Virus record (IMG/VR): IMGVR_UViG_3300025168_000038 | Coordinates: 1-64,000 of that record | Direction: 5' to 3' (one strand) | DNA: 64,000 bases | From: a virus | Part shown: positions 1 to 64,000 of the stretch, piece by piece | How the letters are laid out: each line of letters opens with the position of its first letter | Position numbering within the stretch: position 1 is the stretch's first letter | Translations under genes and position numbers: made by a program | The notes under the pieces: generated by a model | Database searches by the model: none | What the model was told of the DNA's origin: nothing | Seen by the model: only the letters and a program-made list of their open reading frames with translations

Positions 1-1328
1 GGATTCTCAATGTCATTAGTATTTAAGTTATCAAATGCTGGATTTAATACAAACTTAACGTTAGCTAAGAAAGGAATAGTAAAGCTTGTGTAAGCAAAAC
101 CATAATCTAAATCCATACCAGAACCTTGTACAGCTCCAATATCTGTTGCATTTTGAACTAAACCAGAACCGTATACTTCATCAGCAATTGCTTTGTTGAT
201 AAGTTGCATACCTCCAATACCTGTTTGTACAACAAGTGATCTTTGTGGGTCTGGCCCTTTAAATTCAACTTTACCTTGATAGAAGTTATAAAGTTCAGAC
301 TTAAACATGTCAAGAGTAAATGATGACTTGTTATATACTCTCTTGAAAGAGTTATCTAACTGTGACCATAAACCTACAGATAATCTAATATCATCCGGTC
401 CATCTTGTTTAATTCTACCACCTTTACCCCACATTAGGTAAGTTTCAATATCCGTTGCAATTTTAGATAAGTGAGCTGCTTCCATATTTGTAATGAAAGT
501 TCTTGTAAGAGTTCCATTCTCAAATGCTTCTCTAGCACCAGCTTTACCCATATTTGCAACAAGTCCTTCAATACTAGGTACTGATGGATTGTTTGGATCT
601 GTGTTAAAGTTTCTCCAAATCTCAGTTACAGGTACTGTACCATCAGCGTTTAATCCGCCTTTGATCATTAAGTCTGCTCTTGAAGAAATTGAATAGTGTA
701 CATGTGCTTCTGCTCCTCCTACAAAATTGTAGAATTCACGGAAACCTGAACCTGTTTCAATGTCAGAGAATCTTTCACCGTACTCACCTCTTGCAGAACC
801 TTTTCTAAAGTACTTTGTACCTTTAGCTAAGTATTTTGCATCTAAAGTAGCGGCATTGTTATTATTTACTAATTGAACAGTGTATACAAAACCATCACCT
901 GCAGGTACAATATCGTCTGCTGTAATGTAAAGTTCTAGTCCATTATACTTGTCATAAGTAATAATGTCACCATGTCCAAAAGTTCTTTTGTTGATCTTAA
1001 TCTGGAAAGTTGTTCCATCTATACCCTTAGCAGTATTAGCAGAGTCTATATCTGCTACTATGTAAGGAAGATCTTGTGCAATAGGAGTTTGCCACTTGTA
1101 CTCACCTCTAGCGTTATCCACCATGATTGTATTCTTTCCACCGAATGATGCCATTTGATATAAAGGCATTTCTACCTTCTGAGTCATTGCCCATAAATCA
1201 ATTGGTCCCATATCCATAGGCTCAGCGTTGCCAAGCATCTGTGTTAGGTGATAAGAATCAACATGTGAACTAGCCTTGTAGCTTGTATCACGTAGGAAAA
1301 TCCCATTATTTAAAACTGGAGTTGCCAT
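1..1328 (-). CDS. Major capsid protein, crAss-like (3' end runs off the window)
   Basis: Not in the ORF track. Manual translation from the ATG at 1328 gives MATPVLNNGIFLRDTSYKASSHVDSYHLTQMLGNAEPMDMGPIDLWAMTQKVEMPLY. It sits after TerL, portal and an acidic protein, the canonical crAss head-module order. Confidence 0.85.
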   Translation of the reverse strand, partial: MATPVLNNGIFLRDTSYKASSHVDSYHLTQMLGNAEPMDMGPIDLWAMTQKVEMPLYQMASFGGKNTIMVDNARGEYKWQTPIAQDLPYIVADIDSANTAKGIDGTTFQIKINKRTFGHGDIITYDKYNGLELYITADDIVPAGDGFVYTVQLVNNNNAATLDAKYLAKGTKYFRKGSARGEYGERFSDIETGSGFREFYNFVGGAEAHVHYSISSRADLMIKGGLNADGTVPVTEIWRNFNTDPNNPSVPSIEGLVANMGKAGAREAFENGTLTRTFITNMEAAHLSKIATDIETYLMWGKGGRIKQDGPDDIRLSVGLWSQLDNSFKRVYNKSSFTLDMFKSELYNFYQGKVEFKGPDPQRSLVVQTGIGGMQLINKAIADEVYGSGLVQNATDIGAVQGSGMDLDYGFAYTSFTIPFLANVKFVLNPAFDNLNTNDIEN

Positions 1329-1383
1329 AAATTTGATTGTTTTTGATTAATAATTAATTTTCATTTATATTTAATTTATCTAA

Positions 1384-2694
1384 TTAAATGCGTTTAAAAA
1401 TGTTGTTAGCCCTTTGTAGTTTTTTTCTACCTGTTGTTCTAGCATTTGAAGGTTCTTTGTCTTTAACCCCTAATGAAGAAGATCCACCAGTATTAGCTTG
1501 TTCTGTTTTTAATTTTCTAACAGTTGCCTCTACACTTTTTTGTGCACCTTTATCCATTATCTTTGCTTTGTATCCGTCTGGATCTTGTAGCAACCATAAT
1601 GCTTCAGATATTAAACCATAGTTTGGCTCAACAAATTGATATTTTTCTAGTAAGTGTCCTAATAAATTAGTATTTCTACCACTCACTGATGGATAAGAAG
1701 GAGATACCAAACCATTATATAACATAGCTTGTGTTTTTTTATCTACCTTTATTTCATTAATCTTACCATCTTTTAATGTATTATATACATTTTTCATATA
1801 TTCTTGAGATGCTTGCTCTTGTTGTTTTTTCTTCAACTCTTGTTCTTGCAATTTTCTTGCAACAACTTTTTCTTGCATCTTATCTAATTTTGGTTTAAAC
1901 TTTGAAGCTTGTTTTTCTAACTTACCTAAGTCTTTCCAAATTTCTATTTCTTCTTGGATCTCTTCTGAAGTACCATAACCTGTTGCACCTAAATACTCAG
2001 TTATAATTCTTTCTTGATCCTTTTCTTCTTTTATATTTAAAGATTTACTTTCTTCAACTTGTGATAATGTAGAAAATAAACCTTTTAAATCTTGTCCACC
2101 ATCAGCTACATATCTTGCAGCTATTTGTAATTCTTGTGGTAAACTATCAAAAAATTGTTTAGGAGTCTCACGTCTAACTTGATTAGCTTTCTCATCTAAG
2201 TTAGCTTGTATAAGCTCCTCCCAGTCTTTAGCAGTATAATCCTCTAACTCTTTATCATCATCAAAAGGAACAATTTTATCATCCTTAATTAATTTTGAAA
2301 AGACATCAGATATACCATTAATTGGTTTTCTACCTTTTTTTACTTTAGCAACATCTTCTTCAGTTTCATTATCTAATGTATCTAAAATTTCAGTTGCTTC
2401 TTCTTTATTAGTTTCAGGTTCTTTAACTTCATCATTTACTTCTTCTACTTTTGCATCTACTTTTGATTCTTCAGTTTTAGCTGTTAAATCATCAGCATCA
2501 TCTTTATCTGGGTCAGCAAAAGAGAAATCTGATTTATTGTCATTCCCTGAAAAAATATTTTTTTGTTGAGGAGTTTCTTTTTTCTCCTCAGGTAAAGTCA
2601 TGGTATCACCTCCTGGTGCACCATTAAAGATCTCATCTAAATTAATATCAAGTGTCTCTACTTTACTATTCATAGTTGTTTCTTCTGAACTCAT
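1384..2694 (-). CDS. Conserved crAss-like protein between portal and MCP (acidic N-terminus, putative scaffold/structural)
   Basis: 436 aa with a D/E-rich N-terminus and coiled-coil middle; syntenic position. Confidence 0.7.
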   Translation of the reverse strand: MSSEETTMNSKVETLDINLDEIFNGAPGGDTMTLPEEKKETPQQKNIFSGNDNKSDFSFADPDKDDADDLTAKTEESKVDAKVEEVNDEVKEPETNKEEATEILDTLDNETEEDVAKVKKGRKPINGISDVFSKLIKDDKIVPFDDDKELEDYTAKDWEELIQANLDEKANQVRRETPKQFFDSLPQELQIAARYVADGGQDLKGLFSTLSQVEESKSLNIKEEKDQERIITEYLGATGYGTSEEIQEEIEIWKDLGKLEKQASKFKPKLDKMQEKVVARKLQEQELKKKQQEQASQEYMKNVYNTLKDGKINEIKVDKKTQAMLYNGLVSPSYPSVSGRNTNLLGHLLEKYQFVEPNYGLISEALWLLQDPDGYKAKIMDKGAQKSVEATVRKLKTEQANTGGSSSLGVKDKEPSNARTTGRKKLQRANNIFKRI

Positions 2695-2732
2695 AATTAT
2701 GTTGGTTTTAATAATTAATACTTTCTATATAT

Positions 2733-2744
2733 ATAATATAAGAA
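2733..2744 (-). promoter_or_regulatory. Candidate late promoter (TATATTAT)
   Basis: Same motif upstream of several minus-strand operon heads. Confidence 0.45.
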
Positions 2745-2812
2745 ATGTTTATTAAAACAAACTTATAATATTTAAAAAAATTTAAAAGTTTTTAGCAGTA
2801 TATAGCTAACGC

Positions 2813-5563
2813 CTATTTTTTATCATCAGATTTTCCAACATCATACTTATTTTTGTTTTCTCTTGCTATTTGAAGTTTAGTGTCAGCTATTTGTTTTTGT
2901 GCAGATATTTTCTCTCTTTCAACGTCTAACCTGCTACTCTCCATCATTTGTTTTGAATTAGATTCTTCACGTTTAAGATTCATTTGTTCTCTATACTGAG
3001 TAGTTTCTCTAATTTCTTTCATAGCATCTTGATAATCAGATTGTTGATTTTGATTAATATCTGCTGAAGCACCAAAACCTGCTGATCTAATTTCAGCTAA
3101 AGTAATATCATTCTGTCTGTCTTTATCATTTTCAGACATCTCTACTTGTAATTTTTGTTGTTCTTCTTGTGCTTTAGCTTCAAGTGCTTGTTGCTGCATT
3201 TGTTGTTGCTGCTGCATTTCTTGTTGACGTTGTTGTTGTTGTCTTACTTCTGAATCTTTTAATATGTCTGTTACTTCAGCAATTGAATCAGCTTTAACAA
3301 TATTTCCTAATTCATATATGCTTGCTCCAGTAGTATTATTAGTTAAAGCCATTTGCTTTAAGTTTTCTAGAATAGCTCTATGATTAGTTTTAGTTGTTGC
3401 AAAAATATTAAAATCTCTTAATAATAAATCTGTACCGTTTATGGTAAAATTAACCTTTTGTGCTTCTGTAGATATATAAGATAATCTAACACTTGGGTTA
3501 TTACTACAATAGTATTGTGCTAAGTCAGTTCTCATTTGATGCACTCTAGGCATTAATTGATCTGAATGCTGCACAAAATACATCTCTGTTTGAGCGTATG
3601 ATTGCTGCATAGCCTGGACTACCCCTGTTGCAGTTTGAGCTGATACAGCTCCTCCTAGACGTTGTGGGTTAATTCCTATGGCATCAAAGCATTGTTGTTT
3701 AAAGTAGTTTGCTAATTGGATTCTAGACATCAATCTACTAGTCTGCTCCATGTTCAAAGTTTGGTAATGATTGAAGTTGGTGGCATTCTCAGTATTAGTA
3801 ATTGAAGTATCTAAAGGTAACATTTGAAAATCTTTCATTGCTACCCATGCTTTTGCATAATTATTTTTACCCCAGTCTTCTCCCATTGAGTGACGTGGCA
3901 AAGCATTTTGATCAAACATGATTACTGTCCCTAATTCATCTATTAGAATGTCTGCAATTTGGTTGTTAACCATATTGTACCCAACTTGATATGCCTTCAT
4001 TAAATCTACTAATGAAGTTGATCTGGTATTTCTGTCTGAAAACACTCTCCCTTCTACAGGAAGTTTACATCCATAAAGTGTATTATTACCTTTAAACTGA
4101 AATGGTAATCTACCAGGTTTAGTTCTATTAATTCCTATATATATTGGGTTAATGTTATCCCCCATAGTTGATCTCCACATAGCTGGTAAATTTGGACCTA
4201 CCTTAACTCCACCCCATACTTCATTAATCCATATCCAATCTATATGCTCACCTTGTAAAAGATTTTCTTTTGTTTTGTTTTTAAAGATAGAAGTATCATA
4301 TACTGCTTTTTCAGTAATCTTAAATGTTTCATCAACTACTTCTTGTGTTACTTCACCATCATTTTCTATCTTAGTTAAATGACCTAACATACGTTGAGTC
4401 TTCCAATATATTGTTGAAACTCTCATTAAATTACCTTCATCTAAAGGAGTCATGTCTTCACTCTGATCTAGTATTTCACTTAGAATATCTCCTCCTGCTG
4501 ATGGATCATTCCAATAATTACTTGTGTATTGTCTATATGCTAAACCAGGCATTTGTGTATTCCACGCATGTGATCTAGTAGCATCATAGTATGAACCATC
4601 ATTTTGATAACCATTAACTTGATATTGTGCTGATCTTGCTGGATATATTTTTTGTAAAGATTCAAGTTGTTTCTTATCCATCAAATATCCATATCTATCA
4701 ACTACATCAGATACAGTCATAAGATCTACTTTACCTACATAGTTTGAATCTGCTATATATCTTTGATCTGGAGACTTTTGATAGAAGGTTAATACAGGAT
4801 TCCATAGCTCTACATCATAGTCATCTTCTAACATACGGAAATGCCAGAATTCTCTATCTGCTATAAGCATATCTCTAAATCCTCTTTCTTCTAGTTCTTG
4901 CATATGAAATCTTTCTTCATCTACTGCAAGTTGATGTGATGCCCATTCCTCTACCATACTTCTATAAGACTTACTAAAAAAGTCTTCTATTTCAGGTAAA
5001 GTTTTTAAATTTTCAGGTGATAGTTGTTTTAATCCTTCTTCTGATCCTGGGTTCATACCCATATCAAGCATCTTCATAGTAAGTTGTCTCTCAGCATCAG
5101 CTAATAAAGATTGCTCTACCTGCATTCTTTTTTGTTCAAGCATCTCATTATAGGATGCATCATCTACTGCTCTAAACTGAACCTTAGAATATCTTTTAGC
5201 AAACTCACCAGTTAATACATTTATAACATTTGGTACAATAGGGTAAAACTTTAATTCTAAAGCAGAGTCATTTTCTTTAGTAAGAACATCCATCATATCT
5301 TTATAATCATTGTCAGGTTCTACAATGTAATCTGTTTTATCTATTATACCTACAGCAAGTTTATAATTTTTTAAAAGTCTTCTTGCATTTAAACGTAAAA
5401 ATTCAATACCTTGTAATTCTAACCAATCAAGATTCCAAGCAGCCCAATCATCTGTTTTTTTAGAATATGGTAAAAATTGAGTTGGTTGTGTTAGACTTGA
5501 AAACGTAGGACCGCTTTCTGCCTTAGCACCATTCTTTAATTGCATTGCATTTAATACTCTCAT
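2813..5563 (-). CDS. Portal protein
   Basis: 916 aa directly downstream of TerL; KFYPIVPNVINVLTGE and SLVDLMKAYQ motifs; Q-rich coiled-coil C-terminus. Confidence 0.85.
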   Translation of the reverse strand: MRVLNAMQLKNGAKAESGPTFSSLTQPTQFLPYSKKTDDWAAWNLDWLELQGIEFLRLNARRLLKNYKLAVGIIDKTDYIVEPDNDYKDMMDVLTKENDSALELKFYPIVPNVINVLTGEFAKRYSKVQFRAVDDASYNEMLEQKRMQVEQSLLADAERQLTMKMLDMGMNPGSEEGLKQLSPENLKTLPEIEDFFSKSYRSMVEEWASHQLAVDEERFHMQELEERGFRDMLIADREFWHFRMLEDDYDVELWNPVLTFYQKSPDQRYIADSNYVGKVDLMTVSDVVDRYGYLMDKKQLESLQKIYPARSAQYQVNGYQNDGSYYDATRSHAWNTQMPGLAYRQYTSNYWNDPSAGGDILSEILDQSEDMTPLDEGNLMRVSTIYWKTQRMLGHLTKIENDGEVTQEVVDETFKITEKAVYDTSIFKNKTKENLLQGEHIDWIWINEVWGGVKVGPNLPAMWRSTMGDNINPIYIGINRTKPGRLPFQFKGNNTLYGCKLPVEGRVFSDRNTRSTSLVDLMKAYQVGYNMVNNQIADILIDELGTVIMFDQNALPRHSMGEDWGKNNYAKAWVAMKDFQMLPLDTSITNTENATNFNHYQTLNMEQTSRLMSRIQLANYFKQQCFDAIGINPQRLGGAVSAQTATGVVQAMQQSYAQTEMYFVQHSDQLMPRVHQMRTDLAQYYCSNNPSVRLSYISTEAQKVNFTINGTDLLLRDFNIFATTKTNHRAILENLKQMALTNNTTGASIYELGNIVKADSIAEVTDILKDSEVRQQQQRQQEMQQQQQMQQQALEAKAQEEQQKLQVEMSENDKDRQNDITLAEIRSAGFGASADINQNQQSDYQDAMKEIRETTQYREQMNLKREESNSKQMMESSRLDVEREKISAQKQIADTKLQIARENKNKYDVGKSDDKK

Positions 5564-5568
5564 ATTTA

Positions 5569-7761
5569 CTATTTATAATTTTTAAATCCAGATCTTTTGA
5601 TCTTACTACTTAAAGCACCTTTAGCTCTACCAATATTCTTAAAGGGGCTATACTTTAATTTATACAAATTTTCTGAGTTTACCAAGGAATTGTCCTCTGA
5701 TTCACGTCTTTTAGAATATCCTCTGTTAGATTGTTGTATTTTAACAAATGCAATTAATGCACCAAAAGCTACAAGTCTATCTACATTAAGACCAGGATAA
5801 TATGCTAACATTTCTTTTAATAACATTTGATCAGGTATTCTTTCTACCCCTAATGTCTGTGTAATTACATTACCACTGTCATCTAAATCTTCATCAATAA
5901 CCTCTCTTATAAATTCTATTGCATATGATATCAAATGACTTTTAAATAATGTACCTGTATTTTTCCAACCATATTCTTGATAAACTGATTTATTTGATCC
6001 TAGATCTTTTAAAAATAATATTTGTTGTTTAGGTACTAAATATCTTTGTTTTCTTCTAGCAATCATATGTTGAATAAATAAAGATATATTATTCTCTACA
6101 ATTGTCCATGCATTATACCATTCTATAAGTAACTCTAATCTTTCATGAGTTTTATTTATATCATCAAATCTTCCACACCATGCTGCTACTATTTTGTCTT
6201 TCTCAATAAACTGTTCAGTATCACCAGCTACTGTTTCTCTAATTACTTCTACTGCATTTTTATATACAAATATACTACATAATGAATCTGAGGTTGTAGT
6301 TTTACCTTCTGATACAGGGTCAATAGATGCATAATACTGACCAAAGTCAGGACGTTTTGATGTTGGTCTTTCCCATACTACTATTACACCAGTCTTATCA
6401 TGTTGTTTTCTATCTACTGGAAATCTTGATATAGGTAATTTATTAGATCTCTTAGCTACTATACCTTCTTGCTCTCTTGTTAAATCAATTAATTCATAAG
6501 GATATTCTTTTTCTTCAATCTTTTTAAGTTGTTTAGATAATACACCTTGAGGAAATATAGAAGCTTTTCTATATGCAAATGCTTCAGCAATGTTTAATGG
6601 TTTTTGTGATATTCTTAATTGAAATTGTTCACCATTTAATTCATTCTTCCATCTGTTTCTTTCTAACTCTATTGCTTCTATTGCTTCTTCTATTTGTGAA
6701 TTACCATAATCATCAATGTATGGTGGCATAGACCATTGCTCTGGAATAAACAAACCAGCCATACCTATTGTTCCGTCAGCATCTATTAGGTTTGTTTCTA
6801 CTGCAAATATATCATTAGCATCAGGATTCATAATCATTTCTTTCAAAGGATTACATTGATCTAAATCACCTACAGATCCTGCTGCTATAAACATACCTGT
6901 TGTCATCATTCCAGAAGACATAGCAGGACGTAAATACTCATATGTCTCAGACATCTTAGGAGCAATACCAGCCTCTTCATGAAAGAAGTATGTACATGGA
7001 CCCCCTACCCCTGTAGTTGCATTCTTTTCAAAAGAACCACCCTGTATCTTTGATTTAAGACCTCTTGCTGTTTTTCTGTTACCAATTTTTACTTCTATCT
7101 GTTGTTGCCATAACAAAACCTTTTCAGGATTACTTGGTCTATACCAAGCAGTATGCTCATTTAAAAATATTTTATATTCTTCTAAAAACTTCCAGGAACC
7201 TTTATCATTAATAAAGTCTTTTAGTGAAGCACCAATCTTACACGTACTTCCTTCTTCAAACCAATAGGTATTTATTATCTTACCCATGTGAAAGTATGAT
7301 GAAGCTATCTGACGTTTTTTTAGTATAGCAGAATGTTGATTATTTAACTCTGCTAACCATTCATATAATGCCATATGATACTGTGCATCCCTTACTTTAG
7401 CAAATCCGTAATGTTTTTCTTCTTTATCAAATATTGGTAAGAAGTTTAACCACATATAATAATCTCTAGTTATATACCAAGTCTTATCTTTCTCTTTGTA
7501 TATAACACCATTCCTGCATTTATTCTTTTGGTCATCCCAATATGCTGTAAAATCTTTAGATCTAAATGGACTAGAACAATAAACACCTTCTGCTGTAAAT
7601 TTTTTAGCTTCCTCATTAAATTTATAAGCCATCTCAGTAAAACCATATTCACCTGGTTCACTAAAAATTGACTCAATAAATTCTCTAAACTCTAGATCAT
7701 TTTTAAATTCAGTAGTTGTCCATTTATTATTATCATATGTAGGTATGATTCTACTCATCAT
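5569..7761 (-). CDS. terL: Terminase large subunit
   Basis: ILKKRQIASSY (Walker A-like), FFHEEAG (Walker B), ASIDPV nuclease motif and C-terminal NVDRLVA. Confidence 0.9.
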   Translation of the reverse strand: MMSRIIPTYDNNKWTTTEFKNDLEFREFIESIFSEPGEYGFTEMAYKFNEEAKKFTAEGVYCSSPFRSKDFTAYWDDQKNKCRNGVIYKEKDKTWYITRDYYMWLNFLPIFDKEEKHYGFAKVRDAQYHMALYEWLAELNNQHSAILKKRQIASSYFHMGKIINTYWFEEGSTCKIGASLKDFINDKGSWKFLEEYKIFLNEHTAWYRPSNPEKVLLWQQQIEVKIGNRKTARGLKSKIQGGSFEKNATTGVGGPCTYFFHEEAGIAPKMSETYEYLRPAMSSGMMTTGMFIAAGSVGDLDQCNPLKEMIMNPDANDIFAVETNLIDADGTIGMAGLFIPEQWSMPPYIDDYGNSQIEEAIEAIELERNRWKNELNGEQFQLRISQKPLNIAEAFAYRKASIFPQGVLSKQLKKIEEKEYPYELIDLTREQEGIVAKRSNKLPISRFPVDRKQHDKTGVIVVWERPTSKRPDFGQYYASIDPVSEGKTTTSDSLCSIFVYKNAVEVIRETVAGDTEQFIEKDKIVAAWCGRFDDINKTHERLELLIEWYNAWTIVENNISLFIQHMIARRKQRYLVPKQQILFLKDLGSNKSVYQEYGWKNTGTLFKSHLISYAIEFIREVIDEDLDDSGNVITQTLGVERIPDQMLLKEMLAYYPGLNVDRLVAFGALIAFVKIQQSNRGYSKRRESEDNSLVNSENLYKLKYSPFKNIGRAKGALSSKIKRSGFKNYK

Positions 7762-8029
7762 ATCTTACTATGGCAAACACATCACCTTCTTGGACAAGAA
7801 GATGTTCTACATTTTGGTGCATCATTGGTGTTGGCATAGCGTGTTCTGCATATTGTACTATATCTCCTACTTCTATTTCATGTACATCTTTTCCTTTTCC
7901 TACCACAGTACCTTTGTATTCTATCTTCTGTGCTATTTCAGGAATATATAATCCAGACTTAGTTTTAGTTTCTACACTCCATTTTTTTAATAGTAATTTT
8001 TTACCTACCGGTATAACTGTCATACTCAT
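7751..8029 (-). CDS. groES: GroES/Cpn10 co-chaperonin
   Basis: PVGKKLL, mobile loop TKSGLYIPE, GTVVGKG, VGDIV and EGDVFAIV. Confidence 0.9.
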   Translation of the reverse strand: MSMTVIPVGKKLLLKKWSVETKTKSGLYIPEIAQKIEYKGTVVGKGKDVHEIEVGDIVQYAEHAMPTPMMHQNVEHLLVQEGDVFAIVRYDE

Positions 8030-8044
8030 ATTTAATAATTTTAT

Positions 8045-8563
8045 TTATAGTTGGTCATAAGCTAATCCTGCACCACCACGCACAGAGCTTTCTTGTTCTT
8101 GTTTCATATCTAAAAATGCACCCTTATATGATTGTCTTATTTGTTCAAACTTAGCAGCTGCATTTATCATAGAATTCATATTACCGTCTCTACCATGTTC
8201 TATAGGGGTTACCTCCATATACTTACCTAATCTATCTAACATAGCTTTAATACCCACATAAGCTCTATAAGTAGGTGTTTCATATAGTTTCTTACACATA
8301 TCATAACCATATCTAATTGTTCCATCTTCTGGTGATTCTTCTAATTTTATTTCTTCAATGATAATATCTTCTTTTTGATGCTCAGGCAAATTAAAAAAAG
8401 GATTAAGATCAGGATCAGGACAACTCATATAAAATATATATTGATATACTTGCATATGTGTATCTGGATATTCATCCATTATCTTTTTTAAAAACGGAAG
8501 AGCATAACAATGTTCTGTTACAACTAAAGTTTGATTTTGTATATCAAATAGTTTTACTATCAT
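8045..8563 (-). CDS. Conserved crAss-like hypothetical protein upstream of TerL (possible terminase small subunit)
   Basis: 172 aa, helical, ending VRGGAGLAYDQL; function inferred from position only. Confidence 0.45.
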   Translation of the reverse strand: MIVKLFDIQNQTLVVTEHCYALPFLKKIMDEYPDTHMQVYQYIFYMSCPDPDLNPFFNLPEHQKEDIIIEEIKLEESPEDGTIRYGYDMCKKLYETPTYRAYVGIKAMLDRLGKYMEVTPIEHGRDGNMNSMINAAAKFEQIRQSYKGAFLDMKQEQESSVRGGAGLAYDQL

Positions 8564-8805
8564 AATATATTATTTTTAAACTCTTCATAACCTATTCTTA
8601 ATACAATAGGTTTTTCTGCACCTTTCATTAATACTTCAGTATAATCATTCTGAAAAGCTTCTCTTCCTAAATGGAAGTATTGCTTAAAGTATGCTATATC
8701 TTCTAAATCAATAGTTATCATTGTCTCAAAAAAAGCAAAGTCAGTTGGTATTCTTGATGTAGATGATTGTATTGGTACTGCTGCTGTAAATTCTTTTAAT
8801 TTCAT
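8560..8805 (-). CDS. Hypothetical protein
   Basis: 81 aa overlapping both neighbours by 4 nt. Confidence 0.6.
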   Translation of the reverse strand: MKLKEFTAAVPIQSSTSRIPTDFAFFETMITIDLEDIAYFKQYFHLGREAFQNDYTEVLMKGAEKPIVLRIGYEEFKNNIL

Positions 8806-9614
8806 TGGTTATCTTTTATCCACATCATTAGTGAGTTTACTTCATCTCTTAGATATGGTAGTTCATATATTTTTATATTCTCTAAAACTGGCTCACCATC
8901 AACATGTTCATTAATTGGATAACCGTTTGAATCTTCTCCTACTTGTTTAAACTTTACATGTTGTATAACTAACTTACCTATCTTTAGTTTAGGATTGTGC
9001 TTTTTAATAATATACGCATAAATACTGAGTTGAAGATTATAATGATTAAGATTACAATCATCTAAATGATTGACAGGTCTGAACATTTTATTAGTAATAC
9101 CCTCCCAATTTGTAAATCCTTTATCCTTTATTTCTTTATTTGTTTTATAATCTGTAATATTTATATGTCCATTTACTACTTCAACTAAATCTGCTTGACC
9201 ACATATACCAACTGACTTTAAAAATACTAAATGTTCTGGGTATACACCCTCCTCAAGTTTTTGATTGGGTGATATTTTTATACCCTCATCATTAACTAAA
9301 GGTTTTATAATTGGTACTTCTGTACCTTCTCTTTGAATAGTTTTAAAATCTAACATATCATTCTCTCTTTGATTATGATAGAAATTGCCTAATTTTATAG
9401 CTCTTTCTGTTTCACCATCCCATGCAGCAATAATTTCTTTAGGTGTCATCCCATGCCATTTAGATCTTTTATTTTTAGATGACTTAATTGCTTGACCATC
9501 TCTGTCAAATTTAGGTTTAAATTTACCTACAAGTCCAGTAACACTAACCCATGATATATTATCATTATCTGTGCTTTGATATACATGTCCTTCCTCTTTA
9601 AATAGTATTGCCAT
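8802..9614 (-). CDS. PD-(D/E)xK exonuclease
   Basis: SVTGLV, GNFYH, GQADLV, ITDYKT and YNLQLSIY motifs. Confidence 0.85.
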   Translation of the reverse strand: MAILFKEEGHVYQSTDNDNISWVSVTGLVGKFKPKFDRDGQAIKSSKNKRSKWHGMTPKEIIAAWDGETERAIKLGNFYHNQRENDMLDFKTIQREGTEVPIIKPLVNDEGIKISPNQKLEEGVYPEHLVFLKSVGICGQADLVEVVNGHINITDYKTNKEIKDKGFTNWEGITNKMFRPVNHLDDCNLNHYNLQLSIYAYIIKKHNPKLKIGKLVIQHVKFKQVGEDSNGYPINEHVDGEPVLENIKIYELPYLRDEVNSLMMWIKDNQ

Positions 9615-9709
9615 TATATTGTGTTTTTAAATTATATGTATCTGTAGAACACCATACAACTTCTATATCTCCCGCTATACTAGTATTACTATTAATTAAT
9701 ATTGTATTT

Positions 9710-10051
9710 TTATTTTTCATGTTCTTGATTTTTAATTACTTGTTCCATAACCTTTTCTTCTTGTTCTTCCGTTGCCATTGCTTTCCAATATGTCTTAGGA
9801 CATTCAGATGATAATGATCTTATTTTAAATGCTAAACTACAACCACAATCTGAACAACATGGTTGTGTGCCTGGAGCAACACAGCTATCTCCAAATGCAT
9901 CAAACATAGAACACTCAATACATATTTGATATCTCTCTGTAGCTACAGCTTCTACATGCTCTTTCCTAAATATATTATTCTTTATACCTTCTGTGATTTT
10001 ATCTACATTCTTAAATATACCTAAAAGATTTTTAATATTATATGCTGCCAT
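9710..10051 (-). CDS. Cys-rich putative metal-binding protein
   Basis: CIEC...C...CCSDCGC...ECPKTYW. Confidence 0.6.
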   Translation of the reverse strand: MAAYNIKNLLGIFKNVDKITEGIKNNIFRKEHVEAVATERYQICIECSMFDAFGDSCVAPGTQPCCSDCGCSLAFKIRSLSSECPKTYWKAMATEEQEEKVMEQVIKNQEHEK

Positions 10052-10412
10052 TTTTATTATTCTTAAAGTTTTTTTTATCTATTATACTTTTTTCAATTTG
10101 TTCTCTTGCTTTTTCCATATTATCAATATTTAATTGTATGTCTTCACTTTTAGCAAAACCATTATAAGTTCTTTTAGCTATGTTACCCAACATACTTTTA
10201 TTCCTCTTTATAGCTTTATCAAGTTTACTCTTTCTTAAAATAAAAGTACCTAATCCATCCACTTGGATTCTAGGATACTGTAAATTAGATAAATGTTTTC
10301 TTAGCTTAGCATAATAAAAAGCAATAAAATCATCTACCACTGATTGATGAACACCAACTTCTTCTGCTATTTTTTCTTTAAACTCTTTATGCTTCTTGGG
10401 ATTCATTACCAA
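10038..10412 (-). CDS. HU/IHF-like DNA-binding protein
   Basis: KIAEEVGVHQSVVDDFI...IQVDGLGTF resembles the HU/IHF signature. Confidence 0.7.
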   Translation of the reverse strand: MVMNPKKHKEFKEKIAEEVGVHQSVVDDFIAFYYAKLRKHLSNLQYPRIQVDGLGTFILRKSKLDKAIKRNKSMLGNIAKRTYNGFAKSEDIQLNIDNMEKAREQIEKSIIDKKNFKNNKNGSI

Positions 10413-10758
10413 GTATTTTATAATCCAACAATACTAAACCATCCTTTTGAATATTCATATCTTTATTAATAGAAATAGTCTTTTTATTTATGCCACTTTT
10501 TTTAAGTAATCCTTTTTTTTCTGCTTTAGTAATTGCATTTCTTGCAGACTGTGGACTTTTAAATATATTGTCATTAACAAGTTTAATACAAAACTTAGTT
10601 AATTCTATATTATCATCCTTAGAAAGACGCATAAGAAATTTTAAATCAGAATTACTTATAATTATTTGTTTAAAAAAACAATAAGTCATTATTTGATACA
10701 TTACACATGTATCTAAATTAACTTTTAATTTTAAATCTATTTTATTTACTAATGCCAT
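10387..10758 (-). CDS. Putative winged-helix DNA-binding protein
   Basis: SPQSARNAITKAEKKGLL. Confidence 0.5.
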   Translation of the reverse strand: MALVNKIDLKLKVNLDTCVMYQIMTYCFFKQIIISNSDLKFLMRLSKDDNIELTKFCIKLVNDNIFKSPQSARNAITKAEKKGLLKKSGINKKTISINKDMNIQKDGLVLLDYKILGNESQEA

Positions 10759-10759
10759 A

Positions 10760-11683
10760 TTATAAACTCATTATCATATCAACAAAGTCTGGATGTGGAT
10801 AACAATCCATTTTATCTTTCCTTACGTTGGTATGTGTTAACAAACCTTCTATTTTACCATAGTATGCTTCTTCTTGAAAATCAAATCCTTTTGTAACACC
10901 ATATTTTTTTATAAACTGTTTAAGTCCTAATCTAATATCTATATTATCTCTTTCACCTACAAACTTAATCCACTTTTCAGTTTCATTAATTTGTTTATCA
11001 GAATAAGAATGCCAATGCATCTTACCTCTAAACATTTCTTTTAACTCTGTTACCTGATCATCTTGACATATACTATTAACATAGGTAGCTTTAGTGATAC
11101 TATCTAAATATCCCATACTACATATTTCCAGTCCTACAGAATGTTTGTTCATAAAACCAGAACCTGTCTTTCCTAAATGATAAGCTTGATTCCCTGTATC
11201 AAATGCCTGAACCATTACACCATCATGTTCATCATTGCCATTTCTGTGATTAATGCCACCTAAAACAAATTCAGTAGCAATTCTACCTCTTTTATCTCTA
11301 CCCCACATGTCTACACAAGCATAAGGATTAGAGTTACCAGCAGTATGATGTAAAAATATATAATGATTTTTTATAGGTCCTTTTACATATTCACCTTTTG
11401 GTAAAAAATATTTATGTATAGTTTGATTAAAGTTTGTAACGTAATGTTGTTTAGATAAATCATTATCTTCATCAATCTCTTCAGATAACTTAAATGGTGT
11501 ACTAATGAGTAATGTCCATGTCTGTGATCCAACTATACCATCAGCTACTAAACCATTGCTTAGTTGAAATCTTATAACATGTTTTTCTGTTTGAGGACCA
11601 AAATGACCATCTTGAGGTATATTAAGTTTAAGTTGTAACTTCTTTACCTCTATATTTTTATCACCTAACTTAAGAAGTCTCAT
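10760..11683 (-). CDS. Endolysin: peptidoglycan-binding domain plus N-acetylmuramoyl-L-alanine amidase (Amidase_2)
   Basis: DGHFGPQT and DGIVGSQTW (PG_binding_1); IFLHHTAG, SVGLEIC and THTNVRKDKMDC zinc-amidase motifs. Confidence 0.88.
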   Translation of the reverse strand: MRLLKLGDKNIEVKKLQLKLNIPQDGHFGPQTEKHVIRFQLSNGLVADGIVGSQTWTLLISTPFKLSEEIDEDNDLSKQHYVTNFNQTIHKYFLPKGEYVKGPIKNHYIFLHHTAGNSNPYACVDMWGRDKRGRIATEFVLGGINHRNGNDEHDGVMVQAFDTGNQAYHLGKTGSGFMNKHSVGLEICSMGYLDSITKATYVNSICQDDQVTELKEMFRGKMHWHSYSDKQINETEKWIKFVGERDNIDIRLGLKQFIKKYGVTKGFDFQEEAYYGKIEGLLTHTNVRKDKMDCYPHPDFVDMIMSL

Positions 11684-11684
11684 A

Positions 11685-11984
11685 CTATCCTATATTAGAT
11701 GCTGCTTTTTCCATTGCTTCTTTAAATGCTTTTGCATCTTCAGAGTCTGGGGCTGCGTTATCACCTTCTTTAGAAGCAGCATATGCTTGAGCTAAATACA
11801 TTTGTGCTTGCATTCTTTCTGCTCTTGCCTTTTCTATTGTAGCTAATAGATCTTCATATTCAGCTTGTACAGTTAAATGAGGTATATTATCTTTATAAAA
11901 AGATGTGATTTCTTCTCTACGTGCTGCTAATTCTTCTTTGCTTAATTGTGGATCCTTATTTGGATCAAGATTTAATTCTGCCAT
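11685..11984 (-). CDS. Hypothetical coiled-coil protein
   Basis: 99-aa ORF with a TAnnTTTG element upstream. Confidence 0.6.
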   Translation of the reverse strand: MAELNLDPNKDPQLSKEELAARREEITSFYKDNIPHLTVQAEYEDLLATIEKARAERMQAQMYLAQAYAASKEGDNAAPDSEDAKAFKEAMEKAASNIG

Positions 11985-12057
11985 TTTAATTTTTTTAGGT
12001 TAAACTAATACAAACATACATAATTAGTTTAAATAAAAAAAGTTTAAGACATTAATT

Positions 12058-12348
12058 TTACCACTTTACTTTATCTGCCCAGTATGCAGCACTCATTTTA
12101 CCTTTGGCAATATTTCTTCCGTGTCTTGCTTTAAAACTTTTACGTCTTGCTTTTTGTTTAGCAGATTCACCTGCTTTAGGTTTACCTGCAGTTTTTACAC
12201 CTTGTTGACCAAAACGTATAGTTTTAACTTTGTCTCCTTGTTTAGCAACAACTACATGTGACTTTTTTGGATGTGAAGGAGTTCTTTTAGGTTTGTTATA
12301 ACCTGACACTCCTGCTTTTGTTAACCTACTATCTTTTTTTGAAGCCAT
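12058..12348 (-). CDS. Small highly basic protein
   Basis: K/R-rich; KTIRFGQQG, RRKSFKARH and SAAYWADKVKW. Confidence 0.7.
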   Translation of the reverse strand: MASKKDSRLTKAGVSGYNKPKRTPSHPKKSHVVVAKQGDKVKTIRFGQQGVKTAGKPKAGESAKQKARRKSFKARHGRNIAKGKMSAAYWADKVKW

Positions 12349-12350
12349 AA

Positions 12351-12593
12351 TTATCTATTTTTACCTTTGTGTAAACCATGACTAGCATGTTGTTTACCTT
12401 TTTTTGTAGCAGCTCTTTTCTTAGCGTTTGCTGCAGCTAATTTCTTTTTACCTTTCTTAGTACTCTTCAACTTAGAAATAGTCTTAGACGGAGCATATAC
12501 TTCACCAGTGTCAGAAGATTTCTTTCCGCTTGCAGTTCTCCATTTCTGTTTGGTCCATCTAGTAAGACTTTTTTGTTGTTTAGTCTTTGCCAT
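12351..12593 (-). CDS. Small basic protein (resembles the C-terminal half of DUF5872-type proteins)
   Basis: QKSLTRWTKQKWRT...GEVYAP...KKRAATKKGKQ. Confidence 0.6.
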   Translation of the reverse strand: MAKTKQQKSLTRWTKQKWRTASGKKSSDTGEVYAPSKTISKLKSTKKGKKKLAAANAKKRAATKKGKQHASHGLHKGKNR

Positions 12594-12690
12594 TATTGCA
12601 TATTATATCTTTATTTTGTGAGCAACACTCTTTTGGTGCTGCACATGCTGCTAATGTAAATAACAGAAATATTATTATTTTTTTACTCAT
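12580..12690 (-). CDS. Small Cys-rich lipoprotein, 36 aa (not in ORF track)
   Basis: MSKKIIIFLLFTLAACAAPKECCSQNKDIICNNGKD; lipobox LAA-C; overlaps both neighbours. Confidence 0.6.
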   Translation of the reverse strand: MSKKIIIFLLFTLAACAAPKECCSQNKDIICNNGKD

Positions 12691-12857
12691 TTTTTCTTAG
12701 CTTTAAGTTTTGCTGTTTTAGATAAGTCTTTAAAATGAACTAAAGGCTTACTAGTCTTGGAATGTGTCTTACCAGTATGTAGCTTACCATTTGCCATTTT
12801 GTGACTACCACCTTTCCATTCAGTTCCGTTTTTTAAATAATGTTTTACACCTTTCAT
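12687..12857 (-). CDS. Small basic His-rich protein (likely start MKGVKHY)
   Basis: MKGVKHYLKNGTEWKGGSHKMANGKLHTGKTHSKTSKPLVH; the 5' extension in the track overlaps the upstream gene. Confidence 0.6.
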   Translation of the reverse strand: MKGVKHYLKNGTEWKGGSHKMANGKLHTGKTHSKTSKPLVHFKDLSKTAKLKAKKK

Positions 12858-12861
12858 AATT

Positions 12862-13056
12862 TTATTTTTTTGATTTATATCCGCCTCCGTTTGATTTATA
12901 TCTTTTTGCAAGCATTTGAGCTTTACGTGCAGACCATTGACCAGGAGCACCACCTTTACCACCAGCCTTAATTGAATTAAATAATCTCTTACGCATTGTG
13001 GGTTTAGTATAGTTTCCTGAACTATTTACCGTACTTTTCTTTTTTTTAACTGCCAT
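12862..13056 (-). CDS. Small basic protein (resembles the N-terminal half of DUF5872-type proteins)
   Basis: YTKPTMRKRLFNSIKAGGKGGAPGQWSARKAQMLAKRYKSNGGGY. Confidence 0.7.
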   Translation of the reverse strand: MAVKKKKSTVNSSGNYTKPTMRKRLFNSIKAGGKGGAPGQWSARKAQMLAKRYKSNGGGYKSKK

Positions 13057-13373
13057 TATTCTGATATTTGCGGATAAGACTTTTCCATTATTTTTTGTAG
13101 TTTAGCACATTTTTCATACTCCTCCGAGTCTATGTAGTGAAAGATCATATTCTCTAGTTGTTCCTGTGTAGGTCCAGCTATTGGGTCGTAAGCCATTACT
13201 GCCTCATGCCCTTTGTCAAACTTCTTTTCAAGTAAGTCATCAAAAGTTATTTGATTAGTTAAAACAAAATAAGAATTATTATATGCTGTATCTAAGATTA
13301 CTTGATCTAGTTGCATTTGTTCAAATTCTGTTAAACCTTCTTCATGCTCAGGTTCATTATCCCATTGTGACAT
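13056..13373 (-). CDS. Acidic protein with a C-terminal UVR (UvrB/C)-like motif
   Basis: YIDSEEYEKCAKLQKI. Confidence 0.55.
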   Translation of the reverse strand: MSQWDNEPEHEEGLTEFEQMQLDQVILDTAYNNSYFVLTNQITFDDLLEKKFDKGHEAVMAYDPIAGPTQEQLENMIFHYIDSEEYEKCAKLQKIMEKSYPQISE

Positions 13374-13407
13374 AAGTTTTGTTTTTAGTTATACTACATC
13401 TATAAGA

Positions 13408-13423
13408 ATAATATACTAAAATT
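13408..13423 (-). promoter_or_regulatory. Candidate late promoter (TATATTAT)
   Basis: About 35 nt upstream of the first head-module gene. Confidence 0.45.
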
Positions 13424-13603
13424 TCTAGTCCCATAAAAATTATTTAGCACTAACATGCCCCCCACCTGATTAAAAAAATTTCATCCCCCACCAAAGTTAT
13501 GTATTTTGCGTGCTATGTACCTCCTCCCCTTTTGCTCCCCACCTTATAATTGTGGTTGGGTTACCCCCCGTAATATTTCCACGTTAATTAAAATTTATTA
13601 ATT

Positions 13604-13999
13604 ATGTTATATTTTTATTCCTTAAATCAAGGACAACGTACAGACGGTACTCAATTCCGTTCTATTATTGCAACTGACAAACCAGTTGCACAAACTAAGA
13701 CAGTATCAATAGGTACGCAATCTGCAGGTGCAGGTGCTAATCTAAGAGCTGTCAAATATGGTGCATTTAACCCACAAGATGACAATGGTCAACAGTTATC
13801 AGCTGACAATCCTTGGTGGGATAGTTTCATAGAAGATTTCTCCATTGATATGGAAAATCCTACTAGGTCTACTGAAAGATTTAAAACGTACCAAGGTAGC
13901 TTTGGTATATTGTCAGAAGATTTAGAACTGTCAGATACCAATGTAGTTAAATCAGATGGTACTACTGCAGATAATCTTTACTATGTGAAAACTAAGTAG
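13604..13999 (+). CDS. Hypothetical protein, first gene of the plus-strand block
   Basis: 131-aa ORF with an A/T-rich leader, followed by a hairpin terminator. Confidence 0.65.
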   Translation: MLYFYSLNQGQRTDGTQFRSIIATDKPVAQTKTVSIGTQSAGAGANLRAVKYGAFNPQDDNGQQLSADNPWWDSFIEDFSIDMENPTRSTERFKTYQGSFGILSEDLELSDTNVVKSDGTTADNLYYVKTK

Positions 14000-14005
14000 A
14001 GTAAT

Positions 14006-14040
14006 AAGAGAGAGTGTAATAGCTCTCTCTTTGTTTTTCT
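14006..14040 (+). terminator. Intrinsic terminator
   Basis: AAGAGAGAG-loop-CTCTCTCTT followed by a T-rich tract. Confidence 0.7.
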
Positions 14041-14389
14041 TATGCAATCTGTCACATGTTTGTGGTTTTCCACTACATACTGACACATGTTTCCCGTTTT
14101 GCTCTCCTTTCCTCTTGTTTGCTCCCTTTCTTTTGATTGTATGCATAACATGTACATTAAAGTGAGTGTTAAACTGTATGTACCTGGTCTCATATCCACA
14201 TATTACCACTATTTACCACATAATAATAATCATAGCTACTTATAATATATATATAGCTAGCAACAATACAAGTGTAACTATTACACACAACAATACAACA
14301 AGGGTAGTCTATGTCTCTCTCTCTATAGGATAATAGACATAGTACCCGGAATCTTATCAAATAATCTCTAACCAATAACAAAAACAATT

Positions 14390-15010
14390 ATGAAAAAACT
14401 ATTAATAATCTTATTCATGCCATTAATATCTATGGCACAACAACAAACATATGTACCAGATGATAACTTTGAGGCTGCCTTAGAGTATCTTGGTATAGGT
14501 AACGGAATACCAAATGATGACTTTGTCACTACATCTAACATAAGTGACATAACAAATCTATTAATATATAGTCAAGGTATAGCTGACCTAACAGGCATAG
14601 AAGACTTCCTTAGTTTAAGAGGCCTGAGTGTTCAGGATAACCAATTAACAAGTATAGATCTCAGTAATAATATTGCTTTAAAGATTTTAGATATTAATGA
14701 TAACCAGCTTACACAACTTGATCTAAGCAATAATCCTTTGATAGAAGTACTTCATGCATTCAACAATCCAGGCTTGGAATGTATAAATGTGTATGATATA
14801 ACACAAGCAAATACTTGGTATCCTGCTGTTCTTGATAACAATCAATACTTCAGTGAATCATGCATGTTAACAGACGTAGCTGAAACATACCAGTATAGAA
14901 GACTCGTAAAGATAATAGATCTATGGGGTAATGATGTAGTCAAATATAATCAGGCTGTCTTCTTTATCTATGATGATGGAAGCGTAGAAAGAAAAGTAAT
15001 AATCCAATAA
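14390..15010 (+). CDS. Secreted leucine-rich-repeat protein of flavobacterial type
   Basis: Signal peptide MKKLLIILFMPLISMAQ; TYVPDDNFE cap; NQLTxLDLSNN repeats; C-terminus LVKIIDLWG...FIYDDGSVERKVI. Confidence 0.8.
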   Translation: MKKLLIILFMPLISMAQQQTYVPDDNFEAALEYLGIGNGIPNDDFVTTSNISDITNLLIYSQGIADLTGIEDFLSLRGLSVQDNQLTSIDLSNNIALKILDINDNQLTQLDLSNNPLIEVLHAFNNPGLECINVYDITQANTWYPAVLDNNQYFSESCMLTDVAETYQYRRLVKIIDLWGNDVVKYNQAVFFIYDDGSVERKVIIQ

Positions 15011-15020
15011 ATCCGTTATC

Positions 15021-15254
15021 ATGAATCAAAAACAATATGAATCTTTATTAAGATATCTTAGTGAAGAAAGAGCACACCTCAAATTTAAGGAGGATGCAGT
15101 AGAATTAAACACGTATACGGGTGACATTGAGTTTACCCATCATGCAAATAAATATATCAGAGCTGAAGAAGGAGTGTTAGAAATGACCTTTGAACAGTTC
15201 GGATTCAAACCCAAGCAAAGCTTATTAGATAGACTTAAGTGTCTGTTTAATTAA
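15021..15254 (+). CDS. Hypothetical protein
   Basis: ORF in the co-oriented block. Confidence 0.55.
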   Translation: MNQKQYESLLRYLSEERAHLKFKEDAVELNTYTGDIEFTHHANKYIRAEEGVLEMTFEQFGFKPKQSLLDRLKCLFN

Positions 15255-15272
15255 AAACCTATTAGTGATAAT

Positions 15273-15403
15273 AGACTAACAACACCAGCTATTTATGTTA
15301 GATAATAACATGAGTAGTTAGGTCTTGTTTTTGTTTTTGTTAATTGTGGTTAGTTGATATGGCACCTGATACCTTTTCTTAACTTGTTTTGGTGTTAGGT
15401 GCC
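15273..15403 (+). ncRNA. Putative structured intergenic RNA
   Basis: 14-bp and 13-bp stems with G-U pairs and U-rich unpaired segments. Confidence 0.45.
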
Positions 15404-15443
15404 CTCTATCATAAATCAAAATACTAATACTAAATTTAAATAT

Positions 15444-15950
15444 ATGCCAAATACTTATAACATATCAAAACAAGCACTAATGAAGTTGCTTAATAAAATA
15501 CTAAATGTACAGGGTCACATGAACACTGATCACATATTCTCTATACTAATGACAGATCTAACTGATCATGCTAAAGAATCTATATTACATCTTGCATACA
15601 TGGATGATGAGTATGCACCATTACAAGTAGGAGACTATTGTATTGTTAAACCTAGATCATATCATCCAGGAAGTGAATTTGAATGGGACATACTAGATGA
15701 TCTCAAACTTAATCCAGGTAATGGCTATGTATATGCCAAAGTTATAGGAGATGGAGGTTGGAGTAGTACTGAGCCATACAATCCATTTCGTTCAACACTA
15801 GAATTAGAACTATTATATCATGATGCTGATGGTGTGCTCAGACCATTCAAAGATTCAATCAACCCAATGGAGTTAACATACGTTGACGTGGATGAGATTA
15901 AATACTTTGATATACTTGATACAGATAAACCAATATCAAATTATGCCTAG
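15444..15950 (+). CDS. Hypothetical protein (likely start MPNTY)
   Basis: ORF; the GTG start in the track falls inside a hairpin. Confidence 0.6.
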   Translation: MPNTYNISKQALMKLLNKILNVQGHMNTDHIFSILMTDLTDHAKESILHLAYMDDEYAPLQVGDYCIVKPRSYHPGSEFEWDILDDLKLNPGNGYVYAKVIGDGGWSSTEPYNPFRSTLELELLYHDADGVLRPFKDSINPMELTYVDVDEIKYFDILDTDKPISNYA

Positions 15951-16137
15951 ACTATCATCAGAACTCATAAGAGATGAGTATAACAAATGGAGAAAGACTG
16001 GTGAAGAAACCGGTTTTGGTCCTTATATGAATCAGAAGTACTTCCTTAAAGATATAGAATTAATTAAAGAATTAGATACCAATATGGCTTTACTTAGACT
16101 ATTAAAAGATCATGTACAAGAACAAGACACACTATAA
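15943..16137 (+). CDS. Hypothetical protein (likely start MPRLS)
   Basis: ORF coupled to the upstream stop. Confidence 0.5.
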   Translation: MPRLSSELIRDEYNKWRKTGEETGFGPYMNQKYFLKDIELIKELDTNMALLRLLKDHVQEQDTL

Positions 16138-16369
16138 GTTTGGAATAGTAACCCAAAAGGTTATATCTGATCCAAGCTTAAGTATACAAGCAAAAGGATT
16201 GTATTCATTACTATCCTGTTATGCAGACAAAGAGAGAAGTTGCTTTCCTTCTTTGTCAACACTAGCTGATACTCTAAATGTAACGCCTGACACAGTCAGC
16301 AGGTACATTAGAGAGTTAAAAGCACATAAATACATAAAGAGAGTTGGTAGAAAGCTATACATAATTTAA
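16112..16369 (+). CDS. Helix-turn-helix protein (HTH_36-like)
   Basis: LSIQAKGLYSLL...CFPSLSTLADTLNVTPDTVSRYIRELKAHKYI. Confidence 0.8.
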   Translation: MYKNKTHYKFGIVTQKVISDPSLSIQAKGLYSLLSCYADKERSCFPSLSTLADTLNVTPDTVSRYIRELKAHKYIKRVGRKLYII

Positions 16370-16451
16370 GCGTTAGCTATTATACTGCACTTTATTTTTG
16401 AATTTGAACCAAGATATTTAATTATTATTGTCTCAGAGCAATTTATTATTT

Positions 16452-16459
16452 TACTTTTG
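16452..16459 (+). promoter_or_regulatory. Bacteroidota sigma-type -7 element (TAnnTTTG)
   Basis: TACTTTTG about 20 nt before an ATG; similar sites at 33246 (+), 50035 (+), 12011 (-), 21021 (-) and 42858 (-). Confidence 0.5.
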
Positions 16460-16478
16460 TTAGTATTAAATTAGTAAA

Positions 16479-16751
16479 ATGATAGTACAATTGCCCAATG
16501 GTAGAATAATTGAATGTTCATTAGAACAGTATCTCTCTCTTACAGATCAAGAGGTGCAGGATCTAAATGGATTAAGTTCAGCCTATACCAAAGAAGTGGG
16601 TAATCCTTTTTATAACAGCTTCTCCAGTACAACAACACCTAAGGAAATCAAAGATTCTATAGAGTTTATAGAAGAGTTTGAGCCAGCCTTAGATGAGATG
16701 GAGGCGTTTGAAAAGTTGGAAGACCCGTATTTCCATTCAGATGATGTCTAA
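16479..16751 (+). CDS. Hypothetical acidic protein
   Basis: ORF with TACTTTTG at 16452-16459 upstream. Confidence 0.6.
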   Translation: MIVQLPNGRIIECSLEQYLSLTDQEVQDLNGLSSAYTKEVGNPFYNSFSSTTTPKEIKDSIEFIEEFEPALDEMEAFEKLEDPYFHSDDV

Positions 16752-16796
16752 TAGTTAGACACATTAATCATTTATTAATTTAATAATCAAGAAAAA

Positions 16797-17363
16797 ATGC
16801 AAAATTTAAATCAAGAAGTTTCAATCGTAGCTGATGACATGGGTAATGTTATCAGACAATCACAAAACAATGCAGAGTATGGTCACATTAGACTAGTACA
16901 AGACAGAATCACAATCAATAATGGTTTTGTAAACAAGAAAGCTGTATCTACACTGCTACAGGGCCAAATGGAAGTGTTACAATCATTAGGTTGGGATGCT
17001 GATACTAAGCCAGGAGGTAGAATAGTAGTTCTAGAGTCTTTTACAGGTGATGACCGTAATCTAAAGATGGCTGGTCAGACAGGTGTAATCTGCAAGAGTG
17101 TAGATCAGGAGACTGGTGAAGAAAGAAACATCTATAGAACAACTAAGTTCAAGTCAGACCCAAATGCACAAGACACATTCATTGATCATACTAATGCTGA
17201 TGAAATCAGAACAGCAAATGGTGTCACTGTTAATAATGAAACAATGACACAGACTCCAGACCAAGCGTTTGAAGAAAGTGTAGAAGATGAAGTAGTAGAA
17301 GATGTAGTTGATGATAACAAAGAAGTTGAAGTAGAAGACCTAGAAAAGGAATTCTCACTATAA
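16797..17363 (+). CDS. Hypothetical protein with an acidic tail (possible ssDNA-binding protein)
   Basis: Beta-rich core plus a D/E-rich C-terminus ending EFSL. Confidence 0.5.
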   Translation: MQNLNQEVSIVADDMGNVIRQSQNNAEYGHIRLVQDRITINNGFVNKKAVSTLLQGQMEVLQSLGWDADTKPGGRIVVLESFTGDDRNLKMAGQTGVICKSVDQETGEERNIYRTTKFKSDPNAQDTFIDHTNADEIRTANGVTVNNETMTQTPDQAFEESVEDEVVEDVVDDNKEVEVEDLEKEFSL

Positions 17364-17385
17364 TTTAATTTGTTGGAGATACAGT

Positions 17386-17420
17386 AGGGCTGGGGTAGGG
17401 TAATACCTCAGCTCTTTTGT
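17386..17420 (+). terminator. Intrinsic terminator
   Basis: AGGGCTGGGGTA / TACCTCAGCTCT 12-bp stem with 2 G-U pairs, followed by Ts. Confidence 0.75.
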
Positions 17421-17457
17421 ATTATTAAAAAATCATTAACTAAAAACCACTACTAAA

Positions 17458-17979
17458 ATGCTATCACAAAAACAATTACAAAAACTAGATCAACAGAAAC
17501 AACTAAATCTCTTAAAGTTGAGAGAAGAACGTTACCAATACTATGGTTTACTCAGTGAGTATCAATTACATCCTGAATCTATAGTAAATTCACTAAATTA
17601 TTCAAAACTAAACAAGTATCAAGTGTTCTTATTTAAAAGAGTACTACATGGTCTCAATGTCTACAAGCCTGATGAAGTTCAAAAGCTTCACTGGGATAAG
17701 AAACGTAGAATAAGCAGAGTATGGAGAAGAGCACAAAAAGAAATAAATGCTTGGAAACAAACCATTTGTAATAAGAAAGTAAATGCTTATCTTCGTAAGA
17801 CTTTTACAGGTAAAACAGTAGAATATATACTGTCTGTACCTGCAGAAGAAACATTAGAGGATTACAATAACACTATGACTTTCAAGGAGTTAGGTATTAA
17901 CTATGAAGATGTTATACTTAAGTTCTTATCATTAGGGTTATTGCCTAGAAACTTTTTTACAATAACAAATGGGAATTAA
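17458..17979 (+). CDS. Hypothetical basic protein
   Basis: 173-aa ORF. Confidence 0.6.
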   Translation: MLSQKQLQKLDQQKQLNLLKLREERYQYYGLLSEYQLHPESIVNSLNYSKLNKYQVFLFKRVLHGLNVYKPDEVQKLHWDKKRRISRVWRRAQKEINAWKQTICNKKVNAYLRKTFTGKTVEYILSVPAEETLEDYNNTMTFKELGINYEDVILKFLSLGLLPRNFFTITNGN

Positions 17980-18250
17980 TAATTATTCTAAAAAGATGTC
18001 TAAGTTAAATGCGGCATACACCAAGATGCGTGTGCCGTATTTAACAGACAATCCAGTATGTCATGCTAATATACACAACTGTAGTATTAAGGCCACAGAC
18101 ATACATCATAAACAAGGCAGAGGTTTAAACCATTTAAATGTAAACACATGGTTAGCTGTCTGTAGAAATTGTCACATGTGGATAGAAGAAAACACAGTTG
18201 AAGCAATTGAGCTGGGATTTTCTCTTCCAAGAATACAAGAAAATAAATGA
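17969..18250 (+). CDS. HNH endonuclease-like protein
   Basis: C...ATDIHHKQGRG...TWLAVCRNCHMWI. Confidence 0.8.
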   Translation: MGINNYSKKMSKLNAAYTKMRVPYLTDNPVCHANIHNCSIKATDIHHKQGRGLNHLNVNTWLAVCRNCHMWIEENTVEAIELGFSLPRIQENK

Positions 18251-19350
18251 CCAACAGAGAAATAGTACAAGAAGATGCATTAGATATTGCATTAAAAAAT
18301 AAAAGATGTGGGTTAGGTATATCTATGGGTGTAGGCAAGACAAGAATTGCAATACAACACCTTATGGTTAACTATAATCCTTTAATAGAAGCCTTGGTAG
18401 TGATACCAAAACACTCAGTATCTCAATCATGGGTAGATGAGTTAGGCAAAATGAATTTAGAAAAGCTAGTAAAGCATATAACATTTACTACATACCTATC
18501 ATTAAAAAAACATAATCCTAATAACTATGATATAGTATATCTGGATGAATGTCATTCATTATTACCATCACATGAGCAGTTCTTAAGTTTGTTTAAGGGT
18601 AGAGTATTGGGTTTAACTGGTACACCACCAAGAGATAAACAATCAGATAAAGGTAGACTAGTAAATAAGTATTGCCCAATCAAATATGAATTCAGTGTTG
18701 ATGATGCAACAGACTCTAACATATTAAATGATTATCAGATCATTATACATGAATTAGAACTGTCTAAGTTACCAACATTAAAGAAGACTAATAAAACAAC
18801 AGGCGGTACATGGTGGACTAATGAACTAAAAGACTATGGTTATGTAACTAATAGAGTTGCTGAAGCACAGACTCAAAAACAAAAACAATTTGCAGCTATA
18901 ATGAGGATGAGGGCGCTCATGGAATATACAACTAAAGAAGACTATACTAAATCATTACTAAAGAACTTAGGTTCCAAGTGTATTATATTTGCTAATACTC
19001 AGAAGCAAGCGGATAGAATATGTAAGTATAGTTATCACTCTACCAATAAGAAGTCAGAAGATAATCTGGAAATGTTTATTGATGGAAGAATAAACCAACT
19101 TTCTTGTGTGTTACAGTTATCAGAGGGTGTTACAATAAAAAACCTGAAGCAAGGTATTATTATGCATGCATATGGTAATGAAAAGAAAACTGCACAGAGA
19201 ATAGGAAGACTGCTCAGGTTAAATCCAACTGAGACTGCAACATGTCACATACTATGTTACAAAGGAACTCAGGATGCATCATGGGTCAAGTCTTCATTAA
19301 AAGGATTTGATCAAAACAAAATTAAATACTATAACCCACTAAAAAGATAA
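18247..19350 (+). CDS. Superfamily 2 (DExH) helicase
   Basis: MGVGKT, LDECH, GLTGT, LSEGV and QRIGRLLR. Confidence 0.9.
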   Translation: MTNREIVQEDALDIALKNKRCGLGISMGVGKTRIAIQHLMVNYNPLIEALVVIPKHSVSQSWVDELGKMNLEKLVKHITFTTYLSLKKHNPNNYDIVYLDECHSLLPSHEQFLSLFKGRVLGLTGTPPRDKQSDKGRLVNKYCPIKYEFSVDDATDSNILNDYQIIIHELELSKLPTLKKTNKTTGGTWWTNELKDYGYVTNRVAEAQTQKQKQFAAIMRMRALMEYTTKEDYTKSLLKNLGSKCIIFANTQKQADRICKYSYHSTNKKSEDNLEMFIDGRINQLSCVLQLSEGVTIKNLKQGIIMHAYGNEKKTAQRIGRLLRLNPTETATCHILCYKGTQDASWVKSSLKGFDQNKIKYYNPLKR

Positions 19351-19520
19351 CTAATGGAAATAATATATATCATAATATCAATATCAAGCTTATTACTATG
19401 TAGACTAGCCTATGACCTAGGTAAAAGAACAGGCAAAATAAGATTTATAAATAAAATTAATAGACTAACAGTAAGCAAGATGCTTGAGCACAAGAGAACT
19501 TGTTTTAAAAAATTATAACT

Positions 19521-19769
19521 ATGGGAAGAATGAAAGAAATATTTATGGCCCAAATGGAAGAGAAATACCAGGGTGATCATGATGCAATGATACAAGACAT
19601 GGCACGTGTAACATGTGAAGAATTAGTTCCAGACATGGATCACGTTTGTCCTAACTGTTTTGGAAAAAATAAAATACATAGCATGGTACGTAATGAAACA
19701 GAAGCTGGTTGCTTAGATTGTGGACAGGAGTTTGTTATAATAGATGATAACGTATTAAGATTTAAGTAA
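19521..19769 (+). CDS. Zn-ribbon protein
   Basis: CPNC...CLDCG. Confidence 0.65.
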   Translation: MGRMKEIFMAQMEEKYQGDHDAMIQDMARVTCEELVPDMDHVCPNCFGKNKIHSMVRNETEAGCLDCGQEFVIIDDNVLRFK

Positions 19770-20035
19770 TGGCTAGATATACATATCATATAGATAAAAC
19801 CTTATATTGTGAGGTTGACTATACATATCATAAAAAAGAAGAAGAGGTATGGACAGAAAGCAATGGTGATCCTGGTACGCCAGGTCATCCTGCTTATGTA
19901 GAAGTACATGCAGTGTACATGCCTTTAAAAGATGAGATAGGTAATGTAGTAGGTGTTGATGTAATGCCTTTACTACATGAAATGGATATAGATTTAGAAA
20001 ACATAGAAGAAATAATAGAAAATAATTATGAGTGA
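19769..20035 (+). CDS. Hypothetical protein
   Basis: ORF coupled to the upstream stop. Confidence 0.6.
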   Translation: MARYTYHIDKTLYCEVDYTYHKKEEEVWTESNGDPGTPGHPAYVEVHAVYMPLKDEIGNVVGVDVMPLLHEMDIDLENIEEIIENNYE

Positions 20036-20143
20036 AGAAATAGAAAAAGACATGCAAGACATGCAAGGTAGTAATATAGAAGAAGATATAAAGTATAGAC
20101 AAGGCAGGCCTAGATGGAAGGTTGAACAAACTGAAGTTGCAGC

Positions 20144-20587
20144 ATGCATATGTCTATTGATGTGTCTATTAGGATTAACAATAATTTGGTATATTACACA
20201 CATATGAAAGATCAACTATTTATAAAAGCAACAATCAAGGAAGGTAAATTACACTTCCCTATAAAAGCCTTTGAAAATAAATATAATAATTTCTTTAAGA
20301 AGCAGCCAGATGGCGCTAAGATAGAAATCTTTATTGGAGTTCAAGATGGTAAAGGAAGTAATCCTCAATTAGCTAGACTACATGTTATGATAAGAGAGAT
20401 TGCAAATGAAATAGGATACACATTTGAAGAAATAAAACTACAAGTTAAGCGTAAAGCTGGCCTATGTTTTAATAAGAATAATGTTGAGTACTGTAAGTCA
20501 TTTGGTGACTGTGATAAAGAAGAACTAAATTTAGCTATACAAGCTTGTGTTGAAATAGGAGACTTTAATAATATGCAGCTAAGATAG
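20144..20587 (+). CDS. NinB/DUF1367-like protein (true start probably MKDQLF)
   Basis: SNPQLARLHVMIREIANEIGYTFEEIK...KSF. Confidence 0.55.
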   Translation: MHMSIDVSIRINNNLVYYTHMKDQLFIKATIKEGKLHFPIKAFENKYNNFFKKQPDGAKIEIFIGVQDGKGSNPQLARLHVMIREIANEIGYTFEEIKLQVKRKAGLCFNKNNVEYCKSFGDCDKEELNLAIQACVEIGDFNNMQLR

Positions 20588-21031
20588 TTTAGCTATCTCT
20601 TGTGCTAAGAAGGCTAGTCCTTCACCAGCAGATTCTTTAGTCTTAGCTATTTCAGCTAACTCAGCTAGCTTCTCCTCATCAACTGGTAGTTCTTGTTCAA
20701 TCTCTAGACCTTGTTGTTTAGCAAAAGATTTGAGTAAGTGTGTTAAGGAATATATAGTATATAGCTCATGCTCTATAGGTGTCAAAGTTTTATCATTACC
20801 TTTAAGTTTACCACTAATAATATTATGGAACTTTTCAGTTAACTCACCTATCTTACTATAATCATTATAGAATTCAGAAATGTATCTATAGTATACATTT
20901 TGTAAACCAGGAATAAAAGCAGGAGATACTTCAATATCTTTAATGACTTTGCTGAAGTTATAAGTAACTACTTTACGTACAGGCTGTTTCTTTTCTTCCA
21001 TAATAATAAGATTTAATAAACAAATATACAA
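20579..21031 (-). CDS. Hypothetical protein, lone minus-strand gene within the replication block
   Basis: 150-aa ORF (likely start MEEKK) with TATATTTG on the minus strand at 21021-21028. Confidence 0.65.
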   Translation of the reverse strand: MYICLLNLIIMEEKKQPVRKVVTYNFSKVIKDIEVSPAFIPGLQNVYYRYISEFYNDYSKIGELTEKFHNIISGKLKGNDKTLTPIEHELYTIYSLTHLLKSFAKQQGLEIEQELPVDEEKLAELAEIAKTKESAGEGLAFLAQEIAKLS

Positions 21032-21037
21032 TAATAT

Positions 21038-21727
21038 ATGAAAAAATTAGAAATAGACATCAATAATTTAAGAGAAAGAATAAATGATACACTAGAAGAA
21101 TCAGGGTGGACACCTGCATTAGCTCCTTTTATAAATGGATTAAGCTTTGACATAATATTAAATAATTTAATTAGTATGTATGAGTCTGGTAAAAGATTTA
21201 CACCAAGGTTTAAAGATATATTTAATGCATTTAAAGAATGTCCATACAAAGAAATTAAAGTTATTGTAATAGGCCAAGATCCATATCCACAACTAGGATC
21301 AGCTGACGGAATAGCTTTTAGTTGTTCAAAGAAAGGTAAGGCTGAAAAATCCTTACAATATATACTTAAAGCACTAAATGATGAAGATGGTGATGTTGAC
21401 TTAAGACGTTGGTCAAACCAAGGCGTGCTGCTTCTTAACACAGCATTTACATGTGAAATAAATTCAATAGGTTCACATATAAACTTATGGAAACCATTTG
21501 CTATATATCTGTTTGAGTTATTAAACAGACATCACAGAAATATACCTGTTATAATGATGGGAAAGAAAGCAGAAGACTGGCAAGTATATTTATCAAACCA
21601 AAAATTATATAAAGTAGCACACCCGGCCTCAGCTGCATATAGAGGAGGACAATGGGATTGCAAAGATGTGTTTAATCAAGTAAATATAGAGCTTGAAAAG
21701 CAACAAAAGACTTGTATAAAATGGTAA
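21038..21727 (+). CDS. ung: Uracil-DNA glycosylase, family 1
   Basis: KVIVIGQDPYP, GIAFS, QGVLLLN and HPAS. Confidence 0.92.
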   Translation: MKKLEIDINNLRERINDTLEESGWTPALAPFINGLSFDIILNNLISMYESGKRFTPRFKDIFNAFKECPYKEIKVIVIGQDPYPQLGSADGIAFSCSKKGKAEKSLQYILKALNDEDGDVDLRRWSNQGVLLLNTAFTCEINSIGSHINLWKPFAIYLFELLNRHHRNIPVIMMGKKAEDWQVYLSNQKLYKVAHPASAAYRGGQWDCKDVFNQVNIELEKQQKTCIKW

Positions 21728-21765
21728 AATTACTTATATTTATAACCTTAAAAAACCAATAAAAT

Positions 21766-22362
21766 ATGTGGGATTTATTCCAAGTGATGTTAAAAAAAAA
21801 CGTCACACCTAATCAAGTACTTCTTATGTTTGGTATTAAAAATGGTGTAACTACACCACCAAAAGATACTAGACTATTAGATAAAAATCATTTAGTTTCA
21901 ATAGGTTTTTTAGAACATAAAAATGGAGTATACCTTATGACTGCAGAAGCTAAAGCATTCTGTGTTAGACTTGATAATTACTTTATTAAAGCAAAAAAGA
22001 AAACAGATATACAACTTATGGGTAAGAACTTTGTAGATAAAATAAATAAATACAGAGAGATATTCCCAGCTAAGAAATTACCAAGCGGTAAACCAGCAAG
22101 AAATAATGTAAAAGCTCTAGGAGAAGCATTCAGGTGGTTATTTCAGACTTATGAGTATACATGGGATGAAGTACTTAAAGCTACCAGAATGTACGTAAAT
22201 GAGTATAGAGATGCTGAATACTTATATATGCAAACAAGTCAGTACTTTATCTGTAAACAAGATAAACACAGAGTAAAGCACTCTACACTGGCTGATTATT
22301 GTGATATGATTAAAGAAGGTGTTAGTAATGAAGATGATCATTTTAAAGAAAACGTAGTATGA
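21766..22362 (+). CDS. Putative replication initiator / helicase-loader-like protein
   Basis: Coupled to the DnaB-like gene; N-terminal wHTH-like segment. Confidence 0.4.
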   Translation: MWDLFQVMLKKNVTPNQVLLMFGIKNGVTTPPKDTRLLDKNHLVSIGFLEHKNGVYLMTAEAKAFCVRLDNYFIKAKKKTDIQLMGKNFVDKINKYREIFPAKKLPSGKPARNNVKALGEAFRWLFQTYEYTWDEVLKATRMYVNEYRDAEYLYMQTSQYFICKQDKHRVKHSTLADYCDMIKEGVSNEDDHFKENVV

Positions 22363-23312
22363 AAGCAAAAGAATCATGGGTTGGACAATATGCTGCCTTT
22401 AATGAGGCGCTTAAATATATGTATGCCAGATCAACTGGTGAAGAGAAATCAATATATACTCCTTGGCCTAAGTTTAATGACGCAGCTACTGATGGTATAG
22501 AGTGGAACACATTGACTGTAATTGGTGGTAGACCTGGTTCAGGTAAAACATTAATTAAAGATCAAATTATTAGAGAATCATTTGCACTTAATCCTCATGA
22601 TAAATTTAGGGTATTAGAATTTCAATTTGAGATGGTTGGTAGAACATCAGCCATTAGAGAATTTAGTTCTATAACTGGTAAAACATATAAAGAATTATGT
22701 AGTGCTGGATCAACACTAAATACTGACACACTTAATCAATGTCATCAATATGCAAAGGAAAGAGTTAAACATCCGGTAGACATCATTAGTACACCAATGA
22801 CTGTTAATCAGATGCGTGAGCAGATAGATGCATATATGAATTTGCATAAAGGAGTAAATACAATGATAACTCTTGATCATACAATGTTAGTAAAGAGAGC
22901 ACCATATCAGAATAGTACATTAGATATGCTATTTGAGTTAGGTGAGTTCTTTACTCAGTGTAAAAGAGATTATCCTTGTTTGTTTCTGGCCTTATCACAA
23001 CTTAATAGAAACATAGACAACCCGGATAGGGCTATAGATGGCAAGTATGGTAACTATATATTAGAGTCAGATATATTTGGTTCAGATGCAATGCTACAGC
23101 ATGCAGATATGTTAATAGGTATCAACAGGCCAGCTAAACAGAAGATTAGGTTTTATGGACCTGATAGATATATAATAGAAAATGATAGAACATTAGTACT
23201 ACACTTTCTTAAGGCAAGAAATGGTGATGCAAGAATGAGTTTCTTCAGAGCAAAGTTTGAGCAAATGCAAATTGAAGAGATGGCTACACCTGGACAACAA
23301 GAACGTAGATGA
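22359..23312 (+). CDS. dnaB: DnaB-like replicative helicase (C-terminal domain only)
   Basis: GGRPGSGKT, FEM, LDH, LSQLNR, QHAD and KARNG. Confidence 0.88.
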   Translation: MKAKESWVGQYAAFNEALKYMYARSTGEEKSIYTPWPKFNDAATDGIEWNTLTVIGGRPGSGKTLIKDQIIRESFALNPHDKFRVLEFQFEMVGRTSAIREFSSITGKTYKELCSAGSTLNTDTLNQCHQYAKERVKHPVDIISTPMTVNQMREQIDAYMNLHKGVNTMITLDHTMLVKRAPYQNSTLDMLFELGEFFTQCKRDYPCLFLALSQLNRNIDNPDRAIDGKYGNYILESDIFGSDAMLQHADMLIGINRPAKQKIRFYGPDRYIIENDRTLVLHFLKARNGDARMSFFRAKFEQMQIEEMATPGQQERR

Positions 23313-23887
23313 TAAATACTAAAAATATAAACAATAAAGATATGGGACTAACACCCGCACAACGTAAAGAAAAAGTTGCAAAACTTAAAGAAGAGCATCA
23401 GGAATACTTTGATATAAATAATATTCCTAGTGCACTATATATTCCTAAGATGGCTTATAGACCATCTGGTAAGGATGAGCTACATGTTAGCTTTTTTCCT
23501 AGTGAATTTGATAAAGACTTAGATATATATACAGAATTTGTAAGTATAGATTATGACTCTGAAGATCCTAAAAGAACATTATACTTGTTAAAGCATAACC
23601 CTCATTGGAAAGAGGAGTATGAGCTAATTACAAGTAACTCAGGATTTCAAAGACATATGGTACCTGCTAGTGAGCTTAAGGTGATCAATGACGTAGTAAC
23701 TAGGTCCAATGACAAAACAACTGCTATGGAAGAAGGTTATGATCACAAAGGAGAAATTGATTTTGCAAATCCAAGTATACCAAATCCGGATGATAAGGTA
23801 ATCAATGATCCTTTAATAGATAAGCTAGAAGAGATTAATCAAACATTAATAACATTAACTAAAGTAATCAATAAAATAGTAAAATAA
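23309..23887 (+). CDS. Hypothetical protein
   Basis: ORF in the operon. Confidence 0.6.
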   Translation: MINTKNINNKDMGLTPAQRKEKVAKLKEEHQEYFDINNIPSALYIPKMAYRPSGKDELHVSFFPSEFDKDLDIYTEFVSIDYDSEDPKRTLYLLKHNPHWKEEYELITSNSGFQRHMVPASELKVINDVVTRSNDKTTAMEEGYDHKGEIDFANPSIPNPDDKVINDPLIDKLEEINQTLITLTKVINKIVK

Positions 23888-24571
23888 ATGGCACAAAGCG
23901 TATTAGTAATTGCAGATTCAGGTACAGGAAAGTCTACCTCAATCAGGACATTAAATCCAAAAGAGACTTTCATAATAAACATAGCAAATAAACCTCTACC
24001 TTTTAAAGGTTATAAGAGTAAGTATACTCAGATAACTAAAGATAATCCTAAAGGTAATATAACATCAGCAGCCTCAGCAGCTGGTATTATTAAGGCTATA
24101 AAACATGTTGATGAAAAAATGCCACACATTAAAACTCTAGTGGTAGATGACTGGCAATATATGAGCTCCTTTGAATACTTTGATAGAGCTAATGAGAAAG
24201 GTTATGATAAGTTTACACAAATAGCAGCAAATTTAGCAATGGTTGCTAAGATGCCTAAAGACTTAAGAGATGACCTTACTGTTATATTTCTGACACACTC
24301 AGAAGATTCAACAGATATAAATGGAAATAGAAAAATCAAAGCAAAAACTATTGGTAAAATGATAGATAATACTTTAACTTTGGAAGGTCTATTTTCAATT
24401 GTTTTATTTGGAAAAGTAAATAAAAATGATGATGGTGTACTTGAATATGGTTTTGAAACTCAAAACAATGGAGAGAACACATGTAAATCACCTATGGGTA
24501 TGTTTGAGGATATGTTTATCCCTAATGACCTTAAGTATGTAAAAGAATGCATACAAAAATATGAAGAGTAA
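23888..24571 (+). CDS. AAA_24 / Sak4-like ATPase (recombinase)
   Basis: ADSGTGKS, LVVDD, FLTH and CKSPMGMF. Confidence 0.85.
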   Translation: MAQSVLVIADSGTGKSTSIRTLNPKETFIINIANKPLPFKGYKSKYTQITKDNPKGNITSAASAAGIIKAIKHVDEKMPHIKTLVVDDWQYMSSFEYFDRANEKGYDKFTQIAANLAMVAKMPKDLRDDLTVIFLTHSEDSTDINGNRKIKAKTIGKMIDNTLTLEGLFSIVLFGKVNKNDDGVLEYGFETQNNGENTCKSPMGMFEDMFIPNDLKYVKECIQKYEE

Positions 24572-24597
24572 TAATCAATTAATTAAAAAGAAAAATT

Positions 24598-25272
24598 ATG
24601 TTAAGTACTAAAGACATGTCTGTTGGATCAGGCACTATCAAACCAGTAATTGGAACAGGTAATCACAAATTAAAAATCAATTCAATTACTTTTGACCAAA
24701 CGCCTTATGATGCAGACGCATTTAATATTATGTTACATGTAGAAGGTGAACCAGTATCTGGAGATTTCAATGGATTCTTAAAAGATATGAATAACCCTAA
24801 TGGTGACCGTTATGTTGGTCAGGTGGGTAGAGTTAGATTCTCACCGTATCCATATAAAGATGCCACATTAAATAATGGTAATGAAATCAAGAGAGATACT
24901 GAAGTATTAAAAGCTATGGTATTTTTATCTGAAGTTGTTGGTAAAAGAAATGAGCTAGATGCTATTGAAGCAAATACAATTGAAGAGTTTATGTCTGCAG
25001 CTGGAGCTGTATGTTCAGAAACTGGATTCATTAATGCATGCTTAGGTGCACGTGAATGGGAAAACAAAGAAGGTTATGTAAATAATGATTTGTTTTTACC
25101 TAAGATGAATAAAGAAGGTGTACCATTAGAAGCTCTAGAAACAGAGAATTCTAAAATGTTAACGTTTGACAAAACAAACACACAACATTTTAGACCATTA
25201 ATGAAAAAAGAGTCAACTGCAGCTGCTAGCTTTGAACCAGCTAAAGCAAAAGGAGATGACTTTGATTTATAA
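24598..25272 (+). CDS. Putative single-stranded DNA-binding protein
   Basis: Follows the AAA_24 ATPase; beta-rich; acidic-aromatic tail GDDFDL. Confidence 0.6.
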   Translation: MLSTKDMSVGSGTIKPVIGTGNHKLKINSITFDQTPYDADAFNIMLHVEGEPVSGDFNGFLKDMNNPNGDRYVGQVGRVRFSPYPYKDATLNNGNEIKRDTEVLKAMVFLSEVVGKRNELDAIEANTIEEFMSAAGAVCSETGFINACLGAREWENKEGYVNNDLFLPKMNKEGVPLEALETENSKMLTFDKTNTQHFRPLMKKESTAAASFEPAKAKGDDFDL

Positions 25273-25280
25273 ATAAAAAA

Positions 25281-25387
25281 TATGAGGAGAGAGTGTGGAT
25301 GAACGGCATTTTGCCAACCAACTTTAACCGGGAGTATAAGAGCTTCCTGTTTTTAATTAGATTTTATACCCACTCTCTCTCTTTATA
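25281..25387 (+). ncRNA. Putative structured intergenic RNA
   Basis: GAGAGAGTG / CACTCTCTC closing stem around two small hairpins. Confidence 0.45.
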
Positions 25388-25402
25388 TAATAATAAGAAT
25401 AT

Positions 25403-26377
25403 ATGATAAGCACAAAGAACTTAGTATTACAACCTGCTGATGTTCCAAGTTATTGGGTGTTTCAATATTATTTAAATCTACCAGAAACCTTAACAGGACA
25501 GGATATAAAGATTAAGTCTATCTTTAATCCTAATGAGAATACACCTAGTTTTTGTATTTATGTTGATAAATTAGTAATGCAATATAAATTTAAAGATTTC
25601 TCAACCGGTAAGAGTGGTGATAAAGTTGATCTAGTTAAACAAATGTTTGATATAGATTTTCCTAAAGCTTCAATGAAAATAATAAATGACTACAATCAAT
25701 ATGTAAAGACTTCAGATTATAAAACACAAACCTTAAAGCCTGTAGCTAAGTGGGAAGTTGACTTTATTAAAAATAGAGAGTGGACAACTGATGATAGCGC
25801 CTTTTGGTTAGACTTTAATATAGGTAAAACTATGTTAGATAACTATAACGTTAGACCAATTGAGTATTATAACTTAGTTAAAGAAGAGAACTTTAAAGTT
25901 AAGTCACTTAAAATAGAAGGTAAGTATATGTACGGATACTATGATAAAAATGGTAAGGCCTATAAGTTATATCAACCTCATAGTAAACATAAGTTTCATA
26001 AGATTAATAAACATCTACAAGGATTTGATCAGCTTAAATATAATAAACCATATTTGGTAATATGTTCATCTCTTAAGGATGCAATGTGTCTTGCCAGTAT
26101 TGGCTATAATATAGAGGTAATAGCTCCTGACTCAGAGAATACTATGATTAAACCACATGTAATAGAATATCTTAAGAAGAAGTACAAAAAAGTAATAACA
26201 CTTTTTGACAATGATGATGCAGGTAAAGCTGCTATCATGAAGTATGGTTCTATGTACAAACTAGATGGTCTAATATTTCCTACCGCCAAAGATATTTCTG
26301 ATGGTATGAAAGAAAATGGTCTTGATTATGTGCATCTTATAATACAACCAATACTAAAAAAAGTAATAAATAAATAA
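25403..26377 (+). CDS. DNA primase (Toprim)
   Basis: ENTPSF and FKDFS; SSLKDAM; LFDNDDAG; KDISD. Confidence 0.85.
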   Translation: MISTKNLVLQPADVPSYWVFQYYLNLPETLTGQDIKIKSIFNPNENTPSFCIYVDKLVMQYKFKDFSTGKSGDKVDLVKQMFDIDFPKASMKIINDYNQYVKTSDYKTQTLKPVAKWEVDFIKNREWTTDDSAFWLDFNIGKTMLDNYNVRPIEYYNLVKEENFKVKSLKIEGKYMYGYYDKNGKAYKLYQPHSKHKFHKINKHLQGFDQLKYNKPYLVICSSLKDAMCLASIGYNIEVIAPDSENTMIKPHVIEYLKKKYKKVITLFDNDDAGKAAIMKYGSMYKLDGLIFPTAKDISDGMKENGLDYVHLIIQPILKKVINK

Positions 26378-26378
26378 T

Positions 26379-26774
26379 ATGAGAAAAATAAGATGGTGGA
26401 TACCAGGTAACGTACCCTCTAGTAAAAATGGAAGACGTTGGACAGGTAAATACTTTATTGCTAGCAAAGCTGTAATGAATTATAGAAAAGCTACTAAAGA
26501 TATATATTTAAAATATACTGAGGATTTTAAGCAAGAACTAGAGAAGTTAGAATTACCAGTAAAAATATCTTTTGAATTTATCAGAGGCAGCCGTCATAAG
26601 TTTGACTATATAAATCCTGCACAGACAGTGCAAGATGATATGGTTAAGTATGGGTGGATTGAAGATGATAATGCTGAATATATAATTCCTGCATTTGAAC
26701 AATATACATATGATAAAGAAAACCCTGGTGTATGGATAGAACTAATTTTAGATGAAGAAAATAATATCACTTGA
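26379..26774 (+). CDS. RusA-like Holliday junction resolvase
   Basis: PSSKN, FDYIN, VQDDM and IEDDN. Confidence 0.75.
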   Translation: MRKIRWWIPGNVPSSKNGRRWTGKYFIASKAVMNYRKATKDIYLKYTEDFKQELEKLELPVKISFEFIRGSRHKFDYINPAQTVQDDMVKYGWIEDDNAEYIIPAFEQYTYDKENPGVWIELILDEENNIT

Positions 26775-27066
26775 TGAGTTTTTTATGCTAAAGAAAATGA
26801 TCTCAGCTTCCAAAGAAGACTTAGAAGTTGCTTTGGCTATATGGACTACCCAGTTTAAAGATAGAGAAATTTTAGATAGATTAATGTGTAAGGCATTAGC
26901 TTTTGATAAAAGAGTAAACTTCTCTATTGCTGTAGAGTATACTTTTACATACAAGGGATACAATTCTATGTCTGATATGAGTACACATAAAATACATGCA
27001 TATATAAATGGAAAGAAACTAAATGATGTATATAATAAAATATTAAAAAAGATAACAGATGATTAA
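26752..27066 (+). CDS. Hypothetical protein
   Basis: ORF in the operon. Confidence 0.55.
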   Translation: MKKIISLDEFFMLKKMISASKEDLEVALAIWTTQFKDREILDRLMCKALAFDKRVNFSIAVEYTFTYKGYNSMSDMSTHKIHAYINGKKLNDVYNKILKKITDD

Positions 27067-28222
27067 TATACAAGATCAGGTTGCTAGAACAACTAAAACT
27101 CTAATATTTGATGAGCCCTTTTATGGGCTCTTTTTGATTGGTATCAATAAGAAGTACAGTTTACATATACCTACTGCTGGTGTAAGCAAACATGGTATTG
27201 GTATGCAATTGACTATAAACCCAGAGTTCTTTACAGAGCTCAAGCCGGAAGAAAGATATGGCTTAATAAAACATGAGTTATTACATATAGCTTTTGGACA
27301 CTTAATTTTAAGAGACAAGTATTCTAATCATAAACTATTTAATATAGCTGCTGATTTAGAAATTAACCAATACATATTGGAAAGCAATCTACCAGAAGGA
27401 GGATTGTTATTGTCAAGTTTCCCAGAGCTTAATTTACCTAAAAAAGCAGGTACAAGTAAATATTATGAACTTTTACAACAAGCACAGCAAGATGGTACAA
27501 GCCCTACGTTAGATTCTTTAATGAGTCAAATGGATGGTACTACACCACATTGTCATAGCACATGGAATGAGTTTAATGATTTATCTGAAGCTGAGAAGAA
27601 GCTAGTAGAAAAACAAATTGAACATCAACTAAAAGAATCTGCTGAACAAACCATTAAAAGATCTGGTACGGTACCTGGTGAGTTAGCTGATCTTATAAGG
27701 AAGCTTACACATGTTGAGCCTGCTAAATTTGATTGGAAAGGATACTTAAGAAGATTTGTTGGTAATTCTAGTGTGGTGTATACTAAAAAGTTAAGACGTA
27801 AGTATAACAAACGGTATGCAGCTAATCCTGGCCTTAAAATTAAGTTTAAGAATCATATACTCGTTGGTGTTGATACTAGTGGTTCAGTCAACAATGAAGA
27901 GTTAACAGAATTCTTTAGTGAATTAACACACATGCACAAGACAGGCCACAAAATTACCGTAGCACAATGTGATACACGCTTAGGAAGCGTGAAGGAATTT
28001 AAACCTAATCAAGATTGGGAAATACATGGTCGTGGTGGAACTAGCTTTCAACCAGTTATTGATCACTACAATGAAAAGAAAGGGCAATATACAGCTCTAA
28101 TATATTTAACAGATGGTGAAGCATATGCACCTGAAGATTGTCCAAAGAATACCTTATGGTGTTTGAGTAGTATATCTCAGATGAATGATGAGTTACCAGG
28201 AAAAGTAATAAAATTTAATTAA
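27059..28222 (+). CDS. Zincin metallopeptidase plus vWA domain (DUF2201-type)
   Basis: HELLHIAFGH, NIAADLEIN, VDTSGS, GRGGTSF and YLTDG. Confidence 0.88.
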   Translation: MINIQDQVARTTKTLIFDEPFYGLFLIGINKKYSLHIPTAGVSKHGIGMQLTINPEFFTELKPEERYGLIKHELLHIAFGHLILRDKYSNHKLFNIAADLEINQYILESNLPEGGLLLSSFPELNLPKKAGTSKYYELLQQAQQDGTSPTLDSLMSQMDGTTPHCHSTWNEFNDLSEAEKKLVEKQIEHQLKESAEQTIKRSGTVPGELADLIRKLTHVEPAKFDWKGYLRRFVGNSSVVYTKKLRRKYNKRYAANPGLKIKFKNHILVGVDTSGSVNNEELTEFFSELTHMHKTGHKITVAQCDTRLGSVKEFKPNQDWEIHGRGGTSFQPVIDHYNEKKGQYTALIYLTDGEAYAPEDCPKNTLWCLSSISQMNDELPGKVIKFN

Positions 28223-28229
28223 TAAAAAA

Positions 28230-29498
28230 ATGGCACAAGTAAATTTAAACGTAACAGAATTAAAAGGTTTTGTAAATCATATAATAACTAATAATAGATT
28301 TCTACAACAAGGAGGAAAACATCCTGTATCAGTAGAAGTAGTAGGTGAATCAGGTATTGGTAAAACCTCAAGTATTGTTGAACTAGCATCAGAAAATAAT
28401 CTGAAATTTGTTAAGTTAAACTTGGCTCAGATAGAAGAGCTAGGTGATCTTGTTGGCTTTCCAGTACGTCAGTTTCAAATGTATAAAGAAAAGATAGTAC
28501 AACCAAAAAACAATAATGTAAACATGGTAACTGCAACACAAAGAGCAGCAGGTACTAGTCTAGCTAATCTAAACTCTTCAGTAACTAAAAAAGTAGGAAT
28601 GTGGGTTGATGAGTTGGCTGTACAAGAGTACTTAAAGCAGGGTTATAAAATGACAGGTAAGAATAGAATGTCTTATTGTGCTCCAGAGTGGATTGCTGAT
28701 GCAAAGGCCGGTGGTATCTTATTACTAGATGACTGGAACCGTGCAGATACAAGGTTTATTCAAGCAGTTATGGAATTAATAGACAGACAAACATATATCT
28801 CATGGACTTTACCAAAGGATTGGCATATTATACTTACAGCTAACCCGGATAATGGTGACTACATGGTTAATACTGTAGACAGTGCACAGAAGACTAGATA
28901 TATTACTGCAAACTTAAAGTTTGATGTAAATGTATGGGCACAGTGGGCAGAGGGTGCAGGTATTGACACAAGATGTATTAACTTCTTACTGTTGAATCCA
29001 GAACTAGTAACTCAAGAAACAAATGCAAGGTCTATTACAACATTCTTTAATGCTATATCAAGTTTTGATAACTTTGAAGATAATCTAAGTATTATACAAA
29101 TGATTGGTGAAGGTAGTGTTGGTGATGAGTTTGCATCAATGTTTACAACGTTTATAAATAATAAACTAGATAAGCTGGTTACTCCTAAAGATTTATTGAC
29201 ACATGATAATGAGTCATATATTCTTGGTGAGTTAAGAGGTTGTATAGGAGAGGATGATAGTTACCGTGCAGACATTGCATCAACGTTATCAACTAGGCTA
29301 GCTAACTTTGCAGTTGTATATTCAAAAGAAAATACAATAAACCAAAAGATTACTGACAGACTTATATCATTATGTACAAAAGATTATTTTACTAATGACC
29401 TTAAGTACTTGATAGTTAGAACAATCTTCAGTGGTAATAAACAGAAGTTTAATAAAATGATGATGAATCCAGAAATAATTAAAATGACAATTAAATAA
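28230..29498 (+). CDS. MoxR-like AAA+ ATPase
   Basis: GESGIGKT, GDLVGFP, LLLDDWNRA and TANP. Confidence 0.85.
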   Translation: MAQVNLNVTELKGFVNHIITNNRFLQQGGKHPVSVEVVGESGIGKTSSIVELASENNLKFVKLNLAQIEELGDLVGFPVRQFQMYKEKIVQPKNNNVNMVTATQRAAGTSLANLNSSVTKKVGMWVDELAVQEYLKQGYKMTGKNRMSYCAPEWIADAKAGGILLLDDWNRADTRFIQAVMELIDRQTYISWTLPKDWHIILTANPDNGDYMVNTVDSAQKTRYITANLKFDVNVWAQWAEGAGIDTRCINFLLLNPELVTQETNARSITTFFNAISSFDNFEDNLSIIQMIGEGSVGDEFASMFTTFINNKLDKLVTPKDLLTHDNESYILGELRGCIGEDDSYRADIASTLSTRLANFAVVYSKENTINQKITDRLISLCTKDYFTNDLKYLIVRTIFSGNKQKFNKMMMNPEIIKMTIK

Positions 29499-29499
29499 A

Positions 29500-30537
29500 A
29501 TGGCAAATAAATCAGTATACCAGGTTTATAGTACTGATGCTTTGACACACTTTGACCTAACTAGTGATCCCAAATACGGGATCCTAGTTGGTAATGAGTT
29601 TGAAGAAGTATTATGTACTCAAGACCAAACAACATATGAGAAAATACACAGCATATTAACTGTCCCTACAGAAGATGGACAAACTTTTAGAAATAAAAAG
29701 AAAGCTTTTATATTACCTAAGTGTAAGGTATCACAAGATAGATTAAAAGCAGCTTTAAAAGAGCATAGTATAACTGTAACTAATGATTATGAAAAAGCAG
29801 ATTTAATTGTAGGTCATGATTCTATAGCTGATAGTTTGCAAAATGGTAATAGCATTGCCTCTACACTTATGTTAACTAAGTTATGGAACTATGAACTTAC
29901 TGGCGGATCAAGTCAGATCACTAGTGTATTAAATACACAAATACAAAATTTAAACTGTCTAGCAATAATTACAGATAAAATTCTTGATAAAATTAGCTAT
30001 TACAAATTAGATGTAGAACAGGATAGTTTATATGATAGTTGGATGATAACAGGTATGGCTATGAACATAGCTCATCTTATTGAAACTACTGATTTAAGTG
30101 TAATAGATACTGAAACCATCTTGCGTAGTTCATCAAATATGATTACTTTAGATGAGCAATTATTAAAGGATCTTAAGTCTCAATTAAATACTAATCATTG
30201 GACAGATGATAAAGGTTTAGCAGCTAAAATTATACCTAGTATAGATTATAAAACTAACTATCATCTACTGTGGGAGCTGGCTACACAATGTGGAAATTTA
30301 TTCCATGACTTCAATAGAGATAAAGACTTATGGTTTTGGATTGAAGAGTCTAACCTGCGTACATTCAGCCGCAAGAGTGCACAGGACATGATCCTTTGGT
30401 TAGAAAAAAAAGAGTTACTTAATAAAAGAAACTTTAAACATTTAGAGCCAATAGTTAGACAAGAGATTAGTATACATAACAGAGACCTTTATACATTTAA
30501 AGTGGCTGTAAAAAAAGAATATTTAAAATACTTATAA
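29500..30537 (+). CDS. Hypothetical protein with a BRCT-like segment
   Basis: KKAFILPKCKVSQDRLKAALKEHSITVTNDYEKADLIV. Confidence 0.55.
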   Translation: MANKSVYQVYSTDALTHFDLTSDPKYGILVGNEFEEVLCTQDQTTYEKIHSILTVPTEDGQTFRNKKKAFILPKCKVSQDRLKAALKEHSITVTNDYEKADLIVGHDSIADSLQNGNSIASTLMLTKLWNYELTGGSSQITSVLNTQIQNLNCLAIITDKILDKISYYKLDVEQDSLYDSWMITGMAMNIAHLIETTDLSVIDTETILRSSSNMITLDEQLLKDLKSQLNTNHWTDDKGLAAKIIPSIDYKTNYHLLWELATQCGNLFHDFNRDKDLWFWIEESNLRTFSRKSAQDMILWLEKKELLNKRNFKHLEPIVRQEISIHNRDLYTFKVAVKKEYLKYL

Positions 30538-30538
30538 A

Positions 30539-31696
30539 ATGACTGAAAATCAAAATTATATAATAAACTTTAGAACTGACCAGCAATTTTGGTCCAATGA
30601 TCAATTGAATGAGAACGGTGTGTCTTCAGAAGAAGCTGGCATATTCTTATTGCATGGTGCCAGTTGGCAAATAACAGGTGATGACTTAGAATTCTTGGGG
30701 ATTAATAAATTACCAAATGACTTTGACATTACTGATAAAAAACTATATAGATATCCTAAGTTAGATTTACCTAGACAAAAGGTAGATCTTTTAAAAGAAA
30801 AGTATAATGTTAAAGTAATCAGAGATCCAAATAAATCTGATATACAAATTACATCTCTTAAGTTTTTTAATAGTATAGCACATAGTAGTTGGAATAAATC
30901 ATTTAGTAAAAATGATTTTTATGAAATATGTAAAGAGTTAGTTAAAAGAAATCTTTTGTCTGATAATGCAAAGAAATCTATTGGTAATATTTTACAAAAT
31001 TCACATTCAACTGCTGTATTTGATATACGTTGTCATAAAAAAAATTGGGAATCTGCACAAGCAAACAAATCTAAAACTTTAGAGGAGGTTGTACATGCAA
31101 TGAAAAAAGAATTGGAAGGTAAATATTGCAAGAGCTATATAATCAAAGAACCTAAACACATTGATACATATAATGAGCTTATAAAAGCAAAGATGCTTGT
31201 TCTTGATAGAGATATAAGTAAAATATGTTCAGAAGGTTTGGCAATACTTACTAAAGATGATTATACTCAGATGTATAAAATGATAACAAGTAATGATATA
31301 GAAAATAGAACTTTGGCTTTAGAAACTTTAGCTAATTGTAATGTAGAAGCTTCTTTTGATGTTGTAGCTTTACTAATGTATTATGAATTTGAGTGGGTTA
31401 AATCAACAAGCAACTGGAATACTGTTAATGTTAAAGCTTTAAGAAATAGATTCTCTGCTATGTCAACTTACGGAAACAGTAGTAATGGAAACTATCATAC
31501 TCAGATTGTCATGTATTTATACAATGAAGGATACTTAACTAAGTTTGCAGCTGATACTATTAAAGAAAAAGTTTTTAGTAAAGTTTTAGCATCTGCAGGA
31601 ATAGGTTCACCTACTTCAGCTTGGGAAATAAATCTTGATGATATAAAATTTAAAACTCCATTTAAAGAATCAATAATAGATAACATATGTTTATAA
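30539..31696 (+). CDS. Hypothetical protein, probable paralog of the upstream gene
   Basis: KKLYRYPKLDLPRQKVDLLKEKYNVKVIRDPNKSDIQI. Confidence 0.55.
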   Translation: MTENQNYIINFRTDQQFWSNDQLNENGVSSEEAGIFLLHGASWQITGDDLEFLGINKLPNDFDITDKKLYRYPKLDLPRQKVDLLKEKYNVKVIRDPNKSDIQITSLKFFNSIAHSSWNKSFSKNDFYEICKELVKRNLLSDNAKKSIGNILQNSHSTAVFDIRCHKKNWESAQANKSKTLEEVVHAMKKELEGKYCKSYIIKEPKHIDTYNELIKAKMLVLDRDISKICSEGLAILTKDDYTQMYKMITSNDIENRTLALETLANCNVEASFDVVALLMYYEFEWVKSTSNWNTVNVKALRNRFSAMSTYGNSSNGNYHTQIVMYLYNEGYLTKFAADTIKEKVFSKVLASAGIGSPTSAWEINLDDIKFKTPFKESIIDNICL

Positions 31697-32679
31697 CAAA
31701 TAAAGAAAAGGAAGAGGTTTTCTATGCAAATAAAGATTTTTGCTTTAGTTACTCTTCCTTAAATAAATTATTATTTTCACCATCCTTATTCTATAAGGAC
31801 TATATATTATTTGACCGTGAGGTTAGAACAGATAAACATCTGATTGAAGGAAAGCTTATACACTGCCTGCTATTTGAAGCAGAGAACGTTGATAAAAAAT
31901 TCAGCGTTGTTCCAGGTAAAAGCCCAAGTGATAACATTAGAAAGGTATTAAAAGACATGTCTCTTCATACTGATGCAAAAACTCTAGCTAGCTGTGAGGA
32001 TTTTATAATTTTAGATTCACTTAAATCTTTAAATCTGTATCAGTCTCTAAAAGCGGATGAGTCAAGAATAGCTAAGATAAGAACTGAAGACAATGAACCA
32101 TATTGGAAGTTCCTGGGTAATAATAACATTGATGTTGTTGACCAGGATACTTTATCAAGATGTGAAGAAAGAGTTGAAGTACTTAAACAAAATAAAGATG
32201 TAATGTCTTTGTTTAATGAAGTACAAACAGACTTTGATTTAGATCCTATTGAAACATTTAGTGAGAAGTATCTAAAATCTGAACTAATTGATTGTGATTT
32301 TGGCCTGCACGGATATGTAGATTACTATTCAGTAGATACAGATAAAAAGGAAGTTGTTATATGTGATCTTAAAACAACAGGGAAGACCGTCTCTGAGTTT
32401 AAAGACACTGTAGATTTTTATAATTACTGGCTCCAAGCTGCTATTTATATGAAACTTGTTTATGATACTTTAGGTGATGATAAAGAAGAATATAATATAG
32501 ATTTTAAATTCATTGTAATAGACAAATATGATCAGGTTTATGTTTTTGATGTATCAAATAATACAGTAAATGATTGGGCGGATGGTCTTGGAGGTGCAAT
32601 AAATACTGCAAAATTTCATTATAATAGTAGAAATTACTCATTACCTATTGAATTCTTAACAAATAAGATTAAATTATAG
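31687..32679 (+). CDS. PD-(D/E)xK exonuclease (RecE/DUF3799-like)
   Basis: SYSSL, GKLIHCLL, GYVD, CDLKTT and YWLQAAIY. Confidence 0.82.
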   Translation: MFITNKEKEEVFYANKDFCFSYSSLNKLLFSPSLFYKDYILFDREVRTDKHLIEGKLIHCLLFEAENVDKKFSVVPGKSPSDNIRKVLKDMSLHTDAKTLASCEDFIILDSLKSLNLYQSLKADESRIAKIRTEDNEPYWKFLGNNNIDVVDQDTLSRCEERVEVLKQNKDVMSLFNEVQTDFDLDPIETFSEKYLKSELIDCDFGLHGYVDYYSVDTDKKEVVICDLKTTGKTVSEFKDTVDFYNYWLQAAIYMKLVYDTLGDDKEEYNIDFKFIVIDKYDQVYVFDVSNNTVNDWADGLGGAINTAKFHYNSRNYSLPIEFLTNKIKL

Positions 32680-32680
32680 T

Positions 32681-33265
32681 ATGAGTAATGTATATACAGA
32701 ATATTTTCAGAAGAGTAAAGTTTTTCTATACCCCTTGCTAGATTTAGGTAGGGGTATAAAGTATGTACCTAAGGAAACTTATTGTGCATGGGAAGATGTA
32801 TACTCTACTGATGATATGATGTTCTTATGTGTATATAAATGTAAGCTTACCCTTGATTTTAAAAAGTTTGCAAATAGACATCTAATAGCACACCCTTTGT
32901 TTAGGGATCATATCTCTTTAGGTACAAACAGACAGTTGTTTGTATTTAATTTTGATAAATATTCTCATGATTATAAGAACTTTCTTAAAGGGAAGTATTC
33001 TCAATACTCAATAAATGGAAAGATTTCAATACTAGAATTCTTTGAGACAGCTGAAGAAGAGCAAGTACAATATATACAAGGTTTTTTGCAGCCAGATGAA
33101 GTACATGAAGCATATGCTATAGACTTAAATGTAGACATAGAGTTATTAGAAGATGTTTATGAAGTCTGTTCTGCACCAAACATGGAAAAGGAAATATTAA
33201 TTGATAATAATCATATTTTGACTCAATTATTAAAAGAAAGTTCCATATATTTGACAAATAAATAA
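32681..33265 (+). CDS. Conserved hypothetical protein
   Basis: 194-aa ORF containing FLKGKYSQYS. Confidence 0.6.
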   Translation: MSNVYTEYFQKSKVFLYPLLDLGRGIKYVPKETYCAWEDVYSTDDMMFLCVYKCKLTLDFKKFANRHLIAHPLFRDHISLGTNRQLFVFNFDKYSHDYKNFLKGKYSQYSINGKISILEFFETAEEEQVQYIQGFLQPDEVHEAYAIDLNVDIELLEDVYEVCSAPNMEKEILIDNNHILTQLLKESSIYLTNK

Positions 33266-33273
33266 TATATAAA

Positions 33274-33690
33274 ATGGCACAAATAGGACAAAATATGATG
33301 TTAGTAAATTCTACATTTAGAAATGCTAAATCATTTACATTAATTCCAGTGAGTATGGACTCACCTTATACAGAAGCTATGTTTGACCCTGCGTCAGGCA
33401 TCTTAGCTGTCATCAGCAAAGTGATGAAACAATCTTATCATATGGTACCTAAGTTAGATGATGATGGTCAGCCACAAAGACTTAAAACACCTAACCAGCA
33501 AACAGGTAAGACACATAAAGAAGAGAGAAGATTGGTTGACACATTCTCTGAGTTCTATCTTAGTGATAGAGCTGATATTGAAACTTTTATTCATATGTTT
33601 GCTGTAAATGCAGAAAACTTTTCAGTTGAAGAATTCTTTGTAGACTTAAAGAAAACTGAACCATCAAAAATTATATTACCTGGTCAATAG
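33274..33690 (+). CDS. Hypothetical protein
   Basis: ORF with TATATTTG upstream and a terminator downstream. Confidence 0.65.
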   Translation: MAQIGQNMMLVNSTFRNAKSFTLIPVSMDSPYTEAMFDPASGILAVISKVMKQSYHMVPKLDDDGQPQRLKTPNQQTGKTHKEERRLVDTFSEFYLSDRADIETFIHMFAVNAENFSVEEFFVDLKKTEPSKIILPGQ

Positions 33691-33728
33691 TGTTGAGTTG
33701 AGTAATATCCTTATTGACTAAAAAAAAG

Positions 33729-33754
33729 AAAGCTCATTGATTTGGGCTTTTTTT
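33729..33754 (+). terminator. Intrinsic terminator
   Basis: AAAGCTCA-loop-TGGGCTTT followed by a T run. Confidence 0.7.
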
Positions 33755-33773
33755 GGCTCTAATAAAAAAAATC

Positions 33774-34058
33774 ATGGCAGAAATAACTAATGAACAAATA
33801 ATGGATGTAAATATTCTATTAGCAATGAATAGATGTATGTCTGAAATAGCACATAATTTACAATATATACACACTCAACAGGTCAAACAAAGAATTAAGC
33901 ACGTTATAAAAACTGTAGACCTATATGATAGAGAAGTTAAAAGAAAGTTAAACACAGATCAGTCACAAGCAATAGAAGATATATATGACTGTATAATGGA
34001 CTTAGTTCTAGAAGCTAGAGAAGTTACTCTTAAAAATGCCAAGAATGAAAGAGTATAA
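33774..34058 (+). CDS. Hypothetical protein (likely start MAEIT)
   Basis: ORF. Confidence 0.55.
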   Translation: MAEITNEQIMDVNILLAMNRCMSEIAHNLQYIHTQQVKQRIKHVIKTVDLYDREVKRKLNTDQSQAIEDIYDCIMDLVLEAREVTLKNAKNERV

Positions 34059-34218
34059 TACATATATCATGCAAATAGGAGAAGGTATGGCCGGTGCTCT
34101 TAAAGCTCCTGAAAAGAAGAAGTATACACGTATAGATAAGAGGACTAAGAAATATGGTAATCCTAGAAAACGTAAAGATGATTGGCAAGGTACAATATAT
34201 AAAACAAAAAAAGTATGA
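34036..34218 (+). CDS. Small basic protein
   Basis: K/R-rich C-terminal half; coupled to the polymerase start. Confidence 0.5.
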   Translation: MPRMKEYNTYIMQIGEGMAGALKAPEKKKYTRIDKRTKKYGNPRKRKDDWQGTIYKTKKV

Positions 34219-36209
34219 AAAATCATTGGGTAATGGATTATGAAACTCTATTTGATTGTTTCACTGCCGTATTTGAAGATTACAAAACTAACAAAACAGA
34301 AGTCTTTGTAATATGCAGGCTAAGAAATGATCTGACAGAGTTTATACAATTTTTACAACAAAATATAGAAAAGAAAGAATGGCATATATCATATAATGGT
34401 TTAGGATTTGATGCTCAGGTTACACACTATATCTTAGACAACCATAAAAGTTGGTGGAATATAGATGGTAATGACGTAGCTTACACTATATATAAATATG
34501 CACAGAGAACAATTGAGAAAAGTAATAATAGAGAGTTCAGTGATTATCCACAATGGAAAATGCAGATAGGTCAGATAGACTTATTTAAGTTACATCATTG
34601 GGATAACCCGGCTAAACGTTCAAGTCTTAAGTGGATACAATATAGTATGGACTGGGAGAATATCCTAGACATGCCTATACATCATACATCTAAGATAGAT
34701 AACCAAGAAGATCTAGACACTATTCTAGAGTATTGCGTTAATGATGTAAGATCTACTAAAGAAATATTTAATAGGTCTACTGATTTAATAAGACTAAGGA
34801 AAGAACTAACTAATACATATGGTATTAATATGTTTAGTGCATCAGAGCCAAGGATTAGTAAAGAAGTATTTGGTTATTTCTTAACACGTATGTTAAATAT
34901 ACCTAAGAGAGATCTTAGAAACATGAAGACTTATCGTGATACTGTAAAAGTAAAAGATATAATATTACCATACATCTCTTTCACATCACCAGAGTTTAAT
35001 ATGTTACTTGATAGGTTTAAATCTATTGAAGTAAAAGGAGATAAACTTAAAGGTAGTTTTAAATATAGTGTAAACTATAAAAATGTTAAGACACACTTTG
35101 GTTTAGGTGGTGTTCATGGTGCTGCTAGCAAAGGAGTATATGAGTCTTCAGATGATATGGTTATAATGTCTTCTGACGTAACAAGTTTTTACCCTAATCT
35201 AGCAATTAAGAATCAATTTGCTCCTGCACATTTTCCAAAGAAAGCATTTTGTGATCAGTATGAGTGGTTCTTTACTGAAAGAAAGAAAATACCTAAAAGC
35301 AACCCTATGAATTATGTATATAAAATTATACTTAACTCAACGTTTGGTCTTAGTAATGATGAAAAGAGTTTCTTTTATGACCCTGAGCTGTGTTTACGTA
35401 TTACAATTAATGGCCAGCTTACTCTAATGATGTTATATGAACAGATTATGGAAAGAATACCTGGTGCTGTTCCTTTGTTACAGAATACAGACGGTGTAGA
35501 GACTTTAATACCAAGAGAATACGTGGATGATTATATGGGTATTTGTAAAGAATGGGAAGAAAAGACAAATCTTAACCTAGAACATGATGAATATCAAAAA
35601 CTAGTATTAGCTGATGTCAACAATTATATAGGTGTGAATAACTTTATAGATGTTGATATTACTAAATGGAGAGAAGTTAAACAAAGTCAACCTCATTACC
35701 TATTTAAGGTAGAGAATGACAAGTTTAGCTTTGCTCCTGTTAAGTTAAAGGGACGTTTTGATTTTCATAATTTACAATTGCATAAGAATAAGTCCAAACT
35801 AGTTATACCAAAAGCTATATATCAATACTTTGTTAATAATATATTGCCTGAAGACTATCTAGATGAAAATAAAAATATTCTAGATTACTGTATAGGAGGT
35901 AAATCAAAAGGTGATTGGGAACAAGTAGCTAGATACATTAAAGATGGTGCATTTGCTGAAGATAAATTACAAAAGATAAATAGATATTTCATCTCTAATG
36001 ATGGAGTAAAGATTATCAAAGTAAATAAAAAAGACAATAGAGAAATACAACTAGAGTCTGGCAGATGGGTTCAAACTATTTTTAACGTATTAAAGGTAGA
36101 GCCTAAGTGGGAAAACTATAATATTAATAAAGCATATTACATGCAAGCAATAGAGACTGAGATCAATAGTATCTTGACAGTCTCAACTAATCAATTAAAA
36201 CTATTTTAA
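34215..36209 (+). CDS. polB: DNA polymerase family B, crAss-type
   Basis: Exonuclease motifs DYE, YNGLGFD and YCVNDV; polymerase motifs SDVTSFYPN, KIILNSTFG and NTDG. Confidence 0.92.
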   Translation: MKNHWVMDYETLFDCFTAVFEDYKTNKTEVFVICRLRNDLTEFIQFLQQNIEKKEWHISYNGLGFDAQVTHYILDNHKSWWNIDGNDVAYTIYKYAQRTIEKSNNREFSDYPQWKMQIGQIDLFKLHHWDNPAKRSSLKWIQYSMDWENILDMPIHHTSKIDNQEDLDTILEYCVNDVRSTKEIFNRSTDLIRLRKELTNTYGINMFSASEPRISKEVFGYFLTRMLNIPKRDLRNMKTYRDTVKVKDIILPYISFTSPEFNMLLDRFKSIEVKGDKLKGSFKYSVNYKNVKTHFGLGGVHGAASKGVYESSDDMVIMSSDVTSFYPNLAIKNQFAPAHFPKKAFCDQYEWFFTERKKIPKSNPMNYVYKIILNSTFGLSNDEKSFFYDPELCLRITINGQLTLMMLYEQIMERIPGAVPLLQNTDGVETLIPREYVDDYMGICKEWEEKTNLNLEHDEYQKLVLADVNNYIGVNNFIDVDITKWREVKQSQPHYLFKVENDKFSFAPVKLKGRFDFHNLQLHKNKSKLVIPKAIYQYFVNNILPEDYLDENKNILDYCIGGKSKGDWEQVARYIKDGAFAEDKLQKINRYFISNDGVKIIKVNKKDNREIQLESGRWVQTIFNVLKVEPKWENYNINKAYYMQAIETEINSILTVSTNQLKLF

Positions 36210-36210
36210 A

Positions 36211-36528
36211 ATGACGTATAGACCATTGCCTGAAGGGACTACTATTAAAGAGTCCCTTCTCCATGGCCTTGGATTATATTCTACTAAATCTATTAGTAAG
36301 GATACAGTCCTAGGCATATCACATATTAGAAATACAAAATATCAAAACAATTATATTAGAACCCCGCTAGGAGGTTTTATAAATCATAGTGACACACCTA
36401 ATCTAAGAAAGATTGGTAGTGCTGAATCAAGAGATATAGAAGCAGGGGTTATGATGATCCAAACAACTAAAGACATCCTCCCCGGGGAAGAGCTAACACT
36501 TAAATATAATCTATATGCAATTGAATGA
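36211..36528 (+). CDS. Stand-alone SET-domain protein (putative lysine methyltransferase)
   Basis: HGLGLYSTKSI, GFINHSDTPN and KDILPGEELTLKY. Confidence 0.9.
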   Translation: MTYRPLPEGTTIKESLLHGLGLYSTKSISKDTVLGISHIRNTKYQNNYIRTPLGGFINHSDTPNLRKIGSAESRDIEAGVMMIQTTKDILPGEELTLKYNLYAIE

Positions 36529-36742
36529 AGTCAAGAAAGGAACAAAACTAAAATTAATTAAAAGAATGCATTACTTAGGTAAAAAACCTGAGGCAATGAA
36601 TATATTAGATGGAGAGCTTCTAGTATTTGAAGCTAATGATGGCTTATATTCTATTTGTACAGATAGAGAAGGCAACCAATACAACATTCCAGGATGGTCT
36701 AAGGTAGAAATAATTGAAGAACCTTTGGCTGACTCAGAATAA
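36515..36742 (+). CDS. Hypothetical protein
   Basis: 75-aa ORF. Confidence 0.5.
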   Translation: MQLNEVKKGTKLKLIKRMHYLGKKPEAMNILDGELLVFEANDGLYSICTDREGNQYNIPGWSKVEIIEEPLADSE

Positions 36743-36775
36743 TTTATTATATTTACACTTTAAAAGTTTATAATT

Positions 36776-37630
36776 ATGGGGTATACAAAACCTAAAGAAA
36801 CAACAAGATGGCATTTAGAAAATGCACCCTTACCTAACCATGGTGAGTCATATACAGTAATATCACATGGAGAAGTGATAGAAAACACATATAAATTATT
36901 ATCAGATAGTGGATTTATGGTCTCTAGAGAGATGTATAGATCCAGTAAGAATGCTAACATAGCTCAAGGAGTATATCATATATACCCAACTAATCCAACA
37001 GATGGAGACATTATAATGGAAAAGGAACTTGGAATGATGTTTGCTTGGACTAATTCATATGATAAAACAAAAAGCTTTGCTTCAGCAATTGGGGCCTACG
37101 TTGCAGTTTGTAACAACGGTATGATAGCCGGAGACATGATGAACTATAAAAGAAAACATAGATGGTCTGCCTCACATGATATACATGTTCACATGAGTGA
37201 TCAGATGAAGTCAGCAGAGAAGTACTATAAAAGACTGATAAAAGATAAAGAGGCACTAAAGAATGTTATAGTTACACATAAAGAAGCAGCTGAACTAGCT
37301 GGCCGTTTATTTATTGAAGAGGAGTTGCTTGATTCACAACAGTTATCTTGTGTTAAACAAGAACTAATCAAGCCTTCTTATAACTATTCAGTAGGTGCAG
37401 AGTCAGGATGGGCCTTTTATAATCATATAACACATGCATTAAAGAAAGCACATCCACGGGACTGGGTCAATGATCAGCAGAACTTTCATGACTTTATAAC
37501 TGTTGAGTTATTAGGATCACCTGCATCTAAACCTATGTTTGAAAAGCCTGCAGAGTATGTAGACATGGGTCAACTTAGTATTGATGTGGATTTAGTAGAG
37601 CAAGATAAATTTACATTTGATATATTATAG
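36776..37630 (+). CDS. DUF932-like protein
   Basis: YTVISH, NSYD, VCNNGMI and WAFYNHITHALK. Confidence 0.7.
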   Translation: MGYTKPKETTRWHLENAPLPNHGESYTVISHGEVIENTYKLLSDSGFMVSREMYRSSKNANIAQGVYHIYPTNPTDGDIIMEKELGMMFAWTNSYDKTKSFASAIGAYVAVCNNGMIAGDMMNYKRKHRWSASHDIHVHMSDQMKSAEKYYKRLIKDKEALKNVIVTHKEAAELAGRLFIEEELLDSQQLSCVKQELIKPSYNYSVGAESGWAFYNHITHALKKAHPRDWVNDQQNFHDFITVELLGSPASKPMFEKPAEYVDMGQLSIDVDLVEQDKFTFDIL

Positions 37631-37710
37631 AGTATGCTAGAGGATATGCTATTATTTTTTTTATTTCTATTCCTCTTATGGTTTGCTTTAACAGATCAAA
37701 TGGACAAATA

Positions 37711-37762
37711 GGGAGAAACCAACTGGGGTCTGAGTTTTTGCATTCTTAGGCCCCGCCCTCCC
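37711..37762 (+). ncRNA. Putative structured intergenic RNA
   Basis: GGGAG / CTCCC outer stem and GGGGTCTGAG / CTTAGGCCCC inner stem. Confidence 0.4.
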
Positions 37763-37792
37763 AATATAATACCTGTAAAGATTTAGTAACAC

Positions 37793-37984
37793 ATGAAAAA
37801 ATTTATTGAGTTTGCACTAATTTGGTACAGTCAACAGATGGCCATACCATTTTGGATCGTTGGTCATATACATTTAAGCGTAAACATATATCAAGACATA
37901 CATGAAATACTAGCTAGCATGGGGTTAAATCTAATCGTACTAGTTGGGTTTATAATAGACTATAAAAAAAATAAAGACAAATGA
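37793..37984 (+). CDS. Small membrane protein
   Basis: Two hydrophobic segments. Confidence 0.55.
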   Translation: MKKFIEFALIWYSQQMAIPFWIVGHIHLSVNIYQDIHEILASMGLNLIVLVGFIIDYKKNKDK

Positions 37985-38283
37985 ATTCAAAAGAAAGAAA
38001 AGAGAGACCAGTCTATACTGGAGTATTAAAATATTTTCCTGATGCTATCCTGGAAGTAGCAAGGGTATCGTTAGCTGGGAACAAACAACATCATCCTGAT
38101 CAACCATTACACTGGGATCGTACAAAGTCTAATGATGACCTAGATGCTTTATCTAGACATCTTATAGATGCTGGTAAAATAGATAATGATGGTATACGTC
38201 ACTCTGCTAAAGTAGCGTGGAGGGCCTTGGCTAACTTACAGAAAGAAATAGAAAAAGCTTATATAATTAAAAATGACTTATGA
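37981..38283 (+). CDS. dATP/dGTP diphosphohydrolase-like protein (DUF5664-type)
   Basis: FPDAILEVARVSLAGNKQH...W...DALSRHL...D.DG.RHSAKVAWRALA. Confidence 0.75.
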   Translation: MNSKERKERPVYTGVLKYFPDAILEVARVSLAGNKQHHPDQPLHWDRTKSNDDLDALSRHLIDAGKIDNDGIRHSAKVAWRALANLQKEIEKAYIIKNDL

Positions 38284-38462
38284 TATACTGGGATATATAC
38301 TATATACCGTGGGATAAACTTTTATTAAAAGATCCTGCTCGTTATACTGAATGGATGATAATAATGGCAGATGATAAAGGAAGTGCTAAAGAGGCAGGAA
38401 GACAAGAAGGTATGGTAACTAAGGTAACTCATCTTAATAAAAATAGAGATACAAGATTTTAA
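38280..38462 (+). CDS. Hypothetical protein
   Basis: Last gene of the plus-strand block. Confidence 0.5.
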   Translation: MIYWDIYYIPWDKLLLKDPARYTEWMIIMADDKGSAKEAGRQEGMVTKVTHLNKNRDTRF

Positions 38463-38563
38463 ATATGATAAGGGATAAGAAGGAGTGGGAATAATCCCAT
38501 AATTTTACAGGCGTAAGATGCCTTAATATTAAATGTTTTACTCCTTTTTATTTCTTATTATAT
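38463..38563 (+). ncRNA. Putative structured RNA at the convergence of the replication and tail blocks
   Basis: 24-bp uninterrupted closing stem with 4 G-U pairs, enclosing two hairpins. Confidence 0.5.
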
Positions 38564-38724
38564 CCTTCTTTAATAATTGTATTCATAGTACCTAGTACTG
38601 TAGAATCAGGATTAGGTCTAAAACCACCTTTACCTCCACCTTCTGAATACTTTACAACAGAACCAGATTCTCTTTTTATACCTGGTTCTACATTACCTAA
38701 TACTTTATTTGTTTTATTGCTCAT
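38548..38724 (-). CDS. Hypothetical 58-aa protein (not in ORF track)
   Basis: MSNKTNKVLGNVEPGIKRESGSVVKYSEGGGKGGFRPNPDSTVLGTMNTIIKEGYNKK. Confidence 0.5.
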   Translation of the reverse strand: MSNKTNKVLGNVEPGIKRESGSVVKYSEGGGKGGFRPNPDSTVLGTMNTIIKEGYNKK

Positions 38725-38731
38725 AATTTAT

Positions 38732-39151
38732 TTATTTCCAGAATATACCACCTACAACATCACCTGCTCCTACTGCATTAGTATTACCATTGGCAGATCC
38801 TGATGTTAAATTCATACCTATTCCTAATTTAAATGCAATACCAATTGGTAAGGATACATCTAAATAACTATCTGCTGCTACACAAAAGATTGCTGCAGGT
38901 ATATCTGCATTGACTGGTGCACTAGCTTTATCAAATAATCTTACAAATACATCAGAGCTGGTATTGTTATGTAAGCTTATAGAATACACACTACCTCCCC
39001 CTTTTTTTATAAAATCTAAATTAGTTGATGCTGTTGAAATTATTTTATGAACTTCTAGTCCTCCAAATCCATATTGGTTTGGAACTGACATGCTTTTTGG
39101 ATAGTCTGAGTTTAGACTAGATGATTCTGATGTGTTAAATTGTACTCCCAT
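38732..39151 (-). CDS. Putative virion structural protein (beta-rich)
   Basis: Composition and position after the fibres. Confidence 0.55.
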   Translation of the reverse strand: MGVQFNTSESSSLNSDYPKSMSVPNQYGFGGLEVHKIISTASTNLDFIKKGGGSVYSISLHNNTSSDVFVRLFDKASAPVNADIPAAIFCVAADSYLDVSLPIGIAFKLGIGMNLTSGSANGNTNAVGAGDVVGGIFWK

Positions 39152-39170
39152 TTTATTTTATTTTTAATTG

Positions 39171-42100
39171 TTATATGCTAAATCCTATGGCTATTAGCTC
39201 TTGTCTTACAAGATTGTAGTAATATACACTACCATTAGATGGCTGATTTGATACACTACCAACATAAGTTATTCTTTTTGGTGCTGTACTTGAAAAACTT
39301 TGTAAACTTTGTGTATTTACAGTATATGCTAATGCTTCTGGGTTGTAACTAGTATTATAACCTAAAGCATTACGTCCTCCTGTTTCAGCAAAACCACCTG
39401 GACCCATTATTTCTTCCAAGTCATTGTTGGCATTAGTTAGTACCCTAAAGGCTATACCTCTATATATTGAATTGTTACCAGCTACTCCTTCTAGTGCATT
39501 AATAAATCCTCTTGTTGCGGATACATCTGCTACTAATACTGTATTTACTGAACCTCCAGGCATTCCTCTATCATTCCAAGTATCAGCACCAACTTCAGTA
39601 GGACCAGCCTTGTAAGTATTGGTTTGTGGGGGAGGTCCAGTGTTAGTGCCTGATTCATCAGCCCATGCCATTACAACAATGCTTTCTGCATCTGGAAAAT
39701 ATCCTGTTGAACCTATTGTTGCTACTTGGAAACCACCTTGTGCTTGGAAACCTAAATAACCAATCGGTCTTTCTTGAGGATTGTGGTACCAATATAAATG
39801 ACTATCATACATATCTTGTCCATTAGTTGCTGAATTTGTATTACCACTAGCAAATGTACCACCTGTTGCATAGTAATCTTGAAGTAAGTTTCTAAAGTTA
39901 TTAGAACCATTGTAGGCTGTTTCCTTTTGATCTTGAGTTAAAGTAAATGTTAGAACATCATTAGCAGTTGCAAAATGATTTGCACTTAACTCTAAGTCAA
40001 GCGTTGCATTACTAGGGGTGCCTCCACCACCTGAAACTACTGTAGTACCTGCAGTAATTCCATTACCTGAAACTTCCATACCATCTATAATACATAAAAA
40101 AGAATCATCTACTAATCCTAATGGATCATTAACTCTTCCTGCTTGATTTCCACTAGCCAGTCTTAGAGTTTTAGAACCAGTAAAACCCCCATTAGATTTA
40201 CTTGTTACTACAGGTACACTACTCATTTGTGCTGTCTCTTGAATTGTGGTAATCATAGATCCTGAAGTATCACTACAGAATACAAAGTATGAATCTTTTG
40301 TTACTGTTAATCCACCAATAGTAAATGATTGTGAACCTAAATTAGGATCTGGATCTCTAACTTCCATTATAACTTCAAAGTTACCACCAGCAATTGGATA
40401 AGTTCCTGCTAAAGTTCCTGTACAGTTATTAGTTGGATCAGGAGTAAAAGTTAACCAACTAGGACTTGGTTGTCCAGAAGGTAAAGGCCATATTTGTACA
40501 GCCCCAGTACTATTTGCATTTACTGTAATTACATAAGTTAAGAGATTACATGGATGATCTGCATCAGATGTAGTCCAGGTATATGTCCAAGCATCTCCGC
40601 CTGTTAAGTTAGGATATGTGTTTGCATCTACTGGATCTTGGGAAGTCCATATTGGAGGTTCAGCTACTGGTGTAATATTTAAGACAATTGTACCTGGAGC
40701 ACTATCACAGTAACCATCATTATAAGTATATGTAAATGTTGTACTTCCATTAAAGTTTGTAGTAGGTGTAAATACAAATGCACCCGTACTTGAATTAAAA
40801 ACTAATGTTCCTGCTGCAGGATTAGCTAATGCACTTGCTGTATATACCCCTGTATACCCTCCATAACCATCATCTACTGCAGTAACAGTTTGAGATATAG
40901 GATTGTCTTCAAGCGCAGTATAGGTTGCATTACTAACAGTTGGACATGTGTTTAAAGAAAATAATTTACAACAAGACTCCCAGTATAACACATATTTATA
41001 TGCAAAACCTCCTCCAGGGATCTCGTAGTTATGATATTTGAATTTAAGTGACTCACCATATTTAAGTGTTGATGTAGGATAACCGTTATCAAATCCTGCT
41101 GCCCAGCTTATTTTACTATTATATAGATTACCAACAGTACCCCACCCAATAGGAAATCTTAGTACATCATCTGCTAGAAATGTTCCTTGCTTTACATTTT
41201 CTGCTATAACAACTCCTGTCTGACCATCAGTTAATGTAGTCATACCTTTAATTGATCTATACGGTACTGTAGTATCATCTAGTGATATGTATGCATTTAA
41301 AAATGTCTGATTCCAATCTGCTGTAGTACTCATTGTAAGAGTATCAAATCCTACAGGAGGAACAATTGTAGCAACATTTCTAAATTTAACTTCATTAGCA
41401 GAACTCGCATCTCTTACTAATACTTCTGTAAGTGTGTCATCTTGTGTTACAGTATCTAGATATAGTTCTTTTGTTTGTTGTAGACTACCATCATTAGTAA
41501 GTTTTTGATTAGTAAAATTAGGATCAGCCACTGGATAATTTGCAGGAGGTTGAACCATACCACTTTGTATTAATAGTGAACTCTGTAAATTTAATCCATC
41601 AGGAGACCATAAAGGTACTCTTCTAAGTGTGCTAGTTCCTGTAAGACCAATACTATTTGCAAATCTAAATTTAACTTGACCTGTACTTGTATCTAGTACA
41701 AGAACCTTTTCTTGTGTAGCATCTTGAGGTACATCTAGTAATTTCATTGTACCTGTATTTATCCACTTACCAGAATTTGTAATTGTTTGAGTAGCAAAAC
41801 TTGGATCTACAATTGGAAGATTATTATCTTGAACTAATAGAGAATCTATTAACGTATTAGTAGTATTAAATGCAGATAATCTGAATGGAGTTCCACTACC
41901 ATTAATTCCTGGATTGGGAGCCCAGCTAGGGAAACCATTTGGTCCTCCAGATGTTAAAACATCATTATTATTACCTGTCCCAAGTGCTCCAGAAGTGAAA
42001 GATCCAACTGCTGGAACAATAGTACCAGAAGGTGGCTGAGGGTTTTTATATCCTATAATTAATTCACCAAATTGTAAATCTGGTATTGCCTGATCTCCCC

Positions 42101-42842
42101 ATAAAACTCTTCCGTCTGATACACCTGCGTTGTTTGGATCTTCTCTTGCTATAAGTACTTGACCTATATTTGGTAATCCCGTACCACCACCTGATGAAGC
42201 AGCATCAAACACAGGACCACTTAAAATAAGTTTGTTATTAACTCTAGTACTAGTAGGTGGTGAGCTAGCACCAGTAGTAATACTTCCAAAACTAGTATTT
42301 ACAAATCCATTAACTAAAAAGTTGTTGCCGTTAGTAAAAGTAAAACTATCATTTGTTTTTAATTCACCATCTTTATCTGCAAAAACCACTTGACCACGGA
42401 AATTTGGGAAAGGATTGTTTGGTTGTAACTTAGGAATAAAAACTCTATCATAAACAGTGAGTGAAGCAGGTTTAAATGATGTGCCAACATATATCATTGG
42501 ATCTCCAACACCTATTTCCTGACTCATTATAGAATTCTTTATTGTATCCCAATTACATTGTCCTGATGGGACAGTATATACAGGAATTATACCAGGTTCT
42601 CCAGAATATTTTTCAGTGCTTGTAAATCTACCAAGACCCATGGGTCCTGTTTGACTACATAACCAACTACCAGCACTAATTGATAAAGCCTGACCTTGAG
42701 GAGCAAAACCTCCTGCTGAAGTTTTTGCTCTAGACAAAGCACCTTTTCTTACAAACTGAAAATAATCATCAGTTGGATTTAAAGATGTCTTAACAAAATT
42801 TCTTTTTAATAGTCCTAGTACTTCCTGTACAAATATGCTCAT
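39171..42842 (-). CDS. Tail fibre / adhesin with cadherin-like Ig domains and a C-terminal vWA-like domain
   Basis: Shared fibre N-terminus; LEDNPISQTVTAVDD...FTPTTNFNGSTTFTY; DTSGSM. Confidence 0.75.
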   Translation of the reverse strand: MSIFVQEVLGLLKRNFVKTSLNPTDDYFQFVRKGALSRAKTSAGGFAPQGQALSISAGSWLCSQTGPMGLGRFTSTEKYSGEPGIIPVYTVPSGQCNWDTIKNSIMSQEIGVGDPMIYVGTSFKPASLTVYDRVFIPKLQPNNPFPNFRGQVVFADKDGELKTNDSFTFTNGNNFLVNGFVNTSFGSITTGASSPPTSTRVNNKLILSGPVFDAASSGGGTGLPNIGQVLIAREDPNNAGVSDGRVLWGDQAIPDLQFGELIIGYKNPQPPSGTIVPAVGSFTSGALGTGNNNDVLTSGGPNGFPSWAPNPGINGSGTPFRLSAFNTTNTLIDSLLVQDNNLPIVDPSFATQTITNSGKWINTGTMKLLDVPQDATQEKVLVLDTSTGQVKFRFANSIGLTGTSTLRRVPLWSPDGLNLQSSLLIQSGMVQPPANYPVADPNFTNQKLTNDGSLQQTKELYLDTVTQDDTLTEVLVRDASSANEVKFRNVATIVPPVGFDTLTMSTTADWNQTFLNAYISLDDTTVPYRSIKGMTTLTDGQTGVVIAENVKQGTFLADDVLRFPIGWGTVGNLYNSKISWAAGFDNGYPTSTLKYGESLKFKYHNYEIPGGGFAYKYVLYWESCCKLFSLNTCPTVSNATYTALEDNPISQTVTAVDDGYGGYTGVYTASALANPAAGTLVFNSSTGAFVFTPTTNFNGSTTFTYTYNDGYCDSAPGTIVLNITPVAEPPIWTSQDPVDANTYPNLTGGDAWTYTWTTSDADHPCNLLTYVITVNANSTGAVQIWPLPSGQPSPSWLTFTPDPTNNCTGTLAGTYPIAGGNFEVIMEVRDPDPNLGSQSFTIGGLTVTKDSYFVFCSDTSGSMITTIQETAQMSSVPVVTSKSNGGFTGSKTLRLASGNQAGRVNDPLGLVDDSFLCIIDGMEVSGNGITAGTTVVSGGGGTPSNATLDLELSANHFATANDVLTFTLTQDQKETAYNGSNNFRNLLQDYYATGGTFASGNTNSATNGQDMYDSHLYWYHNPQERPIGYLGFQAQGGFQVATIGSTGYFPDAESIVVMAWADESGTNTGPPPQTNTYKAGPTEVGADTWNDRGMPGGSVNTVLVADVSATRGFINALEGVAGNNSIYRGIAFRVLTNANNDLEEIMGPGGFAETGGRNALGYNTSYNPEALAYTVNTQSLQSFSSTAPKRITYVGSVSNQPSNGSVYYYNLVRQELIAIGFSI

Positions 42843-42872
42843 AATATGTGTTTTTTACAAATATATTAAATT

Positions 42873-45800
42873 TTATGCATATACTGTAATGTTAATATTT
42901 GGGTTAATACCACTTGGTGTACCATTAGCACATGTTTTTAATACTACAATAAAGCCTGATGTTGTTTTAGTTCTTATTTCACAATATACACAACCACCAG
43001 CATTTTCTATTTCTGGATTAGCATTAACTAAATATGTAGCATTAGATCTTGTTTGGTTAAAAGTTACTTCATATACATAACCTGTTACAGATACAGTGTT
43101 ATTTCCAGAAAATAAAGATTTTCCTTGATTTTCAATTCCTCCTGTACTCATAGCAAAGTAATCAGTTGGTTGTCTATCTACTGCTACTGCAGCTCCACTT
43201 GATGCAGCAGTAAGTCTTCCTTGTTGGTCTACTGTAATAGTAGAACTAGTATACGTACCTGGAGTTACAGATGTATCAGAAATTTTAATTTCTATAGTGT
43301 CATTACCTGCTGATGTTGTTGCTACACCAGTTCCTCCAGATAAAATTAATGTATTTCCATCTGTAATTGAATTTGTAGTTCCAGTATCTCCTTTAGCACT
43401 AAATGAATACTGAGCAGTATCTGTCCACGGAACATTAACTACTAATTGTTCAGCAGCGTTAATTTGTAATCCATATGTTCTACTAGCTATAGCACTTACT
43501 GCATTTGCAGCAACTGTCTGAGTTATATCTGAACTTAATTCAGCACCACCACGTGCAGTAGCTGTCATTAAAGGTAATGCGTAATCATTCCATGGTACAT
43601 TAACTACCATCTGACCTGCAGCATTTAATTGGATACCATATGTTCTAAGTGCAGTAGTACTTATTGAAGCAGAAGCAACTGTTTGAACTGTATTTGAAAA
43701 CAATTCAACTCCACCAAGTACAGTTGCTGTTGCAACTGGTAAAGTGTAAGCTCCAGCATACTGGGGTATGTTAAGAACACCACTACTTAATGTAGCTGCA
43801 CCTGAAGTTCCTGTCGTAGTTAAACTAACAAATGTTGGTGCTGAACCTGCTACAACACTAGTTACATGTCCTTGTGCATCTGTAACTACTGAACTTGGAT
43901 AAGCAAATGTACCTGCTGTACCAAACGCATCATGATTAACTGTAATTGTGTCTGGAGCTGAAGTAACTGAAGTTAATGCAGTTCCTCCTAATACCTTAAC
44001 GGCATTTCCACTTGCAACAGTTTGTGCAAGTCCTGAATCTCCTTGTATAGTAAAGCCTTCATAGTAACCAGGCATAGTATTAATTGCAACCTTATAAACA
44101 TTAGTATCAGTTAGATCACTAAATGCTATAAAGTCTTCTGGTGCTGCTACTACTGTAGATCTTAAGTTAATATAGTTATCAGCACCTAAATAATCCAAGT
44201 TAAAAGTAATTCCGGATGCTGTATTTAGTGTTGTTATACCTAGTCCTCCTGCAAAATCTACTATGTTACCACTATTTATAGTAACATTTGATCCTGCATC
44301 TGCTTGAGTTACCCAAGTATAACCACCTGCAGGACCATTTGCTGCTGCTGTTAGTCTACCTTGTGCGTCAACTGTTATATTAGCATTTGTATATGAACCA
44401 GCTGTTACTGCTGTGTTATCTAAATCAAGTGTAAGCTTTCTTGTACCTGCTAAAGTTGATGTTAAACCAACGCCTCCTAAAACTTCTAATATTTCACCAT
44501 TAGCTACTGTTTGATTTGCTCCTACATCAGAACCAACAGTCCATGATGTCATTCCAGCACCACCACTGCTTGCTGTAGTTATTCTTCCATATGTATCAAC
44601 AGTTACATTTGCATTTGTATAAGATCCTGCTACTACACCACTTGCTGTGCTGTTTATATTAATTGTATCTCCTCCTGAGTTTACAGTAGTTAGAGTACCT
44701 GTAGTATTTCTAAATTTAATTACTTCATCCTTTAAAACCTCTATATTAGTACCTGTTACTGAATCTGCAAGCCATCTATAGTTAGTTGGAAAACTTGATA
44801 GTAATGATTTTTTAATAGTGCTGTCTGTTGCATCACTAAACCAAAAGAAATCATCTGGATCTGGTGCAGCTGTGTTTGCAAATAATATTGCATTAGTTGC
44901 ACTAGCATATGTTATATTTACTGTAGGCGTTAGCGTTGCTGTTCCTGTTACAGTTATCCCATTTCCACCTGATACTGAAGTCACTGTACCACCAGATGCA
45001 TAATTAGGAATATTTAATACTCCTGAATTTAATGTTGCAGCTCCTGATGTTCCAGTAGTTGTTAAACTTGTGAAAGGAATTGTTAACGTAGCTAAATTAC
45101 CTTGACCTGTTATATATTGAGCTGCGCTTCCTGCCCATGTAAATCCTAAAGCTGGTGCAGTTGTAGGGTTTGCAACAGTTACATCAAAAGCATCTCCTGC
45201 AATTGTTGCACTTACTGTAGTTACACTACCAGATCCTGCCGGTATTGCCCATGTATTATCTCCTCTAAGGAATGTAGTATTACCTGGAGTTCCTGTTGCT
45301 GATAAATCTCCTGTAATTGTACCTGCAGCTGTTATTGTTCCACCAGTTACATTTACAAATGTTCCATTAGATGTTGCTACAGAAGTTACTGTACCTGCAG
45401 GAATAGCCGGAAAAGTAACTAAGTCTCCCTCTCCATTTATATATTGAGAAGCTGTACCTGCCATTGTAAAAGATACATTTCCTGCAGTTGTTACAGCAGA
45501 TCCGTCAATAAATGCATTACCATCAGTTTGTAAACCAACAGAAGTTACTGTCCCAGTTCCTACTGTAGGAAAGGTTACTAAATCACCTGCACCATTCACA
45601 TATTGAGATGATGAACCTGCCCAAGTAAAAGCTAATGTACCAGAAGAAGTAATAGGAGTTCCTGCCACATCTAATGCATTACCAGCTGTTGATGCTGCAA
45701 CACTTGTAACTGTTCCAGTTCCACCAGAAGCAGTAATTGTAACTTGGTTTGATCCGTTATCTGATAGTGTTATATTATTACCAGCTACTAATTTTACTGT

Positions 45801-46088
45801 ATCTACACTTGCATCTGACCCTGTAAGTTTTAAATCTACACTCCCTCCAGGTGCTTGTATACTACTATAATCATAAGTAGTATTTGCAGCTACTACAATA
45901 GCATCTGCAAATTGTTTAGCTGAAATTAAATTTTGATCTACTTTAGGTAAGTAAGCCATTACATTTAATGAACTATCTCCTTTATTAGATAGTACAAAAT
46001 AATCATCCTCGCTTGGTACATAAGGTAGAGGTTTTACAAATTTTTTCTTTGAAAATAGTGTTAAAACATCTTGAAGTAGTGAGCCCAT
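42873..46088 (-). CDS. Tail fibre with G/T-rich repeats
   Basis: Repeated GTVTSV and GSYTNANITVDxxGRLTAA units. Confidence 0.85.
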   Translation of the reverse strand: MGSLLQDVLTLFSKKKFVKPLPYVPSEDDYFVLSNKGDSSLNVMAYLPKVDQNLISAKQFADAIVVAANTTYDYSSIQAPGGSVDLKLTGSDASVDTVKLVAGNNITLSDNGSNQVTITASGGTGTVTSVAASTAGNALDVAGTPITSSGTLAFTWAGSSSQYVNGAGDLVTFPTVGTGTVTSVGLQTDGNAFIDGSAVTTAGNVSFTMAGTASQYINGEGDLVTFPAIPAGTVTSVATSNGTFVNVTGGTITAAGTITGDLSATGTPGNTTFLRGDNTWAIPAGSGSVTTVSATIAGDAFDVTVANPTTAPALGFTWAGSAAQYITGQGNLATLTIPFTSLTTTGTSGAATLNSGVLNIPNYASGGTVTSVSGGNGITVTGTATLTPTVNITYASATNAILFANTAAPDPDDFFWFSDATDSTIKKSLLSSFPTNYRWLADSVTGTNIEVLKDEVIKFRNTTGTLTTVNSGGDTININSTASGVVAGSYTNANVTVDTYGRITTASSGGAGMTSWTVGSDVGANQTVANGEILEVLGGVGLTSTLAGTRKLTLDLDNTAVTAGSYTNANITVDAQGRLTAAANGPAGGYTWVTQADAGSNVTINSGNIVDFAGGLGITTLNTASGITFNLDYLGADNYINLRSTVVAAPEDFIAFSDLTDTNVYKVAINTMPGYYEGFTIQGDSGLAQTVASGNAVKVLGGTALTSVTSAPDTITVNHDAFGTAGTFAYPSSVVTDAQGHVTSVVAGSAPTFVSLTTTGTSGAATLSSGVLNIPQYAGAYTLPVATATVLGGVELFSNTVQTVASASISTTALRTYGIQLNAAGQMVVNVPWNDYALPLMTATARGGAELSSDITQTVAANAVSAIASRTYGLQINAAEQLVVNVPWTDTAQYSFSAKGDTGTTNSITDGNTLILSGGTGVATTSAGNDTIEIKISDTSVTPGTYTSSTITVDQQGRLTAASSGAAVAVDRQPTDYFAMSTGGIENQGKSLFSGNNTVSVTGYVYEVTFNQTRSNATYLVNANPEIENAGGCVYCEIRTKTTSGFIVVLKTCANGTPSGINPNINITVYA
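43200..45070 (-). repeat. Intragenic fibre repeats, also shared with the 47855-49477 fibre
   Basis: GSYTNANITVDxxGRLTAA-type units; SLTTTGTSGAATLxSGVLNIPxYA occurs twice. Confidence 0.75.
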
Positions 46089-46098
46089 TGTTTATTGT

Positions 46099-46443
46099 TT
46101 ATAAGTACAGAGCAGATAGCTTTACGCTTGTCTGTGCTGAACATGTTATTGTTATATTACCAGTAGCATCATTAAAAGCATCAACTTCAAAAGGTCCTAA
46201 AAATCCTTCCTCACCAGCCGCTAAGCTAAGTACTGCATTTTCTTTTTTAAGTGTACCCAATAAAGGATCCACTACTGTTGTAACAACTGGAACTACTGTA
46301 GCTGTCATAGTTACACCTCCACCATTTTCAACATGAAAAAATTGTATTGCTGTATTTGCAAGTGTATCACCACTTACACCTGGAGTAACCGTTACAGGTT
46401 TTAATCCAGCTTGAGTTATTTGTTGTGCTGTTAATACTGCCAT
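46099..46443 (-). CDS. Putative structural protein
   Basis: Beta-rich, 114 aa. Confidence 0.55.
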   Translation of the reverse strand: MAVLTAQQITQAGLKPVTVTPGVSGDTLANTAIQFFHVENGGGVTMTATVVPVVTTVVDPLLGTLKKENAVLSLAAGEEGFLGPFEVDAFNDATGNITITCSAQTSVKLSALYL

Positions 46444-46453
46444 AATATTTTAT

Positions 46454-46699
46454 TTATTTACCGTTTACATATCCACTTCTAAAAGCAGCTGACTGAACTG
46501 GTTCTGCAGCTCTAGTAGACTTTTGTGGTGGATTTAAATTTGTTTTCTTTGCTAGCTTAATTCTAGCTGCAACTTTTTTCTTATTCTCAGCATTCTGTAA
46601 TGATTGTTGAATAGATGTAGGATTATAATATCCATTAGTTGTTTCTCTGTTATACACCTCTCCTTGCATAGGAAAGGATGCTTTATTTGCTTTACCCAT
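46454..46699 (-). CDS. Small basic protein
   Basis: 81-aa ORF. Confidence 0.55.
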   Translation of the reverse strand: MGKANKASFPMQGEVYNRETTNGYYNPTSIQQSLQNAENKKKVAARIKLAKKTNLNPPQKSTRAAEPVQSAAFRSGYVNGK

Positions 46700-46704
46700 T
46701 TTTT

Positions 46705-46788
46705 TTATTTTTTAAGTAAGTGTGATCCATCACAAATTCCTTCAGAATTCTGCGTGCCACCACATGTACATTGATTTCTATTATTCAT
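46705..46788 (-). CDS. 27-aa CDGSH iron-sulfur motif peptide (not in ORF track)
   Basis: MNNRNQCTCGGTQNSEGICDGSHLLKK; fills the gap between two co-oriented genes. Confidence 0.8.
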   Translation of the reverse strand: MNNRNQCTCGGTQNSEGICDGSHLLKK

Positions 46789-46789
46789 T

Positions 46790-46987
46790 TTATTTTTTCA
46801 TTTTACCTAATGTTAAAGCAAGCCTAGCACGCTGTGCAGTCTTACCACTTCCTTTTGCTTTCTCTCTCAACCAGCTTTTTTTAATTGTACCATCTGCCTT
46901 CATGGCTCCTGCTCTTTTTGCAGTTGCTTTTAAAGCACCAGGCTTTTTAATTGCCCCTTTGATCCAATTTTTTTTCTTAGCTGCCAT
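46790..46987 (-). CDS. Small highly basic protein
   Basis: KNWIKGAIKKPGAL...QRARLALTLGKM. Confidence 0.7.
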   Translation of the reverse strand: MAAKKKNWIKGAIKKPGALKATAKRAGAMKADGTIKKSWLREKAKGSGKTAQRARLALTLGKMKK

Positions 46988-46992
46988 CCTTA

Positions 46993-47436
46993 TTATTTTT
47001 TACGTCCACTTGATCTGTTACCAGAATAAGCTCTTTTACCTGCAGCTTTTTTAGCTCCTTTACTTTCATCTCTTCTAGACTTCATAGATTGTTTCTTCTT
47101 TCCGTTTCTCATTCCTAAAGACTCATTTAATCTAGAATTGTAACCCTGCTTTTTCTTTTTCTTTTTAACAGCTCCACCTTTTTTCATCATTCCTTGTACA
47201 GGATCTAATACTGAACCACCATTATCTTTAAACATTTCTAAACCACCAGCTGCAGCCATTGTATCCATAGCCATAGCTTGTGGAGTAAGATCTCTCATTC
47301 CATCAATTGATGATGTAAAGCCTCCCATTCCGGTTCCTCCCATATCATATCTTTTCATGTTATTTACTTTTTTCTTTTTTTTCTTTGCTGAAGAGCTTCC
47401 ACCTATTTTGTAAGCATTTCTCATATTGTTTGGCAT
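46993..47436 (-). CDS. Basic low-complexity protein with K/M-GG motifs
   Basis: YKIGG, YDMGG, MKKGG and poly-K runs. Confidence 0.65.
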   Translation of the reverse strand: MPNNMRNAYKIGGSSSAKKKKKKVNNMKRYDMGGTGMGGFTSSIDGMRDLTPQAMAMDTMAAAGGLEMFKDNGGSVLDPVQGMMKKGGAVKKKKKKQGYNSRLNESLGMRNGKKKQSMKSRRDESKGAKKAAGKRAYSGNRSSGRKK

Positions 47437-47448
47437 AATTTCTAAATT

Positions 47449-47850
47449 TTATTTGTTATTGTTTTTTACTTTTTCTAATGAACGTCCTCCAAAGTATGCA
47501 CCTATTACTGTAATTAAAACTAATTGTAATAAATCCACCCAAGAAGCTTTGACATCAAATGAAATAAAACCTGCATCAACAAATACTAATAGTACTGTTG
47601 ATACAACTAAAAATATTAATGTCATTGGTCTTACGTTCTTACTTAACCAACTATCTGAATTCATATCTGAACTCCATCTTGTTGAAATTTCTTTCTCCAT
47701 ATCTACTTCATGCTTGGAGATTAACTCTTTTATCTTTAACTCAGCAGCAAGCTTTTCATCAGCTGAAGTATGTAGCTCGTCTATAACTCCACCAATACCT
47801 TTAACTAATTCTTTAGCTCCTCCTGAAAATATTTTACTTAGTATACTCAT
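47449..47850 (-). CDS. Holin (3TM GTA-holin-like)
   Basis: RWSSDMNSDSWLSKNVRP, two transmembrane helices and YFGGRSLEK. Confidence 0.85.
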   Translation of the reverse strand: MSILSKIFSGGAKELVKGIGGVIDELHTSADEKLAAELKIKELISKHEVDMEKEISTRWSSDMNSDSWLSKNVRPMTLIFLVVSTVLLVFVDAGFISFDVKASWVDLLQLVLITVIGAYFGGRSLEKVKNNNK

Positions 47851-47854
47851 AATT

Positions 47855-49477
47855 TTATGGATAAATTATAATTTCTATTCCTGTTCTTTCTAATACACTA
47901 TCAGCTTGAGTTAAAGATGAAGTCTCATAGGTAAATATATTAAAGCTATTAGTAGTTGCTGATGTTATATTTGTTAATGAAGGTCCGTTCTTATAATTTC
48001 CTGTTGCAGCTGTCATATATACTTTATTTACATCAGCTAATGCAGATGACCATGTAGCTCTATAATTTCCTACTCCTACACGTACATAAGTTAATGTTTT
48101 ACCTGTTGTGTTTTCTAAAACTGTTTCTACTGGATTTCCATTTGTTGTCTGAGTTAACAGAGCTCTATAAACTGTAGAACCAACAGAACCTGCTGTTATA
48201 GAAGTAACATGTCCTTGTGCATTTGTTGTAATTGATGAAGGAGATGCATATGTTCCCGCTGTACCATAATCATTATGATTTATAGTTACTCTTTTCTGTT
48301 GAGCTTGACCAGTTGGTGTGAGCTCAGCACCAACAGTACCTAAGGCTGTACCTCCTACAATATTTAAATCTTCTTCATTTGTTACAGCACTGCTTCCTAC
48401 AAGTATATTATTAGCTCTAACTAAAAAACCATTATAAAAACCAGGCATAAGATAAATCTGTTGCTTTATAAGTTGATCACCTGCACTACTATCACTATAC
48501 ATTATATAGTCTACAGTTGCTGGAGTAACTGTAGGTCTTGACATTATTAAGTTATCTGTACCTAAAGCATTCACACCTATTGTTACTGTGTCAGCTGCAC
48601 TTACTCCTATTTTAAGACCACCTTCTGTTGATGATAAATTTGATTGTGTAAAAGTTACTGTATCATTATTAGCTATAGCCTGTGTTGTAGATCCATCTGT
48701 TATATTAAATGTATAACTACCTCCTCCACCTGATCCATTACTTGCTGCAGTCAATCTACCCTGTTGATCTACAGTAATGTTTGCATTGGTGTAAGATCCC
48801 GGTGTAACAGCGGTGTCATCTAAGTCAATTTCTAATGTACCATTTAGACCTGATGCAGCCATACTAGTTGTAATTCCTGTATCTCCACTAATCAATAAAC
48901 TAAATCCTGACCCTACACTTATGCTAGGGTTTAAACCACCATCTGATCTTACTACCCAATTATATGTATTAGTAATTGTTAGCTCATCAGCAGTTTGTCC
49001 AATAGTAATATTAGTTCCCTCAACTAATGTTCTAAAGTTAAGTGTCTCACCAACTTTATTTTTCCATACTTCTTTACCAGTTCCTACATTAGCTGCAAGA
49101 TTAGGTTCACCTGTTGTTGTAATTTCTATATAATCATCATCTGCAGAAGTAGCAAGAGTAAGGTTGCTGCTCATTGATTTAAGGGATCTATAAAATACAG
49201 TACACTTTTGTGTAGTTGGATCAACTACAGTTTTTTGATATACTTGCCCTGTACCAGCAGCTGGTATAGCTGGAGAATTTGCATGGTCACAATGTTCAGC
49301 AGCAACCTTAAAATCTCTTACCTTTATTACTTTTATGCTTTTATAAGGAATAGGAGAGGCAACACCAGTCATATCTGGTTCTTCATTCACACCTAAAACT
49401 AATACATCATCAAGACCTGCTGTCTTTGCATATACAGATCTTTTTATTAAACTTAATACATCAGTTAAAATGTTCAT
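47855..49477 (-). CDS. Tail fibre
   Basis: Shared N-terminus; LNFRTLVEG and GSYTNANITVDQQGRLTAA. Confidence 0.8.
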   Translation of the reverse strand: MNILTDVLSLIKRSVYAKTAGLDDVLVLGVNEEPDMTGVASPIPYKSIKVIKVRDFKVAAEHCDHANSPAIPAAGTGQVYQKTVVDPTTQKCTVFYRSLKSMSSNLTLATSADDDYIEITTTGEPNLAANVGTGKEVWKNKVGETLNFRTLVEGTNITIGQTADELTITNTYNWVVRSDGGLNPSISVGSGFSLLISGDTGITTSMAASGLNGTLEIDLDDTAVTPGSYTNANITVDQQGRLTAASNGSGGGGSYTFNITDGSTTQAIANNDTVTFTQSNLSSTEGGLKIGVSAADTVTIGVNALGTDNLIMSRPTVTPATVDYIMYSDSSAGDQLIKQQIYLMPGFYNGFLVRANNILVGSSAVTNEEDLNIVGGTALGTVGAELTPTGQAQQKRVTINHNDYGTAGTYASPSSITTNAQGHVTSITAGSVGSTVYRALLTQTTNGNPVETVLENTTGKTLTYVRVGVGNYRATWSSALADVNKVYMTAATGNYKNGPSLTNITSATTNSFNIFTYETSSLTQADSVLERTGIEIIIYP

Positions 49478-49481
49478 TGTT

Positions 49482-49583
49482 TTATTTTTTACTATCTTTG
49501 GTTTTACATAAGTGCTTTCTACAATAACCCATACAGATTTTTCCTCTTGAAAGCCATTGTATTAATAAACATAAGTTTCTCAT
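49482..49583 (-). CDS. 33-aa Cys-rich basic peptide (not in ORF track)
   Basis: MRNLCLLIQWLSRGKICMGYCRKHLCKTKDSKK; ATGA overlap with the upstream gene. Confidence 0.5.
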   Translation of the reverse strand: MRNLCLLIQWLSRGKICMGYCRKHLCKTKDSKK

Positions 49584-49714
49584 CTTCCTTGACCTCTATA
49601 TTTTTTTTTATAATTCTTACTACTTACTAAATTTGAGTTTTTAGACTTAGAGTGTACTCCTGGTCTTTTAGCTCTACTAGGTTTAGCATATGTATTGTGT
49701 AATATCCTAGACAT
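49580..49714 (-). CDS. 44-aa basic peptide (not in ORF track)
   Basis: MSRILHNTYAKPSRAKRPGVHSKSKNSNLVSSKNYKKKYRGQGR; TAATG coupling. Confidence 0.65.
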   Translation of the reverse strand: MSRILHNTYAKPSRAKRPGVHSKSKNSNLVSSKNYKKKYRGQGR

Positions 49715-49968
49715 TACTTTATTTCTTTTTTCTTTCTGCCTTTTCTAGCATTACCTTTTACTGCACCTGCAATATCACCCATTTGATTTCCTACTTCTTT
49801 AAGTGCTTTAGCAACATCTTGAATTTCAGATGCTGTCAAACCATATCTGTACTGTAAGTCAGAAGCTAACGCTCTTACTTTTTCATCTAAAGATGTTTTA
49901 GACCAAAGTTTTATCCAATAGTCTTGTGGGCTATATGTCCATAATATACTTACAAATTTTTTAAACAT
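49714..49968 (-). CDS. Hypothetical protein
   Basis: 84 aa, amphipathic with a basic tail. Confidence 0.6.
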   Translation of the reverse strand: MFKKFVSILWTYSPQDYWIKLWSKTSLDEKVRALASDLQYRYGLTASEIQDVAKALKEVGNQMGDIAGAVKGNARKGRKKKEIK

Positions 49969-49994
49969 AATAATTAATTTTAAACACTATATTA

Positions 49995-50010
49995 ATAATA
50001 TACAAAATTT
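49995..50010 (-). promoter_or_regulatory. Candidate late promoter (TATATTAT), second copy at 50070-50077
   Basis: Upstream of the fibre/holin operon. Confidence 0.45.
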
Positions 50011-50251
50011 GAAGCACTCAGTCAAATAATATATTATATTTGTTCTATAAGTGTAATTAGTGTATAATAATAATATACAAAATATATTACAATTATAAAA
50101 TCATTAAGTAAGTAAATGCAAAATATGAAAATATCATCTGTAAGGTTTTTTTGTCTTACCAATTTTTCTTAAATTATAATTACTCAATGGCTACATTTCT
50201 TACTCAGGAGGTGTGGCTTTTGTGTCCTTAACAATTAAATACATATAAAAT

Positions 50252-51229
50252 ATGAAAGACATCTTTAAACCCAGACTAAATATACTACCCTATCAATATC
50301 CACAATTATTAGAATACAAAGATGCAATAAGACATTCATATTGGATAGATACAGAATTTAATTTCACAGAAGACATACAAGACTTTAAAATCACTATAAC
50401 ACCTAAAGAAAAAGATGTTATTAAAAAAACAATGTTGGCCATTGCTCAGATAGAAGTTAATGTAAAAACTTTTTGGGGAGACTTATATAAGCGTATGCCT
50501 ATTACAGAAATAGGAGATGTAGGTTTTACTTTTGCAGAATCTGAAGTAAGACATAAAGATGCCTATGCTAGACTGTTGAGGATCTTAGGTTTAGAAAAAG
50601 AATTTGAAACTGTTGTTGAGGTACCAGCTATTAAAGGTAGAATTAAATACTTAAAAAAATATTTAGATGGTACAAGAAGTAGTGATGATAAAATGTATAC
50701 TAAGTCTGTCCTTCTATTCTCTTTGTTTATAGAGCATGTTAGTTTGTTTAGTCAGTTCTTAATCATGATGTCTTTTAACAAAGAGAAAAACCTTTTTAAA
50801 GGAATCTCTAACGTTGTTGAAGCCACCAGTAAAGAAGAAGAAATACATGGAAACTTTGGTGCAGAATTAATAAACATAATAAAAAAAGAAAACCCACATT
50901 GGTTTAACTCACAGTTCAGGCAGTTAATTTATTCTGCTTGTCACAAGGCTTATGAAGCAGAATGTAAAATATTAGACTGGATATTTGAAAAAGGTGAACT
51001 ATCTTTTCTTCCAAAAGAAACAATTGAAAACTTTATAAAGAATAGATTCAACAACTCACTACAAAAAATAGGAATGAAAACTATATTTGAAGTAGATGAA
51101 AACAAATTAAAACAAGTAGAATGGTTTGATATAGAGATAACAGCTACTAAAGAAGGAGATTTCTTCTATAAAAAAAGTGTAGACTACAATAAAAAAAGTA
51201 AAAGCATAACTGAAGATGATCTCTTCTAA
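50252..51229 (+). CDS. nrdB: Ribonucleotide reductase beta subunit (class Id/NrdBi-type signature)
   Basis: AQIEVNVK, ESEVRHKDAY, FIEHVSLFSQF, EEEIH and DFF. Confidence 0.93.
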   Translation: MKDIFKPRLNILPYQYPQLLEYKDAIRHSYWIDTEFNFTEDIQDFKITITPKEKDVIKKTMLAIAQIEVNVKTFWGDLYKRMPITEIGDVGFTFAESEVRHKDAYARLLRILGLEKEFETVVEVPAIKGRIKYLKKYLDGTRSSDDKMYTKSVLLFSLFIEHVSLFSQFLIMMSFNKEKNLFKGISNVVEATSKEEEIHGNFGAELINIIKKENPHWFNSQFRQLIYSACHKAYEAECKILDWIFEKGELSFLPKETIENFIKNRFNNSLQKIGMKTIFEVDENKLKQVEWFDIEITATKEGDFFYKKSVDYNKKSKSITEDDLF

Positions 51230-52865
51230 AAAAGCAAACATGGAATACAAAAAATATTACTGGCTTAATCAAGATAGCAGAACGTTTCTGTCTAGAGGTT
51301 ATATAACTGAAACACCAGAACAAAGAATAAAAGACATTGCTATTAAGGCAGAAAAATATTTAAACATCAAAGGCTTTGCTGAAAAGTTTGAAGACTATAT
51401 GGCACGTGGTTTTTACTCTTTATCTACTCCTGTATGGATTAACTTTGGTAAACAAAAAGGTTTGCCTATTAGTTGTTATGGTTCTAATATAGATGATAAC
51501 TTAGATAGTATACTAAACGCAGGCCGTGAAATAGGTATGATGTCTAAGTATGGCGGAGGGACAAGTGCTTTCTTAGGAAACATTAGACCAAGAGGTAGTG
51601 AGATATCTACAGGCGGTCATGCTGATGGTCCTATTCACTATGCTAGGATGTATGATACAGTAGTTGATGTATGTAAACAATCAGAAGCTAGACGTGGTGC
51701 ATGTGCAGTATATTTACCTGTAGAGCATCCAGATATTGCTGAGTTCCTAGACATAGGTACTGAAGGTAACCCTATACAAAACTTACAGTATGGTATTACT
51801 GTTACTGATGAATGGATGAAAGAAATGAAAGAAGGAGACAGAAAAAAACGTAAAGTTTGGGCTAAGATTATACAGCGTAGATCTGAGTTTGGATATCCTT
51901 ATATAATGTTTAAAGATAATAGTAATAATAATTCTCCATATAAAGAAATAGGACTTGAAATTACAGCATCAAATCTATGTTCAGAGATACAGCTGCCAAC
52001 AGATAGTTATAATTCTTTTGTGTGTTGTTTAGGATCTATAAATCTATTACACTGGGATGAGATCAAAGAGACTGATGCAGTACAAACTTATGTATACTTT
52101 TTAAATGCTGTTATGGATGAGTTCATTATCAAGTCAGAAACAATGCCCGGAATGAAAAGAGCATATAACTTTGCAGAAAAACACAGAGCAATTGGCTTAG
52201 GTGTATTAGGATACCATTCTTTATTTCAATCAAAGCTTATAGAGTTTGAATCACTAGAAGCTAAACAACTTAACTCAGAGATATTTAGAACAATAAAAGA
52301 TAGAAGTGAAATAGCCTCAAGAAAACTAAACTCTGAATATGGATATAGGTGTTTAAGAGAAGGTTATGCTAACACTACACTTATGGCTATTGCTCCTACT
52401 AAATCTAGCTCCTTTATACATGGTGCAGTCTCTATGGGTATAGAACCTATTAAGTCTAACTACTTTATTAAGGATCTTGCTAAGTCTAAAACAGTTTATA
52501 AAAATCCTTTTTTAGAGTGTGAGTTAGAAAAACATGGTATTAATAATGATAAGACATGGAAATCTATACTTAAAAAAGACGGAAGTGTACAACACTTAGA
52601 CTTTCCTACTAAGGCTGTGTTTAAATCATTTGTAGAGATAACACCAAAGGAACTTGTACTACAAGCAGCACAAAGACAAAAGTATATTGATCAATCACAA
52701 TCACTTAACTTAATGATAGACCCTTCTGTATCAGCTAAACAAATTAATCAGTTGTATTTGTATGCACATGAGGAAGGAGTAAAAACCTTATACTATCAGT
52801 TTAGTAAGAGTTCTGCACAGGACTTTGCAAGAAACATTTTAGAGTGTGGTAGCTGTGAGGGTTAG
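51216..52865 (+). CDS. nrdA: Ribonucleotide reductase alpha subunit without an ATP cone
   Basis: ISCY, GGGTS, SNLCSEI, CCLGS, AIAPTKSSS, KTLYY and C-terminal CGSCEG. Confidence 0.95.
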   Translation: MISSKKANMEYKKYYWLNQDSRTFLSRGYITETPEQRIKDIAIKAEKYLNIKGFAEKFEDYMARGFYSLSTPVWINFGKQKGLPISCYGSNIDDNLDSILNAGREIGMMSKYGGGTSAFLGNIRPRGSEISTGGHADGPIHYARMYDTVVDVCKQSEARRGACAVYLPVEHPDIAEFLDIGTEGNPIQNLQYGITVTDEWMKEMKEGDRKKRKVWAKIIQRRSEFGYPYIMFKDNSNNNSPYKEIGLEITASNLCSEIQLPTDSYNSFVCCLGSINLLHWDEIKETDAVQTYVYFLNAVMDEFIIKSETMPGMKRAYNFAEKHRAIGLGVLGYHSLFQSKLIEFESLEAKQLNSEIFRTIKDRSEIASRKLNSEYGYRCLREGYANTTLMAIAPTKSSSFIHGAVSMGIEPIKSNYFIKDLAKSKTVYKNPFLECELEKHGINNDKTWKSILKKDGSVQHLDFPTKAVFKSFVEITPKELVLQAAQRQKYIDQSQSLNLMIDPSVSAKQINQLYLYAHEEGVKTLYYQFSKSSAQDFARNILECGSCEG

Positions 52866-52969
52866 TCTTTAATAAAAACTACAATATCACAACCATGACA
52901 AAAGTAATATTTGTCATCACCTGCACCAGAATAATAAGTCATTGCTGAATTGCATTTTTTACATCTCAT
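52862..52969 (-). CDS. 35-aa Zn-ribbon peptide (not in ORF track)
   Basis: MRCKKCNSAMTYYSGAGDDKYYFCHGCDIVVFIKD. Confidence 0.55.
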   Translation of the reverse strand: MRCKKCNSAMTYYSGAGDDKYYFCHGCDIVVFIKD

Positions 52970-53058
52970 GTTTATTTTTGTTTTAAGTCATCTATTAATA
53001 GTTGACAAACTGTAAAAATAATAAATATATAAAATACTAAAAGTGTATACTTTTCCAC

Positions 53059-53478
53059 TTAGTAACTTGCTTCACGCCTAACTACTTCTATAGCTCTGAC
53101 CATTTTGTTATAGTCTACAGGGCATAATAGATCAAGCTTAGCTCTTGCTGTAAATTTAATGTATGCATCACCCTTTAAATATAATAGTAGGGTTGGTGCC
53201 ATTCTAATTCTAAGTTCTTTTTTTAATTTTGGTGATGTTGCAATATCACATCTATAATATGTGACTCCTTCAAGTTTGTTAATTTTTTCCCAGTCTTGAA
53301 ACGCATTATCTTTATTAAACTCTGCCCAGAATTCTACTACAATTACATCATCTTCTTCATTTTCATCAAAAGCTGATCCTGCTGTAACTTTTTCTTCAAA
53401 GTTTTTATCTGTTATCCATTCCTGAGACAGTACAGTTGTTGTTGTTAAAAGCAATAATACTGTAAGGAGATACTTCAT
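53059..53478 (-). CDS. Exported thioredoxin-fold protein lacking CxxC
   Basis: Signal peptide; ITDKNFEEKV, VVEFWAEFN in place of WCxxC, and IRMAPTLLLY (cis-Pro). Confidence 0.75.
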   Translation of the reverse strand: MKYLLTVLLLLTTTTVLSQEWITDKNFEEKVTAGSAFDENEEDDVIVVEFWAEFNKDNAFQDWEKINKLEGVTYYRCDIATSPKLKKELRIRMAPTLLLYLKGDAYIKFTARAKLDLLCPVDYNKMVRAIEVVRREASY

Positions 53479-53479
53479 T

Positions 53480-53770
53480 TTAATTCTTTTTAGTTAACTC
53501 GTAGATTCTCTCTTCCATTTTGTCAAACTTTTCTAATAAAGCTTCTACATCTTCTTGAGTATCCATAATGGTTTGTCTAATAAGCTCATCTTTTAAATCA
53601 TACTCTACTCTTTCTATTGGAGGTTTTGGATTCTCCATTGCCGTAGCTATGTCTGCTTTTAATGTAAACCACATTGTAGAAAGTGAGATTGTAAAGCCCA
53701 CAACCATACCAATTGTTTTTAAATCTAAAGTTATTTTTGTTTTTTCTCCTATTTCTGGTACTCCTGCCAT
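53480..53770 (-). CDS. Single-pass membrane protein with a C-terminal coiled coil
   Basis: TIGMVVGFTISLSTMWFTL followed by a heptad-like helix. Confidence 0.7.
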   Translation of the reverse strand: MAGVPEIGEKTKITLDLKTIGMVVGFTISLSTMWFTLKADIATAMENPKPPIERVEYDLKDELIRQTIMDTQEDVEALLEKFDKMEERIYELTKKN

Positions 53771-53782
53771 TGTTTTATTTTT

Positions 53783-54985
53783 TTACTTGAATGTATAATT
53801 TAATCCTAATGTTGTTTGAAACAGCTCACTGTCCCACATCTTAGAGTATTCTCCTTCCATAAATAACCCTATATTTTTATTTATCTTCCAGCCTAAGTTA
53901 GCACCAAAAGAATAGTCTGCCCATTGTTCTGGGTCATTATCCTCTATCAATCCTCCCTTACCCCAATTATTTCTGTTTAAATAAGAAACAACCTCATCAC
54001 CTTTTAAGTAGTTATGGTAAGGTAATATATAGTTAGCATATGCATGCAACCAAAAGTTTCTTTTATAATGATAAAAGTCCATCCCTACTATTGGTGCTAT
54101 CTCACCAAATGCAGGCACCTCTTCTAACATTTCTCTATTATAACGGTTCATTAAATCTGTAAATACAGTTTCTCTAAAATCAATATCAGAATAAGCTACA
54201 ATAGTTCCATCTTGATCTCTCCATATCCAGTCTTGCATTTGTTGACCTGTTTCAGCATCTGTGTATGTAGTAAGATGATCAGTATAACCATATTCAAACC
54301 CTAATGTATACCAATAGTTAACTGGATATTCTTGACCGTTAATTATTTGTGTTTCATTTAACCAGATTTCAATAGGGTTATAACCATATGCACGGCTATG
54401 AGTTCTATAAATTGCACCTGCAGAGATACTAAACTTTTCTCCTAAAGGCAACCTTAATCTTGCTTCTGCTGATTCATAGGCTAGATTTATCTTTCCTACC
54501 TCTCTTGACTCAACTTTAAAGATGTGATGGTCTCCTGTATGCTTTATGAAGAATCTGTGATTTCTAAACATCTCACCTCTCCAACGTTCTTTCTCCCAAT
54601 GTAATTGATATTCTAAGCCTTTTAATGCAGAACTTGGAGCACTAAACGCTAACTGTTCTTCTGTACCATCATAAAAGTTTCTTGGTTTTCTCTCGTAACT
54701 AAACCTTGCTAGCTTTCTAATACCAAAACCAATTCTATAATCATATGGATAGTCAGGTGTATTGTCTACTACAACAGGTATATCATACAGACCATTGCCA
54801 TCTCCTGTTCTTACAAAATAGGTTGACACATCTTCTTCTATAGAGTTGTTTATATCAACAGCTCCGTATACAGTACCATATTTAATAAAATCTTTATATA
54901 GGGATTTAAAAAATGGTGAACCATCTTGAGCAGAAGCACCATTCATAACCAATATACACACTAATAAACTTACATATCTTTTCAT
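53783..54985 (-). CDS. Putative outer-membrane beta-barrel protein
   Basis: Signal peptide ending ASA-Q; alternating aromatic strands; C-terminus QTTLGLNYTFK. Confidence 0.7.
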   Translation of the reverse strand: MKRYVSLLVCILVMNGASAQDGSPFFKSLYKDFIKYGTVYGAVDINNSIEEDVSTYFVRTGDGNGLYDIPVVVDNTPDYPYDYRIGFGIRKLARFSYERKPRNFYDGTEEQLAFSAPSSALKGLEYQLHWEKERWRGEMFRNHRFFIKHTGDHHIFKVESREVGKINLAYESAEARLRLPLGEKFSISAGAIYRTHSRAYGYNPIEIWLNETQIINGQEYPVNYWYTLGFEYGYTDHLTTYTDAETGQQMQDWIWRDQDGTIVAYSDIDFRETVFTDLMNRYNREMLEEVPAFGEIAPIVGMDFYHYKRNFWLHAYANYILPYHNYLKGDEVVSYLNRNNWGKGGLIEDNDPEQWADYSFGANLGWKINKNIGLFMEGEYSKMWDSELFQTTLGLNYTFK

Positions 54986-55023
54986 ATTGTAGTTTTGTTA
55001 TGTTAATACTATTGGTTTATATA

Positions 55024-55040
55024 ATAATATAAGAACTTTT
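55024..55040 (-). promoter_or_regulatory. Candidate late promoter (TATATTAT)
   Basis: Upstream of the beta-barrel cassette. Confidence 0.45.
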
Positions 55041-55078
55041 TATGAATCTAAGAAGAACTTAACCTGAAAATTTGGCAT

Positions 55079-58000
55079 TTAATTACCAATATACCAACTG
55101 TCAAGTTTCTCAAAAGATTCCCACTTTTGTATGCTTGATAGAATTGGTGCTGCGTCAGCCAAGTTTTTCCAGAACTTTAAGTCTCCTTTTCTTGGTTTAT
55201 TTTGATACACAAGATCACTATCCTCTCTAAACTCTGGGCTATCAAAACCATAATATGATCCATATGCTAAAGTACCTAGACCTACAGAAAAGGCTTCTGC
55301 TAACTCACCAAGAGTTCTTGTAGAAGCAATTGGACTACCAATCATAGCAAAGAGTTCTTGTACACCATCAGGTGATATTGGAACAAACATTACCATTTCT
55401 TTATATGTTCTTTGTGTTTGATATTTTGCAAAGTTCTTTATTTTCTTAACCCATAGCGGCTCATCACCTTCATCATCATCCCATGCATTTTCTAATAGTG
55501 ACATCATCATCATGCTTAATATAATCATAGATGCTTCACCAACAGTTCTATTTATATTACCAACTTTGTTTTGTACTAAAGCTTCCATATCTGAAGCACT
55601 TATTTCCCCACCACTATCTGTTTGATTGTTTTCTCTGACAGAGTTTTTATATTCTGATACTACCTCACTCATTTTTACTTTTCCTGTTGCCACTTGTTTA
55701 AGTGAATATCTAAGAAACTGTAAAGATGATCTATATCTTCCTTCCATCCAACCTAAATTCTGATCATAGTACTGTTGTTGAAATCTAGCTCTCATTGCTG
55801 GTGGAAACCACTTATGAAACTGAAATAGTACTACACCCAACCAATGATTCTGTGCAACCGTTCTATCTATTCTAGCATAGTTACCATGTGTCTGTTTGTT
55901 TACTTCTCTTATTTCATTTCTTATATCAGCAAAGGCTTTAGTAGATTGAGTCAGAGGCCCTCCTATTTCAACTTCTATTCCTGTTACTTTATTAGGAACA
56001 TACTTAATCCACTTTTTATCATATGTAATCTCTTTCTTAACAGGATCCCATTGTGCAGCATCATACATACTAGCACTTGTGCCATCCTTTGCTATAAGCT
56101 GAGTATCAAATAATACAGCAGATCCAATTTTAGTTTGTACAGCATATTCAAATCCATCCTGTAATGTATAACCTATAGCTTTAAATCTTTCCCAAATAGT
56201 TTTTTGTCCAGATGATTCTCTACCAGATTCTCTTATATCTTGACTGTCATCCATCATTCTCCAGAACTCATTTACACCTTCATATTTATTTGTAGGTTTA
56301 TTTGGATCATATGAACGTCCTGCAAAGTTTGTTGCACCTATAGTAGATACATCCACAACCTCTGGAATACCATACATTGCTGTTCTTTTAATAATTCCAG
56401 CCATTCCTTCTGTATTAAACTCTTTTTCTGCCCGCAAGTATGCTTTTCTTGAAAAGAATCTACCACCTATACCTTCTATTGTATTATTGACTTGACCTAA
56501 TACAAAGTTATTTATGTTACCAAAAGGGTTAAAGGCTACATAAGCTAAGGATGAAACTGAAACTAACACCTCAACAAATCTGTCAACAAAACCTTTACTA
56601 TCTTTAGCATTATTATATAATACCATCTTTTGCCACATTCGTGCTCTACGTACTACATTCTTTTGAAGTCCTTCATTACCAGCTTCACCTTTAATATTCC
56701 ATTTTTCTGGTGTAACTTTATCTAACATTCCTGTAACTAAATTTCCTCCTGATTCAATGTATGATCTTTTTTCTAATACTTTTATTAATGCATTAATTGT
56801 ATCTTCTACAGCACCCATAGTCTCAAAATGTTCAGCCATTCTATTAAACTGTAATAAACTATCTGTTAAATCAGTGCTTACCTCACCTATAGTAGGCTGG
56901 CTTCTTTGTTTTTGTACTAAGCCTTCTAATATATTTCTTTGTTTATTATATTCTTTTAGTTTTATCTTTTTGTTTTTATAATCCTCTTTGAGCTGTGTAA
57001 TTTTATTTTCTAACTGAGTAAGTCTTTCTTCTACTCTAGGGTTACCAGTAAAAAATATAGGCATGCTATCCACTCTTTCTCCTAATTCATTAACAACAAC
57101 AGTTTTCTGTTCTGTAGTAGATGTAAATAAATTTTTCATACTTCTACTTGACTTAGCCCACATTCTGGTAAAGAATCCTCCATAAGCGTTTTTCTTTAAG
57201 TCATCTGCAATATTACTTTTTACCAACGGTATACTACCTAACATCTTTTGTCTTGTCTGTGGGGGTAATTTACTAAGCATCTCTCCTTCATACAACTCTA
57301 TAAACATATCATAGTATTCTCTACGTGCTACAGCTAATGCATCATTAACCTTAGGATCCATTATATCTATGTACTTTTGACTTCGCATATCTTCTGGCTT
57401 ACCTGTTTTTGGATCTATAGGTCTAGCTATTAGTCTAGGTTCAATGTAATCTTGCTTTACAGATGGATAAGTTTCATCACGTTTAATTTGACCTGTAGGC
57501 TCACCTGCCTTTTTAAAAGCTTTTACATAATCTGTAGTTCTATAATACTTAGCTCTATATTTAGTGTAGTCATTTTTTGATACACCACTACGCTTTTCCC
57601 AACTAAAAGACCTAGAGTTCCACTCTTCATAAACATTACGCACATCTTTAAACTCTTGTGTATATCTATGATAGTCACCATCTATTGGTTGTTTCTGATC
57701 ATTGATTATTTCAGCTCTCATAAACTGATTCACATTAGTCTTTAATCTAGATAGTTTTTTATTCCATTCTATATCTTTTCTACCTTGAGCTGTCTTTTTT
57801 GCTTCTTCAAGATTTGTAACATCTGCATATTGAAAAGGTACACCCGCTTCATCTTGTGTTGCAGCAAACAAATCTCTACGTCTTTCACGGAATTTTAAAC
57901 TTAATGGTTGTACATATGCATCAGGTTTTAGCTGACCGTTCTCATCAAAATTTAACATGAAATCATAGAGCCTATTTTTAGATACACCAGGTTGAAGTAA

Positions 58001-60868
58001 TCTAAGCTTTTCAGCTGCAGCTATAACTTTGCTATCACGCATAGAAATATTAGTTAATAACTTTTGCATTTGAGCTTTATAGATTTTATCCATTGTTGCT
58101 AATATAGCATCTTTACTTGTTGATAAATCTTTTGAATATAAGGCTGAATTAGATATATCAGGAACTGTTGTTAAAAGGGCTTGAAAGTCTGCCAAAGTAA
58201 ATGTCATACCTGAATGATCTTGAATAATAACTTTATCAGTTGGATCAAAACCATCTCTCATGTTTACTCTAACAACTTCTTCAGCAAAATCAAACAGTGC
58301 TCTATTTACTAATCCTTGTCTATCAATCTTTCTATTAACTACTGAGGCAGGACCATTTAGTTCAATTAATACTGCATTAATATTATTTATTAAATATCTT
58401 TGTGTAGCATTTAATTGTTCTATTAAACCTTTGTTTTGTTTAAAGCTATACAAACCCTCAAAGGTTGTCATAAATCTATTAAAACCTAATACTTTATTAA
58501 TAAAACCATCTTCTTTGACATTATCTGGATTACTAATATAATCTTTGTATTCTTTCATTTGTCTTAATGAATCCTGCAACAATGTTGTATATGTAGTAGA
58601 TATATCTTTATTATTTTCTGGATCAATCAATGCTAGATCTATAATAGCTAAAGTATTATCTATTTGTTCTTTAGCTTCTGCACTACTTCTTTCCATGTAG
58701 ATATTACTTTTTACTTTGTCTAACATTTCTTGTTTAGTAACAATAGCTAATCTATAATCTTTGATTGCACCAAATACAGAACTTAAAGCTACATTTTCAT
58801 ATGGATCTACAACTTCTATGTCTTCCATTAATGCATCTTCTATTTCTTCTTTTCTTGAATCATATGCAATTCCATCAGTACCACCTTCGTCTAATTTTTG
58901 ATCTAGCATTTCTCCTTCAACATTATAAACTGTCTCAGGAATTAAATAGTCTACATTAATACCATTATCCATTTCATTATGCGGAACTGTACTTGTATAT
59001 TCTAGTTTAGGGAGTGTAGATATATCATCATTTATTTGAATATTTATAGTTGATCTAGCAAATTTATCCATATCCACCTTATATCCCATGTTGGTAGCCA
59101 TTCTAGCTATAAGATTTATCTGAATAGCATCTTGTACTCTAAGAGGTAGCTCAGAAACATTATTATTTTTTAATCTGTTACCAGATGCTAATGGAACTAA
59201 GACATCTTCATATCCAGATGCTTGATCAGAATTAATTATATTAATTTTTATAATTTTTAAATTACCAAACTTATCAACTAATACTATATCTGCTTTTGCA
59301 GCAACATTAGTTTTAGGGTCAGAAAAAATAACATTAGTTAATATAACATCACTATCATTTTTGATTGTTACAATATCAGCTTTAATGTTTTCAAATGCTG
59401 CTTGTGCTAATTCTTTGTCCAATGATAAACCTTCAGATATTTCTTCAAAAGTTTTATATGATGCCACTGCATCAACTATAGTACTAATATCATTTTTAAT
59501 TGCTGTAGAAAACTTATCAGTTTTACCTATAACCTCACCAGCTGATTGATATGCTTCTCTTGTATTTATATCATAAAAAGTATTATTGTCTTTGTTAAGA
59601 ACCACTAGGTTGTTAATAAAGTTATTAGGTGTGTTAGCAGATAATGAATCTGATAAAGCAGCTGTTTCTTTTATATTATGAAACATTTCATTAATAACTG
59701 TTTTTTGTTGGTCTGTCCTAGAAGACTTCAAAGCTTGATTTACTAAACTTTGTTTTTCTGGTGTAAGATTATATCTTACTCTACCATTGATAGATTGACC
59801 TGTTTCAAAAGATATACCTGAAGTATTTAATAACTTAGCTACGTCAGACAAAGTTAGATCAGATCTTATTGCTTGTACTGGTAATTTTCTACCAGTTATA
59901 TATTGATTAAGGTTTTCAATTATATTTTTAAACCACTTAAGCAATTCTTCTATACTATTTAAAAAAGACTGTGTAGGACTTTCTTCATACTCTTTATTAA
60001 AATGTCTTGACAAAGCTTGAGTAACTACTTCCATTTCCCTTTCCTCTGCAGTTATATTTCTTTTCTTATTATATGCATCTTCTATTTGTTGAGTCATCTC
60101 AGGAAACATACGTCTAGATTCATCTAATAAAGTTTCATACAATGGAATGTTATCTACCTTTACTGCCTCTATAAAAGGATGTAGCATTTCTTCAATTAGT
60201 ATTTCATCAGTGACTCTACCTTTAATTAAAATAGCATTATTAGCAACATAAAAAGAATTAACCTGTGAAAAAGGTACTTTAGCTTTTCTCCACTGTGGTA
60301 ATAAATCATACTTCTTTTTTGCTTCTGTAGGTGTAAGTAATTGTACACTTACATCAGGAAACATCCTCATTAAATGTTTTACTACTTGCCTTGCTCTAGG
60401 GGTGTCCCAAGATCTTGATTGAGGAAGCATGTCTTTTGCTGTAAATAAATTACTATTAACTGACACTGCATATGTTTTAGGAGTCTTATCTATATTTAAT
60501 GAGTCTGCTGGTAAATTATTAGCCTCTAAATATCTTTTTGCTCTTCTAACATTTGAATCTATTAATGAATCACTTATCTGTAATGTATCTTGATCAGTAT
60601 TATTTATATAGTAAGAACCTTGATGACTATGAATAATCTTTTCTCTACTTAGATTATTTAATAAGGCTTGTCCAAATTCTTTTTGCTTTAAATTGTTTAA
60701 AGCTCTTTTATCTTTAACATATGAAGCAGCCTCTACTACAGTAGGAATTGCATCACTATCAGTTGATTCTTGCCAACTATTAATAACATTAGTAGTTATA
60801 AGATCTGTTTTATAAACTTCTAATAATGCTATATACTCTGCCGTGTTTTTATTTGGACATTTTGCCAT
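55079..60868 (-). CDS. Giant virion cargo (ejection) protein, crAss-like
   Basis: 1929 aa next to the vRNAP; zincin-like IEEMLHPF; C-terminal HGNY, LFQFHKW and EGRYRS plus a hydrophobic helix. Confidence 0.75.
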   Translation of the reverse strand: MAKCPNKNTAEYIALLEVYKTDLITTNVINSWQESTDSDAIPTVVEAASYVKDKRALNNLKQKEFGQALLNNLSREKIIHSHQGSYYINNTDQDTLQISDSLIDSNVRRAKRYLEANNLPADSLNIDKTPKTYAVSVNSNLFTAKDMLPQSRSWDTPRARQVVKHLMRMFPDVSVQLLTPTEAKKKYDLLPQWRKAKVPFSQVNSFYVANNAILIKGRVTDEILIEEMLHPFIEAVKVDNIPLYETLLDESRRMFPEMTQQIEDAYNKKRNITAEEREMEVVTQALSRHFNKEYEESPTQSFLNSIEELLKWFKNIIENLNQYITGRKLPVQAIRSDLTLSDVAKLLNTSGISFETGQSINGRVRYNLTPEKQSLVNQALKSSRTDQQKTVINEMFHNIKETAALSDSLSANTPNNFINNLVVLNKDNNTFYDINTREAYQSAGEVIGKTDKFSTAIKNDISTIVDAVASYKTFEEISEGLSLDKELAQAAFENIKADIVTIKNDSDVILTNVIFSDPKTNVAAKADIVLVDKFGNLKIIKINIINSDQASGYEDVLVPLASGNRLKNNNVSELPLRVQDAIQINLIARMATNMGYKVDMDKFARSTINIQINDDISTLPKLEYTSTVPHNEMDNGINVDYLIPETVYNVEGEMLDQKLDEGGTDGIAYDSRKEEIEDALMEDIEVVDPYENVALSSVFGAIKDYRLAIVTKQEMLDKVKSNIYMERSSAEAKEQIDNTLAIIDLALIDPENNKDISTTYTTLLQDSLRQMKEYKDYISNPDNVKEDGFINKVLGFNRFMTTFEGLYSFKQNKGLIEQLNATQRYLINNINAVLIELNGPASVVNRKIDRQGLVNRALFDFAEEVVRVNMRDGFDPTDKVIIQDHSGMTFTLADFQALLTTVPDISNSALYSKDLSTSKDAILATMDKIYKAQMQKLLTNISMRDSKVIAAAEKLRLLQPGVSKNRLYDFMLNFDENGQLKPDAYVQPLSLKFRERRRDLFAATQDEAGVPFQYADVTNLEEAKKTAQGRKDIEWNKKLSRLKTNVNQFMRAEIINDQKQPIDGDYHRYTQEFKDVRNVYEEWNSRSFSWEKRSGVSKNDYTKYRAKYYRTTDYVKAFKKAGEPTGQIKRDETYPSVKQDYIEPRLIARPIDPKTGKPEDMRSQKYIDIMDPKVNDALAVARREYYDMFIELYEGEMLSKLPPQTRQKMLGSIPLVKSNIADDLKKNAYGGFFTRMWAKSSRSMKNLFTSTTEQKTVVVNELGERVDSMPIFFTGNPRVEERLTQLENKITQLKEDYKNKKIKLKEYNKQRNILEGLVQKQRSQPTIGEVSTDLTDSLLQFNRMAEHFETMGAVEDTINALIKVLEKRSYIESGGNLVTGMLDKVTPEKWNIKGEAGNEGLQKNVVRRARMWQKMVLYNNAKDSKGFVDRFVEVLVSVSSLAYVAFNPFGNINNFVLGQVNNTIEGIGGRFFSRKAYLRAEKEFNTEGMAGIIKRTAMYGIPEVVDVSTIGATNFAGRSYDPNKPTNKYEGVNEFWRMMDDSQDIRESGRESSGQKTIWERFKAIGYTLQDGFEYAVQTKIGSAVLFDTQLIAKDGTSASMYDAAQWDPVKKEITYDKKWIKYVPNKVTGIEVEIGGPLTQSTKAFADIRNEIREVNKQTHGNYARIDRTVAQNHWLGVVLFQFHKWFPPAMRARFQQQYYDQNLGWMEGRYRSSLQFLRYSLKQVATGKVKMSEVVSEYKNSVRENNQTDSGGEISASDMEALVQNKVGNINRTVGEASMIILSMMMMSLLENAWDDDEGDEPLWVKKIKNFAKYQTQRTYKEMVMFVPISPDGVQELFAMIGSPIASTRTLGELAEAFSVGLGTLAYGSYYGFDSPEFREDSDLVYQNKPRKGDLKFWKNLADAAPILSSIQKWESFEKLDSWYIGN

Positions 60869-60870
60869 AA

Positions 60871-63800
60871 CTATAAATTACATTTTTTAATTTGATCAAT
60901 TAATTCTTGTGGGCTACCCCACATAGAGTTAGGATTCCTATCATACAAATCTAATAAATCTTCTAAACTATTAATATTATTTTCTCTTTTAAAGTTTTTA
61001 ACCTCTGTACTAAATGAACCATCTTCTATATTGCTATCCCAAAACTCTGTTATTTCAGGATGACTAATAAAAGGATCAAACATATCTAACTGACCTATCA
61101 ACTCCTGTCTATTCTCACTAATAGGAAGCTCTTCTACTTCTAATATACCTAGTTCTTCAGAAGTAATATTGTCTGTTGCCTCTGCAATTGATGCCGCAAT
61201 AGCATCTAATTCTGCAGTGTCTACTATATTTACACTATCTATAATTACTGATTCGTCTGTTACATCCAGATTAATAGATTGATTACGGAATATTTGTGGT
61301 ACAGTTTTACTTGTATCTTCTGTTTCTTTAACAACCTCTGGTGTGCTTTTTGATACTTCAGGTTTCTCCATCATTTGTTTTAGAGTAGGTCTATTACCAA
61401 ACATAAATCCTGCACCAAACTGTAAAGGAGAACCTATCAAATCAACTGATGTTTTTTCTTGATCATTTCTTTGATATATAGTTGATTCTATACCGGTCTG
61501 ACGGTCTATAGTATCCATCCTTTTTATTGCAATTGAATCAGTTTCAGAATTAAACTTTCTTGGTAATAACTTAGCATTAGATGCAGATAGCAAATAGTTT
61601 TCTACAAAAGATGTCGTACCTCCAGCATCTGTAAATTCTTTAGATCTTAAATATTTTTCTGTAGAATTAATTTCAGATAAATAGTCTTCTAGAACATACG
61701 GGCTAATTGATTCTAATAAACCACCCGGTGCTAATTGTAAACCATCTTTAACCATAATATAATTTATAACAGTTTTTGCAAATTGTCTTGTATCAGGGTT
61801 ATTGTATAATTTATTAAATGAGGTTTGTAGATCATATTTTTGTAATCTATTTAGCTTTCTCCATGTGTTTGCTTGAGCTAGATACAAACCTGATCTATTA
61901 CCCTTATCAGTTGGTTTGTATGTTGTAACAAAATCAAATAAAAAGAAATTGCCAGGATCACTTATTCTAAGTTGTTCTACTGCATGCCATACATTACCTT
62001 GTTCATTATCTTGTCCTGGATATAGTATACCGTTACTTAAAGGATTATTTTTATCTATATTTTGATATGCACTTAATGTGACAAATGCTAATACATCTTT
62101 TTTAACTTTTGTTCTAACGGCCTCACTATTCTTATATAAGTTTGTATCTAATCTTCCAACTAATTCTGATGTAATTCTTTTTACACCTGGTGTCTGTGAT
62201 AAAAACATCTTTGGTAAAATATTTACATTTATGTCTGATAGTTGTTCAGATAATCCAGATAGATATGAACTACTCAACATATTTCTTACCTTTATAAAAT
62301 AAGGATTTTTTATAAAATCATTTATGCTTTCTACCCTTTGAGAAATACTATCAATGTTTTTTCCTAATCCATTGTTAAGACTTACTAGACTATTTAATTT
62401 AACCGTAAAATTAGATATAGTAATTACTTTTGCAAAAACCTGTAAGGCCCCTTGTAATTCAAGTACTTCTAAATTATCAGCTACTCCTCTTTCTAAAGCA
62501 TCTTTATCAGGAACTATACCCTTTACTATTTTTCCTTTATCATCTCTTTCTATTAGATCATTTATTCTATCTCCAATAGAAGGAGATATACCATCACTAT
62601 TATCAATTTGTCTATATATATCTTGTATAATTTTTTGATTTAAAAGTAGTATAGAAGTTTCTAACGGAACACCAAGTTGAATCATATTTGATAACATACG
62701 TGTAGCATGAGCGTTCAAACCTAACTTACTTACCAAAAACTCTTTAGCATTGTCTGTCATAGCAACTATTAGAGAAGACATTAAATCTTGTTTTCTCATT
62801 CCGTTTTCATTTAAAGTTCCACCAAAAGACTTATACTCTTTACCATCAAGCTCAAACTTTAAAGTACCTAAACCTATTTTATATTCTTTAAATAAAGACA
62901 AATATAAATTTGGTGAAACTACTGAACCAATTGAAGCACCCTTATTGTTTGTAAAAGCAACAGTTTGTCCAGTAAGGGTATCTATATCTTTACCTGCTTG
63001 GTTAGTTCTTTCTGAAAAACCAGGTAATTTTCTAACACTCTCCCAAACATTCTTTAATAAATCTAAGTTAGACGGTCTATAAGCTATTGGATATGTACCT
63101 GATGTTAAATAATCATTACTTACTAATTGACGTTTATAATCTACTAGTTTATTGCTTACAGGTGCTTCATAAGGAGCCTGCTTATTATCTTTTACAAATT
63201 GATTAAACTCACTTTGAGTAATAGGCATACCTAATACTTTTAAAGCACCAACAGCATTCTTACTAAAGCCAGCATTTTCAGCAGGTGTTTGATCTATATC
63301 AACTAATGAATCAGATATTATAACACCTTGTAGTTTATATAATTTTATAGCTTCAGAATATTGGTTTCCTGTTTCATTAACCTTTTTGTTTACATAATTA
63401 ATATAACTAGAATAATTATTTTCATATGCTTTAAACTCACCTTTCTCTACATAAAACTCCTTCATGTGTATGTATGCTTGATCTATATCAAAATCTGCAC
63501 CAGACACTTCTATAAGTTCATTTGAAAACATTGCTGAACCTCCCATGAAGTTGGGTAAAAAATCTACAACCTTTACATTAAAGGCAGAATGATAGTCTTC
63601 ACTAGGTATACGTACAGCATACATCTCACTAACTACATCAGGTATAGTATTTTTATATCTTCTATATTTACTCTTATAAGCCAATAAGTCATTTACTTCT
63701 TTTGATTGAGGAGGCATAATTGCTTCAGAATATCTTTGACCTTGATATTCACCACCTTTATATTCTTTTAAGTTATATCTTAAACGGTCTACTATAATAA

Positions 63801-64000
63801 CACCTTCAGCTGGTAAAGGATCACCAGTGTTTAATTCTTCAAGGCTTCTATTATCTAATGTAAAGTTTCCATTAAGAAATTCATTTTCTCTTATTACTTC
63901 TTGTCTATCAGGAGTAACTTTACCATTAAAGGTTTCTATACTAAATACTCTTCTGTATACATTCTTTCCTAATGATGATACTAATGCAACACTAGTTCCA
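60871..64000 (-). CDS. Virion-encapsidated RNA polymerase, C-terminal part (5' end beyond the window)
   Basis: VRIPSE and SGADFDID catalytic motif; the frame stays open from 63717 to the window edge (GTSVALVSSLGKNVYRR...). Confidence 0.9.
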   Translation of the reverse strand, partial: GTSVALVSSLGKNVYRRVFSIETFNGKVTPDRQEVIRENEFLNGNFTLDNRSLEELNTGDPLPAEGVIIVDRLRYNLKEYKGGEYQGQRYSEAIMPPQSKEVNDLLAYKSKYRRYKNTIPDVVSEMYAVRIPSEDYHSAFNVKVVDFLPNFMGGSAMFSNELIEVSGADFDIDQAYIHMKEFYVEKGEFKAYENNYSSYINYVNKKVNETGNQYSEAIKLYKLQGVIISDSLVDIDQTPAENAGFSKNAVGALKVLGMPITQSEFNQFVKDNKQAPYEAPVSNKLVDYKRQLVSNDYLTSGTYPIAYRPSNLDLLKNVWESVRKLPGFSERTNQAGKDIDTLTGQTVAFTNNKGASIGSVVSPNLYLSLFKEYKIGLGTLKFELDGKEYKSFGGTLNENGMRKQDLMSSLIVAMTDNAKEFLVSKLGLNAHATRMLSNMIQLGVPLETSILLLNQKIIQDIYRQIDNSDGISPSIGDRINDLIERDDKGKIVKGIVPDKDALERGVADNLEVLELQGALQVFAKVITISNFTVKLNSLVSLNNGLGKNIDSISQRVESINDFIKNPYFIKVRNMLSSSYLSGLSEQLSDINVNILPKMFLSQTPGVKRITSELVGRLDTNLYKNSEAVRTKVKKDVLAFVTLSAYQNIDKNNPLSNGILYPGQDNEQGNVWHAVEQLRISDPGNFFLFDFVTTYKPTDKGNRSGLYLAQANTWRKLNRLQKYDLQTSFNKLYNNPDTRQFAKTVINYIMVKDGLQLAPGGLLESISPYVLEDYLSEINSTEKYLRSKEFTDAGGTTSFVENYLLSASNAKLLPRKFNSETDSIAIKRMDTIDRQTGIESTIYQRNDQEKTSVDLIGSPLQFGAGFMFGNRPTLKQMMEKPEVSKSTPEVVKETEDTSKTVPQIFRNQSINLDVTDESVIIDSVNIVDTAELDAIAASIAEATDNITSEELGILEVEELPISENRQELIGQLDMFDPFISHPEITEFWDSNIEDGSFSTEVKNFKRENNINSLEDLLDLYDRNPNSMWGSPQELIDQIKKCNL

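What the first reader, a model, noticed from the sequence alone, without database searches (positions are those of the whole stretch)
36211..36528. Minimal SET-domain lysine methyltransferase next to the DNA polymerase: candidate phage protein-methylation system
Seen: a 105-aa ORF 1 nt after the polB stop carries the three SET signatures (HGLGLYSTKSI, GFINHSDTPN, DILPGEELTLKY with the terminal Tyr) and has no pre- or post-SET domains. Established: SET domains are SAM-dependent protein lysine methyltransferases, and a comparably minimal one is chlorovirus vSET. They are not part of the usual crAss-like gene set as far as I know. Inference: a bacterial host has no canonical histones, so the substrate could be host nucleoid or ribosomal proteins, the phage replisome, the phage HU-like protein, or the many Lys-rich mini-proteins encoded here. 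That would make a writer plus histone-tail-like substrate system.
Basis: partly seen in the sequence, partly recalled or inferred. Interest (0 to 1): 0.8.

Follow-up and report, generated by a model that had tools for sequence, protein, structure and literature searches.

The report
Optional mini SET methyltransferase in marine phage
The 105-residue gene after the DNA polymerase is a real, very small SET-type methyltransferase, but it is an optional gene swapped among many unrelated marine phages and a few marine bacteria, and nothing ties it to this phage's lysine-rich mini-proteins.

Summary
Observation confirmed. The ORF at 36211-36528 (+) starts 1 nt after the polB stop. It passes the Pfam SET threshold (38.3 vs 22.4 bits) and keeps the GxG, NHSxxPN and ELxxxY motifs. 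Its model is confident (pLDDT 92.5) and best matches vSET and MLL1 SET domains (Z about 11). dN/dS is 0.12-0.23.

The gene is not specific to this phage. There are 867 clusters at 50% identity and at least 582 IMG/VR contigs, in at least 10 gene contexts (pelagiphage, cyanomyophage, T4-like, two crAss-like lineages). Relatives also occur in about 5% of sampled Pelagibacteraceae and Flavobacteriaceae genomes.

In this phage group the gene is optional. Only 13 of 80 close relatives have it near polB, one has it elsewhere, and two complete genomes lack it. Copies in the polB slot are polyphyletic.

The writer-plus-substrate idea failed its co-occurrence test. The basic mini-proteins are 87-96% conserved in SET-less genomes, and Lys-rich genes are not enriched beside SET (6 of 75 loci vs 4.8 expected).

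Most likely it is an active SAM-dependent methyltransferase acting on a broadly conserved protein lysine. A small-molecule substrate is a serious rival, given BurB and the SAR11 gene context.

The scan noted phage mini-SETs before on other DNA. Databases already label such proteins SET-domain; I found no paper that studies them.

The parts
36211..36528 (+). Mini-SET gene, 105 aa, stand-alone SET-domain methyltransferase
   Evidence: ORF. Pfam PF00856 38.3 bits, above the 22.4 cut-off. PHROG 28741 over the full length, 6.8e-19. AF2 pLDDT 92.5. Foldseek top hit vSET 3kma_A, TM 0.68. VIA Z 11.0 to MLL1 and 10.9 to vSET.
36262..36273 (+). H18-G19-L20-G21, the GxG SAM-binding motif of SET-N
   Evidence: G21 is invariant and G19 is at least 90% conserved in 87 diverse homologues. 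It aligns to the 'GxGl' motif of MLL SET domains.
36358..36375 (+). R50-T51-P52-L53-G54-G55, a family-specific signature just before the NHS motif, in the place of a long SET-I insert
   Evidence: R50 and G54 are invariant; T51, P52, L53 and G55 are at least 90% conserved. The motif RTPLGGF[IYV]N retrieved 243 genome hits.
36376..36402 (+). F56-I-N58-H59-S60-D-T-P63-N64, the NHSxxPN cofactor/pseudoknot motif
   Evidence: N64 is invariant; F56, N58, H59, S60 and P63 are at least 90% conserved. It aligns with FNHS of vSET and INHSCxPN of MLL.
36484..36516 (+). G92-E-E94-L-T-L-K-Y99-N-L-Y102, the ELxxxY motif with the catalytic Tyr, plus a second conserved Tyr; only 6 residues follow Y99
   Evidence: E94 and Y99 are invariant. 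Y99 aligns to the Tyr of vSET 'ITISY' and MLL 'ELTYDY'. The consensus ends 'KYxLY'. The last pLDDT block (residues 101-105) averages 52.
36210..36775 (+). Variable accessory-gene slot between the conserved polB and DUF932 genes; here it holds SET and a 75-aa ORF
   Evidence: In 80 relatives with polB 75-97% identical, the polB-to-DUF932 distance ranges from about 30 nt to about 2.8 kb. SET is in this slot in 12 of them.
36515..36742 (+). 75-aa ORF overlapping the SET 3' end by 14 nt; not a dedicated partner
   Evidence: No Pfam or PHROG match. Among relatives it is found with SET in 7 loci and without SET in 8.
34215..36209 (+). Family B DNA polymerase, the upstream neighbour, probably co-transcribed
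   Evidence: PHROG 1252, 7.8e-128. There is a 1-nt gap to SET, which leaves no room for a promoter or terminator.

Best explanation
The gene encodes a catalytically competent, stripped-down SET-domain, SAM-dependent methyltransferase. It has SET-N and SET-C only, almost no SET-I insert, and no post-SET region. It is transcribed with the replication genes; the 1-nt gap to polB suggests translational coupling. It is an optional gene sitting in a variable slot between polB and DUF932, and the same small family has been exchanged among many unrelated marine phages and some streamlined marine bacteria. Because the family works in very different phage backgrounds, its substrate is most likely something common to many marine bacteria or phages. 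The most probable case is the epsilon-amino group of a lysine on an abundant conserved protein (a nucleoid, translation or replication protein), modified during infection as a host-takeover or fine-tuning function. It is unlikely to be a substrate private to this phage. Shown here: the ORF, family membership, fold, motif conservation, purifying selection, patchy distribution and lack of linkage to the basic mini-proteins. Inferred: SAM binding, methyl transfer, that the substrate is a protein lysine, and the timing of expression.
For: Pfam SET above the curated cut-off. Family profile vs PDB: MLL4 2.7e-12, vSET 4.2e-10, LegAS4 1.8e-8. AF2 pLDDT 92.5, pTM 0.81. 108 Foldseek PDB matches at E<=0.001 (those listed are SET or PR domains), top hit vSET. 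VIA: 272 chains at Z>=8, the 50 listed all SET or PR domains, top Z 11. GxG, NHSxxPN, E94 and Y99 are invariant or at least 90% conserved in 87 sequences that are 38-82% identical to the query. dN/dS is 0.12-0.23, against 0.04-0.085 for polB. There are 1147 clusters at 90% identity, 867 representatives at 50% identity and at least 582 IMG/VR contigs. Isolates that carry it are Pelagibacter phage Kolga, P-SSM7 and P-RSM6. At least 10 distinct neighbourhoods were seen. The gene is optional in this lineage and the polB-adjacent copies are polyphyletic. Precedent for prokaryotic SETs methylating nucleoid proteins: cpnSET on Hc1 and Go1-SET on MC1-alpha, as reviewed in PMC10117894.
Against: There is no biochemical evidence for any member of this subfamily. 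With only 6 residues after the catalytic Tyr, the lysine channel and SAM pocket may be incomplete without oligomerisation or a partner. That argument rests on my recollection of the vSET and MLL literature and was not tested. SET enzymes are not restricted to protein lysine (BurB methylates free Met, PMC12542666). The SAR11 relatives sit in small-molecule amine and one-carbon gene clusters. The many gene contexts give no consistent clue to a substrate.
Confidence: 0.55

Rival explanations
1. Small-molecule methyltransferase, acting as an auxiliary metabolic gene. Like BurB, the mini-SET would methylate a free amino acid or amine (for example Met, Lys or Orn, a polyamine, or a betaine-pathway intermediate). 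That would change the infected cell's methyl, SAM or osmolyte pools.
For: BurB is a 172-aa SET-domain enzyme shown to S-methylate free methionine (PMC12542666). The SAR11 chromosomal clade of this family lies in two conserved contexts. Both include a DAO+GCV_T (dimethylglycine/sarcosine-dehydrogenase-like) gene. One context also includes a homocysteine S-methyltransferase, a class I methyltransferase, a Rieske oxygenase and an M24 hydrolase. One locus (L117) reads as a DAO/GCV_T-SET fusion. Three Flavobacteriaceae MAGs have SET between argC and proC. An invariant Arg (R50) lies next to the active-site motifs, which could bind a carboxylate; this last point is inference.
Against: No sequence-level closeness to BurB was seen: it is not among the listed PDB hits of the phage family profile and does not appear among the 2 hits of the SAR11 protein. 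Phage contexts are mostly replication or packaging genes, not metabolic ones. Other Flavobacteriaceae contexts are unrelated to amino-acid metabolism. The phage proteins lack the roughly 40-aa hairpin insert of the SAR11 clade. Gene adjacency in streamlined genomes is weak evidence.
Confidence: 0.2
2. One reading: a dedicated writer whose substrates are this phage's own Lys-rich mini-proteins or its HU-like protein, forming a phage 'histone-tail' system.
For: Prokaryotic SETs methylate basic DNA-binding proteins (cpnSET on Hc1, Go1-SET on MC1-alpha; PMC10117894). In relative G005 a SET of another subfamily is inserted, with a 70-aa ORF, directly after the homologue of the 96-aa basic protein (L242 5025-5339).
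Against: The basic proteins at 12058-12593 are 87-96% conserved in complete SET-less genomes. The 65-aa basic protein is absent from SET-positive G002. There is no enrichment of Lys-rich small genes within 2 genes of SET (6 of 75 loci vs 4.8 expected). The SET family is spread over phage lineages that share none of these proteins. By my rough estimate, about one random insertion in seven would land beside a basic gene, so the G005 adjacency is not significant.
Confidence: 0.08
3. Non-catalytic or SAM-directed role. The truncated SET would bind or consume SAM, or bind a lysine-bearing partner, without making a specific methyl mark. One example would be lowering SAM to blunt SAM-dependent host defences.
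For: There is no post-SET segment, and the last 5 residues have low model confidence. The gene is small, optional, fast-swapping and sits in a variable slot, as many counter-defence genes do. That comparison is from my general knowledge.
Against: The full catalytic motif set, including Y99, is invariant across 87 diverse sequences. That argues for chemistry on a defined nucleophile. No PADLOC match. Mere SAM binding would not require the conserved Tyr residues of the substrate channel.
Confidence: 0.07

Closest known systems
vSET (A612L) of Paramecium bursaria chlorella virus 1 (PDB 1n3j, 3kma)
   Same: A virus-encoded, stand-alone, minimal SET domain without pre-SET or a Zn post-SET. It is the best Foldseek match (TM 0.68, 26% identity). 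VIA Z 10.9, rmsd 2.5 A over 89 residues. Profile E-value 4.2e-10. It has the same GxG, NHS and catalytic Tyr motifs.
   Different: vSET is 119 aa and keeps about 14 residues after the catalytic Tyr; this protein has 6. vSET comes from a eukaryotic virus and methylates histone H3K27 (entry names), whereas this one comes from a bacteriophage whose host has no histones. It is not an orthologue: MLL-type SETs score as well or better.
MLL/KMT2 and SET1 catalytic SET domains
   Same: Best sequence-profile matches (MLL4 2.7e-12, MLL1 8e-12) and best VIA Z scores (11.0).
   Different: They have a SET-I insert and a Cys-rich post-SET, sit in very large proteins, and depend on partner subunits. This protein is only the bare core.
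Prokaryotic SET proteins that methylate nucleoid proteins (Chlamydia cpnSET/NUE on Hc1; Methanosarcina Go1-SET on MC1-alpha) and secreted effectors (Legionella LegAS4/RomA)
   Same: SET domains encoded outside eukaryotes, some acting on basic DNA-binding proteins (PMC10117894). LegAS4 is a profile hit at 1.8e-8.
   Different: Those are larger cellular proteins with known or proposed targets. None is phage-encoded or as short as 97-105 aa.
BurB, SET-domain methionine S-methyltransferase of Burkholderia thailandensis
   Same: A small (172 aa) bacterial SET enzyme (PMC12542666). It shows that a small SET can act on a free metabolite. Like the SAR11 relatives of this family, it is linked to methyl and sulfur or amine metabolism.
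   Different: No detectable close sequence relationship here. BurB is a tetramer with a gating loop. The phage gene has no metabolic gene context.
Phage cupin-SET fusions and other phage mini-SETs noted earlier by this scan (e1-3325709, e1-3283554, e1-3413814, e1-5380973)
   Same: Very small SET domains in tailed phages, optional and untested. I saw a cupin-SET fusion among longer homologues myself (P0272), and a SET module at the N-terminus of a 925-aa protein next to a virion structural gene in relative G006.
   Different: Here the SET stands alone and lies in the replication block, not among virion or ejection genes.

Membership tests
SET-domain methyltransferase superfamily (Pfam PF00856, class V methyltransferases) | Significant match to the family profile | tested here: met
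   38.3 bits vs gathering 22.4. In the six-frame search of its own genome, 30 bits, over the cut-off. Family profile vs PDB SET chains down to 2.7e-12.
SET-domain methyltransferase superfamily (Pfam PF00856, class V methyltransferases) | SET beta-fold | tested here: met
   AF2 pLDDT 92.5. All listed Foldseek and VIA hits are SET or PR domains, top Z 11.
SET-domain methyltransferase superfamily (Pfam PF00856, class V methyltransferases) | Cofactor and catalytic motifs GxG, NHSxxPN and ELxxxY with the catalytic Tyr | tested here: met
   G19, G21, N58, H59, S60, P63, N64, E94 and Y99 are invariant or at least 90% conserved in 87 homologues.
SET-domain methyltransferase superfamily (Pfam PF00856, class V methyltransferases) | SAM binding and methyl transfer | not testable with these tools
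   Needs biochemistry.
vSET-like minimal viral histone methyltransferases | Stand-alone SET of 120 aa or less without pre- or post-SET | tested here: met
   105 aa with a single domain.
vSET-like minimal viral histone methyltransferases | Specific kinship with chlorovirus vSET (closest relative) | tested here: inconclusive
   vSET is the top Foldseek hit but is tied with MLL in VIA and is weaker than MLL in the profile search. Identity is 26-28%.
vSET-like minimal viral histone methyltransferases | Histone H3 substrate | not testable with these tools
   The likely host is a marine Bacteroidota bacterium (terminase and polB relatives in Cellulophaga, Flavobacterium and crAss-like phages). That such a host has no histones is my inference.
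   The mini-proteins are 87-96% identical in SET-less complete genomes G007 and G008. The 65-aa basic protein is absent from SET-positive G002.
   6 of 75 loci vs 4.8 expected.
BurB-type small-molecule SET methyltransferases | Sequence kinship with BurB | tested here: inconclusive
   BurB was not seen among the listed PDB sequence hits. I had no BurB sequence by reference for a direct comparison.
BurB-type small-molecule SET methyltransferases | Embedding in a metabolic gene cluster | tested here: inconclusive
   Not so in phage loci. It holds for the SAR11 clade and for 3 Flavobacteriaceae MAGs, but not for the other Flavobacteriaceae.

The most novel reading that the evidence does not exclude
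The 97-105-aa 'RTPLGGFxNHS' mini-SETs are a distinct, unstudied enzyme family shared by marine phages and streamlined marine bacteria (SAR11, some Flavobacteriaceae). Its substrate would not be a histone-like protein. It would be either a universal bacterial protein, modified by phages to take over the cell and in some relatives delivered as a module of a virion protein, or a free amine or amino acid tied to SAR11 methyl-group metabolism. Either case would extend SET chemistry and phage auxiliary functions into new territory.
Probability: 0.3. Interest if true: 0.7.

Novelty: new member of a known kind. Interest (0 to 1): 0.45.

Why it matters
These proteins are shorter than vSET, which to my knowledge is the usual textbook minimal SET. 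They are abundant in ocean viromes: hundreds of IMG/VR contigs, including phages of SAR11 and Prochlorococcus. I found no paper that studies them. Identifying the substrate would show what a SET enzyme does in a cell without histones and why unrelated phages keep acquiring it. It would also show whether the SAR11 chromosomal copies, which lie next to dimethylglycine/sarcosine-dehydrogenase-like genes, belong to methylated-amine metabolism. For this particular window the result is sobering. The gene is an ordinary optional cargo gene, and the attractive writer-plus-substrate story is not supported.

Tried and rejected
- DNA similarity of 34000-38000 to the phage collection gave no match.
- Dedicated partner: the 75-aa downstream ORF occurs with and without SET, so I rejected it as a partner.
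- Functional link to polB: SET is next to polB in only 12 of 80 close relatives, and sits elsewhere in G005 and L198. In other lineages it lies beside RNR, helicase, clamp loader, endonuclease VII, a 2OG oxygenase, or between terminase and portal. I therefore rejected a specific tie to the replisome.
- Co-occurrence and adjacency with Lys-rich mini-proteins were both negative.
- Defence or counter-defence label: no PADLOC match.
- BurB kinship: not seen in PDB sequence searches.
- Core gene of hosts: only 7 of 151 sampled Pelagibacteraceae and 10 of 201 sampled Flavobacteriaceae genomes carry it.
- Arginine-operon context: it does not generalise beyond 3 MAGs.
- Fused forms are rare: 7 longer homologues, one of them with a cupin domain.
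- Literature: eight full-text searches found no study of bacteriophage SET proteins.
- The second structure-prediction job was not used. A monomer model cannot settle the substrate question.

Full report
**Observation**

The window holds an ORF at 36211..36528 on the + strand (105 aa). The family-B DNA polymerase ORF ends at 36209, so one base separates the two genes. The protein ends six residues after Tyr99. The next ORF (36515..36742, 75 aa) overlaps the SET gene by 14 nt. Pfam reports a single domain, SET (PF00856, 38.3 bits against a cut-off of 22.4). PHROGs places the whole protein in phrog_28741, 'unknown function' (6.8e-19).

**What kind of genome this is**

The window is the first 64 kb of a 108,143-bp IMG/VR virus record estimated 94% complete.
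- Its terminase and portal match the PHROGs that cover crAss-like phages.
- The terminase is 25-27% identical to terminases of gut crAss-like phages, and matches Flavobacterium phage records as well.
- The polymerase is 33% identical to that of Cellulophaga phage phi14:2.

Calling it a distant, marine crAss-like phage of a Bacteroidota host is reasonable, although the host is inferred.

**Is it a real SET enzyme?**

- A profile built from 87 diverse homologues (38-82% identical to the query) hits solved SET domains: MLL4 at 2.7e-12, MLL1 at 8e-12, vSET at 4.2e-10 and Legionella LegAS4 at 1.8e-8.
- The AlphaFold2 model is confident (pLDDT 92.5, pTM 0.81).
- Foldseek against the PDB puts vSET first (TM 0.68). 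There are 108 matches at E<=0.001, and those listed are SET or PR domains.
- VIA-align gives Z 11.0 to MLL1 and 10.9 to vSET (rmsd 2.5 A over 89 residues). 272 chains score Z>=8.
- In the 87-sequence alignment S15, G21, G35, R50, G54, N64, E94 and Y99 are invariant. G19, N58, H59, S60 and P63 are at least 90% conserved. These cover the GxG, NHSxxPN and ELxxxY motifs.
- Y99 aligns with the catalytic Tyr of vSET and MLL.
- Against close relatives the gene has dN/dS 0.12-0.23, while polB has 0.04-0.085.

All sequence and fold criteria for a functional SET methyltransferase are met. SAM binding and methyl transfer remain inferred.

The protein lacks a long SET-I insert and any post-SET segment. 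At 105 aa (many relatives are 97-99 aa) it is shorter than the 119-aa vSET.

**How widespread it is**

- The word-indexed search found 1147 clusters at 90% identity, mostly 99-aa proteins from marine metagenomes.
- The exhaustive search found 867 representatives at 50% identity, 377 of them below 1e-10.
- At least 582 IMG/VR contigs encode a relative.
- Among deposited phages the hits are Pelagibacter phage Kolga, Prochlorococcus phage P-SSM7, cyanophage P-RSM6 and a marine single-cell virus record. The annotated ones are labelled 'hypothetical protein'.
- ESM Atlas and BFVD already label such clusters 'SET domain-containing protein', from Uroviricota and uncultured Caudovirales.
- Eight full-text searches found no paper on bacteriophage SET proteins.
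- Earlier notes of this scan describe phage mini-SETs and cupin-SET fusions on other DNA, so the scan has met this kind of gene before.

**Gene contexts**

In 80 viral loci the SET gene sits in at least ten different conserved neighbourhoods:
- after polB (this lineage);
- between an RNR/ferredoxin-like pair and a helicase, with PolA further on;
- after endonuclease VII, with an exonuclease and Sak4 nearby;
- before the clamp loader and T4-type polymerase;
- before a DnaB-like helicase;
- near another RNR;
- after a 2OG-Fe(II) oxygenase in contigs of up to 176 kb;
- between terminase and portal in a second crAss-like lineage.

Replication and nucleotide-metabolism modules dominate, but there is no single constant neighbour.

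**Status within this phage group**

About 549 IMG/VR contigs carry a polB related to this one, and the 80 best are 75-97% identical.
- Of those 80, only 13 have a SET within 4 kb.
- polB and DUF932 are fixed anchors. The distance between them varies from about 30 nt to 2.8 kb, so this is a variable cargo slot.
- In whole records, two complete genomes (G007, 116 kb; G008, 114 kb with terminal repeats) have no SET.
- G005 has a SET of another subfamily in a different place.
- G006 has only a reduced SET module inside a 925-aa protein.
- On a tree of 121 sequences the polB-adjacent SETs need at least two origins even counting only well-supported branches. The window's SET groups with three close relatives.
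- SET is also more diverged than the adjacent polB in the same pair of genomes: dN 0.18 vs 0.02.

The picture is of an optional gene that is repeatedly gained, lost and replaced.

**The writer-plus-substrate idea**

The window encodes several Lys-rich small proteins: 12058-12348, 12351-12593, 12862-13056, 34036-34218, 46790-46987, 46993-47436 and 49580-49714.
- The first two are 87-96% identical in the SET-less complete genomes G007 and G008.
- The 65-aa one is missing from SET-positive G002.
- The 147-aa one varies independently of SET.
- Across 75 SET loci from many phages, a Lys-rich mini-protein lies within two genes of SET in 6 cases against 4.8 expected.
- The one suggestive case is G005. 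There SET and a 70-aa ORF are inserted directly after the 96-aa basic protein homologue. By my rough estimate about one random insertion in seven would land beside a basic gene.
- The 75-aa downstream ORF is found with SET (7 loci) and without it (8 loci), so it is not a dedicated partner.

The specific substrate link is therefore not supported. It is also not strictly excluded, because prokaryotic SETs are known to methylate basic DNA-binding proteins (PMC10117894).

**Cellular relatives and the small-molecule rival**

A scan of one genome per prokaryotic species found 243 hits, and most of the 80 loci kept are Pelagibacteraceae.

SAR11 findings:
- The SAR11 proteins are 123-159 aa, with a roughly 40-aa insert after the NHSxxPN motif.
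- They form one well-supported clade, SH-aLRT 98.
- They lie in two conserved contexts. Context A is homocysteine S-methyltransferase, a DAO+GCV_T protein of 801 aa, a class I methyltransferase, a Rieske oxygenase, SET, then an M24 hydrolase. Context B is a class III aminotransferase, alanine dehydrogenase, SET, then a DAO+GCV_T protein of 814 aa.
- One locus reads as a DAO/GCV_T-SET fusion.
- Only 7 of 151 sampled Pelagibacteraceae carry the gene.

Flavobacteriaceae findings:
- 10 of 201 sampled genomes carry it.
- In three MAGs it sits between argC and proC.
- Elsewhere the context varies.

BurB, a 172-aa SET enzyme, S-methylates free methionine (PMC12542666). A small-molecule substrate for this family is therefore a serious rival, which I put at about 0.2. 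I saw no close sequence link to BurB, and phage contexts are not metabolic.

**SET as a module of a virion-block protein**

- In relative G006 the N-terminus of a 925-aa protein carries a reduced SET module (Pfam 23.6 bits). This protein is encoded next to a 1463-aa virion structural protein.
- The module lies between conserved flanks, and a QQGG follows it.
- The homologous 891-aa protein of another relative has an unrelated module in the same place.
- The best BFVD structural match to the window's model is also a 971-aa 'SET domain-containing protein'.
- A cupin-SET fusion exists among longer homologues, as earlier scan notes reported.

Some phage SETs may therefore travel with the virion. 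The window's copy is free-standing and lies in the replication block.

**Verdict**

- Best explanation (0.55): an active, optional, horizontally exchanged mini-SET methyltransferase whose target is broadly conserved rather than private to this phage, most likely a protein lysine.
- Rivals: small-molecule methyltransferase (0.2), dedicated writer for the phage's basic proteins (0.08), and a non-catalytic or SAM-directed role (0.07).
- Novelty: a new member of a known kind.
- Interest is moderate. The family is abundant, very small and unstudied, but this copy is ordinary cargo and the proposed system did not hold up.

Noticed in passing
L087-L161 (Pelagibacteraceae genome loci), e.g. L152:4959-5435 and L120:5004-5441: SAR11 chromosomes carry a clade of this mini-SET family (123-159 aa, with a roughly 40-aa insert). 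It lies in two conserved contexts. Both include a DAO+GCV_T (dimethylglycine/sarcosine-dehydrogenase-like) gene. One context also has a homocysteine S-methyltransferase, a class I methyltransferase, a Rieske oxygenase and an M24 hydrolase. L117 reads as a 928-aa DAO/GCV_T-SET fusion. Only 7 of 151 sampled species have it.
   Followed up: partly
L084:4659-4952 (also L094, L096): In three marine Flavobacteriaceae MAGs a 97-aa SET gene sits inside the arginine operon: argG, argC, SET, proC, argD, argF, argB, argE, with 4-nt overlaps. In seven other Flavobacteriaceae genomes the neighbours are unrelated (thiolase, PHP/Ig-like protein, acyl-CoA thioesterase).
   Followed up: partly
L243:1732-4509 (-) = G006 (IMGVR_UViG_3300017786_000003); compare L259:3486-6161: A 925-aa protein lies next to a 1463-aa virion structural protein. 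It has a reduced SET module at its N-terminus, between conserved flanks and followed by QQGG. The homologous 891-aa protein of another relative has a different module in the same position. This looks like a swappable payload module in a virion-block protein.
   Followed up: partly
window 36210-36775 and loci L162-L241: The interval between polB and the DUF932 gene is a variable cargo slot in this phage group. Its length ranges from about 30 nt to about 2.8 kb among 80 relatives with polB 75-97% identical.
   Followed up: partly
L242:5025-5532 (-) = G005: In a 110-kb relative, a SET of a different subfamily and a 70-aa ORF are inserted between the homologues of window genes 12058-12348 (basic, 96 aa) and 11685-11984 (acidic, 99 aa). 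In the window those two genes are only 73 nt apart.
   Followed up: yes
window 12058-12593 (-): Two adjacent, very basic small proteins (96 and 80 aa) are core genes of this phage group, 72-96% identical in five relatives. They give only sub-threshold Pfam hits to DUF5754 and DUF5872.
   Followed up: partly
L013:5253-6008 and P0272: In contigs of up to 176 kb (which I took to be cyanomyophage-like) SET directly follows a 2OG-Fe(II) oxygenase-like gene. A 233-aa cupin-SET fusion exists in metagenomes. This hints at a recurrent pairing of SET with cupin-fold domains.
   Followed up: no
L082 (contig assigned to a Campylobacteraceae MAG), L083, L097: Several 'genome' hits look like phage contigs binned into MAGs. 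L082 has a 664-aa polB-like ORF, a 76-aa ORF and then SET, the same order as in relative L006. Their host labels should not be trusted.
   Followed up: no

What the first reader, a model, noticed from the sequence alone, without database searches (positions are those of the whole stretch)
46705..46788. Hidden 27-aa CDGSH [2Fe-2S]-motif micro-protein in the late operon
Seen: MNNRNQCTCGGTQNSEGICDGSHLLKK starts 1 nt after the upstream stop and ends 5 nt before the next ATG, so it is probably a real gene below the ORF cutoff. Established: CDGSH/NEET domains bind a labile [2Fe-2S] cluster through 3 Cys and 1 His in C-x-C-x2-(S/T)-x3-P-x-C-D-G-S-H. All four ligands are present here, with one extra spacer residue, no Pro and no beta-cap or membrane anchor. 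Inference: close to the smallest possible NEET-type module, possibly an iron/Fe-S scavenger, carrier or redox sensor in an iron-limited marine host. It may instead bind Zn.
Basis: partly seen in the sequence, partly recalled or inferred. Interest (0 to 1): 0.75.

Follow-up and report, generated by a model that had tools for sequence, protein, structure and literature searches.

The report
Phage copy of motif-only CDGSH micro-protein
A real 27-residue phage gene encodes little more than the metal-binding loop of CDGSH (mitoNEET-type) iron-sulfur proteins; it is a phage copy of an unannotated micro-protein common in marine flavobacteria, and which metal it binds is untested.

Summary
The ORF exists exactly as described (minus strand, 46788 to 46705) and is a real gene. 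The same frame is kept in 28 distinct viral DNA versions (core pN/pS 0.26). It is the only frame open in all 11 syntenic relatives. It comes and goes as a clean ~85-nt cassette.

It belongs to a large, mostly unannotated family: 258 protein-cluster representatives and 187 GTDB species genomes, nearly all marine Flavobacteriia. The signature is C-x-C, nine residues, then C-D-G-S-H. Profile-profile comparison links it specifically to the cluster-binding loop of CDGSH domains (97%, P 9e-11; shuffles score half). Eight of the nine universally conserved motif residues are kept.

It is not a NEET/CISD domain. It has one extra loop residue, no hydrophobic interface residues, no N-strand, no lid-proline and no beta-sandwich, and it scores 13.7 bits against Pfam's 29.5 cut-off.

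Host copies sit directly after, or fused to, YceI, beside MarR, rhodanese or FMN reductase, and one relative is fused to rubredoxin. That points to redox chemistry, not iron scavenging. The phage has none of these partners, and its copy often lies near the holin.

[2Fe-2S] versus Zn remains open.

The parts
46705..46788 (-). Micro-gene: 27 codons plus TAA; motif-only CDGSH-like metallopeptide
   Evidence: ORF; homologues in 4 holin-fetched and 40 motif-fetched viral loci; pN/pS 0.26 over 28 distinct cores; the only frame open in 11 of 11 syntenic versions
46720..46770 (-). 17-residue core from Cys7 to His23: C-x-C-G-x-T-x-N-S-E-G-x-C-D-G-S-H; putative ligands Cys7, Cys9, Cys19, His23
   Evidence: Invariant C, C, G, T, G, C, D, G, H columns in alignments A2/A4; hhalign to the canonical CDGSH motif, 20 columns with 1 gap, Prob 97%
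46789..46803 (-). A-rich start context (A at -3), overlapping the end of the upstream gene; no Shine-Dalgarno sequence, as usual in Bacteroidota and their phages
   Evidence: A at -3 in 66% of 29 distinct viral starts and 67% of 78 cellular starts, against 33% A in the window; PMC6847099 abstract: A at -3 favours initiation in Bacteroidetes
46790..46987 (-). Upstream neighbour: 65-aa Lys-rich protein (context, same operon)
   Evidence: phrog_20603, E 5.6e-9, function unknown; homologues precede the micro-gene in several relatives
46454..46699 (-). Downstream neighbour: 81-aa protein (context); in relatives without the micro-gene it abuts the upstream gene
   Evidence: clean presence or absence of the cassette just upstream of this gene
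47449..47850 (-). Three-TM holin (context); a holin of this family lies within about 1.3 kb of the micro-gene in at least 15 of 29 distinct viral versions
   Evidence: phrog_3427, E 7.6e-31
46099..46443 (-). 114-aa tail protein (context; marks the late structural operon)
   Evidence: phrog_16194 tail protein, E 1.9e-8

Best explanation
The ORF is a translated phage gene for a 27-residue cytoplasmic metallopeptide. The whole peptide is one CDGSH-type metal-binding loop (Cys7, Cys9, Cys19, His23) with short basic flanks.

It is a phage-adapted copy of a stand-alone 25-31-aa micro-protein of marine Flavobacteriia. In the hosts that micro-protein is encoded directly after, or fused to the cytoplasmic N-terminus of, the membrane or periplasmic quinone/isoprenoid-binding protein YceI. 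It sits in units with MarR, rhodanese or NADPH:FMN reductase.

Shown: the gene is real and under purifying selection; the family is large; it is specifically similar to the CDGSH cluster-binding loop; the host context is as described; the phage copy sits in the late operon near the holin.

Inferred: the loop most likely cradles a solvent-exposed, labile [2Fe-2S] cluster as canonical CDGSH loops do, probably with two peptides pairing. It would then act as a small redox or cluster-state module at the inner face of the membrane. The phage would express its own version late in infection to replace or mimic the host peptide and so influence membrane and quinone redox state around lysis. The function of the phage copy is the weakest step.
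For: Real gene:
- homologues in 44 viral loci.
- pN/pS 0.26, with synonymous variation at invariant Gly, Thr and His codons.
- the only frame open in 11 of 11 syntenic versions; motif absent from 100 simulated windows.
- a discrete cassette, present or absent.
- conserved ATG 6-7 codons before the first Cys, with A at -3.

Family size:
- 258 representatives.
- x9 spacing in 144 of 149 modules.
- 187 GTDB species; 75 of 79 are stand-alone ORFs of 25-31 aa.

CDGSH relationship:
- hhalign Prob 97%, P 9e-11, score 41.6, against a shuffle maximum of 21.
- C2, C4, T7, C13, D14, G15, S/T16 and H17 conserved.
- P0078/P0177, a Pfam-passing tandem CISD protein, has the same N-P-E-G one-residue-longer loop in its first motif.
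- P0122, three motif-only repeats with canonical spacing, passes Pfam at 70.6 bits.

Redox context:
- YceI immediately upstream in 55 of 79 cellular loci; rhodanese and MarR in 37; FMN reductase in 15.
- fusions to YceI (many clusters) and DoxX.
- rubredoxin fusion P0119.

Phage side:
- crAss-like portal with Cellulophaga, Flavobacterium and Bacteroides phage relatives.
- a distinct phage subtype of the peptide.
- holin adjacency in several different gene arrangements.
Against: - No metal-binding data of any kind.
- Pfam zf-CDGSH scores only 13.7 bits (cut-off 29.5), and none of 23 members reaches the threshold.
- The PDB profile search finds CISD2 only at E about 1.3, through the pentapeptide alone.
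- All solved CDGSH domains need a beta-sandwich, an N-strand, a lid proline and pairing (PMC3174974). None of these can exist in 27 residues, and the hydrophobic interface positions are polar here.
- The AF2 model is weak (pLDDT 65) and has no structural match.
- Some fusion partners (ribosomal protein S16, FKBP isomerase, dUTPase, HeH-like segments) fit a Zn knuckle at least as well.
- The phage lacks YceI and FMN reductase, so its partner is unknown.
- Only 4 of 18 syntenic holin-fetched relatives keep the gene, so it is dispensable.
Confidence: 0.55

Rival explanations
1. Mononuclear metal knuckle. The same four ligands bind a single Zn(II) or a single iron ion, as in the SecA-type metal-binding domain. 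The peptide is then a structural or interaction tag that docks onto a protein, the ribosome or nucleic acid, and is not an Fe-S redox centre.
For: - The peptide is short, terminal and autonomous, with a 3Cys+1His ligand set starting C-x-C-G and basic flanks.
- It is attached like a tag to the termini of unrelated proteins: ribosomal S16, FKBP isomerase, dUTPase, XkdF protease.
- Tandem copies are joined by flexible Pro/Ala/Lys linkers, like beads on a string.
- There is no beta-sandwich or lid proline to shield a cluster.
- The SecA MBD (CXCX8CH, about 22 aa) binds Zn in vitro and iron in vivo (bioRxiv 10.1101/613315).
Against: - None of 23 members matched the SEC-C model even at E up to 10.
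- There was no SEC-C match in six-frame scans of 5 host genomes that each carry the micro-gene.
- The spacing differs: x9 and C-x3-H here, against x8 and adjacent C-H.
- The invariant Thr, Asp, Gly and Ser are exactly the structure-maintaining residues of the 2Fe-2S cradle.
- The x9 loop replaces a canonical motif inside a genuine tandem CISD protein.
- The rubredoxin, YceI, FMN reductase and rhodanese associations favour redox chemistry.
Confidence: 0.33
2. One reading: an iron or Fe-S scavenger or carrier that helps the phage in an iron-limited ocean. This is a sub-case of the Fe-S reading.
For: NEET proteins can transfer their labile cluster (general knowledge). The phage encodes an iron-dependent class I ribonucleotide reductase. 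The setting is marine.
Against: - No iron-uptake, siderophore, Suf/Isc or ferritin genes lie next to any of the 79 cellular or 40 viral copies examined.
- The phage copy is in the late structural and lysis operon, not with the replication or RNR genes.
- One cluster per 27-aa peptide is a poor store.
Confidence: 0.06
3. No peptide function. The ORF is either a short upstream reading frame kept only for translational coupling to the 81-aa gene, or a decaying hitch-hiker, or a precursor of a modified or secreted Cys-rich peptide.
For: It is very small, tightly packed between genes, absent from most relatives, and there is no expression data.
Against: - The amino-acid sequence, not just the frame, is conserved between phages and bacteria.
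- The same module is an in-frame part of larger proteins.
- Relatives that lack it couple the neighbouring genes directly.
- No modifying enzymes or export signals are nearby.
Confidence: 0.05

Closest known systems
CDGSH iron-sulfur domains (CISD / NEET proteins; Pfam PF09360; types 1-7 of Lin et al. 2011, PMC3174974)
   Same: Same ligand order and chemistry (Cys, Cys, Cys, His). The same conserved Thr/Ser after the C-x-C and the same invariant C-D-G-(S/T)-H. Significant profile-profile match to the cluster-binding loop. Tandem forms occur. One bona fide tandem CISD protein carries the same x9 loop.
   Different: One extra residue between the C-x-C and the third Cys. The Pro is shifted by one position (and absent in the window copy). 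The hydrophobic positions 1 and 12 are polar. There is no N-strand, P motif or lid proline, no beta-sandwich and no membrane anchor. The peptide is 27 aa, against at least about 60 aa for a folded CISD. It scores below Pfam's threshold.
Motif-only CDGSH micro-protein of marine Flavobacteriia coupled to YceI
   Same: Same length, same x9 motif, same start context; 62-79% identity over the 24 central residues. The likely hosts of this crAss-like phage are Bacteroidota.
   Different: The phage copies form their own subtype: x-Q before the first Cys instead of R-P-K, an aliphatic or polar residue instead of Tyr/Phe before the third Cys, and an L-L-(K/N)-K tail. They lie in a late structural and lysis operon, and there is no YceI, MarR or FMN reductase in the phage genome.
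SecA-like metal-binding domain (SEC-C motif, PF02810; CXCX8C[H/C]); bioRxiv 10.1101/613315
   Same: About 20-residue autonomous terminal module; 3 Cys + 1 His; starts C-x-C-G; a conserved hydroxyl residue shortly after; basic flanks; a metal identity that was long mis-assigned.
   Different: Different spacing and final ligand geometry. No HMM similarity. The SecA MBD binds one metal ion, not a cluster.
Smallest natural iron proteins: rubredoxin (about 45-54 aa) and desulforedoxin (36 aa). Own knowledge, not tested here.
   Same: Tiny Cys-ligated iron redox proteins. One family member is fused to a rubredoxin domain.
   Different: Those bind a single Fe(Cys)4 centre and have a defined fold. The peptide here is shorter and has a His ligand.

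Membership tests
CDGSH iron-sulfur domain (PF09360 / CISD) | Three Cys and one His in the order C-x-C ... C-x3-H | tested here: met
   Cys7, Cys9, Cys19, His23; invariant in 67 aligned members, though partly by construction of the searches
CDGSH iron-sulfur domain (PF09360 / CISD) | Canonical spacing: eight residues between C-x-C and the third Cys | tested here: not met
   Nine residues in the window copy and in 144 of 149 family modules; 27 of 27 two-ligand-pair canonical modules used for comparison have eight
CDGSH iron-sulfur domain (PF09360 / CISD) | Structure-maintaining residues (S/T)7, D14, G15, (S/T/A)16 conserved | tested here: met
   Thr in 27 of 28 cores, Asp in 28 of 28, Gly in 28 of 28, Ser/Thr in 28 of 28 distinct viral cores; the same in 58 cellular versions; residue list from PMC3174974
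CDGSH iron-sulfur domain (PF09360 / CISD) | Hydrophobic residue 1, Pro11 and hydrophobic residue 12 forming the dimer or beta-sandwich interface | tested here: not met
   Position 1 is Gln/Lys. The Pro sits one position earlier and is Ser in the window copy. The residue before the third Cys is Ile here and variable in phages
CDGSH iron-sulfur domain (PF09360 / CISD) | N-strand, P motif (lid proline) and beta-sandwich dimerisation module | tested here: not met
   Only 6 residues precede the first Cys and 4 follow the His. hhalign aligns only template columns 29-48 of 50. AF2 shows no strands
CDGSH iron-sulfur domain (PF09360 / CISD) | Pfam gathering score (29.5 bits) | tested here: not met
   13.7 bits, E 0.076; best of 23 members E 0.005; 11.4 bits in the genome scan
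CDGSH iron-sulfur domain (PF09360 / CISD) | Profile-level similarity to the cluster-binding loop beyond chance | tested here: met
   hhalign Prob 97.0%, P 9.1e-11, score 41.6; 40 column shuffles gave a maximum of 21.0 and a mean of 9.6
CDGSH iron-sulfur domain (PF09360 / CISD) | Binds a redox-active, pH-labile [2Fe-2S] cluster | not testable with these tools
   Needs reconstitution and spectroscopy
SecA-like metal-binding domain (SEC-C, PF02810) | CXCX8C(H/C) motif recognised by the family model | tested here: not met
   Spacing is x9 plus C-x3-H. No member of A2 matched PF02810 at E up to 10. No match in six-frame scans of 5 genomes that carry the micro-gene
Flavobacterial motif-only CDGSH micro-protein (unnamed) | Stand-alone ORF of 25-31 aa with C-x-C-G-x-T-x2-(P/S)-x-G-x-C-D-G-(S/T)-H | tested here: met
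Flavobacterial motif-only CDGSH micro-protein (unnamed) | Encoded directly downstream of, or fused to, a YceI-like gene | tested here: not met
   True for 55 of 79 cellular loci. The phage record has no YceI, and the gene sits between small basic late proteins

The most novel reading that the evidence does not exclude
The family is the smallest natural iron-sulfur protein: a 25-31-residue peptide that is nothing but a CDGSH loop and holds a labile [2Fe-2S] cluster, perhaps bridging two peptides. It would work at the cytoplasmic face of the membrane with YceI, DoxX and quinone-redox partners. Marine crAss-like phages would have captured and remodelled it as a micro auxiliary gene placed beside the holin, so that the redox or cluster state of the cell feeds into the late stage or the timing of lysis.
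Probability: 0.2. Interest if true: 0.85.

Novelty: new variant of a known kind. Interest (0 to 1): 0.6.

Why it matters
If the peptide holds a [2Fe-2S] cluster, it would set a new lower size limit for natural Fe-S proteins. It would also show that the CDGSH loop is an autonomous cofactor-binding unit, which bears on how NEET proteins evolved and on minimal Fe-S design. Whatever the metal, this is a micro-protein family that is abundant in marine Flavobacteriia (187 GTDB species representatives) and their phages, and that gene callers mostly miss because its members are shorter than about 30 codons. Phage carriage of a 27-codon host-derived gene is an example of a micro-sized auxiliary gene. 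The recurrent placement beside a holin gives a testable lead on a link between host redox state and lysis.

Tried and rejected
- **DNA search of the surrounding 4 kb against GenBank phages:** only short, unrelated hits.
- **tblastn of the peptide against GenBank phages:** nothing. The gene is known only from uncultured viral contigs.
- **PHROGs and NCBIfam:** no family for the peptide.
- **PDB profile search:** nothing significant. The top hits were designed beta-trefoils matching N-P-D-G; CISD2 appeared only at E about 1.3.
- **AlphaFold2 of the window peptide with a 67-sequence alignment:** pLDDT 65, no secondary structure. Foldseek against PDB and VIA-align wide found no match. This is uninformative for a metal-dependent 30-mer.
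- **Single-sequence AF2 of P0078:** unusable, pLDDT 40.
- **The search for homologous proteins with the 27-aa alignment:** Solved by putting a 40-aa member first (A3).
- **SEC-C comparison profile:** none could be built because five host genomes gave no SEC-C match at all.
- **Literature:** no paper on viral, motif-only or YceI-linked CDGSH peptides.
- **Readings rejected:** opposite-strand ORFs of 56 and 110 aa over the same DNA (not open in relatives); a leader or coupling ORF; a RiPP precursor (see rivals).
- **Not attempted:** a phylogeny of 24-residue peptides, because the resolution would be too low. Only identity and signature comparisons are given.

Full report
**Observation**

The ATG is at 46788 and the stop codon at 46707-46705. 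It lies 1 nt after the stop of a 65-aa Lys-rich ORF (46790-46987) and 5 nt before the ATG of an 81-aa ORF (46454-46699). It encodes 27 residues. The putative ligands are Cys7, Cys9, Cys19 and His23, spaced C-x-C-x9-C-x3-H. In 100 simulated windows of the same first-order composition, neither CDGSH nor the full motif appeared in any frame. The bare four-ligand pattern is expected 0.14 times per window. The window is part of a 108-kb IMG/VR virus record, estimated 94% complete, and the ORF is single-copy in it. The surrounding minus-strand genes are late genes:
- a three-TM holin (phrog_3427, E 7.6e-31);
- a tail protein (phrog_16194);
- two large fibre-like proteins;
- several small, very basic proteins.

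The portal is crAss-like, and its nearest isolates are Cellulophaga, Flavobacterium and Bacteroides phages. A marine Bacteroidota host is therefore plausible.

**Is it a gene?**

Loci fetched through the holin, which were chosen without reference to the motif, gave 80 relatives. Eighteen of these share the holin, 81-aa gene and 114-aa gene arrangement. Four of the 18 carry the micro-ORF with all four ligands intact, at 48-78% identity. In the others, the stop of the upstream gene sits 5-20 nt from the ATG of the 81-aa gene, with no remnant between them. So the gene is a discrete cassette of about 85 nt that is either present or absent.

A motif-based scan of IMG/VR found 40 loci. They hold 28 distinct DNA versions of the 17-codon core. 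There is abundant synonymous change at the invariant Gly, Thr and His codons, and pN/pS is 0.26. The invariance of the Cys and His residues is partly built into the search patterns, so I give it less weight than the synonymous-site pattern. Across 11 distinct syntenic versions, the proposed frame is the only one that is always open; the other five frames are open in at most four. This removes the overlapping opposite-strand ORFs of 56 and 110 aa. An ATG lies 6-7 codons before the first Cys in most copies. It has adenine at -3 in 66% of viral starts and 67% of cellular starts, against 33% A in the window. That is the initiation signal described for Bacteroidetes, which lack Shine-Dalgarno sequences (PMC6847099).

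**Extent of the family**

A profile of the stand-alone peptides found 258 cluster representatives at E up to 0.001 among 1.84 billion proteins.
- 144 of 149 modules have the nine-residue spacing, and 145 of 149 have D-G-(S/T) between the third Cys and the His.
- Most members are 25-60 aa. Many of the longer ones look like start codons called too far upstream.
- Ten proteins hold two or three modules in tandem, joined by Pro/Ala/Lys-rich linkers.

In GTDB species representatives, 187 stretches encode a relative. Of the best 80, all but three are marine Flavobacteriaceae, Flavobacteriales, Cryomorphaceae, Crocinitomicaceae or unclassified Bacteroidota. One is a closed Candidatus Arcticimaribacter forsetii chromosome. 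In 75 of 79 the gene is a stand-alone ORF of 25-31 aa. The ESM Atlas holds look-alike clusters of 27-42 aa named only "hypothetical protein". No GenBank phage has the gene, and I found no paper on it.

**Relation to CDGSH domains**

Lin et al. 2011 (PMC3174974) define a 17-residue motif: a hydrophobic residue, C-x-C-x-x-(S/T)-x-x-x-P, a hydrophobic residue, then C-D-G-(S/T/A)-H. They name C2, C4, (S/T)7, P11, C13, D14, G15, (S/T/A)16 and H17 as universally conserved. They also state that the loop needs an N-strand, a lid-proline P motif and a beta-sandwich, and that it always works in pairs.

The phage-and-host family keeps eight of those nine residues at 90-100%. It differs in four ways:
- It has one extra loop residue.
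- Its Pro is one position earlier, and is Ser in the window copy.
- The hydrophobic interface positions are polar.
- There is no sequence available for strands or a sandwich.

The replacement of P-plus-hydrophobic by a polar P-(D/N/E)-G-x turn is what one would expect if the sandwich the loop packs against had been lost. That is my inference.

Pfam's model gives 13.7 bits against a cut-off of 29.5, and 10 of 23 members match it at all. The PDB sequence profile search finds CISD2 only at E about 1.3, through the pentapeptide.

A profile-profile comparison against 27 canonical domains taken from 15 Pfam-positive tandem CISD proteins gave Prob 97%, P 9e-11 and score 41.6, over 20 columns with one gap. 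Forty column-shuffled controls reached at most 21.0. The match covers only the loop, not the 28 preceding columns of the domain.

Two natural links support equivalence of the loops:
- P0078/P0177, from a eukaryotic transcriptome, passes Pfam at 53 bits. It is an ordinary tandem CISD protein whose first motif has the same N-P-E-G loop, one residue longer than usual.
- P0122 is three motif-only repeats with canonical spacing and passes Pfam at 70.6 bits.

Structure prediction did not help.

My verdict is that the peptide is homologous to, or at least specifically modelled on, the CDGSH cluster-binding loop, but that it is not a CISD/NEET domain.

**The Zn rival**

The SecA-type metal-binding domain is the closest mononuclear analogue. 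It is about 22 aa, terminal, CXCX8CH, starts C-x-C-G and has a conserved Ser. It binds Zn in vitro and iron in vivo (bioRxiv 10.1101/613315). The family here does not match the SEC-C model. Five host genomes that each carry the micro-gene gave no SEC-C match in six-frame scans. Even so, several features fit a simple metal knuckle, and I keep this rival at about one third:
- the tag-like attachment to the termini of unrelated proteins (ribosomal protein S16, an FKBP isomerase, dUTPase, an XkdF-type phage protease, HeH-like segments);
- the beads-on-a-string tandem forms;
- the lack of any shielding for a cluster.

**Context and likely role**

In 55 of 79 cellular loci a YceI-like gene (PF04264, 96.9 bits) ends a few nucleotides before the micro-gene's ATG, on the same strand.
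- 37 loci show a divergently transcribed rhodanese, then MarR, YceI and the micro-gene.
- 15 loci have an NADPH-dependent FMN reductase immediately downstream of the micro-gene: 11 with YceI upstream (one of these truncated at the contig end), 4 with YidC upstream.
- Dozens of protein clusters have the module as the cytoplasmic N-terminus of a membrane-anchored YceI. One of them has 216 member sequences, and some are named "YceI family protein" by NCBI.
- Other clusters fuse the module to DoxX, and one protein fuses it to a rubredoxin domain (28.3 bits, cut-off 23).

This is a redox and quinone-stress neighbourhood. It favours a redox-active centre over a structural Zn site, but it does not prove one.

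The phage genome has no YceI or FMN reductase. Its peptide belongs to a phage subtype that differs from the host consensus just before the first Cys, just before the third Cys, and in the tail. In other viral contigs, more host-like copies (83-92% identity) lie beside an exonuclease, a phage GroEL, the terminase genes, or between an epimerase and PhoH.

A holin of the same family lies within about 1.3 kb in at least 15 of 29 distinct viral versions, in several different gene orders. In L102 and in L114-118 the micro-gene follows the holin directly. These phages are related, and the region around the holin may simply be an insertion hot-spot, so I treat the holin link as a lead only.

**Mechanism I commit to (about 0.55)**

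The gene makes a cytoplasmic metallopeptide that is a bare CDGSH loop, most likely holding a labile [2Fe-2S] cluster, perhaps shared or paired between two peptides. The phage expresses its own version late in infection to stand in for, or interfere with, the host peptide that works with YceI and quinone-redox partners at the inner face of the membrane.
- Shown: the gene is real; the family exists; it is related to the CDGSH loop; the contexts are as described.
- Inferred: the identity of the metal; pairing; the phage's purpose.

**Earlier notes of this scan**

After I had derived the YceI coupling, a look-up showed that the scan had already met the cellular family on other DNA. Note e1-5248670 reaches the same reading for a flavobacterial genome, with a follow-up agent's report. 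Note e1-4005562 reports an HxlR-YceI-micro-CDGSH unit. My results agree with both, and add:
- the phage copies and their subtype;
- the cassette behaviour;
- the hhalign test;
- the x9 loop inside a genuine CISD protein;
- the rubredoxin, DoxX, dUTPase and S16 fusions;
- the SEC-C negative test.

Noticed in passing
window 46790-46987, 46993-47436, 46454-46699, 49580-49714 (all minus strand): A set of small, extremely Lys/Arg-rich proteins (65, 147, 81 and 44 aa) surrounds the holin. Homologues of the 65-aa and 44-aa proteins recur next to the micro-gene in non-syntenic viral contigs (L114-L120). The 65-aa protein matches phrog_20603 (function unknown) and, weakly and below cut-off, the fusellovirus VP2 DNA-binding capsid protein (E 0.011). 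They may be packaged DNA-binding proteins.
   Followed up: partly
window 42873-46088 and 47855-49477 (minus strand): The 1071-aa and 540-aa proteins share repeated segments of the type T-x-G-S-Y-T-N-A-N-I-T-V-D-x-Q-G-R-L-T-A-A, typical of fibre-like proteins. Short DNA matches to structural or tail-fibre genes of Synechococcus phages S-CBS2 and S-RIP1 fall in this region.
   Followed up: no
L096:1894-3063 (+): A 390-aa phage protein combines an XkdF-type serine protease (PF14550), a DUF3721 Cys/His mini-domain (PF12518) and the micro-CDGSH module as its C-terminal tail. That is two different tiny Cys/His modules in one prohead-protease-like protein.
   Followed up: partly
P0237, P0240, P0260 (about 225 aa): dUTPase (PF00692) proteins with the module at the extreme N-terminus, followed by an acidic linker. 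One cluster has 67 member sequences. Whether they are cellular or viral was not determined.
   Followed up: no
L197 (Opitutae MAG) and P0115, P0205, P0206, P0219: Ribosomal protein S16 with a long acidic Ala/Pro/Glu-rich C-terminal extension that carries one module. This fusion fits the Zn-knuckle reading better than the Fe-S one.
   Followed up: no
G001-G005 (genomes of L140, L144, L169, L187, L201): None of five marine Flavobacteriia genomes gave any SEC-C (PF02810) match at E up to 0.01, although 8 of 14 control genomes do, Bacteroides thetaiotaomicron among them. Their SecA may lack the C-terminal metal-binding domain.
   Followed up: no
P0005, P0192-P0194, P0004, P0009: Tandem two- and three-module proteins with Pro/Ala/Arg-rich N-terminal regions. 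The P0005 N-terminus resembles an organellar transit peptide, so these may be proteins of eukaryotic picoplankton. Their sources are unnamed ENA or JGI contigs.
   Followed up: no
L100:467-2056 (+); L108:1953-3795 (+): In other viral contigs the micro-gene sits immediately upstream of a phage-encoded GroEL chaperonin, or between a nucleotide-sugar epimerase and PhoH, which is a classic auxiliary-gene neighbourhood.
   Followed up: partly

Follow-up and report, generated by a model that had tools for sequence, protein, structure and literature searches.

The closest described counterparts of the three-gene set analysed here, which encodes the proteins bb400, cc96 and trx139 (together, the trio), are the two-component spanins, such as lambda Rz/Rz1, T7 gp18.5/18.7 and T4 PseT.3/PseT.2. 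Spanins and the trio alike are encoded by tightly packed genes, located in the lysis cluster (for the trio, in that of many related phages), that vary as a mosaic between related phages and combine one inner-membrane protein (N-terminal transmembrane segment, periplasmic coiled coil) with one outer-membrane protein; both presumably come into play once the endolysin has acted. cc96 has the architecture of an i-spanin, an N-terminal transmembrane segment followed by a periplasmic helix, although this is a likeness of architecture that does not demonstrate homology. Several features set the trio apart: in place of a small lipoprotein it has, as predicted outer-membrane component, a 400-aa beta-barrel whose signal peptide is of the signal peptidase I type, it includes a third, obligatory periplasmic protein of thioredoxin fold that spanins lack, cc96 has a far shorter periplasmic portion than Rz, and the disulfide links used by spanins have no conserved cysteines to support them in the trio. 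Alternatives to spanins in the last lysis step, namely the phiKT gp28 disruptin and mycobacteriophage LysB, come from spanin-less phages (bioRxiv 10.1101/515445; PMC5707550). The disruptin is a single cationic peptide and LysB an esterase, whereas the trio is a multi-compartment protein set.

The individual components also have partial precedents. E. coli TrxA serves as a redox-independent subunit with T7 DNA polymerase and in f1 assembly, together with inner-membrane pI and the pIV secretin. In these cases, as would hold for trx139, the thioredoxin fold is a binding subunit without redox chemistry; TrxA, however, is the host's cytoplasmic, cysteine-bearing protein, whereas trx139 is phage-encoded, exported, cysteine-free and found in a tailed phage. 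Lambda Lom (an 8-strand Ail/Lom barrel) and the PA-2 Lc / NmpC porins resemble bb400 as phage genes for host outer-membrane barrels, but they are temperate-phage homologues of host proteins acting alone, whereas bb400 always occurs with two partner genes, lacks cellular homologues and has no sequence relation to them. The view of an earlier note that a system of this composition is undescribed holds across Pfam, PHROGs, NCBIfam, PDB, 50,697 GenBank phage records and the literature, where searches met with no account of a lysis module that pairs a barrel with a thioredoxin. How Bacteroidota phages, including the abundant crAss-like phages, exit through the outer membrane is poorly understood, and classical spanins are often unrecognisable in them.

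Organization of the locus

The window, which is the whole analysed stretch of 64,000 nt (positions 1 to 64,000 of IMG/VR record IMGVR_UViG_3300025168_000038), derives from an uncultured marine crAss-like phage whose own genome measures 108 kb. The three trio ORFs are all encoded by the minus strand and are separated by 12 and 1 nt, confirming the tight spacing first noticed in the DNA. The relevant features are as follows.

54986..55078, minus strand: 93-nt gap separating bb400 from the cargo gene; two conserved motifs, a possible regulatory element judging by its sequence
53783..54985, minus strand: bb400 ORF (400 aa); exported, predicted outer-membrane beta-barrel
53480..53770, minus strand: cc96 ORF (96 aa); bitopic inner-membrane protein
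53059..53478, minus strand: trx139 ORF (139 aa); exported thioredoxin fold without catalytic cysteines
47449..47850, minus strand: holin candidate, 133 aa, GTA_holin_3TM-like (phrog_3427, E 7.6e-31)
10760..11683, minus strand: endolysin candidate, 307 aa, PF01510 (Amidase_2) above cut-off

The 93-nt gap contains CAAATTTTCAG at 55064-55074 and TATATTATTATATAAACCA at 55013-55031. This pair is conserved in seven related loci, in which the upstream gene is 38-85% identical, and recurs in the rest of the window no more often than chance would give. A scan of the gap found neither a sigma-70-like site nor a terminator; the trio's own promoter, as proposed earlier, is a candidate only, although the gap does hold the conserved motif pair. 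The holin candidate, whose match to Pfam PF11351 is weak, shares the strand of the trio and lies some 5 kb downstream of it, and the endolysin candidate lies 43 kb away; as a counterpoint to a lysis function, the trio of the window thus adjoins neither gene.

bb400 resembles an outer-membrane beta-barrel

bb400 starts with a signal peptide, read from the sequence as MKR, a hydrophobic core and cleavage between ASA and Q, and the Gln at +1 is nearly invariant across the family. Its C-terminus, GLNYTF-K, carries a beta-signal-like G-x-N-Y-x-F pattern that is conserved throughout alignment A1; both ends agree with the original description of a 400-aa signal-peptide protein with a C-terminal LGLNYTFK strand. 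The AlphaFold2 model (pLDDT 77) displays long beta hairpins, and membrane beta-barrels account for its best 14 VIA matches and for every Foldseek match at E <= 0.001; almost all of these barrels are bacterial outer-membrane proteins. Among them are CymA (Z 10.8), Tsx (Z 10.3) and OmpG (Z 10.1). The best matches reach Z 9-10.8, yet superpose with an rmsd of about 5 A, and Foldseek returns E 1e-6 with TM-scores of only 0.2-0.3; moreover, the Z-scores of the Tsx, OmpG/CymA, KdgM/NanC, autotransporter and OMPLA/LpxR/PagP types are tied within about 1.5. The model points to an outer-membrane beta-barrel, probably of about 14 strands according to its secondary structure. Residues 92-122 form a segment that is conserved by per-segment analysis and modelled with low confidence, and this segment may be periplasmic.

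The family comprises 2313 homologues, all unnamed, with 249 representatives at 50% identity. Searches of Pfam, PHROGs and NCBIfam give no family match for bb400, and the family profile finds no sequence match in PDB. Cellular homologues are not found in homologue, species-genome and protein-atlas searches, the protein atlas yielding viral unnamed clusters only, plus weak outer-membrane protein families. An OMPLA/PagL-type enzyme with a His-x-Ser motif was also considered and rejected: H196 is nearly invariant, while the next Ser is not conserved.

cc96 and trx139 complete a predicted three-compartment set

cc96 consists of a short N-terminus, one hydrophobic stretch that would span the membrane (about residues 19-38) and an acidic part that is read as helical (sequence; alignment A4), as expected for the 96-aa single-TM protein of the earlier note. 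In its distant homologues, the N-terminus is formed by a c-di-GMP-binding domain of the MshE type (NF053729, E 1.7e-14, 53.3 bits vs cut-off 38) that matches PilB/MshE N-termini in PDB, and because these domains are fused at the N-terminus, the N-terminus of cc96 would be cytoplasmic. The MshEN motif pair and the sensor domain are absent from the window's cc96 (Pfam, NCBIfam, alignment A4). Against PHROGs, cc96 matches phrog_1009 only (function unknown, E 0.006), and among longer proteins the cc profile retrieves only PilB/GspE ATPases, matched via the MshE-type part. The part after the transmembrane segment measures only about 58 residues, which is short for spanning the periplasm and is a further counterpoint to a lysis function. 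A possible kinship with the coiled-coil region of the cargo protein, a region with a 'holin' PHROG match, was rejected, the two being unrelated.

trx139 matches Pfam PF00085 with 28.1 bits against a gathering score of 23.5 (E 2.2e-6), and its family profile finds solved thioredoxins and PDI domains in PDB at E 7e-20 to 1e-7. The sequence WAEFNKDN stands in place of WCGPC, and CxxC occurs in none of the 23 homologues of alignment A3, which span both lineages, so that the reported thioredoxin fold with WAEFN replacing WCxxC is upheld. The cis-Pro motif RMAPT is retained, R92 and P95 being invariant in the alignment, and the C-terminal residue is F or Y in all 23 homologues. Fused forms of trx139 were looked for and did not turn up. 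Like bb400, trx139 has a signal peptide with an AxA-type signal peptidase I site followed by Gln at +1. The Bacteroidota Q-rule expects Gln at this position (PMC5837995), and both exported proteins follow it. Together, sorting signals and folds support one protein each in the outer membrane, the inner membrane and the periplasm; this much of the trans-envelope complex proposed earlier stands, and the assembly of all three into a single complex is something we infer.

The trio is a linked, phage-only accessory module

The trio is seen in phages only and is very common in marine metagenomes, with thousands of ocean phage sequences. cc96 adjoins bb400 in all 32 bb400 loci in IMG/VR, and trx139 is present too in 31 of them, the remaining locus ending at the cc gene; the co-occurrence elsewhere on which the earlier note had staked its proposal is thus strong. 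Relatives of only about 30% identity still have the intact trio, which occurs on two phage backbones and in one locus shows a permuted order, cc-trx-bb. No match was obtained when bb400, trx139 and a distant bb were compared by tblastn with 50,697 GenBank phage records, nor by blastn of the trio region, and the GenBank phage set includes no cultured phage with the trio. Among 185,579 species genomes, the profile of alignment A2 finds six MAG contigs only, all phage-like DNA; for the distant representative P0211 no viral locus was found.

The trio moves between genomic contexts as a unit, its barrel being 54-92% identical where the neighbouring cargo protein is 33-41% identical, and it is an accessory module. 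It is absent from four relatives of 94-100% completeness, all four of which carry a 104-aa TM coiled-coil gene that is found in none of six trio-bearing genomes, a complementary distribution that covers 10 related genomes and may mirror only two subclades. The structure model of a 158-aa protein from the trio-less relatives (pLDDT 43) is too poor for a fold search.

Lysis genes lie near the trio in many related phages

An endolysin or holin gene lies within 1 kb of the trio in 20 of 53 loci and within 2 kb in 24, and the endolysins belong to three unrelated types. In L037 the start of bb is overlapped by a Peptidase_M15_3 / phrog_894 endolysin, a type that comes immediately after trx in L008, L025, L027, L028 and L030. 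An Amidase_2 endolysin, homologous to the endolysin candidate at 10760..11683 of the window, begins about 25 nt past trx in L011, L012, L020 and L024; the L011 copy matches PG_binding_1 as well as Amidase_2. The L015 group combines a phrog_33083-like endolysin with a Phage_holin_4_1-like holin. The phrog_3427 holin is close to the trio in both lineages, at 0.5-1.5 kb in lineages other than that of the window. Moreover, across 80 cargo-anchored loci from relatives within this crAss-like clade the slot behind the cargo gene is occupied by the trio in about 21, by a holin in about 30 and by a cc paralogue plus holin in about 9. That the trio abuts or overlaps endolysin genes argues for late co-expression with lysis genes.

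A canonical i-/o-spanin pair was not found in the phage's own 108-kb genome, where cc96 is the sole ORF with an N-terminal transmembrane segment followed by a coiled coil and hence the only i-spanin-like one. On the coding strand, all frames of 53000-55000 are free of lipobox ORFs, and no trio member matches a spanin family in Pfam, NCBIfam or PHROGs, bb400 being without any PHROG match. L011 may also hold a lipoprotein and TM coiled-coil pair with weak Rz-like PHROG matches; if this pair is real, the trio is no spanin replacement in that phage.

A candidate device for the outer-membrane step of lysis

Three options had been put forward for the trio: superinfection exclusion or receptor masking, a non-canonical spanin, and a nutrient pore. 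Genomic context favours the spanin or lysis option, because the trio of relatives adjoins or overlaps endolysin and holin genes. Specifically, we read the trio, on computational evidence, as a phage-only module of the lysis system, a spanin-like, envelope-spanning device for breaching the outer membrane, with a probability of roughly 0.45. This reading draws on the strict linkage of the three genes, the lysis context, the equivalence of the trio and holins in the slot behind the cargo gene, the complementary distribution, the lack of a spanin pair and the Q-rule signals. The trio would work like a spanin without being one by membership. Genes beside lysis cassettes can also be unrelated cargo, as lambda bor next to Rz illustrates.

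In the proposed mechanism, bb400 would be exported by Sec late in infection and put into the outer membrane by BAM, while cc96 would reside in the inner membrane and extend its acidic helix into the periplasm. trx139, having kept the peptide-binding cis-Pro groove and lost the redox cysteines, would serve as a periplasmic adaptor or latch linking cc96 to barrel segment 92-122. With the peptidoglycan cleared by holin and endolysin, the outer membrane would then be destabilised or opened by the complex. The complex, its order of assembly and the outer membrane's disruption are all conjectural steps.

A broader claim, which we advance tentatively and consider somewhat improbable, is that Bacteroidota phages possess a fourth, undescribed class of outer-membrane-breaching lysis system, composed of a barrel, a bitopic coiled coil and a redox-dead thioredoxin adaptor, one lineage of which is coupled to c-di-GMP and H-NOX sensing such that lysis could be tuned to host physiology. 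If the trio is a true outer-membrane disruptor, it would constitute a new class beside spanin, disruptin and LysB and a new use of the thioredoxin fold, and the phage would build a BAM-dependent barrel in order to destroy the very membrane in which it sits. Should its role instead be exclusion or regulation, the trio would still represent a conserved three-compartment system specific to phages and open to direct testing.

Alternative functions

Envelope-remodelling cargo that rides in the late or lysis region is an unlikely explanation, yet the foremost among the rivals. The barrel would occupy or block an outer-membrane site that incoming phages use, by superinfection exclusion or receptor masking, and cc96 and trx139 would place or stabilise it. 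Both the accessory nature of the trio, evident from the four nearly complete or complete relatives without it, and its movement as a unit fit such a role, and there are known examples of phage-encoded outer-membrane proteins that act in exclusion or in host fitness (lambda Lom, Bor and the PA-2 Lc porin). The conservation of the barrel relative to the cargo protein, together with predicted outer loops that are moderately conserved, is unlike that of arms-race surface proteins, and the abutting or overlapping of three unrelated endolysin types speaks instead for late expression alongside lysis genes.

Less probable again is a lysis regulator, in which cc96 would act as an antiholin-like protein or envelope-state sensor and, with trx139 and the barrel, time holin triggering, one lineage answering c-di-GMP and NO/O2. 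In L177 and L199, cc paralogues sit directly beside holins without barrel or trx, and the single-pass N-in/C-out topology of cc96 recalls the T4 holin and antiholin, which are both single-pass, N-in/C-out proteins. In addition, an H-NOX gene is inserted within the L040 cassette; given this insertion and the c-di-GMP sensor fused to distant cc proteins, a regulated or signalling role fits no worse than a purely mechanical role. Timing, however, has no obvious need of a 400-aa outer-membrane barrel, which is the best conserved trio member, and the window's cc96 is without a sensor domain.

It is very improbable that the barrel is a pore for nutrients or nucleosides, served by a dedicated periplasmic chaperone and feeding precursors to a neighbouring ribonucleotide reductase: class I ribonucleotide reductase genes do adjoin the trio in many loci and the nucleoside channel Tsx is among the top fold matches, but Tsx matches no better than a dozen unrelated barrels, the reductase is on the opposite strand in the window and its match is absent in 22 of 53 loci, none of which has the arrangement seen in the window (the reductase search covered loci other than L040-L054), a 96-aa bitopic protein could not provide inner-membrane transport, and the endolysin/holin linkage is stronger and more varied. 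The neighbouring reductase genes look like an insertion. A lipoprotein of about 190 aa lies beside the trio only in some of the other loci.

A three-compartment cassette

The best-supported reading of the trio is a lysis-system module that is confined to phages, has parts in three compartments and most likely acts at the outer-membrane step. Its genes are present as the earlier note had claimed, with gaps of 12 and 1 nt:

53783-54985 (-), bb400, a 400-aa exported predicted outer-membrane beta-barrel
53480-53770 (-), cc96, a 96-aa inner-membrane coiled-coil protein with a single transmembrane (TM) segment
53059-53478 (-), trx139, a 139-aa exported Cys-free thioredoxin fold

The redox-dead thioredoxin fold proposed for trx139 is borne out by a match to Pfam PF00085 (28.1 bits, cut-off 23.5) with WAEFN instead of WCGPC. 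Its family profile matches solved thioredoxin and PDI domains in the PDB (E 7e-20), and on sequence grounds it is a genuine thioredoxin-family domain. CxxC occurs in 0/23 trx139 homologues from two lineages, while the cis-Pro loop, the signal peptide and a terminal Phe or Tyr are kept in 23/23.

bb400 has no family match in Pfam, PHROGs or NCBIfam. Its AlphaFold2 model, built with a 34-sequence alignment, contains long beta hairpins (pLDDT 77); Foldseek at E <= 0.001 and VIA among its 14 top matches retrieve membrane beta-barrels only, almost all of them bacterial outer-membrane proteins. VIA Z scores are 10.8 for CymA, 10.3 for Tsx, 10.1 for OmpG, 9.7 for NanC and ~9 for autotransporter and Omp85 barrels. 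Because these scores are tied and the rmsd is ~5 A, we take bb400 for a generic barrel and assign it to no named barrel family; the secondary structure of the model suggests 14 strands. Segment 92-122 is predicted to be flexible (pLDDT 40-55) and is as conserved as the strands. In both bb400 and trx139, a Gln that is nearly invariant in each family follows the predicted signal peptidase site, corresponding to the Bacteroidota 'Q-rule' (PMC5837995), which supports real export and a Bacteroidota host.

Phage setting and distribution

The full virus record spans 108,143 bp and is an estimated 94% complete, the window being its first 64 kb. The window has a GC content of ~31%, encodes a large terminase (phrog_6681) and a portal (phrog_6547), and has the gene layout of a marine crAss-like phage. 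Immediately upstream of the trio, and in the same orientation, stands a 1929-aa cargo-like gene; beyond the trio come oppositely oriented ribonucleotide reductase genes, then a 540-aa protein and a holin. The following features are relevant here:

50252-52865 (+), ribonucleotide reductase beta and alpha genes, separating the trio from the 540-aa protein and the holin
47449-47850, candidate holin, phrog_3427 match
10760-11683, candidate endolysin, Amidase_2 match

The inverted reductase block is common to all loci with the window's arrangement; in most cargo-anchored relatives it comes directly after the lysis slot. It has the look of an insertion into the late region.

Homologues of bb400 number 2313 in a 5.8-billion-protein collection (249 representatives at 50% identity), all unnamed and many on contigs of 100-125 kb. 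Its protein atlas clusters are 100% viral, and a search of 185,579 species genomes matches only six MAG contigs, with phage-like content. The three genes co-occur elsewhere, as the earlier note had expected: the coiled-coil gene adjoins the barrel gene in 32/32 IMG/VR loci and the thioredoxin gene is present as well in 31/32, the remaining locus ending at the coiled-coil gene. The upstream context varies among these 32 loci. A locus with the order coiled coil, thioredoxin, barrel is also known. A second lineage (~30% identity, another phage backbone) keeps all three genes, often with an extra ~190-207-aa lipoprotein between them that is also found in some near-lineage loci. In loci whose neighbouring cargo protein shows just 33-41% identity, the barrel is 54-92% identical.

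Lysis genes around the trio

Lysis genes mapped on 53 loci lie within 1 kb of the trio in 20, within 2 kb in 24 and within 6 kb in 34; most of the others run no further than 1 kb past the trio on its downstream side. Specifically, a Peptidase_M15_3 / phrog_894 endolysin overlaps the barrel start in L037 and follows the thioredoxin gene by 60-750 nt in L008, L025, L027, L028, L030 and L031. In L011, L012, L020 and L024, an Amidase_2 endolysin homologous to that of the window (10760-11683) lies ~25 nt after the thioredoxin gene and is itself followed by a Phage_holin_4_1-like holin, and in the L015 group the thioredoxin gene precedes a phrog_33083-like endolysin and a Phage_holin_4_1-like holin. 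A phrog_3427 holin stands 0.5-1.5 kb from the trio in L029, L032 and L033 and, in the distant lineage, in L044, L045 and L049. That three unrelated endolysin families retain the same neighbour is what one would expect of a lysis-cassette component.

Other small membrane proteins adjoin these cassettes. Upstream of the trio, L011:2044-3265 encodes a 170-aa lipoprotein, a 94-aa TM coiled-coil protein with weak Rz-like PHROG matches (E 5e-4) and a 96-aa two-TM protein of no family, a candidate holin that also directly precedes the barrel in L015-L022. After the trio, L013:9893-11213 encodes the facultative extra lipoprotein (181 aa), a 143-aa lipoprotein with a proline-rich tail and a 111-aa cc96 paralogue (phrog_20984, E 2e-13), a lipoprotein and coiled-coil pairing that resembles a spanin pair.

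The slot behind the cargo gene

The window's arrangement was judged from 80 loci anchored on the cargo protein C-terminus. The slot behind the cargo gene holds a Phage_holin_4_1-like holin in ~30 of the 80, a 110-aa cc96 paralogue followed by such a holin in ~9, and the trio in ~21; most others carry a 4-TM protein and a 104-aa TM coiled-coil protein and lack a lysis-type gene before the reductase genes, in those loci that have the latter. The trio thus stands where other loci have lysis genes.

The trio is accessory: four related genomes (107-118 kb, 94-100% complete) contain no barrel or coiled-coil homologue. As a positive control, the barrel search recovers it in 5/5 trio-bearing genomes. 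The 104-aa TM coiled-coil gene is present in 4/4 trio-less genomes versus 0/6 trio-bearing ones, a complementary distribution that is suggestive only, the sample being small and phylogenetically structured; the phrog_3427 holin does not track this split. The full pair, a 121-135-aa 4-TM protein followed by a 104-107-aa TM coiled-coil protein (L197:9618-10308, L198:9491-10217, L148:9490-10175, L138:9623-10310), occurs in all four trio-less genomes and in 0/6 trio-bearing ones, and is a candidate alternative lysis module. Trio-less relatives also carry an overlapping gene pair (L138:10627-11356; also L147, L149, L151, L161, L163 and L175) encoding a 109-aa N-terminal-TM coiled-coil protein and a second protein whose 158 residues comprise a signal peptide, a long helix and, towards the C-terminus, four or five beta-strands; its last residues are EYKLF. 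The pair might be spanin-like, with an outer-membrane partner anchored by beta-strands (the 158-aa model is poor, pLDDT 43).

Topology and sensor fusions of the middle protein

The distant-lineage coiled-coil protein bears an N-terminal MshE-type c-di-GMP-binding domain (NF053729, 53.3 bits, cut-off 38) that also matches PilB and MshE N-termini in the PDB. Since this domain must be cytoplasmic, the conserved C-terminal part is placed in the periplasm. One distant-lineage cassette contains an H-NOX gene (PF07700, E 2e-45), located directly before the MshE-type coiled-coil gene (L040:8413-9632). In several loci (L046:9091-9747, L049:5286-5939, L054:9023-9667), the cassette adjoins the gene of a membrane protein in which a POPDC-like N-terminal part is joined to a cyclic-nucleotide-binding domain (PF00027). 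Sensor domains, together with cc96 paralogues beside holins, favour a rival in which the trio is a lysis-timing regulator.

Relation to spanins and other readings

As a putative lysis-system module, the trio resembles spanins in pairing an inner-membrane coiled-coil protein with an outer-membrane partner, but it differs in its obligatory thioredoxin fold, and it fails spanin membership because it has neither a lipoprotein partner nor a family match. The whole 108-kb genome yields no canonical i-/o-spanin pair and the cassette no hidden lipoprotein ORF, and cc96 is the only ORF in that genome with an N-terminal TM segment followed by a coiled coil. The retained cis-Pro groove of trx139 may serve as a peptide-binding adaptor, with barrel segment 92-122 as its candidate partner. 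A further rival takes the trio as exclusion cargo merely riding in the late region; a nutrient pore is the least supported reading of the barrel.

No description of such a barrel, coiled-coil and thioredoxin module was found in the literature or family libraries. To our knowledge, the new points are that the trio and lysis genes share a slot behind the cargo gene, that complete relatives lack the trio and have a mutually exclusive coiled-coil gene, and that the distant lineage shows the c-di-GMP-binding fusion and the H-NOX insertion.

Additional small genes

A 206-aa ORF at 14390-15010 (+) has leucine-rich-repeat-like sequence and a signal peptide of the Bacteroidota type, with predicted cleavage before QQQ; it encodes a second predicted exported protein of the phage. 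A 36-aa ORF at 12580-12690 (-), closely flanked by two small Lys-rich genes and ~0.9 kb away from the Amidase_2 endolysin, carries a lipoprotein signal with the lipobox LAAC and ~20 aa of Cys-rich mature sequence, and is too short for a typical o-spanin. Two micro-ORFs directly follow the trio, one (52972-53058, -) encoding a 28-aa hydrophobic peptide whose GTG start abuts the thioredoxin stop codon, the other (52862-52969, -) a 35-aa four-cysteine zinc-ribbon-like peptide; the latter is shared with the closest relatives alone (L001, L003 and L004), and neither ORF is therefore part of the conserved core. In L023 (9962-10219), a normal WCGPC thioredoxin lies directly downstream of the Cys-free exported one, so that this phage has a redox-active and a dead copy side by side.
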